Below, piece by piece: positions 1 through 64,000 of a stretch of DNA of 64,000 bases. The stretch lies in the NCBI GenBank assembly GCA_904063045.1, contig CAJFCJ010000001.1, forward strand, positions 1,674,001-1,738,000. The letters are read 5' to 3'. Below the pieces are notes generated by a model, which saw nothing but the letters and a program-made list of their open reading frames with translations, was not told where the DNA came from and did not search any database. The stretch comes from Dimorphilus gyrociliatus. Lineage: Eukaryota; Animalia; Annelida. How positions within the stretch are numbered: the first letter of the stretch is position 1; each line of letters begins with the position of its first letter. A program made the position numbers and the translations under genes.

Positions 1-445
1 GCTCCAATAGCAGCGCTCTGAAATCTTAGGTCCGTTTTGAAATATTGCGCAATTTCCTTCACTAGTCTTTGGAATGGTAGTTTTCGGATGAGATTTTCAG
101 TGCTCTTCTGGTATTTTCTGATTTCCCTATAATTGTTGAAAATTGATCTATTAGGTTTGTACTCACAAGGAAGACAACTTTTACATGATTTCACTAAAAG
201 ATAAGAGTTGGAGGAAGGTTCGTGAAAAATTGTTCACTTATAAATGTTAAGGTATTTACACCCCTATAACCAACGAACCTAGCCATGTTTGATATATACC
301 TCAGAGCAACAGTGCCAGGTCGGAATCTATGAGGTTTCTTGACTCCCCCCAAATAAGGAGCAGTCTTCTTTGCTACTTTCACAGCAAGACGTCCTTTAGT
401 ACAACCTGATATTGTCTTACGAGCGGTGTTCTTTGTTCTTACCAT
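1..445 (-). CDS. Divergent histone H3.3-like variant; exons 445-300 and 126-<1, runs off the window edge
   Basis: Spliced translation (GT at 299, AG at 128-127) gives [91 protein letters not shown]. It has an H3 fold and the H3.3-type AAIG motif. Confidence 0.93.
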
Positions 446-672
446 ATTCACTCAAATGTTGAACTTCTTCAAAGTAAGTTTGAGAATGATCTGTTTGTCC
501 CTCCTCTTTCCCTTTTATCTCAAAACTCCCAGAGATTAGGTAATACTTTTTCTATTTATGGATATGATGTCACATAATTTAAAGCAACAGTGAACTAATT
601 TTTAGATTTCTCAGTATCATTTCAAACTTACTTTGGTTCTAATAATTATAAATATGAGAGCCTATACATGAA

Positions 673-761
673 ATTGGTGCTAAACACCGATTGGACAATG
701 TTTTCAACTTTTTATTGGCTGAATGAGCTTACATTGGGATCCGCTGAAATGTGCTTATTGG
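673..761 (-). promoter_or_regulatory. Cluster of five CCAAT boxes upstream of the H3 variant
   Basis: ATTGG on + at 673, 690, 714, 733 and 757, just upstream of a predicted minus-strand 5' UTR intron (GTAAGT at 631, AG at 492-491). Confidence 0.55.
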
Positions 762-888
762 CTAAGAGATATTAGCTTTAAATGGACTCTATTTTTTTCA
801 ACTTTTTCAACTTTTCCAATTTGAATATTTTGATAAACTTTGCAGTAGCAATTCCAATTTTTTAATTTCAAATTTATTTACTTTTTAG

Positions 889-3072
<2,184 letters not shown>

Positions 3073-3891
3073 TTCATCTCCCTTTTTGGAATCTTTTCTC
3101 CAAGAATTCTCTCTCAAAACTTTAAACAAAAAAACTAGTGAAAAGTATTATTTTGTGACAAAGCAACAGATTTAGGAAGCAAATAAGCTTTGCACTTCTT
3201 TTATCTGTCTGAAAACGTAATTGAATTTTTTGTTCTAATTTGCTTGTTCATTGTCCTTTACAGTGAAAAAGAACACATACCACCAAAACATATCGTAGTA
3301 TCTATTTTTTTTCTATTATGATTTTTGCATAGATACTCATATTTAGCACTGAAAAGATTTGAAGGAAGAAATAATGAATATCTCCCTCTCTTAATTGTAT
3401 CTATTCATTATTGTTCAATTTGGAATCATTGTGCTTGAATCCTAAATATAAATTTATAGATTTTAAAGATGAGTCCATATTTCATTGTATTCTTGAATAT
3501 TATAAGCATAAAAGTTTGCATATCTTTATGAGTCTTGAGAAGTCATTGACGAATTTGATATTTATTTAACCCGACAATATTGAACTTCGTATTAAACACC
3601 CCCGCCTCTCAATGAAAAAGGAATTCTTTTATTATATCGATATCTAAGGCCATTGCACTGAAACTCTTTTTCAAACTTTATTCTCCATAATTCATATTCT
3701 TTTTCTAACGTTAATAAGAAAAGATTGATTTTAATAAATCTACAGCATTTTTAAAGAGTTTCCTGCAATGACTATATGGGCTATATCCAATATTTAGATT
3801 AATGAAAAAGTAATCGATAAGGTTAGTAAAATGATAAGAATAAACAGAATCTACATTATTATTTACAAAAAAAATAAAATGATATTTTTAG

Positions 3892-6800
3892 ATGGTTCTC
3901 GCAAAGTCTATCGTCGTATTTGCTTTTATTATTAGCTGCGTTAACGGTATGGTTGTCTCTTTCTATATTTTTAGTCATTGTTATTGGAAAAACTTTATTT
4001 ATAACTCATACAGGACTTTGTAGTTATCCAAAATCTTGGTCTTCTCTTCAATTTTTTAGCCGTTATGCCTCAACAAATTCGCAGGATCAGCAAGCCTATT
4101 TGTACAGGTTTATTGACGAAGTTTTTAGAAGAACTTCGCCTTCTCAATTAGGTTCTATTGGTTCTTTTTTTTATTATTTTTTGAATATACGTGCACACTC
4201 ATTTATAGATTATTCTTGTGTTGGTTCTTTTGATAATCCTTCCAGTAGTAACCGACATTTTATACTCCGTAGAGGATCTCAGGAATTTTGTCTAACAGTT
4301 CAAAATGTAGAAGGAAATGTCCTCTATTACCATTGGGTTCCAACAAAATGTAGATAAATAATTTACATCATTAATTTACCCATAATGAACCTATATGCTT
4401 TTAGCCCTATCAGTAGCATTAGACTGTCCCCCACTAACGGATTATAAAGTTGTTCCAACTAGATGGTTTGTCACTTGTAAGTTGTTTAATAATATTATTC
4501 TGTTTGATGAGTTCAATCATTAATATATCTATTTTAAAGATCCATTTACGAATTCAATAACAATTAATTGTCCATTCATTGGTGGGAGTTTTCAAGTAGA
4601 TTTTCTTACTTCGTCAAGTTCGACCTTCTGTACTGGATCATCTTCATCATCCATCTCCGTTGATGGAGATACATTGGTGGTCTCTTTATGTTCGGAAGCT
4701 GGTACGAGCAATTACAGTAAGTAAATCAACGGTTTCTCTCTCAATAGCTAAAGAAAAATTGTGAAAAATTCAGAAAATCCTGCAAATGGTCGTCTCAGAT
4801 GTGCCGGTATTGATAGTCGAGATAGTGGAAATGGTAAAACAATTCTTCTATTTACACAGGATAGTTCATTAGGCGGTTCTCAAAATAAACCAGTTTTTTA
4901 TTGTGCCGTAAGCTTTAACATAAAAATATCTTATTACAGATTAATAGTCATAATCTATCGTTTCCATCATTTAGAGATATCGAATACAATCGTCGTATAA
5001 TTTCTTATCTCTGAAAGTTGGAACAGAACCTGGAACTGACTTTATAGAATGCTCTCAAAATCACAGATATGATACAGCTCAAACTGGATCATACATTACT
5101 TATCGTTGGTCAAATCAAGGTGAATTAAAGTTGAATATTTTTTATCATGTCTATACAATTGATTTCTTTTTTCGTACTTCAGCTATAAATATATGCAATC
5201 CCAATCCTTGTCGAAATGGTGGCAAGTGTACTATAGAATCATCAAATAATTTCAGATGCGAATGCGTTGGATTATATATTGGAAATATCTGTCAAACAAG
5301 TATTTTATCTACTAAGATCATGTCTATATATATTTAATATTTATACTGTTTGAATTTAAAGGATTCGATCCATGCGATAATAATGTATGTTTGAACGGAG
5401 CAACATGTAACGCTATTGCACCCAATCAAGTCAACTGTATATGTACAAGTGAATATACTGGACAAAGATGCGATATAAGTAAGAGTAAACGGATATCTTT
5501 ATATCAAGTATCACTTTCTTATTATTATCAATTGAATCTTTAGGAAGAAATTTATGCGATCCAAATCCATGTCAAAATGAAGGAGACTGTCTTATTGTAT
5601 CTGGTGAATTAGTTTGCCGTTGTAGGGCTGGTTATTCTGGATCAAGATGCGAAACAGCACCTCTACCATGTTCATTTAAGCCGTGTAAAAATGGTGGATT
5701 GTGTGATAATTTAGATAGTGGATTTCTCTGCATATGCCCACTAACACATACTGGGCAAACTTGTGAAATTTGTATGAAAGTTTAAATTATATTGCGATGT
5801 TCACAATATCCAATTTTATTCTTTTTCTTCTTCCTTTTCATCTCTTCCACAGATAATTGTATACGACAAAAACCGTGTTTGAATAATGGAATCTGTCGAA
5901 GTGTTTGTGTTCATTTTCAATGTAAAGATTAACAAGTTTATTTCCTCTTTTCTAATTTATCTAGGAGGGGTCGGACTTCTATTGCGAATGTCCTGGAGGT
6001 TATTCTGGAAAAATTTGTGATATCTGTATGAAATAGTCAAAATAGTTATTTTCGTAGAAAAAATTTTCATCTAGTTTCTTTTCTTTTTTATTATTTTCCA
6101 CTTAAAGATAATGATCCGTGTGCTCAGATTACTTGTCTGAATGGCGGAGTTTGCAAATCACCTGGAGAATGCCAATGTACAAATGGATTTAGTGGAGACC
6201 GTTGCGAAATAGGTAAAAAATAAGTTATTACAGTTATTTATTGTTGTATGTTTAAACCAGTTTTAATTAAAGATAATCCATGTTCCCAAAATCGATGCCA
6301 TAATTCTGGAACTTGTGTTGTTAATGGAGACAATTTTAGATGCGAATGTCCGAACTCATATTCTGGAGAACTGTGTGAAATTTGTAAATAATATAGCAAT
6401 AGTATTTTTATTGAAATATTGATTATTATCTCATTGGCTATTCGAATATAGATAACAGCCGGTGTGTAAACAACCCTTGCGGAAATGGAGGAACATGTTA
6501 CGTCTCTAACGATCAACTTCAATGTCGATGCAAGCCAAACTTTCGAGGAGCTCGCTGCGAGGAGTGTTGGTATCTTATAAATACGTTATATATCAATTTA
6601 CATAAAATGTCTTTATTACAGTTGTTGATCCATGCAAACCTCAACTGTGTAATAACGGTACTTGTAGTACAACGGATATTGGTTATGAATGCGCTTGTTT
6701 TCCAAATTACAAAGGGTTGAATTGCCAACATTGTAAGGGAAGGATAAAATATACTTCAACTGTAAACGTTCAGTTTCCTTTTATAATAGATGTTTCTCCG

Positions 6801-9800
6801 TGTTCCTGTAATCCTTGTCGATACAATGGAAAATGCAAAGTGCTAGATAATGATTTTGCATGCGATTGCCTGGAAAACTTTTCGGGTAAAAGCTGCCAAT
6901 TTTGGTCTTCACCCTGCCTTAAAAATCCCTGCAGTACCAATGGAGAGTGTATATCTCACATATCAAGTGGAACTACATTCAGATGTTCCTGCCGAAATGG
7001 TTATACTGGTGAAAAGTGTGAAATAGGTACCTATATTAACTATTATTTGAAGGAAAATTTTGAAATAATACCTACATTTATCAAATAGCACCAGATCCTT
7101 GTGTTGTTAAACAACCTTGCCTATCTCAAGGAACCTGTGTGAGAGAGGGTAATGAGGATTACAAATGCCTTTGTCTAAGCCATCTCACTGGTTTGATTCC
7201 TAATTAATCGAAATTTAATTTGTAAATTTCCTAATTAATTGAATGATTTATGCTTCAGGCGTCAACTGTGAAACGGAAATAAGACCTTGTTTGACAGGTG
7301 TTTGTAAAAATGGAGGTCGCTGTAATGAATTTCCGCTTGCAAAATATAACTGCTCATGTGCTAGAGGGTTTACGGGAGATAACTGTGAAATAGGTAAAAA
7401 GCATATGAATAATTGTAGGCCAATAAAAATAAACGACTGCATATTCAGAGCTGGATCCTTGCGCGGTTGCTCCCTGCCTAAATGGTGGGGAATGTATAAA
7501 AGTTTCAGGGGTATATGACTACTTTTGTACTTGTATAAATGGTTTTGAAGGACAACATTGCCAAAATGGTAAATTTTTCATTGGCGAACATTTATAGAAA
7601 TTTTAACTAGACATAAATTACTATTAACAGATCCTAATCCATGTGCATCTTTACCGTGCAGTACTGCAGGAACTTGCAAAAATGTTCCAGGAAAGAATGA
7701 ATATATTTGTGACTGTAAAAAGGATAGAGGTGGATCTAATTGCGAAATTCGTAAGAAATTTAATTTGGAGTCATATTCTGTCTTATTATTATGAATTTTT
7801 CCATCTCATATTTAGCTCTCTGTCAATACGACAATATCTTATTATTCCCTCTTCAATGGTGGATAAGTTATAATATCACATTTAAAAAAATAGAAACCAA
7901 TTTACAATTTTTCTTCGAATATGAGTCTGTTCACGGCAAAGCTCCAAATTTTGAAGCTTCTGATGCCATTGGTAAAAAAAATTGATAATCCATGTAAAAA
8001 CAAACTTAATGGAAATAATAATATTTTTCACCCTTTAACAATAGAAAAATATCAGTGCTTTGACAAATATTACTTTCAAGAACGTTCTTATTCAATCGAA
8101 TTAAAAGTTTCGAACGAAGATCGATTTTGTGTTGAATATATTGATAAAGCTACCAATGTATTGTTAGTGCGTAAATCACCAATTAGTAAGTTTAAGTATT
8201 GCTTGCCATAAATGTTTACTTTTTTCAATATTTTATTATAAAATTACAGGTAAAACAACTGAAGCTACAACGTGTCCTTCTTACATATCGAAAATAATGA
8301 ACATAGATGTTCAATTAGCTTGTTTGTATTGCACTTAAATTCTTTAATAAATGTATTAATTAATTAAATCCTAGATCCTTTTAATTATTTTTCCAAAACG
8401 ACTAAATGTCCTTTCGCTAATGGAGTTTTTCAAGCTGAATTTGATGAATCTACCTCCAGAAAGAACCTTTGTCGGAATTTAGAAACTTCAAGGTTACAAG
8501 TACAAGGAGCAAAATTATTACTTGATTTCTGCGAAAATAGCGATACTTACGGTATATTCGATTATTATTAATAAATAATATATATTAATTAATAACTAAT
8601 TAGAAAAACCATACAAAACGGAGTTAACTTGTCTCAGCGATTGGAAAGGGAATTTATACGATAAAACTTGGGAAAATAAGGGAAATTTCATAATTTTAGC
8701 CTATCCAAATAAGAATAACGGCAGATGGCAGTTCTACTGTGCTGTAGGTGTTGTTGTTTTTTTCTTTTTTTATCAAAAAATGTAACGTTTCTTTTTACCA
8801 ATTAAAATAAATCTTTTGCAGCGGTATCGAATTGAGAATGACGTGACCTACTTTTCTTTAAACACTAATCAAGAAGATATATTAAGATGTAACATTGCAA
8901 AACAGTACGATTCTTTTGGTAGTGGATACATAGCTATACGATTTAAAAGTTAGTGTTAATAATATCTAGAATAAGTATAATAATTAAAGATAATAAATTC
9001 CATTTAATTATAGAATTTATATCGACAACAACTAAGCTTATTACAACTACAACAAAACCAACAACCCCATCAACGACTACTAAAGCATTAATTAAATGTA
9101 ATCAACTATGCCTTAATGGAGGGACATGTTTTATAATCGACGGTTTAGAACAATGTATGTGTCAAGCAGGATTTGGAGGGGAATTTTGTTTAGAAGGTAA
9201 AAGATGATTTCAAAAATATATAGAAAATATTTAGCATATTTAATATCTTTCCATTCAAATAGCATATATAGAGGGTCGTTGTTCGGAGGACAGCTGTTCA
9301 CTATTGCAAACTGAGAGATGCGAAAATCGGGGAAATGATCATTATAAATGCGTAATTAATAATATAATTTAACATTTAGATAATTAACGTTAAATATTCA
9401 TTTCTTTTACTTCTCTTTTAGTTTTGTAAACCGGGATTTTTTGGGAAAAAATGCCAAATAGGTTCGTAGAAAAATTAAATCTAAATAACCAATTTAAATG
9501 GTTTATTAAAATATTTTTATAGAAACTGTTCCTGGACAATGTACGAATAATCGTTGCGTTCCACAGAACACCGTATCATGCGAATTCTTCAGTGAAAATT
9601 ACTATTATTGTAAATGTAAACCAAAGAAAGCTGGAGCTCTATGTGAAACTGGTACGAATTATTTAAGAATCATTTTTCCTCTTAAATTGAATGATTTCCC
9701 TTCCCCTCCCCTCTCTCACCAAAAAAAATTGATCTAAATATAGATAGGTTAGCTGATAGTTGCGCCAAAAATAACCAATGCTTGATGGACAATACAGCTC

Positions 9801-12168
9801 TTTGTAGAGATTATTGGCCAAGTGCCCATTACTGTCAGGTAGGTTTTTCTTTTTTTTTTAAATATACTGACAAGATAAAATGTTACTATTTTTTAAATCT
9901 AAATTATTCATAACAAAAGTTCATTTTTCATAAATTCTTATAGTGTTCTAATGGGTTTTATGGTAATAGATGCCAATATAGTAAGTTTTTAAGAGTTCTT
10001 TAATTAAAAATGTAACAAAATCTATATATATACAATTACATATATTACGTAATAATGTTTAGATTTAATCAGCGGTGATTGCAAAAGTTCAAGCTGTTGG
10101 AAAACTTATACAAAGTCGTGTTTAAATTTTGAGTATCCATTTAAATCTTATGCGTGCATCTGCAAAACTGGATTTTCTGGAACGAGATGCGAATACCGTA
10201 AGTATTTTAAAACTATAAATCCTATAAAAACATTTTTTCTAGCTATCTATAGGCATGCTATTTCATCCAAATGTTCTAAAAGAAAATTTAGTTTAATGCT
10301 CCCTTTCTCCATGATTTTCTTAATTAATTGCATTTGAAGATATAATATTAATCTTTCTTTTTCCAAATTCTTTCTCGATTCTTCCATAATTTCTAAATTA
10401 ATTAATAACAATTGGACAAGCTTTAAATCTCTTAATTTAGACCCTAAATGTTTTGTTTTACTAATTAATTCATTCATTAAAATTCCTAATTGATAACAGC
10501 ACAATTCCAATTTTTTCCAAGCAATCTCTTTTTCGAAAATGAAACATTTCCTGTTGTTCTAAATATAAAAGGAAAGAAAAAAAAAGATAAATAATTTCAC
10601 TAGAAGCGTCTCTATTCATATTATTTCGCGAACACTTACATTATTTAACTGAATAGAGGCTTTTATATTCCTTTTTATATTTTCAGAGCGTTCTCTTAAA
10701 ATTTTATTCCTTTTTATAAAATCGTTAGATTTTAGTTTATTAAAGGTTCTTTCGCAAGAAGGGTTGCTTTTATCTTTCATTTTATCATTATTTTCCTCAT
10801 TCCATTTGTCTTGTAATCGTTGAAATTCTTGTTCTAATGTTTTTAAATCCTCGTTAACAATCTGATGAAAATTTTGTATAATTCTCTTTTCATCTGTTAA
10901 TTTATTAATTAATGCCTCTTTTAATTCATCTTCCAAAATTTCCGTCTGTACAGCTGAATCAATTAATAAACTTCGATTTTCGTCATTAACAGCATACTTA
11001 TAATTATAATCAGTTAAATGAAATTCTTTAAATATCCCTAAGTTTTCATTGATAACAGATTGATATTTGTTACGTAAAGATGCTTGTTCTTTATCAATGA
11101 ATATACTATTTCCGGATATATTTAGAAACGAAAAATCTCGATTAACATTTTTATTTTTTGCAAGTTTCTTAGTAATTTTCAATTTAAACAAACTTTTTAT
11201 TTTCTTACGTAATTTATCACTTTTATAAACATTTTGAATGAGTTTCAAATTATTGCCTGTAATAGCAGATGTACTTTTAACCTTCTTAAGAAAGTTAAAT
11301 TGAGTCGACCTTGAGAAAGGATATAAATCAGAGAGCATTTTTTACTTATTATTTTTCACCGTAAAAAAATAATATATTATGTTTATAAAATGTTTAAAAG
11401 TTGTTAAAACGATTTTATTTTCGACCTTGACACTCTTTTCTTTTTATAGAATTGAATAGCGGGATTTGCAGCGCTAATAAATGCAACTTAGCCAACACCA
11501 AAGAATGCTTACAGAGTACGAACAGCTCATACCATTGTGCATGTAACAAGGGTTATGGCGGAAACTTTTGTCAATACCGTAAAATAATTTATATGAAAGT
11601 ATTATAATTTCTAATTTTTCAAATAATTCCATAGAAATTGTGATAGGCCAACTGTGCGATAATAAGATATGTTCGATAACAAATACCGAGAAATGTCAGG
11701 AATTTCCTAACGGTTACTATTGCGACTGTAAAGCAGGTTTTTACGGTCTATTCTGTGATACCGACAGACCCCCAGGTAACTGACCGAGCTGTTAATTTAT
11801 TTGAAACGTTCAATCTTTTCCCCACTTGTTTAGATCCTTGCTTGAAGCAGTCTTGTGTAAATGGTGGCGAATGCGTTAGGCTAGACGATACAAGATTCTA
11901 CTGCAAATGCCCAGAAAATTATAACGGAGCTTCTTGCGAAATTTCCGCGCAATCTCAAACAGACGACGAAGGAAAATTCTCCGGCTATAGATTATATACA
12001 TTAATAATACTTATAATCGTTGTATCAATAGTAACGATTGCAATTATTATTATGTCAATTGCAATATCTCAGAAAAAAGCTAAAAATAAAAGGCAGCATG
12101 CCTTCGACCTGTCCGCTTTCAACCAATCAACAATATTTAGTGAAGGGAAAAATAGTGGAAAATTCTAA
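3892..12168 (+). CDS. Large multi-exon type I membrane protein with about 23 EGF-like repeats (Notch/Crumbs/fibropellin-like ectodomain, short tail)
   Basis: Signal peptide MVLAKSIVVFAFIISCVNG; Cys-containing non-EGF N-terminal block; about 15 EGF repeats (5190-7750); second non-EGF block (7815-8950); Thr-rich linker; about 8 more EGF repeats; TM helix LYTLIILIIVVSIVTIAIIIMSIAI; short basic tail. Confidence 0.88.
10247..11338 (-). CDS. Nested antisense orphan gene, about 336 aa, K/N-rich with coiled coil; exons 11338-10640 and 10558-10247
   Basis: The 240-aa and 87-aa ORFs join in frame through GTAAGT (10639) and TTTAG (10560-10559). It lies wholly inside the roughly 1.25-kb EGF-gene intron 10198-11448. 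Confidence 0.7.
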
Positions 12169-12353
12169 GATTTATAGATTTATTTGTTTATGTTTTTCTA
12201 CAACTACTTTTTGAAGCTTTTTTTTGTATGTTATAAATCTTTACATGACATTATTAAATAAACAGATCTTTATATTAATTATATAGTTCTTTATCTATTA
12301 CGTCACTTGTATTTTTTAAACATTTCTCCTCGAGTTTACTAACATTAAATCTT

Positions 12354-13706
12354 ATGGATTCCATTTTGATCGATAAGAAATTTAAATCAAAGACTGATAA
12401 AAGCGGTCTTGGCTTTGTTATCTTGTCAGTTATTCTCTTTTTATATGGTTTATATGGACTGGGTCATGGACGTTATTTTTTTTCTAGACAATACTTATTT
12501 ATTACGATAGTCGATCCGAATAGTTATAATATCCCTCTTTTATATTCTGCTTCTACATTTATTACAACACTTTGTAGTATGGTAACCTTCTCTTTAGGCC
12601 TTCAAATTTTAGCATCTTCAAAGGAACGCTTGATGAGCATCACCATCAATTTCAATTATTATTTCCTTCTAGTTTCATTAATAATAAACGTCATATCAAT
12701 TCTTTTACATTCCTATTATTTAGTTTATTTACCATCTCCCAATCAATTTTCTGCAAGTTTATTTAAAGCTATCAATAATTACTATTCTCTACCGGAAACT
12801 AAACAACTTATTGATGATATGCAATCCTATATGCAATGCTGTGGCGTGACCAACTACGAGGATTGGATAAAAAATACACAATTGACAAACTTTGATTTCC
12901 TACCATTCAGTTGTTGTAATACCCATACGTCCTATTGCGTTAAAGGTCGATTAAGTAAAGCTGCCTTTTTCCAGATTGGTTGCTCAACCGAATTAAGGAA
13001 TTCGGTTATCTATAATTACTTAATCTCCATAATTATTATAGGCTGCCTGATTTCTGGGAATTCAGCGATTCTCATTGCGATTAGATGTATATCGTCAAGA
13101 GAAAAACTAACTTTAAATAAGTCTGATAGTTTAGAAACGCTTTTGGTTGAAGAGAATAGTAATTTATCGAATTCGATCATCGCAACTTCAAATTTGCAAA
13201 GCTTAAAAATTATTAATGCCAACGAGCCTTCTACAAATAGTATCAACGATTCTTTGGAGAGACTGAAGCATAAAGATAAGATCAATCGAAAAAATTCATT
13301 AGGAAAGATAAATTTCTGCAAGATTACGCCAGTTAACCTTAACGGCAATTGTAAAAATAGATGTACTGAAGAGAAGCTGATAAATCAAGATAACCAATAC
13401 AAAAATCCATTTGCCTATATAGCTCCCAAAATTTTAGAAGACAGTCGCCTGTTCTTAAAAAAAAAGTATGAACACTCTTTCAATGCAACAGAGACGCAAG
13501 TCAATGAGAACCAGAATGCCTCCATTACAAGAAAACCTACTACTAAACATTATTCGAAGAAGTTAGATAATCGTTTCCTTATGTGTCAGTATGGCCATTA
13601 TCATCCTTTTCGAGAGTTTAACAATCTTCGAGATATCGATAAAAGTATTAACTACTTGGCACAGATTAAATATGAATATACAAAGCAATGGCTAGAAAGT
13701 ATATAG
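12354..13706 (+). CDS. Intronless tetraspanin with a C-terminal tail of about 200 aa (peripherin/RDS-like features)
   Basis: Four hydrophobic segments; large loop with QCCGxxxYxDW, PFSCC and GC; 450-aa uninterrupted ORF. Confidence 0.85.
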   Translation: MDSILIDKKFKSKTDKSGLGFVILSVILFLYGLYGLGHGRYFFSRQYLFITIVDPNSYNIPLLYSASTFITTLCSMVTFSLGLQILASSKERLMSITINFNYYFLLVSLIINVISILLHSYYLVYLPSPNQFSASLFKAINNYYSLPETKQLIDDMQSYMQCCGVTNYEDWIKNTQLTNFDFLPFSCCNTHTSYCVKGRLSKAAFFQIGCSTELRNSVIYNYLISIIIIGCLISGNSAILIAIRCISSREKLTLNKSDSLETLLVEENSNLSNSIIATSNLQSLKIINANEPSTNSINDSLERLKHKDKINRKNSLGKINFCKITPVNLNGNCKNRCTEEKLINQDNQYKNPFAYIAPKILEDSRLFLKKKYEHSFNATETQVNENQNASITRKPTTKHYSKKLDNRFLMCQYGHYHPFREFNNLRDIDKSINYLAQIKYEYTKQWLESI

Positions 13707-14096
13707 GGTAGAAAAATATTACAAACAAATTATCAATTAATTAGAATAATCAATGGGGACTTGAAAATGGAAAATAAGAACTTTTCTTATAATATTCTAC
13801 CATCTTAAATATCACATTGGTCATTTTTATCGATAGAATATTGACGAGAAAAGATTTTAAAGTGAATCGAATGACTCTATTAGGATCTAAATAAGGAAGA
13901 CAACAATATTTATAAAATTTGTTATATTCTTCCATTAAATATCACAGAATCAAAACATCTGCTGTCCTTCAGGCTTCTAGAATTATTGTTCGTATACAGC
14001 CATCCATCTGTCCAATACAAACAGAGCTTTGAAGTTTTATTAAAAACTCAAGAACAGATTTGAGAGCAGGATAGGTGATTGGAAAAGACGGTTGTG

Positions 14097-15181
14097 TTAC
14101 ACTGAATACGTCACCTCTGATTTCACGTTTGGTACATTAGAATGGAATGGTGAAAACCATATAAAGGAAAAGTTCGATCCAAAAGTGTTTTTAAGGCTTG
14201 ACCAACGAGATTTCTTCTCCCATGTAGCCCTCTCGTTTTTTAATGATTCTATACCGGTTTCATCGGAGCAAATAGCAGCTAATTGTGTCCCACACATGAT
14301 AGCGGTGAATATACCGAATAACAATGCTTCGAAGAGAAGAAAAATGAGAAACACTGTTGTTGCAGCTGGCGAATAATAGGTACAATCTGTATGAAAAATA
14401 TGTATGTATAAATCATTGATATTCTATTATGTCGAAAATATGTTAGTATATTTTTACCATGCCAATCATTTGAAATGCATACTACGAAATGATGGATAGC
14501 CATATACATAGCGTGGCAGGAAATCATGCATATGTAGAAGGTAAAAAGCACAAAGAATTCTAAAAATAAAGTGGAATTAGAGTTGAATATTATAATAGTT
14601 ATAATAATAATTTACTTTGATTGCTCTCTCCAACGCAGTTGTTTACCCTAAAAAGTTTGGAAAAAGTTAAATGAAATGATAAATGAAGAAAAACATTAAT
14701 TGATATACCAGGGACAATGATGATCCATCTTCCTAATACATCTTTTGCAAACGCTGCAGTGATGTGCCCGTTCTGGTTTTATACTGATACATTTGGTACA
14801 TTTATATATAATTTGGTCTCCTTTTAATGCTAACTGATCAATATTTTCTTGTGTTGCATTTCCTCTTGGAACAGCACCAGGATCAGTTAGCATTGCTTTC
14901 AAATGACTAAAAATTGCCATCGTTGCAAAAAATTGAAAGATGATACCATTCGTTAAAGAATGAATTTGATTAGGTGCTGGAATTAGCATAACGAAGAAAA
15001 TAACATATTCGGCATAGAGAATTAATAACCAAGTGAAAACTGCACAAACAATTCCACACGAATCCTTCACCAGCCATAGTTTCGTTTCACCTTTGACACC
15101 AAATAATTTAGCATATTTTGAACAATCTATTAATTTAATATTGTCCTCGTAAGGAACGTTTGCTTTCGATTTTTTCGACAT
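14097..15181 (-). CDS. ZDHHC3: DHHC palmitoyltransferase, ZDHHC3/7 subfamily; 4 exons
   Basis: [29 protein letters not shown], [31 protein letters not shown]|[20 protein letters not shown]. Confidence 0.93.
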
Positions 15182-15545
15182 AATTTGAATGTAGCAAAAC
15201 TATATATATACTATAATAATCACAGTAGTTTTTCAGAGGACTAAAGATTAAGAATTTAATATTCCAAATTTGACTTTAGCATTCATAAATAACTAAAAAT
15301 TTGAGATGGTTAGAATTTTATAAAGAACAATTAGTGGCTTGATCCATTTAGAAAGAAAACCAGTTGGATACTTATTTAACACGACAAAAGTAGAACCGGA
15401 AACGCATTTAGTCTACCATCTTAGACGCGTACTGAATGCAGGAAGTTGATATGGCGGGAAGTTTTGAAAAGTAAGACTTTATATTTTTCTTTTAAAATTA
15501 GGCCTACAGTTAAACATTTCTACAGTTTATTGTATATTTGATGCC

Positions 15546-16349
15546 CTAATTGACACTTGGAATAGTCTGTTCAAAAAAAGAACTATCAGTTTTGAAATTT
15601 CCATGAGAAAATTGTTTGTAAAGATGATGTCCCGGATACATTTGACGCTTTACTTCTGCAGTACGTAATTCAAGGGGTTTCCTTACTTTTGAAACAGATT
15701 TTGTAGTCGTCGTCGTTTTCCTCTCCCTGTCTTCTATATCTTCCGCGGTACCTGGAAGAGCAGGGGCCATAGCAAGCGTAAGTGTCTTTAGGGATCTCGT
15801 ACTGCTAGAGTGTAAGCTACTGGTGGAAGATGAGTTTGCTGAGTGAATCCTTGGTGAAGTCCTATGGTGTTTACTCCTTGGAGAAACTGATTGAAAGGGA
15901 GAAATTCCATTCGTGCTTGGCATTTTTATCCTCGGAACACTCAAATGTCTTGTTTCGACAACTTCGCTTTCGTCATCAAATCGACCTTTCTTCAGACGCT
16001 TAGCAAACCAATGAATTGATTTTTTGTTTAAGAATTCCTCATTATCACCTCCTAGGAATTCGGGTCTGGTTGGTCGGTTGTCTATCCTTCCATTCCTTTT
16101 TGCTTGAGAAACTATCTTACTACCAAGAGAGAAAATTGAAGCTGAAGATTCGCGAGAGGAATTTTCCGTCACACTGCTCGAGCTTATGATTGTTGGACTA
16201 TGATGTAACGGTTCTCTTAGAACGATAACTTTTTCACCATTCCTTAATACTCCAACACTATGATCCGTTATATTATCTCCAGCCTCGTCGTAGTCTTCAG
16301 AATCAGCAAAACGAACTTTTTTTCTACTACCTCCGCATATATTGCCCAT
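15546..16349 (-). CDS. Intronless Ser/Arg-rich orphan protein (267 aa) with predicted N-myristoylation and an RVxF motif
   Basis: Long open frame; first ATG gives MGNICGGSRKKVRFADSED; disordered S/R-rich composition. Confidence 0.7.
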   Translation of the reverse strand: MGNICGGSRKKVRFADSEDYDEAGDNITDHSVGVLRNGEKVIVLREPLHHSPTIISSSSVTENSSRESSASIFSLGSKIVSQAKRNGRIDNRPTRPEFLGGDNEEFLNKKSIHWFAKRLKKGRFDDESEVVETRHLSVPRIKMPSTNGISPFQSVSPRSKHHRTSPRIHSANSSSTSSLHSSSTRSLKTLTLAMAPALPGTAEDIEDRERKTTTTTKSVSKVRKPLELRTAEVKRQMYPGHHLYKQFSHGNFKTDSSFFEQTIPSVN

Positions 16350-16917
16350 GTTTTCTGTCGTTAAGTATAAATAACTTGTTCGCGTGTTGACTAGCTCGGG
16401 AATCACGTACGACTATTTATTTTTTTTAATATTTATAAAAAGAAAAACATAGGCCTAGCCTTTATGAGATATATAGAACATCAAATGAATGTATTCGAAA
16501 TATACAGCATATATATATATATACTAATATATACAAAAATTAGCGGACGGAAACAAGTAATACATTCTGAAGTAAAGGCTCGGAACATGTATGGACAAGA
16601 TTATAGCTGTTACAAAAAATAAACAAATAAAAGTAAGTTAATTAAGAAGGTAAACAATAACATTATCACAATAAAAAGATTTTTATAAATTTTCCCTTTC
16701 TTTTACGTTTTTATTTTCTTTTTTTCTCTTAAATTTTCTTGACTGACTGTTAAGCATCTTTTTTTTTAATTTTTGTTATTATTTTTATGGCCAATGTTGT
16801 AACTCACTTTTTAAATTGGACGGATAAGAAAAAAAGGAGAATAGGAAAAGTTTCAGAGTGTTATATACTGTAGTGTTGATATAACAGAATTTTTCATTTT
16901 TTTTTTCAAGTATAGGC

Positions 16918-18606
16918 CTACTTCCTTCTAGATTTTGATTGGTATTTTGCTGATTTGTTAGTATTGTTGGTAGAAGTTGTGTTGAGTTGGTTATTACTAT
17001 TGGGTCGAACTCTCGTTCTTGAAGTTTCACTTGTAATCTGTTATAAAAATCGTCTATTAAATATGAATGTTTTAGGCAAACAGATTAGAAAAATCGAATA
17101 AGAAAACAGCAATAATCATAGTAAATCACAAAAAAATAATCATTCTTCTTTATACATATTTATCTAATATAATCAATTTGGCATTTCTTAGAAAATTCAC
17201 CCTAACCGAATCCCAGCTTTTCGAGCTTAACGACGAGCTAGATGATGAACGATTCATGTTTTTAACAGCTGCAGATGATATTGATTCATCCGATCGTCTT
17301 CTAGGTCTTTGAAGTGGTACAGTGAGTAAATTCGGAGTACTTTGGACTAATTTCTTAGCTTTTCTCTCTGATTCTGAATTCTAAAGAGTGCACAACAAAC
17401 AAAACAAAAAAAAAGCGAATACATGCATACAAAAAAGTTCTATGAATTTTTTTAAAAATTTGTTACCTTATCCTGTTTATCTTGTCCGTTCCGGAAGGAA
17501 GTATTTCCGGCTGATGCTGAGCCGCTACTGTTAGGCCTATGTGAATCATTAGATGCTGAACTTGGTTTTTCCTTTTTTCTTTGAGTGGGAGCCGACGCAC
17601 AGCTCGATCCATGGTTATTTGCTGAACCATTGTCTTCATTAACTGTTTCAACTCCTTTGGTACTTTCAGCTAAATATTCTCTCATTAACTCCAAAACGTT
17701 TTTTTGTTGATTCTTACCCGTTAACCATTTATGATTAAGAGCTTCCTGAGCGGTAACACGATGAGCTGGATTTCTATCTAACATTTTTAATAGTAAATCC
17801 TTAGCTTCTTCACTTATACCAGCCCAAACTGTATCTTTTTCAAATTGCAATAAAATTGCGGCTTCCTTAATGAGTTCATGCAATTTACTCTCTGACGAGG
17901 CTTGAAAAGGTAGTGTACCAGATATTAGGTAAAACATCATTACCCCCAACGCCCAAACATCGCATTTTTCACTATAACATTTTGAATCAATAATTTCAGG
18001 GGCCATATAATTCGGTGTACCGCATTTATCCATTTTCATATTTTCTTGGCCGACTCCTTCCTTTTTAACGGATAATCCGAAATCTGTTACTTTTACGTAT
18101 AATTGATCTTGTGGATCGTCTGGATTTGCAGCAGTTAAAACATTTTCCAATTTTAAATCTCTGTGCATAATATCGATTTTATGCAGGTAAGAAATAGCAT
18201 CGCATAATCTCGACATGACGGTTTTAACATCTTGCTCTTCGAAACGTCTTCTCTCTTTAAGAACTTTTGATAATTCGCCGGCGCATAGTTCCATAACTAG
18301 CATCATTTTCTTAGGAGTTTCAAAGATTTCATGTAACTTGATTATATGATCGTGTTTAACTAGCTTTAAGATGTCCATTTCTCGCTCTAATAATGTCAAG
18401 TGAGCATGTCCGGCTATGGCCCTCATGACAATTTTACACGCTGCCTTTTTGTTCTTGATTTTATGAACGACTTCATAGACAACTCCAAATGTTCCTTTAC
18501 CGATTTTTGATTTAATTTCATAGTGATCTTCGAACATTTGATCATCATCCAGTCTTGTATGTAGGATAGGCGAGGTCTGTCCCCGCGATCCGGAGGTGGA
18601 CGCCAT
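16918..18606 (-). CDS. STK33: Serine/threonine kinase 33 (CAMK group); kinase domain in one exon plus two predicted 3' exons
   Basis: GKGTFG, AHLTLLEREMDILK, IFETPKKMMLVMELC, HRDLKLEN, VTDFGL, DPAHRVTA. In-frame splices after DKQDK|GTAACA and WDS|GTTAGG give a tail ending SKSRRK* at 16918. Confidence 0.88.
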
Positions 18607-20036
18607 TTAGTCTATTATTAATTACTCATTCGCTCTGAAAAAAAGAACACGTGAACAGATCGAGTGAACCAATCCCTTTTAATATAGCCAGAGTCAATAA
18701 GGGCACCAAAAGGAGTACTTAAACGTGTCTTTAATCACGTATAATTTCATTTTGGCGCCTAGTCAGCAATCATCTTCAAACATAAATCATTGGAAACAAA
18801 CGACGTCGCTTGAGCATTTTTTGACACAACCATAAGCATTTATTGATTGGGCAATGTATTGACAAAAAATAATATAAATATAAATATATATATATACGCC
18901 TTATATGCTGTCTATAGTCTAATACAACTCGCGAGTCTTTTAAATAAGAAAGAGGTACGACATATAATACTTTAGTCGTTTATCTGAATAGTTTCTACTT
19001 TATGAAACGAAAAAAAATACAATTAATTACGCCGACCTAATTGTCGATCGATTCGACTTAAAAGAAAAAAATTGACGTTTTCCCCTATAAACTATTCACG
19101 ACTAGATTCCTACAAAAATATTTCTTATCTAGAACAACTCATTGAGAATTTTATGTATTGTTACTTTCTAAAAACTTCTAAATATTGGTTGTTTGATAAG
19201 GTCGTTGAGAAAGTATTTTAAAACAAAAATAGTCTAAAATAACCTAAGTACAAGATCATAAAAATTCGTTTGCGTAATAATATTAGACTAGCTCAACTAA
19301 AAAAATGTAACAAAGTTCGTAAATAGCAATGAGTGGCGATAAGATTAAAATTCCAATGGCGGCGGTTAAAACAACATTAACAAATTAATTCAACGGGCCG
19401 ACTGAAAAATCTAACAGTAGTATTAAATGAACAAATAGAGCCGAATCATTACTGAACGCTCCATTGATCATGTCCTTACTGCAAGAGATTATTACATAGC
19501 TAGCCGTGGATAGAGATTGCTATATATTCCGATACGATATTCTCAATCAAAACTTGAATAAATATTTTGATTCATACTTACAAGTAGTTTTATGAGAAAT
19601 CCCTTTCTTTAGAAATATTTTGCTTATTCTTTAGTAGGAGAGGATGAACAGCACCTTTAAATAACTTGTAAAAAAGGATTGATTTATCCAGTTAATTGAG
19701 AACGTTTAACGGAATGAGACACACGATGGATTTAGCTAATTTAATAGGTGATCATCAAAAGTTTCCGTTGTATCAGCTCGTAATCAATCGAACTTTTAAT
19801 AAACAGTTCAAGTTTGTAAAGTAAACATTGCGCATACTTTCTGCGCATGTTCGTGTGTGCTATGACGTGACCCGTTGTAGCGACACCTAGTTTTGAAGTC
19901 ACATATTCTAATTATTAAGATTATTTAGTCTCATTAACAATATGTAAGCTATTTAAATCGGATAAATACGTTTTAAAATTTGTTGTAATGGGACAGTCCA
20001 TACAATTTTATTTGTAAATAAATCGAACAACTATTT

Positions 20037-20479
20037 TCAACTATGTATAGCCGAATAAAATATTATCCACGTAACTAAGAATGAAGCAAACGCAGTCATA
20101 AAACCTTCTTTTAGAACTTCACTGATTCCGCCTAGATCATCTACATCTACACTTTGATAAGATGTTGTATATACTTGAATAACAATTGCTTCTAAGGCGG
20201 CGAAAATTATCATAGCTAGGAATCCTGTCATAGGTATGCTTCCACATATCACACCTATTATTATGCCAATAATTTGTCTCATCCAGTAAACTACGTCCAG
20301 GAATTCTTCCTGTTATGTATAATACATCAATTACAGTGAACATATATAATCAAATATGCACGAAAATTATTCCATACTTTGTCTGGCCACGGGGAATTAA
20401 CTGCCATTGCCTTCTGGAAAGTCATCCAAACAGTTGGATCCTTCGGTACTTTGTCCGAAGGCTTTTTTAAGTTACCCAT
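20037..20479 (-). CDS. RAB5IF: RAB5-interacting factor (C20orf24/OPTI/GEL subunit); 2 exons
   Basis: WPDK|EEFLDVVYWMRQIIGIIIG ... KEGFMTAFASFLVTWIIFYS. Confidence 0.93.
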
Positions 20480-20787
20480 ATTATTACCAAGTTCTTTTTT
20501 TGTAATTATATTTTAAAAAATTCTTTTGTTAAATATCCACGCTATCAATAAGGCGAAGTGTTCTGTAAATTTAAGCGACTATACCAGTTTTCGTGTGAAA
20601 AAAAAGAGATGATTGACCGACTCCGCTTCTTTGTTAAACTCGATTTAATTCCGAGGTTAATTGTTAACTCTCATTGTTTTGGTATTCATTAAAAATTTTT
20701 CTTATGAATATTATAAATGAGCAAATTAAATAACTTTGAATATAAAACAGCTAGTTGTTTTCTCTAATACATTAGACTACTTTAAAG

Positions 20788-21646
20788 TTAATCGGAATCG
20801 TCGAATTCAATATCTGACTCTTGTGATGATAACGATGAATCATTCGCTGTAGGAGATTTATTATCACCATCTTCTTCAACTATTGCATCAAGGTTACTGG
20901 AAGAGGTTTTAAAAAAATTAATTACCATTAACTTGTCAACTATAATTAAAAATTACTTTACTCACTCTAATATATTTGGATCAACTCCTTTCATCATCAT
21001 TTTTTGCTTTATGGCAAATACAGGAACGCCCTAAATCACATATATTATACCATATATTTATCTGAAGGAGTGAATTAGAAATGGATGGGTAACATACCAC
21101 TTTTAGCATTCTTACATAATCTGCATATCTCGGGTCTTCTGCAACAGTTCTCCTTTTCGATTCCGTTACCGCTTCTTTCTCCTGTTCAGCTTCCCTTTTC
21201 GATATATTTCCATTGTCAGTAGGATTCTCCGTACTTTCTGACTTTCGCTCAACAGTTGTTGCTTCTACTTGTTGAACCGTTACATTTTCTAAACCAGGAA
21301 CAGAGCCGATCTGTAAAGTGATAACTCTTAAGCTTCTTCTTCTTTAACTTCAAAATCGATTACTACCTTATTTTCAAGTAAGACTAAACTGTTTTCCAAT
21401 CTTTCTAATCGTGAGGCAACTTCTCCAAGCTTTTCCTCACAAACACACGAAAATCTATTCAGAAATTGAACAGTATGTGACACGAAATGGTTGAGGAAAG
21501 CCAGCATACGCTTCTGATGAATCGGTTGCACCTATATCAATAAATTAAGCATGCTAAAATCTTTAGTGTAAACATTAGGACACGAATATACTGACAGCAT
21601 TGTAATCTATTCCCGGACCAACCAACGGAAGACCGTCAGAATCCAT
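20788..21646 (-). CDS. WASHC3: WASH complex subunit 3 (CCDC53); 5 exons
   Basis: MDSDGLPLVGPGIDYNA|VQPIHQKRMLAFLNHFVSHTVQFLNRFSCVCEEK; DPRYADYVRMLKV|GVPVFAIKQKM. Confidence 0.94.
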
Positions 21647-22540
21647 CTGCGGAAATAAGAGTCTGTACGAAATGGAGCAAAATATGAAAATTTCATTATT
21701 ATAAAGGAATTTAAGTTTATTTCAAGATCACTTACACTTCAACTTCCAGGAATAACAAAGTAATCTAAAATTTAAGGACTGTTTCCGTATAATAAATAAG
21801 AAATGTCGTATATATAGATAATATCAACTCCCACAACGAAAGTAGGACCGGTTAAGATGGTTAGATGAATCACATGTCACATACTCACCGGTTTCATATT
21901 TTTAAGTTGCCTAGAAAGGCTTCTTATAAGTTATGACCATACAAAACACAAAGAGTTCAATTCAATAGCACAATTTCATAAATAAAAGAATAAAAGAATT
22001 GATTGTATCCCTGGAAATCTTAGTAGGAGGGTCAAATAAAAGCCTAAAAATATTAATAGATTGATTATACTATATGTAATTAAGGTAGATTATTTGTAAG
22101 GAAGGCTTAACCGCCTACTAGCAATTATTTTCGGAACTAAACTTATATTTTAATATTAAATTACAAAGAAATAGCTCAGCAGGCGGTAAATAATTGAGAC
22201 TTTTCGTTAGTTAATTAGATATTCTAACGAGCTAACTGTTGTCTACTAATTCCTTCTTTCAAGCCACTTTTATGTTACATTATACAAATCTATAGAAATG
22301 CCGTATTCTATATATACATAGTATATATCAATATATCTTTATATAGTTTATAATAAATTGAACATATCTGTTTCAACTGAATTTCAAAAGCTAATGTAAA
22401 AAAACTGAAATTTGATCAATGATTTTATTTCAGCAGATGCATGATAAATGCATTTCTCAAATTACTTCATTAGTTCGAACGCCCTAAAAGTCAAATGTAA
22501 TAGTTATGAAGCCAAAACGAATCTTCTTCTGTGATAAATT

Positions 22541-23588
22541 CTACATGAAGTCATTAAAATCGCCATATTCATCGTCATAGTAATCCGTATTATTATCTTG
22601 TTTTAACTTTGGACCAGTTTTTTTCTTTTTTCCTTTAGCCGGTTTTTCTTGCTTTGATTTTTCAGTTGCTAACACGGTCAAACAAGTACCCAACTTTTTT
22701 ATACTATCACTTTCAACTATGATAATAAAGTAATAAGTATTTTTGTTTTAATATAAATTCTTTTATACATACTATTTACAGTAAGATTTCTAAACAAAGA
22801 TTCTAAAAATGTTGCATAGAACGGATTCGTCTGCAAAATATTAATTACATGATTAAAATTAATTTAATAAAGAAGGAATTAATTATTACTTCGAATTGGC
22901 ATATCTTTTTACTTAAGGCATTGGCGAATTCTTCGAAGTCACTTTTAGATTTAGGCTGCATACTTTCAATTCCATCTCCAACTGGTTTCGCATCGTTAAC
23001 TCCTGCAAAAAATTAAAACATAAAACTAAACTCTTTTAAATGTATTCCTTCTAAATTCTCAACCTAGCATATTCTTCGCCAATTCAAAATCAGATTCTTC
23101 TACTCGCTTTTGTCTTTCCTCAGCTGTCAACTCCTTCTCCATCTGTTCCTTGGCCTTTATTCTCTCTTCCCTCTCTTTCTTTAACTTTTCCTCCTTTTCG
23201 GCTATTTTATCTTTTAAGGACTTTTTTTTTTTGACCGTTTCTGTACATATAGTCAAAGGGGTCATTATCCGTTAGAGTCAATGTCATGAACTAACCTAAT
23301 TTCTTCTTTTCTTCTGCGGCTTTTTGCTCATCTTCATCTAAATCTTCCCAATTGTCAGCCTTAAAGAAAAAATATTTTGTTAATTTGAGGACATTTCACT
23401 GTCTATCGTAACATACTGCATCATCCTCATCTTCTCCTTCCCATTTGTCAGTGACACGACTGCTGTAATTCACACCAGGATCAAAATCCTCGTCATCTGT
23501 TGACAAAAAACAGAAATTACAGTAATGAGGTGTATATCTCAGTTAAAAATCTGTGGGAATATGACAAACCCCAAGATTTTTCCGCCAT
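22541..23588 (-). CDS. EIF3J: Eukaryotic translation initiation factor 3 subunit J; multi-exon
   Basis: Acidic N-terminus with DKWEGEDEDD and DNWED; KRVEESDFELAKNMLG; PKSKSDFEEF; C-terminal DDEYGDFNDFM*. Confidence 0.92.
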
Positions 23589-23953
23589 GTCGAGCACGTT
23601 TCCGGAAAAGTGTTCTGTTTCCGATATAATGGGTGTTTCTAAACAGCGTGCAAAAACGTAAACTTAATTTGGGCACCGCTAATAACAGGAACAATTCCAA
23701 AATAATTCACAATTTAAAGATTGTGAAGAAGTAGATAGTTCTCGCTGTAACCTAAATTATTCGAATAGAAGTACGCTGGTGTTAAAATTTATTTATAGCA
23801 TCCGTTACATTACTTGTGAAATACTTGGCATTCTATTTAGCATTTTGAATCGATTTCTAACGTCCCCTGCAAAACATAAACAGAATTACAGCGATTATTA
23901 CTTAAAAAAATTATAAAATAGAATATATTTTTCATTTATTGGCGAACTATGAA

Positions 23954-26026
23954 ATGAAATTTAAAATGAGTGAGACTTACTGCAAACAGTAAAGATTGTT
24001 TCTATTTCAATTACTTTATTTTTGCAGAGTTAGTTATATATGTACTTATTATCGCTCAAGTTCATATGTCTATGGAAAGCATAGAAGAATTCTCGGATGA
24101 TGAAGTAGATAAAGATAATTTTGTAGATATCCACGATATGGGACCAGAAAATCATGAGGATCTGTTTCAGGATCAAACAGTAAATATAATTGACTGCTTC
24201 TTCAAAATACAGTTGTTGATGTATAAGTAATTGGTTTACGCTACCAAAGAAACTATATATCACTTAATAATAAGTTAGAATAATAGGCGATTGTTTGTAA
24301 CAGTTTTTTAAACCTATAACGTTTATAAAAAAAAATATAAATATATAGATAAATGAAGTGTAAATTTGTACAAAGCCAGATTCAAAATCAACTACTGGCA
24401 TAGATTCTAAGACCTCAACAAAAGTGCAGATTCTCGAAAATCTTATTGAGCCGGAGAATGAAAACAAAGAAGCTTCTGTTAGCAATATTAACACAGAAGT
24501 TACCCTCGATGCCGAAAATTATGATAAGGGTCTTATTTTCTTTCAACAATTCTTGAAAAGAATCGTCCATTTAATTGATAAAGATACACCCAAAGATCTA
24601 GAAGATAATCGAAATATATACTACAAGACAGTTCTAGAATTAAAACCAACAGAAATTTCCTTTATTAGAGATTTTGCAAAGGCCAATACAAAAGAGGCTA
24701 AACATTATTTAAACGAAGCTCATCACATCATTTCTAAATCTTTCTCTTATCTAATACTACAAACGGAAATTCCACTTGAACTAAAGTGGAAATTTGAAGA
24801 TACTTTTGGGCTTTCAGCAAACGAATTACTCATGGTTTGTTTGATAAAAGATGAATAAAGAGAAAAATTATTTTAAATATTCGATATAGGTCTCTCTGTC
24901 TTTTCTTGCGTTTTGTTTGACTACATATCTTTACTGGAAAATGAGGATGAGCTTAGCACTTTTCATCAGAAGATTATTTATAATATCTTTTATTTGGAGT
25001 ATTCCATGGAATTGGATGTATTTATTCAAAGTACGTAATGATTTACGGATGCAATTGGCTGTTGTTTATTGCACATGGCTAATGCAAGTTTTTTTCTTAG
25101 AAAGAAGTTGCTGCCAGAGCTTCCAAGGCGTCAAATTGCAGATCAATAGAAGTAAATGGTGTAGGATATGGCGAAATGCTTTATAGTTTGTTTCTTCCGG
25201 TGAATAATAAACTACAGGACTGCTATCAAGACATTTTAGTAGATCCATGGACAACCATTCCGCCCACAAAAGTCAGCATACACTTATCTTTATAATTACC
25301 CATTTCAAATGTTTGTATTTTTAGGTCATTGCATTCACCTTGGCTACTTTTGTATTTGAACCTCTCGAACATATTGGATTGGGTTTTAAAAAATTTTTGA
25401 TGAGCTTTTTCACAGACTTACATCCAACTTTATGGTTATTTGCTTGTGTGTTAATAATAATAGGAATCGTTCTACCTATGTGTCTTTATATGAATTACGA
25501 GGTAAGACTTCCCGCTTTCCTAGGAGCTATTGGTCCCTCTCAAACTGCAGCTACTCTCTGTATCGAGGTAAATGGTACTTTATTTCTACCATTCATTTTG
25601 AAGTAAAAGTGATGCAATAACAAAACCCACATAAATATATTTGTATTGCATCTAGTGCAGAAATTCGGCCACCGTATTACGAAACAACAACCAATCGCAG
25701 CTAGCGTATAATGTAAGTTCTAAACTATATTGCATCTTATACTCATACCAAATAGATGTATTGCTTTTCCATAGAGAAACGTTGAATCTCGTTCAATAGG
25801 CCAGTCAGCCATAGAAAGAAGGCCTGAGAATAACTTGAAAGATGCTTCCACCCAAAGTGATGCTTCGAAAATTTGTCTCATTTGTAAAAGCACTCAAACT
25901 GTAATACTAACGAAGGAAGTAGCAATATCAACTATTGCAATAGAAAAGACTGATAAACACTGCCAAATTGATGATTGCGGTAAAGTTAAAGAGAAGATTC
26001 AATATGACATTAAAAATGAGACTTAA
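23954..26026 (+). CDS. CLCC1: Chloride channel CLIC-like 1 (MCLC family); multi-exon
   Basis: Spliced signal peptide MKFKMKLVIYVLIIAQ; FVDIHDM; IISFIWSIPWNWMYLFK; CYQDILVDPWTTIPPTK|VIAFTLATFVFEPLEHIG. The last exons splice in frame to TAA at 26026. Confidence 0.85.
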
Positions 26027-26870
26027 TATAAATTAAAGCATTTAACTGAAGAAAATAGGGGTTCAATATTATCTTCACACTGCCCTTTAAAGAGATATAT
26101 GTCAGATATATTTGAAATAATATCAGCCTATATCTTTTTATGGAAAATATTCTAAATAATCTTGAAATAACACTTTGAAACGTTTTTTTTATCTAGATAA
26201 TTTAGGCTAATAGTGTTAAACAGAAGCCTACTTAAATAGATATCAAATACAAAAAATTGAAATGCTGCTGCTAATTTCGTTCTTTTTATCTTTATGAGAT
26301 TTTTAAGTTTTTAAATAAATCTTTAAGTGACTGCAGAATGAGATATTTTATTCATTAGAACTAAGGTGGCGCAACGAAATTTTATATCTATCCAAATAGG
26401 ATTGTGTATGTACTATCTACTTAAATATTCTCGTAAAATCTCGAAATTAGAATCTAGAAACTGGAGTACAAGATTTATATTTCAAGCAATATATTTTTTA
26501 TCTAGGTCATTTGGTTCGGTGTCACTTTTACAATTGAGATATTTCCATTTTAATATTAACTTTCATTTAATTATTGTAAAACCTTGTAATTACTTTACAT
26601 CCTAGACAACTTGTGTTTTTCCTTCTCAATAAAATATTCGTTTTTATTAACATTATCCATATGTCTATCAATTAATAGTCTGTGGATAAACTCATATCTA
26701 TACTAATTATACAATAGATATTTTTGGATCTGAAGTTGTTATGACAAGTGTCCAAAATTTAGTAAGTTTTTTGTAATAATCAATCTCTAATGTTGTTTTC
26801 AATGCTTGAGAGAAAACTTGGTACATATTTATGTATCTGATGAGGCCTGAGAATACTATAGCTTTAAACT
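26023..26870 (-). other. Possible fragmented or fast-evolving minus-strand gene (or pseudogene)
   Basis: Two open stretches of about 53 codons plus shorter ones in very AT-rich DNA, with plausible AG acceptors. Joining them needs weak donors, and one stretch has an in-frame TAG. Confidence 0.25.
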
Positions 26871-27063
26871 ATTTCTATTCCTTTGTTTATACAAAATTTC
26901 GTTATTTATAGAACCTAAACCAGTTCACCAATTAAATTAATTAAATTAATAACATTATAAAAGCCACTTAAAATAATATTATTCATCAGCCGTTTTCCCG
27001 CCATTTACCTACCAGTTTTATATACTTTTAGAAGTTTCATTATTTTTTGTACCCGACCTAAAG

Positions 27064-28888
27064 ATGGATAATGATGAATCGGACATAACTTTAGAATTTT
27101 CCTCAAATTTTTTAAGCGAAAGAGTATTGTCATGTTCCGAACTTGGTATTTATAGTCTAGGAACGGAAAGTAGTCTATATGTTCTAGTAAGTCTTTTAAA
27201 TTGTTTGAGCGATAAAAACGGCATGTAGCCATTTCAGGTGCCTCTTCTCGCCGAATCATTAAGCACAGACAAAAAAGTACGCTTTAGAATTGACTCTTTC
27301 AAGCATAATGATGGAATTATTAAAACAATCTGGTGTAAAACATACGTAATTATTTTAACAACCAAATATACGATTGAATATTTGCGTTATGGTGATGGAG
27401 CGAAAAAATTTGAAGATTTCGAAATTAAGAATAAAAGTGATGTTGAATTGAATAATATAGTCGGTTAGTATGTGCAACCCTTTAAAATTTGATATTGCTA
27501 AAAGTATCAAATCAAGAGAAACGATGAAGAATAAAATCACCGCAAACAATAAATCAAAGGCACAATACAAAAAAAAAGCGTTATTCAATCTTGTAAAAAC
27601 TTGTAAGATATAACAGTTTAAGGAGTAACGCTTTTCGTGAGAAAGATATTTACATACAACGACGCTTCAAAACTAATATATATATACAAGCAAAAATGGT
27701 TTTCACTTTAGATATATGCTGCATCGACGCCGTACAACATTTTGGTATTTTGCACGAAAATGGCATCGTAAGTGAATGGCGACTGAAAGGAAAAGAATTT
27801 TGCTTCGAAAAGTCTAATCGAGTTCCATACACAGGCTCCCTCTTATGTTGCGATTCGGACTTTTTTGTAGCATCGTCGGATGGTAGAGTTTGTCAAGTTG
27901 GAGGATGTGAAATTTACGACAAGCAAGATTCCATTCCTGTACAGCAAATAATTTCGGATAACTCGAACGGTTATTGGATTAGTAAGCAGCTTATAGTCGC
28001 CAGATGCCACGAACAGACAATCGTTGAACAGGCGCTAATTCCAACCGCCTTTCCTCCTCTATCTCTCTTCTTAAACGGCTCAAAACTGGGTTGCGTAACC
28101 CGCAATGCCCGTGTCCTCTTTTACGAAAACGGTGATTGGAGTGAACGAGTATTGAAAGGAAATGCAGTTTCTGGTGAATGGCAGTGTCGCGGCGTTCATG
28201 TGTCATCTTTAAAAGCCGTTCTAGCCTTGGCATTAACTCCGGCTCGAACGTACTGTCATTTATCCAATCGGACGCCTTTTGTCGTAAGGATATTAGCTCT
28301 TGAAAAGCCTACTTCTCTAAGTTTCGGCCCTGATATCCTCCTCTACATGAAAATGACGGCAAACAAGTTGGACCATAATGAAGATGCTAGGATTAAGAGA
28401 TTCTACGATATATTTACGAGTCTGCAGAAAGGTCAACACGTCGGCGATTGGCAACATTTCGACAAAAACTTACAAGTAGACCGCATTATGGAAAAAGCTA
28501 CCAACGGTTCAGTGGTCCGCGCTCACAGGCGATTTTTGCGAAAATTTTTCCCGAAGGCATTGCCGAATACGGTTGACCTCGAAGAAGAAGAATGCTTGGT
28601 CTGTTCGAATCGTATCCTTTTTCTACTTTTTTTTCCCAATTTTTATTTCCGTTACAAGTGCACACTCCATAAAAGTGGTCGTAATTCGATCCTTAATTCT
28701 TGACAGCCGTGCCGTTCGACGACCTCCGGTGGGCAGAATGTTCGAACGGACACCGACTTTACAGATGCCAAAATTCGTTACTTTCTATCCCGACTCCCCT
28801 TTTCTGGTGCTGTCTATGCCAGGCGATGTACGACGGGAATACTTCTGAATGCGTCTACTGCAACGTCGAACTTTTAAGAAAGTTTTAG
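27064..28888 (+). CDS. GTF3C4: TFIIIC subunit 4 (TFIIIC90)-like; exons 27064-27186, 27238-27345, 27461-27602, 27691-28611, 28707-28888
   Basis: All phases are consistent. The C-terminal Cys-rich region CLVCSNPVPFDDLRWAECSNGHRLYRC...CCLC...CVYC matches the TFIIIC90 zinc-finger pattern (CSNGH); the N-terminal part looks beta-propeller-like. Confidence 0.78.
28612..28706 (+). other. U12-type (minor spliceosome) GT-AG intron
   Basis: 5' site GTATCCTTT; branch site TCCTTAAT at 28690-28697, about 10 nt before the AG; removal restores the frame (C|CC = Pro). Confidence 0.85.
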
Positions 28889-30165
28889 CAACGTTCCGAC
28901 CTCGTTTTATTTAAAATTTTCTCACACGGCACAACATTTACACCGCAAGTGACTAGCCATTTGAGATTCTCTGAACAGTTGACATGATAATCTTGATTGT
29001 TCGAAACATTTCTCGAAACGACCTTGATGGTCAAGTTTCCCCAATTTATTTTAGAAGAGAAGATGTCTCGAGGAATCTTACCATCATAAGTTCGATTCAT
29101 CTTTTTCTTTCTTGATTTGAGTTTGATTTTTAAGTATTTCAAAACTTCGATTCCCGTAAACATTTTATTATTTAACGATTGCCCTCTACGAAGTTGCAAT
29201 TCAATACTTATCAAGCGCTCGAACCAGTTAAAGATTGGCACTGTTGAATTTCTAACTTTGGTCAAATCGACGTAAACAAATTTTAGTGTCTTCCTTATAA
29301 AAAAGAAGGGGTTAATTTCGATTATTCTAATTGGATTATTAAATAACTTTAACATTTCGAGTTTAGACAATCCGGCAAAGTTTAGGCGTTGCAACTCCTT
29401 CAAGCGGTTTTGATTCAAATTTAGCATTTCTAATTTGTGCAGCGATTGAAATTGATTATGTAGAAGACTTTTGAACCGATTCCCTCTAAAACTAAGAAAT
29501 CGTAAGTTAGGGACATGCTGGAAGACTTCCTTTCTTATTGAGGAGAGTTTATTCCACTCCAAAAGTAGTTCTGTTAAATTATTTAATCCTTGGAATGTTC
29601 TTCGATGAATTCGTCGTATACTATTACCAGAGAGATTGAGACTACTTAGGTGCTGAAGCTTATAGAACGATTTTTTCGGCAAGAGTCGAAGTTCAGAGTT
29701 CCTCGTAATCTCTAAAACTCGGACAGACCTCAAACTATTAATAGCTTGGCGCGGAAATTTTACTATTTTCGTATTTTTAATGGCTAATATTTCGGTCGAA
29801 TTAGCAAAAGATATAAACGAACGTGGCGGTATAGTTTTTAGTTTCCGCTTATCCTTAATTGTCACCTTTCTCGCCCGCAAATTAAGTGAAGATATTCTTT
29901 TCCAACCTTTTTTTCCGCTTCGTATTTCGAGCTTTGTAACGAAATAGAAGTCATTCGGCAGCAGGCAATCGGTAATCGTTTCATTCTTATTGGCAATGCA
30001 GATGACTTTGATAGAGGTGATTCTGGATGAGGAGTTGGGAGAATTGTCGGGTTTGCAGTGGCAGTATTCACAATTTTTGCAGATAGAATCGTGGGCGAAG
30101 ATGTGAGATGGAAGGACGGCGAATAGGAGGAGAATTGCAACTAGCACCGAGCGGCCATTAAGCAT
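28885..30165 (-). CDS. Secreted leucine-rich repeat protein, intronless, 426 aa
   Basis: Signal peptide, Cys-rich N-cap (CKNCEYCHC), repeated LxxLxLxxNxI/L units, no TM helix. Confidence 0.88.
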   Translation of the reverse strand: MLNGRSVLVAILLLFAVLPSHIFAHDSICKNCEYCHCKPDNSPNSSSRITSIKVICIANKNETITDCLLPNDFYFVTKLEIRSGKKGWKRISSLNLRARKVTIKDKRKLKTIPPRSFISFANSTEILAIKNTKIVKFPRQAINSLRSVRVLEITRNSELRLLPKKSFYKLQHLSSLNLSGNSIRRIHRRTFQGLNNLTELLLEWNKLSSIRKEVFQHVPNLRFLSFRGNRFKSLLHNQFQSLHKLEMLNLNQNRLKELQRLNFAGLSKLEMLKLFNNPIRIIEINPFFFIRKTLKFVYVDLTKVRNSTVPIFNWFERLISIELQLRRGQSLNNKMFTGIEVLKYLKIKLKSRKKKMNRTYDGKIPRDIFSSKINWGNLTIKVVSRNVSNNQDYHVNCSENLKWLVTCGVNVVPCEKILNKTRSERC

Positions 30166-31304
30166 GTCTTCATGGCTAGTAGAATAGCATCAGTCGCGCG
30201 TCGTCTTCTTTCTTTCTAGTTTACTTCAACAACGGTTACAGTATAAATTTTAACTTTGGCTGTTACTGCTGCTGCTGCTTTGGTTTATCTGATGGTGTGC
30301 TCTCGGACGTAACCTTGTTATAAACGGATATATCTCTTCACGAACGCGCCGTTTAGTTCGTTCTGCTACGATTTCGAATCTTGGCAAACCTATTAGGCTG
30401 TGTAGAGCGGGGAGCTGGTTTGGCGCCGGAACGGTTTGTAATGTTTTTTCAATGTTTGCGGCTGCGCCAACTTATAGCATCTGTCTGCCTGAGAATAGTT
30501 GTATTAATCCTGGCTGGAAATGTTCGACAGCAAAAATAACGAGTGCGTTCTATATATAAATATGTATAGATAAAAATATACACAATGTACATGTACATAT
30601 CTACACTAATATCTATCTATATATATGAAAATTTATGAATATGTATAAATTTATATCTACATATATTATGCTCATTTATGACAATTAGTAAAGATATCCA
30701 TTATACCGGAAAAAAATTATATGTCTATATGCGTCAGTGTTGTAGTTTAATTAATTAAGATAGGACGAAGTAAACTCTTGCTCACTCTTTATTGCTATAC
30801 TGCGTAGGCGGTTTCCAGCTTGTGACAATATTTGGTTGGAGATAAATACCCGGCTACGTTAGATTGAAAGGCAATTAATCACGAAATAATCTAAGCGTGG
30901 TCGGAAAAGGTTAAAAGCCACTTTTTTTTTTAGGACGGCGCCGCTGCTAGTGTATAGTAAACACATCATAATACGTTTTAGATGGTTTTGTTTGAAAGCT
31001 GTATAAGATTTAACGGCCAACACATGGTGTTTTGTTTATGTACGGCGCGCGCGCAACTCGCGCCTTTCTTCTCTTCTTCTCCTGTTTTCCCCCGATACTT
31101 TTTTTTTATGTATATTCATTATTCTGAGATGTAACAGCGATAACCGTCTGCCACTCGTTTAAATTTTACGAGTCATCAACGCGATAAAGGAAAACTGTCG
31201 GTGTGTTTGCTAAGCGTTTTATTGGAGACGTTATAAAAGTTTATACGGTAGTTGAAACGAGATGAGGGAAAGCAAGGTCTTTTTCAAGCTGCTGCGCTAG
31301 TTTT

Positions 31305-31610
31305 CTAATCTATTCGCGATAACACGCTGCGGCGATTTATCATTTTGGAAGGCTTTAGTTTCTCAACGCGTGCTCCTTTTGCTACGGCGCCATCTGCTGG
31401 TCGCCCGCTGCCCCTTACGTAACTCGAACTCAACTTATCGGAACGGCAAGTCAAAACAGCTGCCTTATTTTCTTGTAATCTAACGAGACTGTTCCAGGCC
31501 ACGTTTATTTTATGGATTCGATTTAGTCTACTAATTCGTTTATTCGTTATCTGGTCGGCGCCGTTTCGACTAGACACGAATCTTCCAGGTGTCGCTATTC
31601 GAACAAGAAT
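31305..31610 (-). CDS. Possible terminal exon of a small basic protein (about 101 codons), or a 5' UTR exon of the LRR gene
   Basis: TTTCAG acceptor at about 31611 followed by one open frame; AATAAA about 80 nt after the stop. No start exon identified and no homology recognised. Confidence 0.25.
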   Translation of the reverse strand: MLVRIATPGRFVSSRNGADQITNKRISRLNRIHKINVAWNSLVRLQENKAAVLTCRSDKLSSSYVRGSGRPADGAVAKGARVEKLKPSKMINRRSVLSRID

Positions 31611-32053
31611 CTGAAATTTTTTATTGCTTCATTTAATTGCCGGAATTCTTGGCACTTTTTTTTTTCTTAACAATCCGCAAGGCCTGCGAAATTCTTAATA
31701 AAATCCGTTATCACTTTAAGTTCTCCGATGAAAGGTGGAATTTCAACGTAATTCCTTTCATTACATTTTTTTCACTTCACCGCTTTCTGAATATGTAAAA
31801 ACTCTGTTTATGTACATTAGTTATTTATATAAAAAATGTATTAAGTTTGTTTAAATATTTGTGCCAGCCAGCAATACTTTATCACACGTATTACTGTAGA
31901 TTATTCATAATCTGTTTTTCCGACGTTCGAAGATTTAAATTTCCCGCCCTCCCATTTATACAGGAAGTTGGAACATCTGGTTTTTTATCTTGATCATGCG
32001 CAGTCGTAGAAAGCAGAAGTTTAACTTCCGTTAGTAAAGAAAATAGCCGTACA

Positions 32054-32641
32054 ATGAATACCTCGACATCTGAAGATCAAACAAGGAAGAGAGTAGCCGA
32101 TAAGCCTCCTGATGGCCCACCTACAAAACGGCAAACTGTTAAAACAACAGCTGAACTAAAACAACAACTAAATCGAAGCTCGGCTGCAGTAGATTTGCCG
32201 AAATCTTCCACATCTTCAGCAGAAGGCGAATCAGAGAAAAAGGAAAAAGAGAAAAAAGAAAAGGAGAAGAGAGATAAAGAAAAAGAGCATAAAGAGAAAG
32301 AGGAAAAACGCAAAGAAGAACGGACAAAGATGCAAATTTTAGTATCCAACTTTTCAGAAAGTCAACTAAATCGCTATGAAATGTTTCGTCGAGCTAGTTT
32401 TCCAAAAGCAGCCATTCGAAGATTAATGCAAAGTTTGACAGGAACATCGATCTCACAAAACGTTTGCGTTGCAATGGCTGGAATAGCGAAATACTACGTC
32501 GGGGAAATAGTAGAATGTGCTTTAGACATTCGAGATCAATGTGAAGATTCTGGACCTTTGACTCCTTCTCATATTAGAGAAGCTGCTAGGAGGGTCCATG
32601 CCAAATCGCCTTTACGACTTAAAGGTTACCAAGGTCGATAA
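32054..32641 (+). CDS. TAF11: TFIID subunit 11, intronless
   Basis: [34 protein letters not shown] ... [11 protein letters not shown] ... [11 protein letters not shown] histone fold. Confidence 0.95.
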
Positions 32642-32807
32642 TTCTATTTTGATCTTTATTTTATAAATCAGTACTTGTATGTAATAAGATAATAAGCGAC
32701 AAATGCAGAAGGTTTCTATACAAATATTTATACATTAAATACAGCATAATTTATCATAAGAGAAGCTAATTTTTAAGCGGCGAAACGACTAACAAATTCG
32801 GTGCTGT

Positions 32808-33689
32808 TCACAAAGGAGAGTAGGACTTCAATTGCGTAAATACTGACGTAAAGAATGCCGGGTCACTGTTGATTCTGAGCATATCGGCGCTGAGTTTGTT
32901 GACAATTTGAATGCACCTCTTCCAGAATTTGTCGCGATCGTCGTCGATTAGGAATGGCTTCAGTGGGTAAGAAATCTCATTGCCCATGTAAGAATAAGAC
33001 ATATATAAGCAAGTGAGAACGATGGCCTGTAGTTCTCGTTCTGTGATGACTCTCTCGTCAATCATGTCGCGAACGAGCAGGAAGACAAAGACGACATTCG
33101 CTGGATTAACGAAAGCTACATCTTGCCAGCCTTGTAGAAGTAAGGCTCGATCAACGCCTCGTAACCAGACGATAGCATCTCCCCCGTCTAAGTGTCTCAG
33201 GTGTTTGCAGGTACGGCAGAGGAATTCTCCTAAACATCGTAAAAGTTCCGAAGTGGATGCTTGTATTACAGTCTTCTTCGGAGATGTAGGAGAGGCTAAT
33301 TCGGAGGGTGGCGGTGATGTGACGACCTTACCGAGATTCTTGTTTATGTTTTTCTCACTTGCAACCTTTTTGACGTGAACATGCTCTGTTAAGGAGGAAT
33401 TTGTTGAGGATTGTTTGAGATTGTAGCACGAGATGCTTTTAGGAGCGTTTCCAGCATTGTTGTTTTGTTCGTCTTTAATTCGGTTGTCGTTCTTGACGAA
33501 CTTAGACCTCTTCCTCCAACTCAAAGCATTTGCTATCGTCTTCTTGACGCTGCTGGCTCGTGATCCGTTGTTGTTAGTATGGATATTGTTGTTCTTTACG
33601 TTGTTCAAAAGCTCATAATTAAAGTTATTCAAATTTAACTCATTAAGCGGCTTTCCGGATCTTGGAGAGAGCGAGAGAATAGCACCCAT
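32808..33689 (-). CDS. CDK5R1: CDK5 activator p35, intronless
   Basis: MGAILSLSP; [17 protein letters not shown]; [16 protein letters not shown]; [18 protein letters not shown]. Confidence 0.96.
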
Positions 33690-34278
33690 CTCCTTGAATC
33701 CAACCGATTAGTAGGCCATTGCAGGAGAAAACATGGCAGGCCTGAATTTATGCTAATAATATGCACTGTCATATCGTCATGGAAACGCCTGAGAGACGTC
33801 CAATAGACATCAAGTAACCGCGCCAATCAATAGTGAAAATGGTAAATGGCCTGCGTTTCGCAGCGTTCATTGATGTCTATCTTCTGGTCTCTAGGCCTGC
33901 AGTTCCTAATGATTAAGTTTGCATATGTAATTTATCATCAGTAAAGGCGTCGAACTCACACTTTATGATTGCTCCTTCTTAGGCTTATATTATGATGTTA
34001 CACCCGTAAAGACGCTTTATAAACATTCATTTTAACCGCAAATGAAAACGAGTGACTCAGTAACTTTATATGAAAACGTAATGAACCGGAATTCATAGTT
34101 TCTATTACGACGCCTATTCAATGAACCAAATTTATAAAATCATCGCCACTTTCAAAATAAAACCATTTTGATGAATCCGCAGATTTAACGCTTTTTATTA
34201 TAAAAGACGCTTGTTACAAAAACGTGTTCTTAAAAAAATGCAGAGACCGGTTTACATAAAAGTATCCAAATTACATTT

Positions 34279-37200
34279 CTATACGCCGCTCCCTCTCAAT
34301 TTATCAAAAGATTTCATCCAATCTTGATCCGTTTGAGCAAAATAGATACTTCTGAAATTGTGTTGAAAAAAGAAAGAATTTGCATTAGACACGATATCTT
34401 ACGCCTGGGCATTAATCTATATATAATTTACTTGGTTAATTGTAGGTTCCTGTGAGCCTTTTCAAATAAATCAGCCTTTTCTCGGGCTCGTTTGATGACC
34501 TAGAGCAAGAGTTGATAGATGAATATACGACTGTCAAATGGTTATTAGTTTATGTTATTACAACCTCAGCAGGAAGATCAGCTAATTTTGCGGCATTAAA
34601 GCCATGGCTCTTTGGGCATGCACCCTCAGTAAATTGATACAGAAATGTCACGGATTCCTCCTCCACTTCACCATCTGGAGAATCGTTTTCAACCATGCAA
34701 GCCTACAACAAAGCAAATTAGTTTATATAATAAAAAAAAGTTTTAGATTTAGTATAGTATACCATATGCCCAAACCCAATATTATTATCAGCTGCATGGT
34801 GTTCAGCTAATGAATGATAATGAGTAGAAAATAAAGTTCTGCAGCGCGTAAATCGTGATAGTTCATTCGCTACAGCGCTAGCTATAGCAGTTCCATCATA
34901 TGTAGCCGTTCCTCTTCCGAGTTCGTCAATAAGCACTAGAGAATGTTGAGTAGCATGATGCATTATCGCTGACGTTTCGCTCATTTCAACAAAGAATGTA
35001 CTCTCGCCTAAACAATTTAAAAATAATAAAACAGTTTATTAACCGAGAATGATAATATTATTTTATGCTCTAACCGGCCATAATTTTATCCGAGGCACCT
35101 AGCCTAGTAAACAAACGGTCTACAGGAGTAAGAACACATCGTTCAGCTGGTACGTAAGATCCCTTTTTAAAGTGAAATGTTTTATTATTATTCGAAGAAA
35201 TGTAACCAAAAATTCCTAATTACAAACCAGCTGTGCCAGAACGGTAATTAGCCCAACTTGACGCATTAAAGTACTCTTTCCACCCATATTTGGACCAGTT
35301 ACCATAATAAGACTAGCGTCCTTAATTCCAGTCTTTTGCTCATAATCAGACAGCGAATCTGGAAGTTTTCCAATAACAGTGTCATTTGGAATGAAATCAG
35401 AACCACTGTAAGTCTTAGAAATGCATGGATGTCTTCCTTGTGAAATATATAAAAACGGCTGCAAAAATATGTCCGTTAGTAGGTTTATTTTCAAGTGTTT
35501 TTCATGTTAAAATATATCTACTTCGATTCCTTTGTCAGGTAGCTTAAATTCAGGACGACAGACATTATTTTCGAAGGATAAGCTGAATTTAGCTAAACTC
35601 ATCAAAATATCTAATACTGCTACGCACTGTGTCGATTTGTCCCATAAGTGGAAGCTATAAAAAAGACACTTTTATAAATTTCTGTTTAGATAACAGAAAA
35701 CAGACTTCGCTGAGAATTGATGGAAAACTTTTCTTGTCGAGTCCTTCAATCTCGTATCTCTATATTCTTCAGCTTTCGTCAGTTTGGCAATAAGATCTTC
35801 AAGTTCTTCCGTTCTGATAGAATTAATCTTAAATAAATCGATTGTCACAAAATAAATAAATATTTGTCACCTGTATCTCTTAAATCCTTTTCTGGAAGAT
35901 ATTAAAGAGTAGCTGCTTGGAACTTTAATCTTTTCGGGTATTTCAACTTGATATCGGTTTTTTCCAGATCCAAAGTAGCATATTGCCTAAAAAAAATTGA
36001 AAATATCATTCGATTTGGCAGACACAATTAAAAAATATTAGGCTTACTGAGGAGCCAAATTTCTTCTTTTGGGCACTCAGAAAATCTTCTAACTGTTGTT
36101 CGAGGTCATCAATATTTTCAATAGCCTCGTCATACTCGATATCTGTGCCTTTGTTCGGTTTAATTGTTCCTGTTCTTTTAGCCTCTGCTTGGTTGAAGGC
36201 GCACTATCATATTTGACATAATTATTAAATATAGATAACGAAAACTGTAAAATAATACTTGAAAGAAGTCTAATTGATCGCTATAGTCAGGAAAATTCCC
36301 ACCGTCCTCGGTAAATGAAACACATTTTCTAAGCAGCTGAGATTTAAATTGTCCCCCACTTCTAGATACTGAGCTTATAATATTTAAGCAGCTTGTAAAT
36401 CCTTTTAATATCAATAAAAAATCTTCAATTTGGCGTTTGCTATAAACGTTAGAATCAAACAGTATAGCTCTACTATCGGGATGGTTTTGACTTCTTAAAT
36501 TTGATCCTAGTGAGTGAACCCTATAAGTTTGAAGGAGATATGCATAATTAATCGACTTTAATTAAAACCAAGAAGAAATATATCTAGAACAGCAACCTAC
36601 TTTTTAAGAAGTCTCGGTAAATCAGGTAATAACTTTATTTCTTTGCCAATTTTCTCAAAAATGTCTGCATGATTTCGTATATCATCAATCGCGTCTAATC
36701 TCTCGTTTATTGCACTTGGATTTATGAGAGGTGAGCAAATCCATTGACATAACAATCTCCTTCCTGAAAAAATCAGTATTGTAAAATTATTTAAATAAGT
36801 TATTCCGATTGGTAATACCAAAGGCTGTGTTACAAAAGTTTATCTTTTCCAGCAAAGTGCCCTGATTAGTTCCTGCATTATTACATAAGATTTCCAAATT
36901 GTTTAGCGAAACCCCATCAATAATCATTTTACGCTGATTACTAGTTAAGTCACAGGTGTTATCTTGTTGATTTTTTACTTCAGGGGGTGTGTATATTGTA
37001 ACATTTCCTAATGAAAGTATTTCAGCATCTATTAAGCAACGCTTAAAATACCAAACAATTGCACCGAGAGACTTTATAGCAAGCTGGTATTCACGTTTGG
37101 CTGTTAATCCCAAGACATCTCCTTCGGCCAGCATTTCTTTTAATCCTTCAGGCCACCTGAGAATAAAGTTATGAAAATTAGATGAAATGCATTGGTTTTA

Positions 37201-39856
37201 TAAGAATTGTCTATTACTTATCTAATGAATCTGACTCCCCGTCAGAAAAATACTTTTCTTCTTTGAGAACTTTTAAACATTTGTCGCTTTCAAGAAATTC
37301 ACTTTTGGGCTTAAGGTTTTCTTGTAGAATATGAGATAATTGTGACGAAACTATTTGTTGCGTTTTTTCGCTTGTGTGTCCTTTCTCAATAAGTATCTAA
37401 CAAACAAAATAAGAATGTAAAGTTTATTTTTTGGGTATTTCTAATAGTTTATAAAGTTAGTACTTGTGTAGGAGGAAAATGAGCAATTAAGGTTTGGAAT
37501 TTCGAACGATGTCTGTCATCATTGAATTCACCGATCTAAATATACAAAATGTAAATGTAAAAAAATTATTTGACGATATTGAGGTTTCTGTTATTACGTG
37601 TATCTCCCCAATCGTAGTATCAACAAAACAAACACCGTATCTTGTTTCTGAACCAGTAGAATTTTCCTGAAACGCAATAAATTGTAAACTAAAACGGAAA
37701 TGCGTATCTGCAATAACTAACAATTTCGCAAAAGGCTAACAAGTACGAATTGCTTTCAGCTGTGGAATCACCATCTATAAATGAACAAATACGCGTCCCT
37801 TTTGAAGTTATTCTGCAAAGTTCCCTTCTAACAACCTGTAGTGAGATAATGTGCACAAATTGATGATACAGATTTTATACGGTCACCTTGTCGCATTTAG
37901 ACATTTTGCTTAATCGCTTCTGCATCATTTCAGGGGTTTCTGTTTGTTCAATTCTGGCTACTTTATACCCTTTTTCAATAAGGGCATCTGCATGTCTGGA
38001 AAAAGCACTTTCCGGGAAACCAGCATGAGCGTAATCTCCCTACCATAAAAACAAAACACTAGTAGTTAGGTTAAAATGATTGTGATGTTTCTACCTTCAT
38101 CATTATAAGATTCATTTCTTTTATAGCTAGAACAGCATCCATATGAAACATTTCATAAAATTTTCCCATCTGTGCATATACCACGTCAGTAAATAATTAA
38201 TAATGAAATAAATTGGTTTTTATTTACCTTAAATAAGAGAATAACATCGAGATGATTTGATTTAAATTGCCACCACTGTCGCATAGCCTGTATTGAGTTA
38301 ATATGCATAAAAAACACAAGAATAATTATTATATAATTTCCCACCGGAGTTTGCTTGTCAAGAAACGCTTTCGGGACATGTAGTGTTTTCGGATCATAAT
38401 CAGGATGAGATTTAGGTCGTCCTTCAATATCCCTTTATGAATAATGACATTAACATTCCTTTACAGAATTTATAAATGACCAAATTACTTACTTAATTTT
38501 ATCTTCATGCAGGAATTCAAAGGTTAAATGTTTGTATGAACCAGGAGCAGATGACGCCTCTGTCGATTTTGCCTTTACAGTGAATGCCTCCAGTTTCTTC
38601 TCCGTTTTGTTGGATATCGTTAAACTTGTATCTAATGACAGTCTTTTTCTTGCTGGCTGGAAAGATTGCGTTGTGCTTTTTCTCTTCTATAGAAAAAAAC
38701 AAACTTCAGCCCTTGCAAGCAAAAAAGATATTTTAAGAGAGTACCTTTCCCTTTTTTGGCGGACTTTCAACAATATCCATAATTTCCTCTTCTATACTAG
38801 CGTCTTTTTCTTCTAAAATTTCTTCTTCTACCTCTTCTTCTGGAATATCCTCATCAGATGAGGATTCATCAGGTTCAAACTCGTCTTCCGAGACATCAAT
38901 ATCTTCTGCTTCTGAATCCGATTCAATATAATTCTTTTTTCGTTTTTTTCTACGTCCACTTTTAGGAATATCCTCATCATTCACGTCCATTTCGTTATCG
39001 TCATTTTTTTTCTAAAAAATATAAATAAAATCGTCGTTGATTATTGTAATATGCAAAAAAAGACTATACTCAACCAAATCTCCTTTCTCGTTTTTGTTTG
39101 TATCTAACTTTATAGCTAGGATAAAATCGAATCAGAGCAATTTAAAATTATCGGTTAAATATTACATCTTACCATCATCCTCATCATCAGTAGACATAAA
39201 ATCAACAACTAAGCTTAATCTATCTTCAACGGTGAGCTGAAATAAATAACAGATTGTAATTGAGGTTAAGAGCATTATTTTCAACGGTTAAGATATTTAC
39301 TTTCTCCGCGTCATAAAACTGTTCCATACTTTTTTTCCATTTTGGGTCGGAAGAATAATACTTTCCTCCAATGTTCGTATCTTCTACACTAATATCGGAT
39401 TTTCTAACTATGTATCTGCGAAAATATTATTATTATAGTCTTAGTTGCTCTACGATGAAGAGAAATTTCAAGTACTTAGCCGGTATCCAAGAACGAAGAA
39501 TTGGTTCGTCGAAGAACTGTACGTGGAATTTCGCTGACTTATTCCCGCCCTTCTTGATTTTTCCAGAGGGCCCTTGGCAAACTAAGCTGGGCCACCATGG
39601 ATACGTAGCTAACTTTGTTAAAACCAAATCGCCAGCTTCTAAATTTATGTCTATTTCGCAATGACAAGAATGAAAGATTTCAACTTGGGTGATATTGAGA
39701 GAACTTACCGTAATCTTTTCCATTTTTGCCATTCTGTTTTTTTGCTGATCGAGTTTTACTCGCAGACTTATTTAATGCCGTAGGAGACTCTTTGCAGGCT
39801 GGTTCAGACTTTGCCTTAGGTGAAAAGAACGCTAAAAGCGTACCCTGCTTCGCCAT
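34279..39856 (-). CDS. MSH6: DNA mismatch repair protein MSH6 with PIP box and PWWP domain; many exons
   Basis: [11 protein letters not shown] box; YPWWP...VQFF PWWP domain; [14 protein letters not shown]; [11 protein letters not shown]; [12 protein letters not shown]; FSTHYH; CQKSHGF. Stop at 34281-34279. Confidence 0.96.
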
Positions 39857-39867
39857 TCCCGCGAAAA
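39856..39867. promoter_or_regulatory. Overlapping E2F-like sites immediately upstream of the MSH6 ATG
   Basis: TTCCCGCGAAAA (TTCCCGC on +, TTTTCGCGG on -). MSH6 is a known E2F target in mammals. Confidence 0.35.
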
Positions 39868-40950
39868 ATTTTCCCAATGTAAGGGTAGCACTAAAATTCA
39901 ACCGGATGTAAAAATATTCAACATTAGAACAGAGAAATAATGTCGATTTCAATAATTATAATTATTAAATATAAAGTATATGATTCTCTTAAATAAATTA
40001 AACTGTTTTCCACTCGCTCCCCAAAAATTTTTTTTTCAAATAGCTGAGTTTTGGCTGAAATCGAGTCATTGGGAAACTTCCTGTCTCCATAATTTATTTC
40101 AATATAAGATTTGAATGGTATTATTATAGTAGATAGTTAATGTATTTTATTTTTCCGTAAAAATATATAACATTATTAGTATTCGAAAATACGTATAAAC
40201 GAATGAATCACAATCATCATACCCGATCGGATTATAGTCTTCCCAATATGAATTTAATGTTTTTTTTTCAACGCGTTGAATATTCAATATTAAACAATAA
40301 GCATTTAAAAATCAAAACTTAAAAGTCATTGATTATTTCAGATCAAATCAAATGGAGGAGGTTTTTTTTGTTAGCTCAATATACAATTCTTTTTTATAAC
40401 CTTATGCCAAGCCTTCATTTAGAATATCCTATATTTCCTTTAACATCAATCACTAATTGAGCTATTTCTGTTTCTAGCGATCGAGTGAAAAAGTGTCTCT
40501 AATTTCATATTTGCTTTTATTTTATCAAAATTAATTAACCTGAATTGTATAAAGAACCTTAAAAAGAAAGAAATAGCGATCATATTCTTGTCTTAGGGTA
40601 CCCAAAATAGATTCTTCACGTCTCCTTCATTAGGGATCTATAGGTGCATCAACTTTCAGTAAATATACTGTTATAGTGTGCAGTTGATTGATTTATTTAA
40701 CTATCATATTTAATCTTCGGTTCACACTTTGGAGCCATAATTCTCTTGTAAATATACAAAATGTGTTTACCTACATTTTGAATAAGTCTTTATGCCATTG
40801 ATTTGTGTGTTATTCCTTTTATAAATCCCTCATATTTCACTTATTATTGATTTTTTATTTTATATTCACTGTTTTATACATATTTACAAAGATATTTTAA
40901 GTATATAATTTCATATATGTTTCTTCTTTTAATCTTTAACAGAATATGTG

Positions 40951-40978
<28 letters not shown>
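40951..40978. repeat. (CT)14 microsatellite
   Basis: Perfect dinucleotide run. Confidence 0.95.
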
Positions 40979-40982
<4 letters not shown>

Positions 40983-41165
40983 ATTTCTATTCTGTCTCTT
41001 TCGCTCGCGCTCTCAATTTTTTCTGACTGTTGCAAATAAACAGGCGAGAATTTTTTTATATTAACTAAAGTAATATTTGTCGCTATATATGAAATTATAT
41101 AAGAGAATTTGTAATTTTATGTTGATTTACAAGTCGAATAATTAAAGGTGTGTCTTAATTGGGCT

Positions 41166-42493
41166 CTAAATGGAAACATTAAGAAATTTTTTGATATTCT
41201 CTTTCCCATAAATCATTTTCTTCCTTTTTTTATCTTTTGTTGGATTTCTTCCAAATTTTGCGTGTTGAAAACTTACATAAAATTCTTGATCAAACATAGG
41301 AACACTAGTTTCCGGTCGTTTTTTATCTCCAGACGAGCTCTTTGGTTTTTGACCTGTATTTAGTTTATCAAAAGATGACATGCCTTGATTATTTACTGGT
41401 AAATCTATAATCTCCATCTCTGGAGTACTTTTCTTCGAAATCAACGGTAACTCCGTTTTGAGTTTCTCTTCCGTGCTATTTGAGTGTGATTTTCTTGTTT
41501 CAGAGGTGTTATTCCTATTTATGGCTGTTGATATTTTGTGAAACGTTCTAGAACGTTCTGTTATTGGGATAGAGTGGATATTATTACTAAAAAGCGAAGA
41601 AAGAGGTGATTTTGCCGTTGGGGTTGAAACAGTATGAGTTGCATGTGTAGATCGACTAGTCTTAAAGCCTCGGAAATCACTTTTTTCAGCTTTGAGAACA
41701 GAAGCTTCCTGGGGTAAAGTGAAAGTTTGATGACTAACTTCCACTACACTTTTGGATCTTAATGACTTATCTCTATCTTCTTGAGCCCTTTTAGGAAGGT
41801 AGTTTGATACAGATTTAAATTTGGCCTCAGTTTGTTGATCATTCGTTTGGCTTAGATTTACAATTTGCCAAACGGGTTTTCCGCTTTTGCGCATCTCTTC
41901 TTCTTTCTTTCTTTGATCCAAGTAGAATTTAGATCTCTTTGCTTTGTAAAGACAAAGAACAGATACTTCTTTTTGTTTAATTGGTTCTGGAATAGTAGGC
42001 TTTTCAATATCGATTGAAGAGAAATGAGATTTATTTTCGTCGTCAGAATTGAGAGAAGCCACTTGATCTTCTGTTATCTGAACAGCTTCACATCTTGAAA
42101 GGGTTCGACAGCGCTCCCCTTGCGATTTCTTGCCTCTTCTTGCTTTTAGTAAACCATTAACTGGCCTCTTAGGTAGATACATAGCCCAATATTTCATCAT
42201 TTTAGCAGAATCTGTCATATCCGAAGTAACCCTATTTAGGCCATCACAAAAAGTAGTAACATTTAGATTAGGATGTCTCTTATCGGAAGAATTAAATTGT
42301 TTCCAAGGTTTGAAGAGTTCTTTAGGCTGAGCAATCATATTCTTTAAGCCGCCAGAATTCAGATGATAATAGAATTCACCGTCATTTGATTGAATATAAA
42401 TTGGATCATATGTTTGTGCAGTCATGCTTTCAGGTTCGTTCGTGATTTTTTTAAAGAGTATTCTGTGAAAGTCAATTTGTTCGCTTGTTTTTT
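41166..42493 (-). CDS. Orphan basic, low-complexity protein (at least 419 aa); frame stays open upstream to an acceptor at 42494
   Basis: 419-aa ORF from the ATG at 42425, extended in frame to CGCAG; no recognisable domain. Confidence 0.7.
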
Positions 42494-44196
42494 CTGCGTA
42501 AACAAAAAGCCAACAGTAATTTACAAGTTAGATAACGACAATATCAAATAAATTATAGGCTTGTATCGATAATTAATAGGAAAATATTTCATATAATAAG
42601 GCTTCATAATAGAAAAATTAATTTGCAAACACGCAATTACTAACCGCAATAAGTGACAAATACAAAAGATAGATACAAAGTTTCCCTATATTTTTCACAT
42701 ATAAAATCAATTTCGTAACCAATTCATAGGAAAACCTATACAAACCTCTACAAATTACAACAAGTTAATCTCTTATATATTAAAGAAATACAGGGGAAGA
42801 TCAAAGTTCTCTTTGGGGAATTTATTTTCGCAAATTCACTCAAATTGAAAAACTTAATTAAAAATGATTAAACTTATCGTATTAACCTATTCGAACGAGA
42901 AATTATATAAGAACTATTAAAATTCTACTGTCCTTTTGTACAGGATTGTAAATATATTTATATAAAGTGTTAAAAATATTGGAAAATATCTTAAGAACAT
43001 TAAAATGGAATAGAAGAAAATTCGTCAATTCAACATATAATTCAGATGATAAACAAATTTCTATCACGTTTTTTTTTATGATTGAATATTCAATTCTTTA
43101 AATTTCTTTTAAAAATACCTGATTGCCCCAAATTACCACTTCCGATCTAATCCTTTCCTGTAATTGCTTAACTAACAATAAAATATCTTGAGAGAGAGTT
43201 ACAACGTAAGAAACTTAAAAAAAAAGAAAGACTAGGCTTAACTGATATTAATAAAAAAAGAGGAAGGAGTATTATTAACTTACCACGAACTAATAAAATC
43301 AGTATATCTTTTCTATAAAGCACGTTTATCACACATTATAAAATATTCTATCTATAGATATTTCTTTTTGAGCTCTTTTCTCGTTGTTTTAGTTATTATA
43401 TAACAATAAAAAAAAGGGAAATTAAGGTCCGGTCTTGTTCGAGCCGGGAGTGAGATTTCTCAAAATTGATTCAATCCAACTTTTTTATTGGTCGAGATAA
43501 AAGGTGAGAAGAAATCAATGCCTATTCTCTATACGTCCAACTCTCCCGCTCTCTTCTCAAAAGTTCTGTAGAGAGCCTATTCACTTATTATTCAATAAAC
43601 GAATCGAGCAAAACAGTTGCGGGAAAGGTCTACTTTTTTTCTAATATGAAATTCAACTCTTCATTTACTAATTCAAATGGTGATTAGTTATAGAAAGTGC
43701 GAAATATGTATTTAGTTGCTATAATTTCTAGGTCAATCCCAGTACAGATAAGCCACTTATATTCAAATATTCCCGTGCCCCTTAAAGCTTTTGTTAAGAA
43801 AAATAATCACTTAAATTGTAGACTTTATAAAGTCGATATTTATATTAATCGTTTGTAAATTATACTAGATATTTAAATAATTAACAACGAACGTCAACAC
43901 TATTACGATTTAGCGTTTTCCTATAATAAATTAGGAGTAACTCCTTTCAAATAGAACTTTGATTGCTACTTTTTGTTGAAGGAAGAGAGTGCCGGATAGA
44001 AAAAATTACTTAATTCAACTACGACACTAGAAACTTTTAGATCATTCTTTTAAAGTTTTATTCACTTTAAAGTATTTCCTTTCAAACATACATCAAAATT
44101 GGAAGGGTCAATATTACTTTCCATAAAATCTTCTAACCAAAAGCCAAAGTTTTATTGATTAAACTATTCAGTGGTTCTTTCCCGATCGATTTCGTC

Positions 44197-44937
<741 letters not shown>

Positions 44938-45378
44938 TCTGAAAGTTAGTTAGAAATTAGTTAAAATATTCCGCCGTAGTAAAAAACGTTTAATGATGTA
45001 AATACTTTTCTAAGTTAAGATGCTATGCAATTATGGTACCTAAGAACATTACGATTAAATGTGTTTTAATTATAAAAATATTTATATTAACAAATAGCTA
45101 AGAATTAATAACTTTATATTGCTGTAATTCTCCTTTAAAATCACTTTGTTAATATTCCTCGAAAATGCGAACTCAACGGATTCTAATGATGCAGTAGTGA
45201 CATCTGCAACTTTTTTTTCTTTTGTATTGAAATCTCCATTTATATATTTATGATATTAAACAGTCACGACGTAATAGGCCTCGAGTTGAAATAGGAATCA
45301 TTGTCAACAACCGAAAAGAAGATATTCTACCAGAGAAGAGGATAATGTACACCAGGATATAACTGAATCGTCCAAAAT

Positions 45379-46305
45379 ATGATAAAGTGCCATAGAAACC
45401 CTTGTACTAAGACAATATTCTTCGTCAATCTTCTACTTTTAGTGTTCATAGGAGCCTCATTTTTCAGTTTTAATGCCTTAAAAGGTGATTTAGATAGTCT
45501 AAGTCAGAATAATTCAACAAGAAGCGAAAGAGATAAAGGAAGAACCGCTATAGGAGTACTCGCTCTCGCATCTGTTTTAACGATAGTTTTTCTCATTTGG
45601 ATGGTTTGTTTAGTATTGGCTGGGTGTGTTCCTACTGGAACTCTATCCAGATCACGAGCCAGCTCTATAAGTAATGTCTCAAACGCTACAACTCACACAA
45701 AGGGAACACCGCGAGGTAGTAAAAGACGTTTCTCAAAGAGAAGAGGTAGTAATCAGTCGGAAAGACGATACTACACACTACCGAAGAGTTTTGTGTCAAA
45801 ATATAGGGAAGAAGAAGAGAATGTAGAAGAAATTAGTGAAACATCAATTGGAAGGACTAAACGAATGGATTTTAGAATCATGTAATAAAAATTTTCCATA
45901 CAGGAAGAATATTAAATCTGTTCATTTGCTATTTATACAAAAGGGTATTTTATTGAATACTGGACAGATTAAACAGAATATAATATTCTTCTATTTTTTT
46001 ATTAATGAACAAGATCACAATATAATTTATCAAATAAACTCTTTTTTAGACAACAAGAGGATACTGACCTAATAAATATGGCAGGGACAGCAGCAAAAGA
46101 AAATAGAAAATCAAAATCTTCAGTAAAAAATGAAAAATTTTCAACAATTAGTGAAACTCGGAAAAAGTCGCTCAAAAAACATGTTCAAAAAAGTGTCTCA
46201 TCGCCCAATCAACCAATATTTACACCTCTGTATAAAAAAAATCATAGCTTGACAGAAACAACATATAATCCTTATGGAAAATATATACAGAGAGATTGCT
46301 CATAA
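45379..46305 (+). CDS. Orphan two-TM protein with a basic tail (about 252 aa); exons 45379-45881 and 46050-46305
   Basis: Two hydrophobic helices flanking an NNST sequon. A phase-2 splice AT|GTAATA...TAG|A joins the two ORFs in frame. Confidence 0.65.
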
Positions 46306-47284
46306 CCATTTCTCAGCCAGATATATACATATACATTATGCATTTATAGTGTCAACAACAAACTAAAGATCTTCTTAAACAATAAATAATTGTTACTTTT
46401 TTTATGCAGACGGGAACACCAAAATACTCAATAAAAACAGGTAAAAAAGAATTTTCGTATTAAAATTACCATTTTAATTGTTGAAAATAAATTGGTAGTC
46501 TTTTTTTTTTACTTTGTTGATTTCTTTATTAATATTTTGCCAAAATTAAATACAATACTTGATTTGTTGCCGAATAAAGTATGAGGAGTTTGGAGAAAGA
46601 TTCTTATTTGGATGACATTCTTCTCCTTTATTTTATAAACAACTATTTCAAAGTTAAAATGTATTATATGCTTTGTATGTGTAAATATCTAGAAGTAATT
46701 CAATTTAAGTATAAAAAGATCAAAGACATATAGAATTTTAAGTGACGTATCTTATTTATACCTTAAATAAAGTCTTAGTTTAAAGCTATTTTAAGCAATT
46801 CTAGATTTTTTTAGATGATGACGTTGCTCTATTGTCAATTTTTACCTCACTGTAAACTGCACTGTAATTTTATGACGCATGCGCACTCGGTCTTATCGTC
46901 TGCTAAAGTCTTCACGACCGACAGGAATTTTTACTTGTTTTTTCATTTAATAGACAGAAAATCATCCAGAACAAAAACTTTATAAATTAAAGTTCTCCTC
47001 ATATTATGCTGTCGCTGAGTGTCGCCGTAAGTACCTGTCAAATCTTTAAATATTAAAATATATATTCTATTTTCCGTTGAGTGGCGAACACGATGGCCGC
47101 TGCCTCGTTTTCGTTCGAATTCTTAGAATTTCACCTGCTTTCGCAGACATCTCAATTCTAACTAGAAGCCATGTTATTCTCGGAATTCGAATAGTTCTTA
47201 ATCAAAACGAGAATAGAAACAATCTGTATAGTTGGCTTTTTACGCGTCCAGCAGATCGGATCTCGGATTGTTAGGAGATCGTTA

Positions 47285-49466
47285 ATGAACGGACAGCAGA
47301 CTTTGAGAAAGATGGTGAGTTGGCCCCTTATTTCGATTTGTAATTTTGCAAATCGAAACCATCCTCGCTTTATTTTGGAATTTGTCAATAATTGCACATA
47401 CCAACAAACAAAAGGAAGATGTATAAATAGATTCAATTAGCATGTCTCTTAAGTAAACAGCATATAATCATTGCTTATTAAATGAGAAGTATTAAACTAA
47501 GGCTATAAACGAGGCTGAGGTGCTTTTAAAATCTAATGATGACACTTTTTCACGTAACGCTTGTAAACAAAACATTCTGTTAACTGACCCGGACGTTACT
47601 AAAAATAGCAATCATCAACAATAAAGTATTGTCCGAAAACGAGGGCATGCAATAAGGATTGTATTAACATTAAAGTTCTTTATATTATTTTTTTTTCAGC
47701 CATCGATTAACAGCCCGGAATCAGACACTGTTGAGGAAGGAGAATCGATGACGGTGTCAGGGCTAGCGAATGCATCAGTTAAGCCTACGGATAGTTCACC
47801 TCCTGTGAAGTGTGCACGCCTGTCGCAAAATGGTTCCACTTCAACCGAAGAATCCAAAGAATCAATGTGGCAAAAAACCGGTTTTGTCAATGGAAAATAT
47901 CTGAATCCACCGACGACATTGGCTAGACGAAATTTTGCAACAGTAGAACGTAATTGTTTACCTTCTGAAAAATATTTGGAGGCTAAAAAGAAACTAGATG
48001 CTATTATTTCATCTTCTGACTCTAGCAGCGTAACTACCGAGACTAAGGCTCGGTCGCTATGTGAAATTTATAGCAATTTAGAACTAGAAGAGAAGGCATT
48101 ATTTCTAAATACACTATCCACCGAATATGGTCTTAATCAAGATCAAGTTATCCATGCCGCCCAAGCGGTCTTAGCTTTAAGAGAAAAAGGTAGTGGTACA
48201 CTATTAAGAGCTGAAGAAAAATTAAGGTTAACTTTACAACCGCGATATCAGCATATTTTCGCCGTGGTTGGACGTCTGGAAAAAGGTGTTAAATTCCTGG
48301 TGGATATCAGAGCAGATCTCATGGATTTGATCCAGGCTCGTTCAGCTAGTTCAACTGACAGCGAAGATCAAACACACCTAAGAGTAATGAGTAATAACAT
48401 ACGTGAGTTACTCTCCTTATGGTTCTCAGTCGGTTTTCTTGATTTGGAGAGAATCACTTGGCAATCACCATGTGACATGTTGCAAAAAATATCCGAATAT
48501 GAAGCCGTCCACCCAATACGCAATTGGACAGACTTAAAAAGACGAGTTGGAAACTACAGACGCTGTTTTGTCTTTACACATGCTAGTATGCCTCGTGAGC
48601 CCGTCGTTGTCTTACACACTGCACTTACGTCTGAAATATCCTCCTCAATCCAATCAATTGTTCAGAGAAATGCTCGATTGAGTGGTGAACCAGAGCCGGT
48701 AGAGCTTAGCGAAAATACCCATTCCATTTCAACAGCTATTTTTTATTCTATCACCTCAACCCAAAAGGGGTTACAAGGTGTTGAACTTGGAAATTATTTG
48801 ATAAAAAAAGTAGTCAGGGAATTGCAAGCCGAATTTCCAAATATGAAAAATTTTTCAAGTTTATCTCCTATACCAGGTTTCAGGGATTGGTTGTTATCAG
48901 AAATTGATTCCTTTTCTAAAACTAAACAAAAGCCTGTGCTTCTTAAAAGGGAAGAGAATAAACTAAGTTCCCTTGATTCTAAAACAGAGCCAATTGTCAC
49001 ACTAAAGCATTCAATTCTTCAAATGTCAGACTCTGCAACTTGGTTCCAGAATTCACCAAATGTTGATGTAATAAGTGGTATTTTAATGAGATTGTGTGCA
49101 CGTTACTTGTATATTGAAAAGCGAAGAGGCCTTGCCCTGAACCCAGTTGGTCAGTAGTTTTATTACCTAGAGATTAAGTACTACAGAAATATTTAACATG
49201 TCATCTTTAAAATATCCTCTTTTTTATTCTAAACAGCAAACTTTCATCTGAGGAATGGAGCAGTTATGTGGCGAATTAATTGGGGAGCAGACCTTTCTGT
49301 TCGTGGAATAAAATCTTCTTGTTCACTGATGGTGAATTATCGTTACTTTTTAGAAGATACCGAAACGAATAGTAATAAATACATGGAAAGACATGAAATC
49401 GTTGCCTCTCCTATGGTCAAAGAATTGTTGCAATTAAACGAACTGAAGCAAGAACCAATTAGTTGA
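47285..49466 (+). CDS. MLYCD: Malonyl-CoA decarboxylase; exons 47285-47314, 47700-about 49149, 49237-49466 (may start further upstream)
   Basis: [72 protein letters not shown]|ANFHLRNGA. Confidence 0.95.
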
Positions 49467-49721
49467 CAATGATCATGCGTTTACCCTTCCCTACCTATCC
49501 ATATCATCGATTAAAGCATAATTTTCTACTAATTTTTGTCGAATAAAGTACTTCGATATAGAGAGCTTGTACAATAAAGGCGTTTAGTTGTTTATATTAA
49601 AGCAAACTATTTCTTTGTTCGATTTCTTTACCGAAAAGAAATTGAACTTGTTCAGTAATCCGCCCGATTCAAGCTATTCAAAAGTATTGATTCGTTTACG
49701 ACATATAAATCTGCGAAATTA

Positions 49722-50770
49722 ATGGGTTCGTCCGCTAGTAAAAACGTCAAACGGAAGAGAAAGGCACCCATTGTGTCTTTCAGAGTCAATATGAACGGGG
49801 GAAATCGATCTTACAGAATAAGTCGGATGTCGTATGTATAAAAAAGCCTTTAACTTAAGGTATTTTTAGGAAAAGATTGTCGACAGGTTAGGAACGCAAA
49901 CCATTTTGGCGGCTAGGGAGAAGACATCGTATTTTTCATCAACAGCCGAAGAGTCTAAACCTCTTGAACTATATATTTTAAAAAGTGACTCAAACTCTAG
50001 GATAGTCTGGCTTTATGTGGTAGCAAATAAAATTCCTTTTGAGCTGTATAATTTCGATAGAAAGATATCTGATTTACGATGTATGGAAAGCTTTAACCCC
50101 ACACTTACACTCCCCTGTATTGTTGATGGATCAAAGATTATATTCGGAACGGAAGCTATACTTAATTATCTTGCTGAGAAGTACGCTTCCTTTCGTTTAC
50201 TTGGAGATGGGGACCCCGATATTAAAGCTGAGTGCAATGGATTTATCAGTTTAGCAGTGTCTGTAATATATAGGTTGGTTATTTATTTTACTTATATATA
50301 CTGTATGTACATATATATTGTGTTTTCGTTAATTATCTATGAAGAATTGTCCAAAAGGAATATGTTGAACCTCAGTTAGACGACAAGTGCGACATATATC
50401 TTCGTAAGCATCTTACAAACAGAGCCAAAATAGAGGTGGAACATAGGCTCAATCAATTAGAAAAGCTTCTTCGAGCTAATAATTTCCTAATGGGTAATAA
50501 AGGTTTGTAGAAAAAAATTCTTCTTTTCTTAACAAAATAAATGAAGAGACGTTGTATACTTTTTTTGTTGTAGCTACATACGCTGATTCAGCGGTTGTAA
50601 TGTCATTAACACCATTAGATTTGGTTAGCTGGGATTGGAGAAAATGGCGTAAAATTAGAAAGTGGATGAAAAAAGTTATCAGATTAAAAAGAGAATGCTG
50701 GGAAGAAGTTTGCGAATTACATAACATGCGTGTATTACAAACTGGTAGCAGACGTATATCTGTGTATTAA
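49722..50770 (+). CDS. Glutathione S-transferase (theta-like fold) with a predicted myristoylated, basic N-terminal extension
   Basis: LELYI...RIVWL...IPFE...NPTLTLPCIVDG..IFGTEAILNYLAEKY; FLMGNK|ATYAD; stop TAA at 50768-50770. The 5' exon model (MGSSASK) is less certain. Confidence 0.75.
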
Positions 50771-51732
50771 GAACGTAGCGCATTTATCATATCTAATAAA
50801 ATTTGTTTAGCCTCAGAGTCACGGACATTACCTAAATTATCCTCTGCTAAATCGCAGTACCTTTTAGAAAGTTCTTGTACCTCGAAATGTATCTTTTCAT
50901 CACGTACTATACTTAGTAACGAATATTCTAAATGATCACTTTCACTATTTTCTTTACATCTTATCCTATTTAGCTCATAGGCTAAACCAAAATTCCTTCC
51001 GAATTCGTATAAGTTTCTATTAACGATTCCTTCAACATTGTTCCAAGCACAGGTCGCTCTACAGCTATTGGCGAATAATGATGCAGTTTTCATGAAAACC
51101 ATTTCTTCCCATTTTGCGAGCGAAAAACTACTATCAGAGATTGTTGATTCTTTCAGAAACGTATAATTAGACATATGCGACAAAGCCGTAGCTATTAAAT
51201 CAACAACTTCCGGTTTACATAGTTCAGCCAACTCCAGACACGCGGATGCCAAAAGAAAATCTCCAATTAGGATGCTCATCTTGTTATCTTTGAAAATACT
51301 ATTATTTTTTACGCTATTATGAAGTCTGATAGCCGAGTGTATGATCTCAGTAATTTCTGCCAATCTCAGGTGTTTCTCTCTAACGATTTGAATATCATCA
51401 GTGACGAACTCTTCCATTATTTTAGATATTAAAGCGACTGTAGTTCCTAAAAGTCGAATATCAGAATCACTTTTAACAAGATGATCCTGAATAATATTGA
51501 ATATTGATTCTTTCGGTTCTACCAAGCATATGAAATCTTTTGCCAGTTTCTTGTGAAGTGTTAATGGGAGATCTCCGACAAGATCTGTCGCTCTCAATAA
51601 GTATGGTGTGAGTTTGTGATCCTCATCTGATTGGAGCCTTGCTATTGAAGAACTAAAAGTTCTGACCACTGCATTAAAGCGATATGTACTTTTTTGAAAC
51701 CACGTAGCTTTAGAAGTTAGAACACGAAACAT
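50767..51732 (-). CDS. PDSS2: Decaprenyl-diphosphate synthase subunit 2, intronless
   Basis: Presequence-like start MFRVLTSK; LAEITEIIHSAIRLH (no DDxxD, as expected for PDSS2); NKMSILIGDFLLASA; SEAKQILLDM. Confidence 0.88.
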   Translation of the reverse strand: MFRVLTSKATWFQKSTYRFNAVVRTFSSSIARLQSDEDHKLTPYLLRATDLVGDLPLTLHKKLAKDFICLVEPKESIFNIIQDHLVKSDSDIRLLGTTVALISKIMEEFVTDDIQIVREKHLRLAEITEIIHSAIRLHNSVKNNSIFKDNKMSILIGDFLLASACLELAELCKPEVVDLIATALSHMSNYTFLKESTISDSSFSLAKWEEMVFMKTASLFANSCRATCAWNNVEGIVNRNLYEFGRNFGLAYELNRIRCKENSESDHLEYSLLSIVRDEKIHFEVQELSKRYCDLAEDNLGNVRDSEAKQILLDMINALRS

Positions 51733-51948
51733 TGCAAAATTGACCCAGCCTTGACATTCATGCCCGACGAAATAGGAACGCACTGAAGTTAAGATGTACA
51801 CTTGTATATGAAATTTTATAGTGTAGAAATCTGTTTTGCTTTTTTTTCAAGATTTCAGACCTTTATAGCAGATCTATAGGTAATGAAATTATTTAAGATA
51901 TTACATTGTCAGTATAATGTTGCCATCTGTAGGATTGGGAAAAATACA

Positions 51949-52728
51949 ATGGAACCAGCTTTAATCGTGTTCATTCTTATCTTTGCGTTTTCATGTTTAT
52001 CGAAGTGTTTGAACACCTTATCTTCTTTCGTGAGTTATTTAGATGCTGCTCAATATTCAAATTTACATTCTCTCTCAAAGAGAAAATGTTCTTACCATTA
52101 ATAAATATTTGCAGATAAACGGCATGCTCATTAGGAGTTCGCCGGAAGAGCTTGAACTGAGGCAGGACGTTAAATGTATGATAGAAAAGTTAGGAACAAT
52201 AAGGGCTCGAGATAACTTCGCAGAATACGCTAAATTAGAGAGGAAAATAATTAAATGCAAAGAAAAAATAAAAACATTCGGTATAATCAATATTGGAACA
52301 AAAATTCGTGACTAACACGCTTTATTTACAGCTAATTCGAAAGCAAGCAAACTAACTAGAAATGGTTTGACAATTCGAGTTTTATTTTATATTACTAAGG
52401 TTAATTTTAAAGTTCTAATTAAAAATTATTTAATAATGATTTATCTACAGGCAATCACGCATGCTATACTTTTCTTTTATTACTGGAATACTCCAATTAT
52501 AAAACTTAACCCGCAATGGCTATATCCATTTAATAAGATAATATCTTTTCCAACTGGCGTTGAAGGTATAAAATATTTTAATAGTATTACAAAAAGATTT
52601 GTATTAACTTCTTAACCAATTTTCACATCTTAACACAAAATTTAGGAGCAATTGGAATAAAAATTTGGATGATAAGCAGCTACATGATAACTGAAGAACT
52701 TTTTTCATTAAAAAATGCAGTTCTGTAA
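51949..52728 (+). CDS. GET1: GET1/WRB tail-anchored protein insertase; 5 exons
   Basis: N-terminal TM; coiled coil ending DNFAEYAKLERKI; YWNTPIIKLNPQWLYPF; PTGVEG|AIGIKIW. Confidence 0.9.
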
Positions 52729-53011
52729 TTATATGAACACATAGAAAAAAAAGAAAATAAACAAATTTCATATAAAAAGCCTTCTCACTAGGAATAAATG
52801 TTTCTTCTTCAAAATTTTGAACATCGTTGCAGAAATAGATTATAATGCATTTTCTCAAACTAGGTTATGGAACACAAAAGGAATTTTAAGGGGAGTTAAC
52901 AACGAACGCAATAAATGCAGACTGGAACACTAACCGACTGATGGCAAGCTCTCCGATAGCACTAAATACAATTTTAACAAAAAAAAAATTAGAACTAATA
53001 ATGAAAGTCTT

Positions 53012-54513
53012 TCAAAGCATGTAATTTTTAGCGACCATCTTTATAGGTCTTCTGCAGATTGGACACGGTTTTCCATTGTTACGCAATCTTTTGCCACATG
53101 GATAACAAGTTACTTGATGCGCACTTTTTCCATGAATAAGAACGGCATCTTTTGACTGTTCTTGGCAGATTGAGCAGAATTCCACTTCCAAGGATGAACC
53201 TATTCCCGAATCTTTTCTTAAATTGAACGGCTTTTGTGTTTTTGGTGAATTTGTGTTAGGGGTTTCTTCCTCTTCAGTTAATATAATCGTACTAGCATTC
53301 GAACTTTGATGTTTGAGAGGTGAAGCAATAAATTTGTTATCATTGCTTTCAATGTCATCTTCATCGCTATCAAATCGAGTAGAAATTGCCGAATTGAACT
53401 TGACAGGCTGTAAGCGAGATTTCTTTCTTCTTTTTCGCAGCACTTTCTTTTTCCTTCTAAGATCCCCGGCAGTACTACCATGATCAGTTTCTGAACGGCT
53501 AATATCTGGTCCGCAATATATGGAACCAAATTGTCGATGAAATGTCTCTCCACCAGATGATGAATCCTCTCTGTCACTATTGATTGATTCCTCGTCAGCA
53601 AAGAATTCATTGTCCGTTGTCAGTACTCCAACGACGTCTTCGACAGGTGATTGTGAGCCAATCGATAGCTTTGTGTTAGACTCATCCATTGATTCTGGTT
53701 CGTACTCTTCAAAATGTTCGTCTTCCGAAAGAAACCATAAATCATCGGAAGATGATGCAACTATTGCTGTTGTCTTGCTATGTATACTATTATCAGATTC
53801 TTCATCTTCTTCCATTGTTTCCTGTCGAAACTCCGATGTATCCTCAATATCAGAAAATTTTCGTTTTCGATTACAATTCATAGGCGGAGTTGCGAGAATT
53901 TTTGGCGTCGTTTTGGAAACGTGCTTTTGTAGTAATGTTCTATGAGAAAGAATTAGATCAATTATTTATTGTGGTTAAAAACCGTAAAGGGCAAACGCAA
54001 ATATTATAATGGAACTTACGGAAACTCATCAATGTACAATGCAGGGCGATTAGTTAACGTCATTAAATCGTTGTCGCAGTATACTAAGGATGGTTGATGT
54101 CTATCAAACAATTTCTTTTCCTTAATATAATCTCCCAGGTAGTTGATTATCTAATGGGAATAACAGACTTTGTTTATGCCATAAACAAGAGCAAATGTTT
54201 ACATCGCTAAGACAACTCCATCAATTATTCAAATAATGATTGCGAACCAAAGGAGTAAGACTCAGAAAAGAACATTTTGTAAACAATGTTAAAATTCTTT
54301 TACCTGGGAAAGTGTGAAGTAATCTTCACAAGCTCCAATCTTTCGTAAGATGGAAAGAAGACGATAGCTTGGTTCAAACTTTTCCATATTTTTCTTCTTC
54401 TAATTAGGACAATAAACGTTATAAATTGAGGAAAGAATATAGGAAAACATTACGCTCACCTCCTCCATATTTATTGTTCGACGTACACAGTCGAATTTCA
54501 AAGAAGCTTGCAT
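53012..54513 (-). CDS. MDM2: MDM2/MDM4-family E3 ligase; 4 coding exons (SWIB, acidic region, C2H2C4 RING)
   Basis: Spliced SWIB domain LLSILRKIGA..YFTLSQ|IINYLGDYIKEKKLFD...VYCDND, with intron positions matching my recollection of vertebrate MDM2. RING: CSIC...IHGKSAHQVTCYPC...CPICRRPI. Confidence 0.92.
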
Positions 54514-54615
54514 ATTTTTTTTATCAAAAAAGAGTACGGATATGCATAATCGGCGGGAAACGATGATCAAATAATTGAATTTGCACACTGGCGGAAGTCG
54601 CTTCTTAACTGACGC

Positions 54616-54635
54616 AGACTTGTCTGGGCTCGTTC
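54616..54635. promoter_or_regulatory. p53 response element in the predicted MDM2 intron 1
   Basis: AGACTTGTCT (perfect RRRCWWGYYY) plus GGGCTCGTTC (one mismatch), spacer 0. Further perfect half-sites at 54698 and 54749. Confidence 0.7.
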
Positions 54636-55250
54636 ACAATCGGTTGAACAGTCTAAAATTAACAGATCATCTTGTTTCATTCCACCAATACGTTTTTAAG
54701 CAAGCCTAAAGAAAGTTTCGATTATAATTTTTTTCATTTGTCCTTTAGAAACATGTTTTATAATGGAAAAATTCACAAAATAAAACATGTACTTACTTGA
54801 TCCGTTCATGACGCGTTTCCGCTTCCAGATAATGCAGATGGCGCCAACCCCTTCTTTTCCCGCCAAAATTATCGTATGTCAACACACCAAATATCCAGGG
54901 ATGAATGGGTTGCATATTTCAATATGTTTACTTATCTTTGAATGAATTTCTTAAAGAATAGATAAACCCACTCGACAAAATTTTAAGGAATTTCAATATC
55001 AGCTTGATGTCAACATTGAACAAATGTTACTTTGTTACTCCTATTGAAGTGAATTATGTAACTGTTTACTTGTCTCCTTTGACACAAATATACAAAAAAA
55101 ATTATGTAAAGGTACAAAGGTTATATTTAATTGCTACCATGACTATCCATGGTAACTGAAAAACTTGTATTAAAATTATCTCATTGTCTCAATCTTTTCC
55201 CCTTTTAGACATTAAATAACAAATATTTGATATAAATGCATTAAAACCGC

Positions 55251-57656
55251 CTAGATATTACTAAAATCACCGCAATTTACAACATGAGCTTGAAGTTTAT
55301 CCAAATTTTCTTGATTTGACTGACAAACAGGACAACAGAATTTCTGTTCCTGTGCTATTGAATCCGAAGGAAGGTAGTCCATGCAATTATCTGCGTGAAG
55401 TTCTAGCGCTCTCATAGTTTCAAATGCTAGACTACATATTGGGCACTTATAAATCTGCTAATTATTGTAAAAAAAGAATTGAATGAAATATATAAATGAC
55501 CATTTTGTATTCTACCATATTAAAACTTACTTCAGTTGATCGTGGCCTTGGTGGCAATATCGGTGCTTCTTGCATTGGAACTCTTATACTGCTTCCATGA
55601 TGTCTCACGACAGAGTTTATATCACCTGATGAGTCAGTTTGCTGAATATGATACACATATATGAATTTATTAACTAAAAGAAGTATATAAACTTACCTGT
55701 TTTATTCTGTCCAATAGTTTATCAAGCTTTGCCTTCGTGTCAACATAGTGTTTTTCGAATCTATCTTTTTCTTCTCTTAGTTCCGAAGAGAGCCGCTTTT
55801 GTTGTTCATAGTCATTCTTATATAAATCTAATTGAATTTTATGAGCTTCTATCTCGCTAGTAGAATAACGAAGAGAGTTAAGCTCTTTCGTCAACTGCTC
55901 GTTTGTTTTCTTGCATTCTCTGGCCATTTCTTTCATTGCTATATATTTGCTGGTTTGAGAATCCTTTTCTTCCTTTAGTTGTTTAATTTCAATCATGCGC
56001 TCATCGATGTCATCTTTAAGTTCTAAATACTTCTTATTCAGAATAAAGTTTTCATGTTCTACACGTCTTTCATTGACTTCAAGAGCTTTAATTCTATACA
56101 AAAGCAAATAGCTGATCAGTAATAGTTAAACGAAATTGCATAACCCATATTACTTTTCCTCGTATTCAATAGAAGGAATAGGTACATATTCTTGCTTTCG
56201 TAATTGTTGAACTGTTCTTACTTCTTCATTTGCCGCTCTTTCTTTTTGTTTTGATTCGTTTAGTTCTTTTTGAAGATTTTCAATTCTAAAATAACATCAG
56301 ATATTAGTTAATCATAAAGAAAAGTATACTTTTATATTTAAAATACACACTCATTGGTTTGTTTTTCCACTTGGTTCTTTAATTTTTCTATGTCGATAAT
56401 AAGATCAGAATTATCTTGCTTTATCTCTTGCAAACAACTGGAGGCACTTGTCAATTTTTCAACCTCTCTCTCCATAGATTGTAATCTCTCAAAAAGGGTA
56501 CCACTTTTAAGCCTTTCTGCTAGCAGTGCATTTTTTAACATGTCGGTATCAGAGGCTTCAACCTTCTCTGTGTTATGAAATTGATGTGAATTGCGATATT
56601 TTTCTTTCTGCTCTTTCAAATGGTCTTGAATATTCTTTCTTTCTTCTTCGAAACGCTTAACTACGATACGCAAATTGCGATATTCTTGATTAACAGTGTT
56701 TACATCGAATAAGAGTTGTTCATTTTCTTTCAATTTTAAATCAAGCTCTTTCCGTAATCTTTCAACTTGTTGTTTTAAATTATCATTCTTTTCTATTATT
56801 TCTTGATTATAGTTTTCAAGCTTTGCCTTAGCGTATCTTTCTTCTTCTAGCTGCCTCTCGATTGCGTTATTTGTATGCTTTACGGTTAGTAGTTCTTTAT
56901 TTAAAGAGTGAGTTGCAATATCTTCACTACAAGCCTTGAATAATAATGAGATTATTAACTGAAATTAACAGGAAAAGAAATATAAAAACAAATTACTTCT
57001 TCTAAGCGAGTTTCTTTCAATTGATCCATAAGTAAAGTAGTTTGCTCTTCTAACGTGATCGCTCGCTGCTCACTTGTTTTATTTTTTATCTATTGATAAT
57101 ATGTTAATAGAATCAGATATATCATCAATTAAAGATACTATAATACATATATATATATATGTATATATACAAACTTTTAATTCCCTAATTGTGTCTTTTA
57201 ACTTTTCTATTTCGCAATCCTTTTTTTGCAATGTTACTTTCGTTTCTTGACAATATTCCATTTCTCTTTCTTCACAGGATTCTTTTGCAGACTTCAAGGA
57301 TTTTATACATTTAAATGCTTCATCTAGCTGCTTGTTAAGTGTTTTTAGGGAAGCTGAAAAAAAATTTTATCAAATGTTTCTATAAATATTTAAACATCAA
57401 AACAAAAATACAAACTCTGATATCTTTGATTCATATTTAGGATTCTTTTATGAGCCTTCAAGAGGTCTGGGATACTTAATGACTTTTAAAACGGAAATTT
57501 TCTAATTAATATGCTTAATTAAAATAGAATTTTACCAACTTTAGTCATTTCATTGAATGAACTATTCATATTATGTCGCTGAATTTGATCTGCTTTTTCT
57601 AAAACCTCGAAAGATGATGTAGGAGGCGTCTCCACATTATCGGGCATTGTTGCCAT
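55251..57656 (-). CDS. Optineurin/NEMO/TNIP-like coiled-coil protein with two C-terminal CCHC zinc fingers
   Basis: N-terminal TSSFEVL; long coiled coil; UBAN-like LDLYKNDYEQQKR; last exon 55457-55251 encodes two C-x2-C-x12-H-x3-C fingers. Confidence 0.75.
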
Positions 57657-58012
57657 TGCGATTAATAAATTGATAGATTTCTTTATGTGTTTTTGTAGCT
57701 GTATTCCTCAAGAATCTGCGAAAAGTCGTCAAAAACCACGATGATTCTTTATTTTTGTATTACTAATATTCATGTGGGAAATCCATTATATAGGCCAACA
57801 ACTTTTGGGTAGTACTAATATTTTAATCAAAGCCGTATCCATATTTAAATAATCTATATCAATAAAAATTTTTAACGAATATAAAACATGTTATTTTGTA
57901 TCTATAAAATAAATACAAACGCTATTTCGCGTGATTTAGAGAGACCGGAAGCTGATGGAAGTCAATATCAAGGACGATTGTAATTCGACTTGAAAGTTTG
58001 TGCCCTTTGAAA

Positions 58013-59791
58013 ATGTTAAGTACAATATTTTTTCGAAATTCTTCGAAATATTTTGTAAAAGGGAATTTTGCAAGACATTTACAACATTTTCCCAGATTAC
58101 ATCAAGTTAGTGCTACTATTAGGACTTTAATAAGAGTTAATAAAGTTTTCTTGATAGAGCGCGAGACCGAATTTTTCGGCATCCATCTCAAAAGCAGTTA
58201 ATAGCCTAAAATCCAGTAGATTTTCATTGCATAATAGCTCCAAATATGGTTTTATATTAAAGAGATTTGCTTCAAATGGCCAAAAGGTACCCTTCGGCAG
58301 TTTCACAGATATTCCAGATAAAGGTCGAAAAATTGTTGGTTGGTGGCTGATGGGATTCTCTGGAATGGTTGTTGGGGCGGTTGTCTTGGGAGGAATCACT
58401 AGGTGCGTAGACAAGAAACTAAATCATACAAGAGTATATCCTATTTCTCATAACAACTTCAGATTAACCGAGTCAGGTCTGTCGATGACATCTTGGAAGT
58501 TGCTCGGACAAAAATATCCCTCAAATGAAGAAGAATGGATAGCAGAATTCGAAAGATATAAATCTTATCCTGAATATAAATAGTAATGCTGAATATTTTT
58601 ACTTAAAAGGCTCTAATTCACATATTTTCCAGCTTAAAGAAAGAACAAGGTATAACCTTGAGTGAGTTCAAGTTTATATACTTTATGGAGTATTCTCATA
58701 GAATGTGGGGTCGCTTGATTGGAGTAGCATTCGCTCTACCAGCTGCGTATTTTCTAAAGAAGGGCTGGATAACTAAACCTATGAAGCCAAGATTGGCAAT
58801 TTATGGATCTCTAATTCTCTTCCAAGTCTGTTCAAATTCAATTTTCAAGTTAAGTAATAATATATGTCACTAAATTTCATAAAGGGTCTTCTAGGGTGGT
58901 ACATGGTTAAAAGCGGTTTGGAGGAGAATAAAAGGAATGAAGATATACCCAGAGTTAGTCAATATCGACTTGCATCACATTTAGGATCTGCTTTAGCCCT
59001 CTTCAGCCTCACACTATGGGGCGGTCTAACTCATTTGCAACTTCCTCAAAAAGTATACAATACTTTTCATTAGATTTGTAGACGACTAACAGTTATATTT
59101 ATAGTTTGCTCAAACAAAACAAATTGCAAGATTAAAGGGAGCTTCTCACCTTGTGATGACCTTGGTTTTTGTAACGGCTTTGTCTGGTAATCTTTTTTTC
59201 TGATTTTTTTAAGTGGCTTTTAAGTCATGTCATCCTAAATACTTTAAGTAAACGATTGAACTTATTAATAGGTGCGTTTGTTGCCGGTTTGGATGCCGGT
59301 TTGACCTACAATAGTTGGCCTAAAATGGCAGATAGTTGGATTCCAGATGACATTCTTGCATATTCACCAAAAATCTCGAATATATTTGAAAATCCAACCA
59401 CTGTTCAGTTCAATCATCGTCATTTGGTTGGTATTTAAATTTTGTATCTTTAAGTATCTAAAACTTTTAAATTGTATTATCAGGGAGAATTAACCGGCGC
59501 CTCTACACTGATCTTATGGCTTTTTACAAGACGTTGTAACCTGCCAAGTAGGGCAAGATTGGCTGCTAATTGTTTAGCGGCAATGGCAGTTGTTCAAGTA
59601 AATAAGGCTAACAACTTTAAGGATTGTAACAATCATAGGTTTTTTTTAATTTAAAACAGGTGTCACTTGGAATTACGACACTTCTTACTTATGTTCCAAC
59701 TTCTACTGCAGCTCTACACCAAAGTGGATCGTTAGCACTTTTATCCTTTGCCATTTGGTTTAATCACGCTTTACGGAAGGTACCAAAATAG
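58013..59791 (+). CDS. COX15: Heme A synthase COX15; multi-exon
   Basis: VVLGGIT|[72 protein letters not shown]. Confidence 0.96.
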
Positions 59792-60254
59792 AACGTCTCA
59801 TTAAAATATCTTATAAAAGGATAAATATTTGTAAATAAACATCTTTTGTTCTGGATACGTTAAAAAAATTAGTATGAATAATATAGAGCGAAAATAAAAG
59901 GAATAATGATCTTAAAAGTTTGTCAGTTTTGTTTATTTTAAGTTTTCCCACACCTTAATGATCTATTAATTCTGCTCTTTAATGAATAGAAATATTTATA
60001 ACGAGATAACTTTAAAGAATAAATCGAATATAACCAACAATAATGAAAAATAGCAACATTATATATATATATATCTATATATTATGAAAATAGTATAAAA
60101 TCTATGCAAACTAGAAAGATTGCCAAAGTTTTCATTCTGTAGAAAAATTATTAGCCAATTAGAATTGAATGAGACGAGATTTGTAGAAATTTTAAAGGTT
60201 CAAGATAACTTACAATATTGTTTGAACTAAATACATAAAAAAAATACCTTGAAT

Positions 60255-61346
60255 TTAAGATTGATCGCCAATAGTTTCTCCTTTACTCCTTTCTCTTTCG
60301 TAGCTTTTAATCATCTCTTGAAGAATTTTATTCTCTTCCGATAAATCATCGTTACTCTTTCGACTGATGTCTAATTCGTGAGATAATCCATTATTACGCT
60401 CTTTAAATACAGTTATTTCACGTCTGAGTTTGGATAGTTTTTTTTCTAAGCCTATATTAATCCCAGTTAGTTCGTATATATATAAATCTTTTTTCTCTCT
60501 AATTGATCTTTCTCTTTCTAATTCTCTTTCCATTTCGTTAGTTTTTTTTTTCAGCGTCAAATATTCCTCTGTTAAATCAATAGAGTTTTTATTTGATTCA
60601 TTAACTTTTTTTAGTAAACATGGCTGTAAAAAGAAAAACAAAACAATAAATTAAATATAGAGAAAGTGAAATTAGTAGTAAAATAAACCTCTTCTATATG
60701 ATGTTCTTTCATTTCTCTCTTTATTTCCTCAGCTTCCTTGGCTAATTCTCTCACTTTACTTTCGGATAGAATATTTTGAACCTATTGAACAGATTAGTAA
60801 ATTTATGTAATTTTCTTATACAGTTAAGAAATCTAATAAGATTTTACTTTTAAATTTTTATATTCGTTCTTCTGTCTACGAATTTGTTCATTTAAGAAAG
60901 ATATTTCGTTAATTGATGTGATTGATGTTGAAATTTGTCTGCTATGTTTACTTTCGTTTTGTTGTAATTTATCTATACGATCTTTAAGTTTCTCAAAATA
61001 AGATCTTAGTTGATCTTGATCAGTAAAAGCTGCAATATACAAAGTTACTAGTAGTTATTGATGTAAGAGAAAAACTATGATTGGTACTTACTCTCCGTCT
61101 TCTGATTAGGAATCGCAGAAGTTTTCTTATTATTTATGTTACTTAGATCCGTAAACTTGTATTAATTAAAATTTTAACAAAATATAAAGTAATTGAAAGT
61201 AAGATATTAAAATTTAGACTTACATTCATTTTTCTCTCGCAGATCGGTTTATTTTCTTTTTCGTCATTAATAGATTTTAATTCACAAATTTCAAAAGGCG
61301 ATCCTGATGAGCAAGTACCGTCATATTCTTGATTAAATGTTGCCAT
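60255..61346 (-). CDS. Coiled-coil protein of unknown family; about 5 exons
   Basis: Exons join in frame through GT-AG introns (for example GTAAGT at 61223); heptad-rich E/K sequence. Confidence 0.65.
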
Positions 61347-62228
61347 TACTATTAATAAATTAATATTTAAGAAAGTTTTATCAAGAGTCCGGCGATCTTA
61401 AACTTTTAAATATCTTTCGTAAATTTCAGTCAAGGAGCAACTAGTTTTATATAGCTATAGTGATCAGTTGGTTTATATAGTAAGCCAGAGTCGTCGTCCG
61501 CTAACTAGGTACAGCTAGGCTTTAATTGATCTAAATACAATTTGAACTTTATTAAACCCTATAGTCGTGCGTGTTTTCTAGTAAAAAAAAGTTACAAAAG
61601 TATTGGAAATTCTAGAATAAATGTTCACAATGAACTATTATCTTTTATAAAAGTCTGAAAATTATGTTTTTCTCTTCAAAACATTCTACTTTTAAGTAAA
61701 ATGAAAAACTTTTAAAGTAAATACTCGAGGCGAAAAGAAAAGTATAAATTAATAAAAAAAACTTCATTAAAAGTTCCATTTTAGTTAAATTTAACTATAA
61801 ATAACGTAAGAAATTGTAATCAGTTTATATCAAAAGTATTTTATATGAAATATAGTGAATTTTTTTCTATATTTCTTATATAAAGTAACTTTTTCGGAAA
61901 GATATAACTGTGTGGTATTTTCGGATAATTAATATCAAACTGAAAGCTATATAGTCAAACTTTACGGTTTAATTCAAGTTTCTCACTGATTTTTAGTAGG
62001 ATTAAATTGTATACCAGTTTACAATATTGCGAAGGACAAACGGAAACTCAAAATCTACAATCATAGGTTTTTCCTCTTAATTTAAAGTTTAACAGAGACA
62101 AATAAATATAACTTTAGTGATAAATTTTGATTTTATATCTATTTTTAACTTTTGTTTTAATATTTGTTAAAAACCCATAGTATGATCATTTGAATAAGGC
62201 AGAAAACTCAATTTTCGCTCACAGATCC

Positions 62229-62534
62229 ATGCCATTTTATCGAAGTCAAACGATTCGAAAATTACTTGATTCTACTCCTGGTCGAAATACTTTTGGTGTC
62301 TATCGATTTCTTCCTTTCTTCTTTATCTTAGGAGCTGCGTTGGAGTTTTCTATGATAAATTGGAGAGTGGGAGACGTAAATTTTTGTAAGTCATTAACCT
62401 TTGAGAACGTTCTCTTACATTATATTATTGTTACTTATGAAAATCATAACGTTTCTTCAGATAGCGTATATAAGAAGAGAAAAGTTCACGAACTAGCTTT
62501 AAAGCAACTAAAAGAAGAAGGGAAAATTGAGTAA
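62229..62534 (+). CDS. UQCC5: Complex III assembly factor UQCC5 (SMIM4/Sloth1); exons 62229-62385 and 62461-62534
   Basis: IRKLLDSTPGRNTFGVYRFLPFFFILGAALEFSMINWRVGDVNF|YSVYKKR matches SMIM4. Confidence 0.93.
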   Translation: MPFYRSQTIRKLLDSTPGRNTFGVYRFLPFFFILGAALEFSMINWRVGDVNFCKSLTFENVLLHYIIVTYENHNVSSDSVYKKRKVHELALKQLKEEGKIE

Positions 62535-62535
62535 A

Positions 62536-62706
62536 ATGCCGGCTGGAGTCCGAATGAGTGTTTATGTAAAATTTCTTTGCGCCTCCTTATTAAGTATGTT
62601 TGCTGGATCTCAGGCTGTTCATGTTCTATACAAACCATTAGATAATATAAATCAATTGGTTGAAGATGAGAAACTAAATATACTAAAAGGTATAGACGAA
62701 AAATAG
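62536..62706 (+). CDS. UQCC6: Complex III assembly factor UQCC6 (BRAWNIN/C12orf73/Sloth2), 56 aa; not in the ORF track
   Basis: MPAGVRMSVYVKFLCASLLSMFAGSQAVHVLYKPLDNINQLVEDEKLNILKGIDEK*, with the MPAGV...AGxxxVHxxYxP signature. Confidence 0.92.
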   Translation: MPAGVRMSVYVKFLCASLLSMFAGSQAVHVLYKPLDNINQLVEDEKLNILKGIDEK

Positions 62707-62916
62707 AAAATATAAATTGAGAAAACTTCGAATTTGAATTCATTAGAATGTATTTGATAATTAAATATTTTGAATTGTTTCTACTGATTAAATAGAATAT
62801 CTCGGAATTATTTAAATAATATACTAAAAATAGTCCATAACCCACCGTAAATAATCAACTTGTATAGTTGCAATTTAATTATAAGTTCTTAATAGTTAGT
62901 GTTTTTCTTGACAATA

Positions 62917-64000
62917 TCAACGAAATTGTGATGTACTTATTCTTAAGCCAATAGTGTCTTTGCCTATTTCAGTTGCCTGAAAGAAAAAGTACTGTTTGAA
63001 AAATATGCTTTTTTTCCTAGACTAAATGTACCTTCGTTATTCTACAAACTTGACCCTTAAACTCTGGTAGATAACATGCACCACTGAGTGGACATTTAAC
63101 AACTGGTTTTCCCTTATAGATGGGAGTAAAGCTAGCTCCACAAATATCAAAAGGATTATGTTCGTCGTACTTCAAATCCAAATTATCCGATGGATTCTTT
63201 TCACATACCATCATAATTTTCCTTGCTTGAACAGCAACTTCTTGTTTTGGCCCAAGTTCAAGTAATCTATTCGATTTAAAAGCTCCTTAAATTTATGAAA
63301 GAAATTCGAATTGTTACAAACCTCCTTGCAAAACTTGCTGCTGTCTTCAGGTTTTTCAATTTAAATGACAAATTTAATGCCGTTCTAAGAGTTAGAATTA
63401 AATGAATAGGTTGCAATTTACAATGAGTAAAATACGCAGCCATTTCACAATTTCTCTTCTGATCTTCAACACTTGTCTTCGGTAAATCTTTCCTTGCTTG
63501 CTCCATAGTTAAACCAATTATATATTCCCTACAAATTTCGATTAATTGTTGGGCTTCAGCGATTTCCTGTTTGTTTTCCACTACTAGTAGAGGAACACTG
63601 AGGAGAATGGACCTAAATTTCTCAATTGCATCAGCGAACTTGCCACTTGTTGTCAATTGATAAGCTGCTTGAAGCCTGTGAATAAGCTCTGCAAGTCTTA
63701 ACCCAGTTGCTGGTAGACCTTGCTTTAAACCTGCTTCTTTCCAGTTCCTATGGGGAAATCCGAAGAGTGGTTCCAGAGAAGGTGTTGCCTGGAAACACGT
63801 CCTAGACCTTGCATAAGTGTAAAGGAATAATTTTTTGTACTCAGTGAAGTCGACAACACCTATTTGGTCATGTAGTAATCTAGCGGCTGTTTCAAAAGAA
63901 CCGGCCAAAATGTGATCCACAGGTAATTGGGAATTATTGCACCAAATCTGGTTCTGGCTGACACCTTTAGTTGGAGGGACAAAGTAAGCGTTCTGCCCAG
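62917..64000 (-). CDS. COPA: Coatomer subunit alpha, 3' part
   Basis: [51 protein letters not shown], last exon [19 protein letters not shown]. Confidence 0.97.

Follow-up and report, generated by a model that had tools for sequence, protein, structure and literature searches.

The UQCC5–UQCC6 gene pair of Dimorphilus gyrociliatus: an annelid counterpart of Drosophila sloth1–sloth2 with a one-nucleotide spacer

Structure of the locus

The window (the whole stretch of Dimorphilus gyrociliatus DNA that was analysed, 64,000 nucleotides in length) contains two short open reading frames, ORF1 and ORF2, that follow each other on the forward strand. The features of the locus are listed below in window coordinates, together with the joints and ends of two RNA contigs of the same species, X1 and X3, and the points at which a contig of a relative, L001, was used for comparison.

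62023–62066, + strand: 5′ non-coding exon, of which the 3′ part is seen; ATG-free; start of RNA contig X1
62067–62224, + strand: 5′UTR intron, 158 nt, GT..AG; X1 joint 62064/66 to 62223/25
62225–62385, + strand: exon 2, with a 4-nt leader (ATCC) followed by 52 codons plus 1 nt of ORF1
62229–62385, + strand: exon part of ORF1 with the start codon (ATG 62229–62231), read from the sequence and from RNA contig X1
62386–62460, + strand: ORF1 intron, 75 nt, phase 1, after ..VNF; X1 joint 62385 to 62461
62461–62534, + strand: second part of ORF1 (Y-SVYKKRKVHELALKQLKEEGKIE); TAA stop 62532–62534
62535, + strand: spacer, a single A between the ORF1 TAA and the ORF2 ATG
62536–62706, + strand: ORF2, 56 aa; ATG 62536–62538, TAG 62704–62706; intronless; +1 frame relative to ORF1
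62707–62870, + strand: probable 3′UTR; ATTAAA at 62760–62765 and 62787–62792; X3 continuous over 62419–62975
62917–62975, − strand: last coding exon of COPA (coatomer alpha); TGA stop 62917–62919, by comparison with L001

The spacing of 1 nt (TAA-A-ATG) and the coordinates given in the initial annotation are correct to the base. Spliced ORF1 has 76 codons by exon arithmetic. The donor of its intron is GTAAGT at 62386 and the TTCTTCAG acceptor ends at 62460; the splicing claimed for ORF1 was borne out by X1, in which a GT..AG joint from 62385 to 62461 skips 75 nt. The length of this intron is divisible by 3 and it holds no in-frame stop; the unspliced frame stays open, and a retained intron would add 25 aa after the membrane segment, with ORF2 unaffected. 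The in-frame length is probably due to chance, since the counterpart in Dendroctonus measures 62 nt. An Rfam scan of the 64-kb window matched no family.

Identification of the encoded proteins

ORF1 had been named UQCC5 (SMIM4) and ORF2 UQCC6 (BRAWNIN), and both names were supported by Pfam far beyond chance. Exon 1 of ORF1 scores 87 bits with PF15114 (UPF0640) over profile positions 2–49 of 67 (E = 8e-25), and ORF2 scores 60.6 bits with PF14990 (DUF4516) over positions 1–45 of 46 (E = 1e-16); the gathering cut-off is 27 bits for both families. PF15114/UPF0640 is SMIM4/UQCC5, the sloth1 product of the fly, and PF14990/DUF4516 is BRAWNIN/UQCC6, the product of fly sloth2 (Bosch et al., 2022, eLife 11:e82709, PMC9681215). 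The conserved segment YRFLPFFFILGAALEFSMINW of ORF1 lies within the exon 62225–62385. The length of 76 codons suits a family of proteins of about 70–80 aa with the invariant core YRFLP.FF.LGA.LEFSMINW, and the window sequence agrees with alignment A2 in 19 of 19 invariant columns. ORF2 has the N-terminal MPAGV and the ..SMFAGSQ.VH..Y.PL core of its family, and all of the invariant columns of alignment A1 (M1, P2, G4, M21, A23, G24, V28, Y32, P34 and L35) are found in it. On their common strand the UQCC5 ORF immediately precedes the UQCC6 ORF.

A word search with exon 1 of ORF1 returned 66 relatives, mostly arthropod SMIM4, and a word search with ORF2 returned three relatives only, too small a number for a survey, so that ORF1 served as the anchor. 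The best match to ORF1, P0004, sits on L001. This Logan RNA contig, 1302 nt long and from a relative, carries a 54-nt ATG-free leader, a spliced 76-aa ORF1, TAA-ac-ATG and a 55-aa ORF2. Exon 1 of ORF1 is 75% identical to L001 and to insect SMIM4, the ORF1 tail (62461–62534) is 78% identical to that of L001, and ORF2 is 66% identical to P0001/L001.

The gene structure is likewise shared. A phase-1 intron after ..NF was also found in the genomic loci L002–L007, L011, L024, L031, L035 and L038–L040, and the position of the ORF1 intron is shared with at least 15 genomic loci; the supplementary sequences for fly and lamprey have the same ..NF/Y phase-1 intron (Bosch et al., 2022, PMC9681215). In L005, L006, L031, L039 and L040, a set that includes a tick, a bivalve and several environmental contigs, a GT donor interrupts ORF2 immediately behind the conserved Y.PL(E/A), as it does in the lamprey sequence of PMC9681215. 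The intronless ORF2 of the Dimorphilus lineage probably reflects the loss of an old intron, as in insects.

RNA evidence and transcript structure

The own-species RNA comes from two runs and consists of two contigs that overlap, X1 reaching to 62494 and X3 starting from 62419. X1 (239 nt) is composed of 62023–62066, 62225–62385 and 62461–62494, with both introns gone, and it places ATG1 only 4 nt past the 5′UTR acceptor (mature context ..CATAG/ATCC AUG C). X3 (7781 nt) is unbroken over 62419–62975 and then runs on into the convergent COPA gene; it covers the last 42 nt of the ORF1 intron, exon 2 of ORF1, the spacer, ORF2 and the 3′ region. The run of X3 was taken to be a transcriptome because the introns of the neighbouring genes are absent from it. 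These RNA contigs are strandless, their ends are not transcript ends and holes in them prove nothing; X3 merges two convergent transcripts.

None of the own-species X1/X3 contigs spans both ORFs. As exon 1 and ORF2 do not occur together on any one of these contigs, a single mRNA for both ORFs in D. gyrociliatus is graded as likely. The initial annotation had stated that one mRNA must encode both, there being no room for a promoter or a poly(A) site between them; this is probably right, with the necessity overstated, as the argument is one from space. The single-mRNA reading leans mainly on relatives, the own X3 contig stopping inside the intron.

The main rival remains an internal start site for ORF2. 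It supposes two overlapping transcription units, with the start site of ORF2 in ORF1 or in the 75-nt intron and with UQCC6 made mostly from a monocistronic mRNA. In its favour, X3 ends within the intron at 62419, with 42 nt of intron sequence still attached to exon 2, and no X3 contig lies on exon 1. However, a contig end differs from a transcript end, the holes are uninformative and the intron fragment is compatible with unspliced pre-mRNA; the piece could be some unspliced RNA, DNA carry-over or the product of an internal start. The Drosophila gene has one start-site cluster and a full-length cDNA (Bosch et al., 2022, PMC9681215), which also argues against this arrangement, and we regard it as quite improbable.

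An AG at 62530–62531, located 4 nt before ATG2, would be the acceptor in a spliced-leader operon, where a leader added at this AG would yield a capped monocistronic ORF2 mRNA. The sequence ahead of the AG is nevertheless purine-rich (..AAGAAGGGAAAATTGAG), and a trans-splice acceptor with a pyrimidine tract before ORF2 was not encountered at the locus. The X1/X3 contigs have no loose ends or foreign 5′ sequence, the Dimorphilus genome paper found no spliced leaders or operons (PMC7854359), and fly and beetle share the tight layout. Taken with these points, a spliced-leader origin of the ORF2 mRNA is extremely improbable.

Occurrence of the pair and length of the spacer

In the annotated genomes of the following species, ORF1 is followed by ORF2 on the same strand in every case.

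Dendroctonus ponderosae, beetle: spacer 8 nt
Orchesella cincta, springtail: spacer 67 nt
Solemya velum, bivalve: spacer 111 nt
Ixodes hexagonus, tick: spacer 615 nt
Petrolisthes cinctipes, crab: spacer 768 nt

JGI metagenome and metatranscriptome contigs were scanned with the ORF1 alignment A2 as query, which gave 35 loci. A DUF4516 ORF follows ORF1 in nearly all of the environmental loci that have enough downstream sequence. The clear exception is L010, a 1446-nt RNA contig with a complete 74-aa UQCC5-like ORF, in which no downstream DUF4516 ORF was found even at HMM E ≤ 1; it is possible that the pair is unlinked or that ORF2 was lost in this lineage. L010 also speaks for an internal start site, as an ORF1 without a detectable ORF2 means that linkage does not hold in every organism. 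Against an internal start, both ORFs occur together on L001 and on 16 other spliced RNA contigs.

The spacer-length survey proposed in the initial annotation was run on 30 non-redundant loci, the window counted, and gave lengths of 1–768 nt; L030 is extra (52 nt). The shorter half comprises spacers of 1, 1, 1, 2, 2, 2, 4, 5, 8, 9, 11, 15, 16, 18 and 18 nt, and the longer half spacers of 23, 40, 41, 51, 55, 64, 67, 68, 90, 111, 133, 202, 615, 640 and 768 nt. Among the 16 non-redundant spliced environmental RNA contigs on which both ORFs are present, the median length of the spacer is 15.5 nt and the longest spacer 68 nt. Spacers of 1–2 nt are present in six of the 30 non-redundant loci, and two loci besides the window have a 1-nt spacer (L011, TAA-g-ATG; L037, TGA-a-ATG). 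Overlapping ORFs or overlapping stop and start codons were found at none of the 30 surveyed loci, and the frame relation of ORF1 and ORF2 varies across them. Since the spacers extend from 1 to 768 nt with zero overlaps and a variable frame, the pair does not require an intercistronic element. In this compact genome the 1-nt spacer falls at the lower limit of a continuous range and is not a separate mechanism.

A fusion of the two ORFs by readthrough or frameshifting was ruled out, as spacer length modulo 3 varies among the orthologues.

Start-codon contexts and translation of the two ORFs

ATG1 has the context AGATCC/ATGC (T at −3, C at +4) and ATG2 the context AGTAAA/ATGC (A at −3, C at +4). 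The sole exonic ATG between them is the in-frame Met42 codon of SMINW, with T at −3 and A at +4; the exon junction ...TTTTT/ATAGC... makes no ATG. The start contexts and the single internal in-frame AUG are therefore as the initial annotation had read them from the sequence. There are no out-of-frame ATGs in ORF1 of the window and three in ORF2, and the part of the leader that is seen (62023–62066 plus ATCC) is ATG-free. The locus thus combines a weak ATG1, a good ATG2 and few AUGs between the two. The context of ATG1 is kept in L001 (AGATTC/ATGC).

This signature of leaky scanning, on which the initial annotation had relied, holds at the window locus but is not general among the orthologues. 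A purine is present at −3 in 20 of 27 ATG1 sites versus 27 of 31 ATG2 sites (Fisher p = 0.32), pyrimidines being found at −3 of ATG1 in 7/27 loci and of ATG2 in 4/31, and synonymous shuffles of 17 loci gave 7.0 expected out-of-frame ATGs in ORF1, with 8 observed. As far as it can be read from these sequences, the weak-first pattern is lineage-specific, being seen in the window, L001, L011, Dendroctonus and the fly. At the tight-spacer loci there are ∼2.0 ATGs per 100 codons in ORF1 and ∼3.9 in ORF2. Selected depletion of AUGs from ORF1 was considered and dropped, as the synonymous shuffles gave no excess depletion; the scarcity of AUGs in ORF1 is attributed to protein sequence and codon usage.

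A spacer of 1 or 2 nt brings one of the purines of the stop codon to −3 of AUG2, whichever of the three stops is used, and the −3 purine of ATG2 is stop-derived in 6/6 loci with spacers of this length; a 0-nt spacer would put U at −3.

Upstream ATGs were noted in other loci, including L013, L017 and L027. A mini-uORF, ATG-AAA-TGA, whose stop overlaps the start of ORF1 (..ATGAAATGA..) is present about 5 nt before the ORF1 start in environmental RNA contigs (L012, L014, L019, L021 and L023). Other environmental RNA contigs have an out-of-frame ATG 4–5 nt upstream of ATG1. Almost all leaders have one or two upstream ATGs, L001 and the seen part of the window leader being without them. Where a purine stands at −3 of ATG1, such ATGs may be another means of lowering initiation at ORF1.

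In our judgement the locus is probably an orthologue of sloth1–sloth2 that is transcribed as one three-exon mRNA and yields both proteins by leaky scanning. The mRNA would consist of a non-coding exon ending at 62066, the exon 62225–62385 and a third exon from 62461 onward with the ORF1 tail, the single A, ORF2 and the 3′UTR. Scanning ribosomes would pass through an ATG-free leader and come first to AUG1, whose context is poor (U at −3, C at +4); some would start there and make UQCC5. The remaining ribosomes would pass the equally poor AUG of Met42 and start at AUG2, whose −3 purine comes from the ORF1 stop codon, to make UQCC6. A single promoter would in this way provide both partners at a fixed ratio. 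For D. gyrociliatus leaky scanning is a proposal; its experimental test, by Bosch et al., was made in Drosophila only. The fly reporters fit leaky scanning, a weaker sloth1 AUG giving more downstream translation and an optimal Kozak sequence giving less (Bosch et al., 2022, PMC9681215).

The adjacency of stop and start codons also suits termination–reinitiation, in which ribosomes remain on the mRNA after the UAA and restart 1 nt further on, with a coupling of ∼1:1. This process, of the kind seen in bacterial translational coupling or viral stop–start cassettes, may act alongside leaky scanning. The gap between stop and start is 1 nt in the window and 1–2 nt at five other loci. ORF1 has 76 codons, and after ORFs as long as this reinitiation is generally inefficient unless a dedicated RNA element assists. 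The last 40 nt of ORF1 differ synonymously between the window and L001, so that no conserved upstream RNA motif is visible there. Orthologous RNA contigs, moreover, have spacers of up to 68 nt with variable frames and no stop–start overlap. The Drosophila data bear on reinitiation in both directions: the ratio of Sloth1 to Sloth2, two peptides that interact, is important, in keeping with coupling, but a stronger sloth1 AUG cut downstream translation, the opposite of what coupling predicts (Bosch et al., 2022, PMC9681215). Reinitiation as the main source of UQCC6 is on balance unlikely.

It is also conceivable, albeit doubtful, that spacers of 1–2 nt are not just an outcome of genome compaction but represent a functional optimum at which leaky scanning and coupled reinitiation jointly fix the UQCC5:UQCC6 ratio. 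If so, the terminating ribosome would sit directly on AUG2, and the arrangement, having arisen repeatedly, would be for a two-subunit assembly factor what translational coupling is in bacteria.

Comparison with known gene pairs

In Drosophila, sloth1 and sloth2 are carried on one transcript, as established by a cDNA clone and RT-PCR, and are separated by a spacer of 5 nt, GCAAA (Bosch et al., 2022, PMC9681215). The comparison with sloth1–sloth2 (CG32736–CG42308) drawn in the initial annotation is apt, as the two loci are alike in families, order, strand and the ..NF/Y phase-1 intron. The spacer measures a few bases in both (1 nt in the window), in both the −3 position is a pyrimidine for ATG1 and an A for ATG2, and the lone internal in-frame AUG of ORF1, the SMINW methionine, is common to both. 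The window locus differs in that the stop codon itself forms the Kozak −3/−2 positions of ATG2, in that an extra 5′UTR intron ends 4 nt before ATG1, and in its annelid host; the window pair is known from sequence and RNA contigs, whereas the fly pair is known from translation reporters.

A similar bicistronic architecture was described for a choanoflagellate, a sea squirt and a lamprey, with the linkage taken as ancestral and the unlinked genes of jawed vertebrates treated as the exception (Bosch et al., 2022, PMC9681215). In Salpingoeca urceolata, Ciona and Petromyzon ORF1 precedes ORF2 on the same strand or transcript, as here, but the spacers are roughly 80 to several hundred nt compared with 1 nt. 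The human genes UQCC5 (SMIM4, chromosome 3) and UQCC6 (BRAWNIN/C12orf73, chromosome 12) belong to the same Pfam families as the window pair and, unlike it, are unlinked, separate monocistronic genes. Human cDNAs rescue fly sloth mutants (Bosch et al., 2022, PMC9681215). By homology to human UQCC5 and UQCC6, which are complex III assembly factors, the two products would be single-pass inner-membrane microproteins acting together in complex III assembly. The tarsal-less/pri and Sarcolamban genes, cited in PMC9681215, resemble the window locus in that one mRNA encodes several related microproteins; they involve other families, and have repeated near-identical ORFs rather than a diverged interacting pair.

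The initial annotation had presented the locus as extending an operon-like arrangement to another lineage. It is a new lineage example, but its novelty was overstated, as the linkage is already described in PMC9681215, and a literature search for further reports of the linked pair returned none that alters the ancestral-layout view. The window pair is a further instance, from an annelid, of a known ancestral layout. With the loci above, spiralian examples (Dimorphilus and the bivalve Solemya) and several arthropods are added to the known pair, and its spacer lengths are surveyed for the first time; the understanding of the system is unchanged.

Annotation status and neighbouring genes

Exact matches to ORF2 and to the unspliced reading of ORF1 are absent from a collection of 15 billion proteins, and none of the 66 relatives is a 100% match to ORF1 exon 1. 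Judged by these queries (ORF2, the ORF1 exons and the unspliced frame), both microproteins appear to have been left out of the public gene set. The collection that lacks ORF2 does hold the malonyl-CoA decarboxylase of Dimorphilus (P0070), a protein of the same genome, which agrees with the earlier expectation that ORF2 would be overlooked by annotation. Analyses of gene loss among complex III assembly factors would wrongly score both proteins as missing from this species; both are essential in the fly.

Downstream, the pair and COPA are convergent. COPA was identified by Pfam COPI_C in the window and in L001, and its minus-strand RNA joints are at 62976–63030 and 63267–63321. The stops of the two genes are ∼210–216 nt apart in the window and in L001 (456–674), the convergent COPA tail being found ∼216 nt beyond ORF2 of L001, with the synteny of the window. 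The fusion of both transcripts in unstranded RNA contigs suggests 3′UTRs that abut or overlap and a conserved micro-synteny.

Upstream, a divergent gene lies on the minus strand at 61224–61533, with the end of its first exon at ∼61533, an ATG at 61346 and a coiled-coil-like product that has no Pfam match. Some 490 nt (gap 61534–62022) separate this end from the point at which the 5′ exon of the pair is first seen, and a bidirectional promoter region may serve both genes.

For the ORF of 289 aa at 53015–53881, a search for an exact match gave no record. The malonyl-CoA decarboxylase gene is nearly complete in a single long exon (47748–49157), to which P0070 (486 aa) is 100% identical. For its ORF (47748–49154) the best named matches are from molluscs, a brachiopod and annelids at ∼52%; a 90%-identical relative is found in Logan assemblies only, which points to a sister species that is sequenced and unannotated. 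Introns in this region measure 55–158 nt, which fits the median intron length of 66 bp reported for D. gyrociliatus (PMC7854359).
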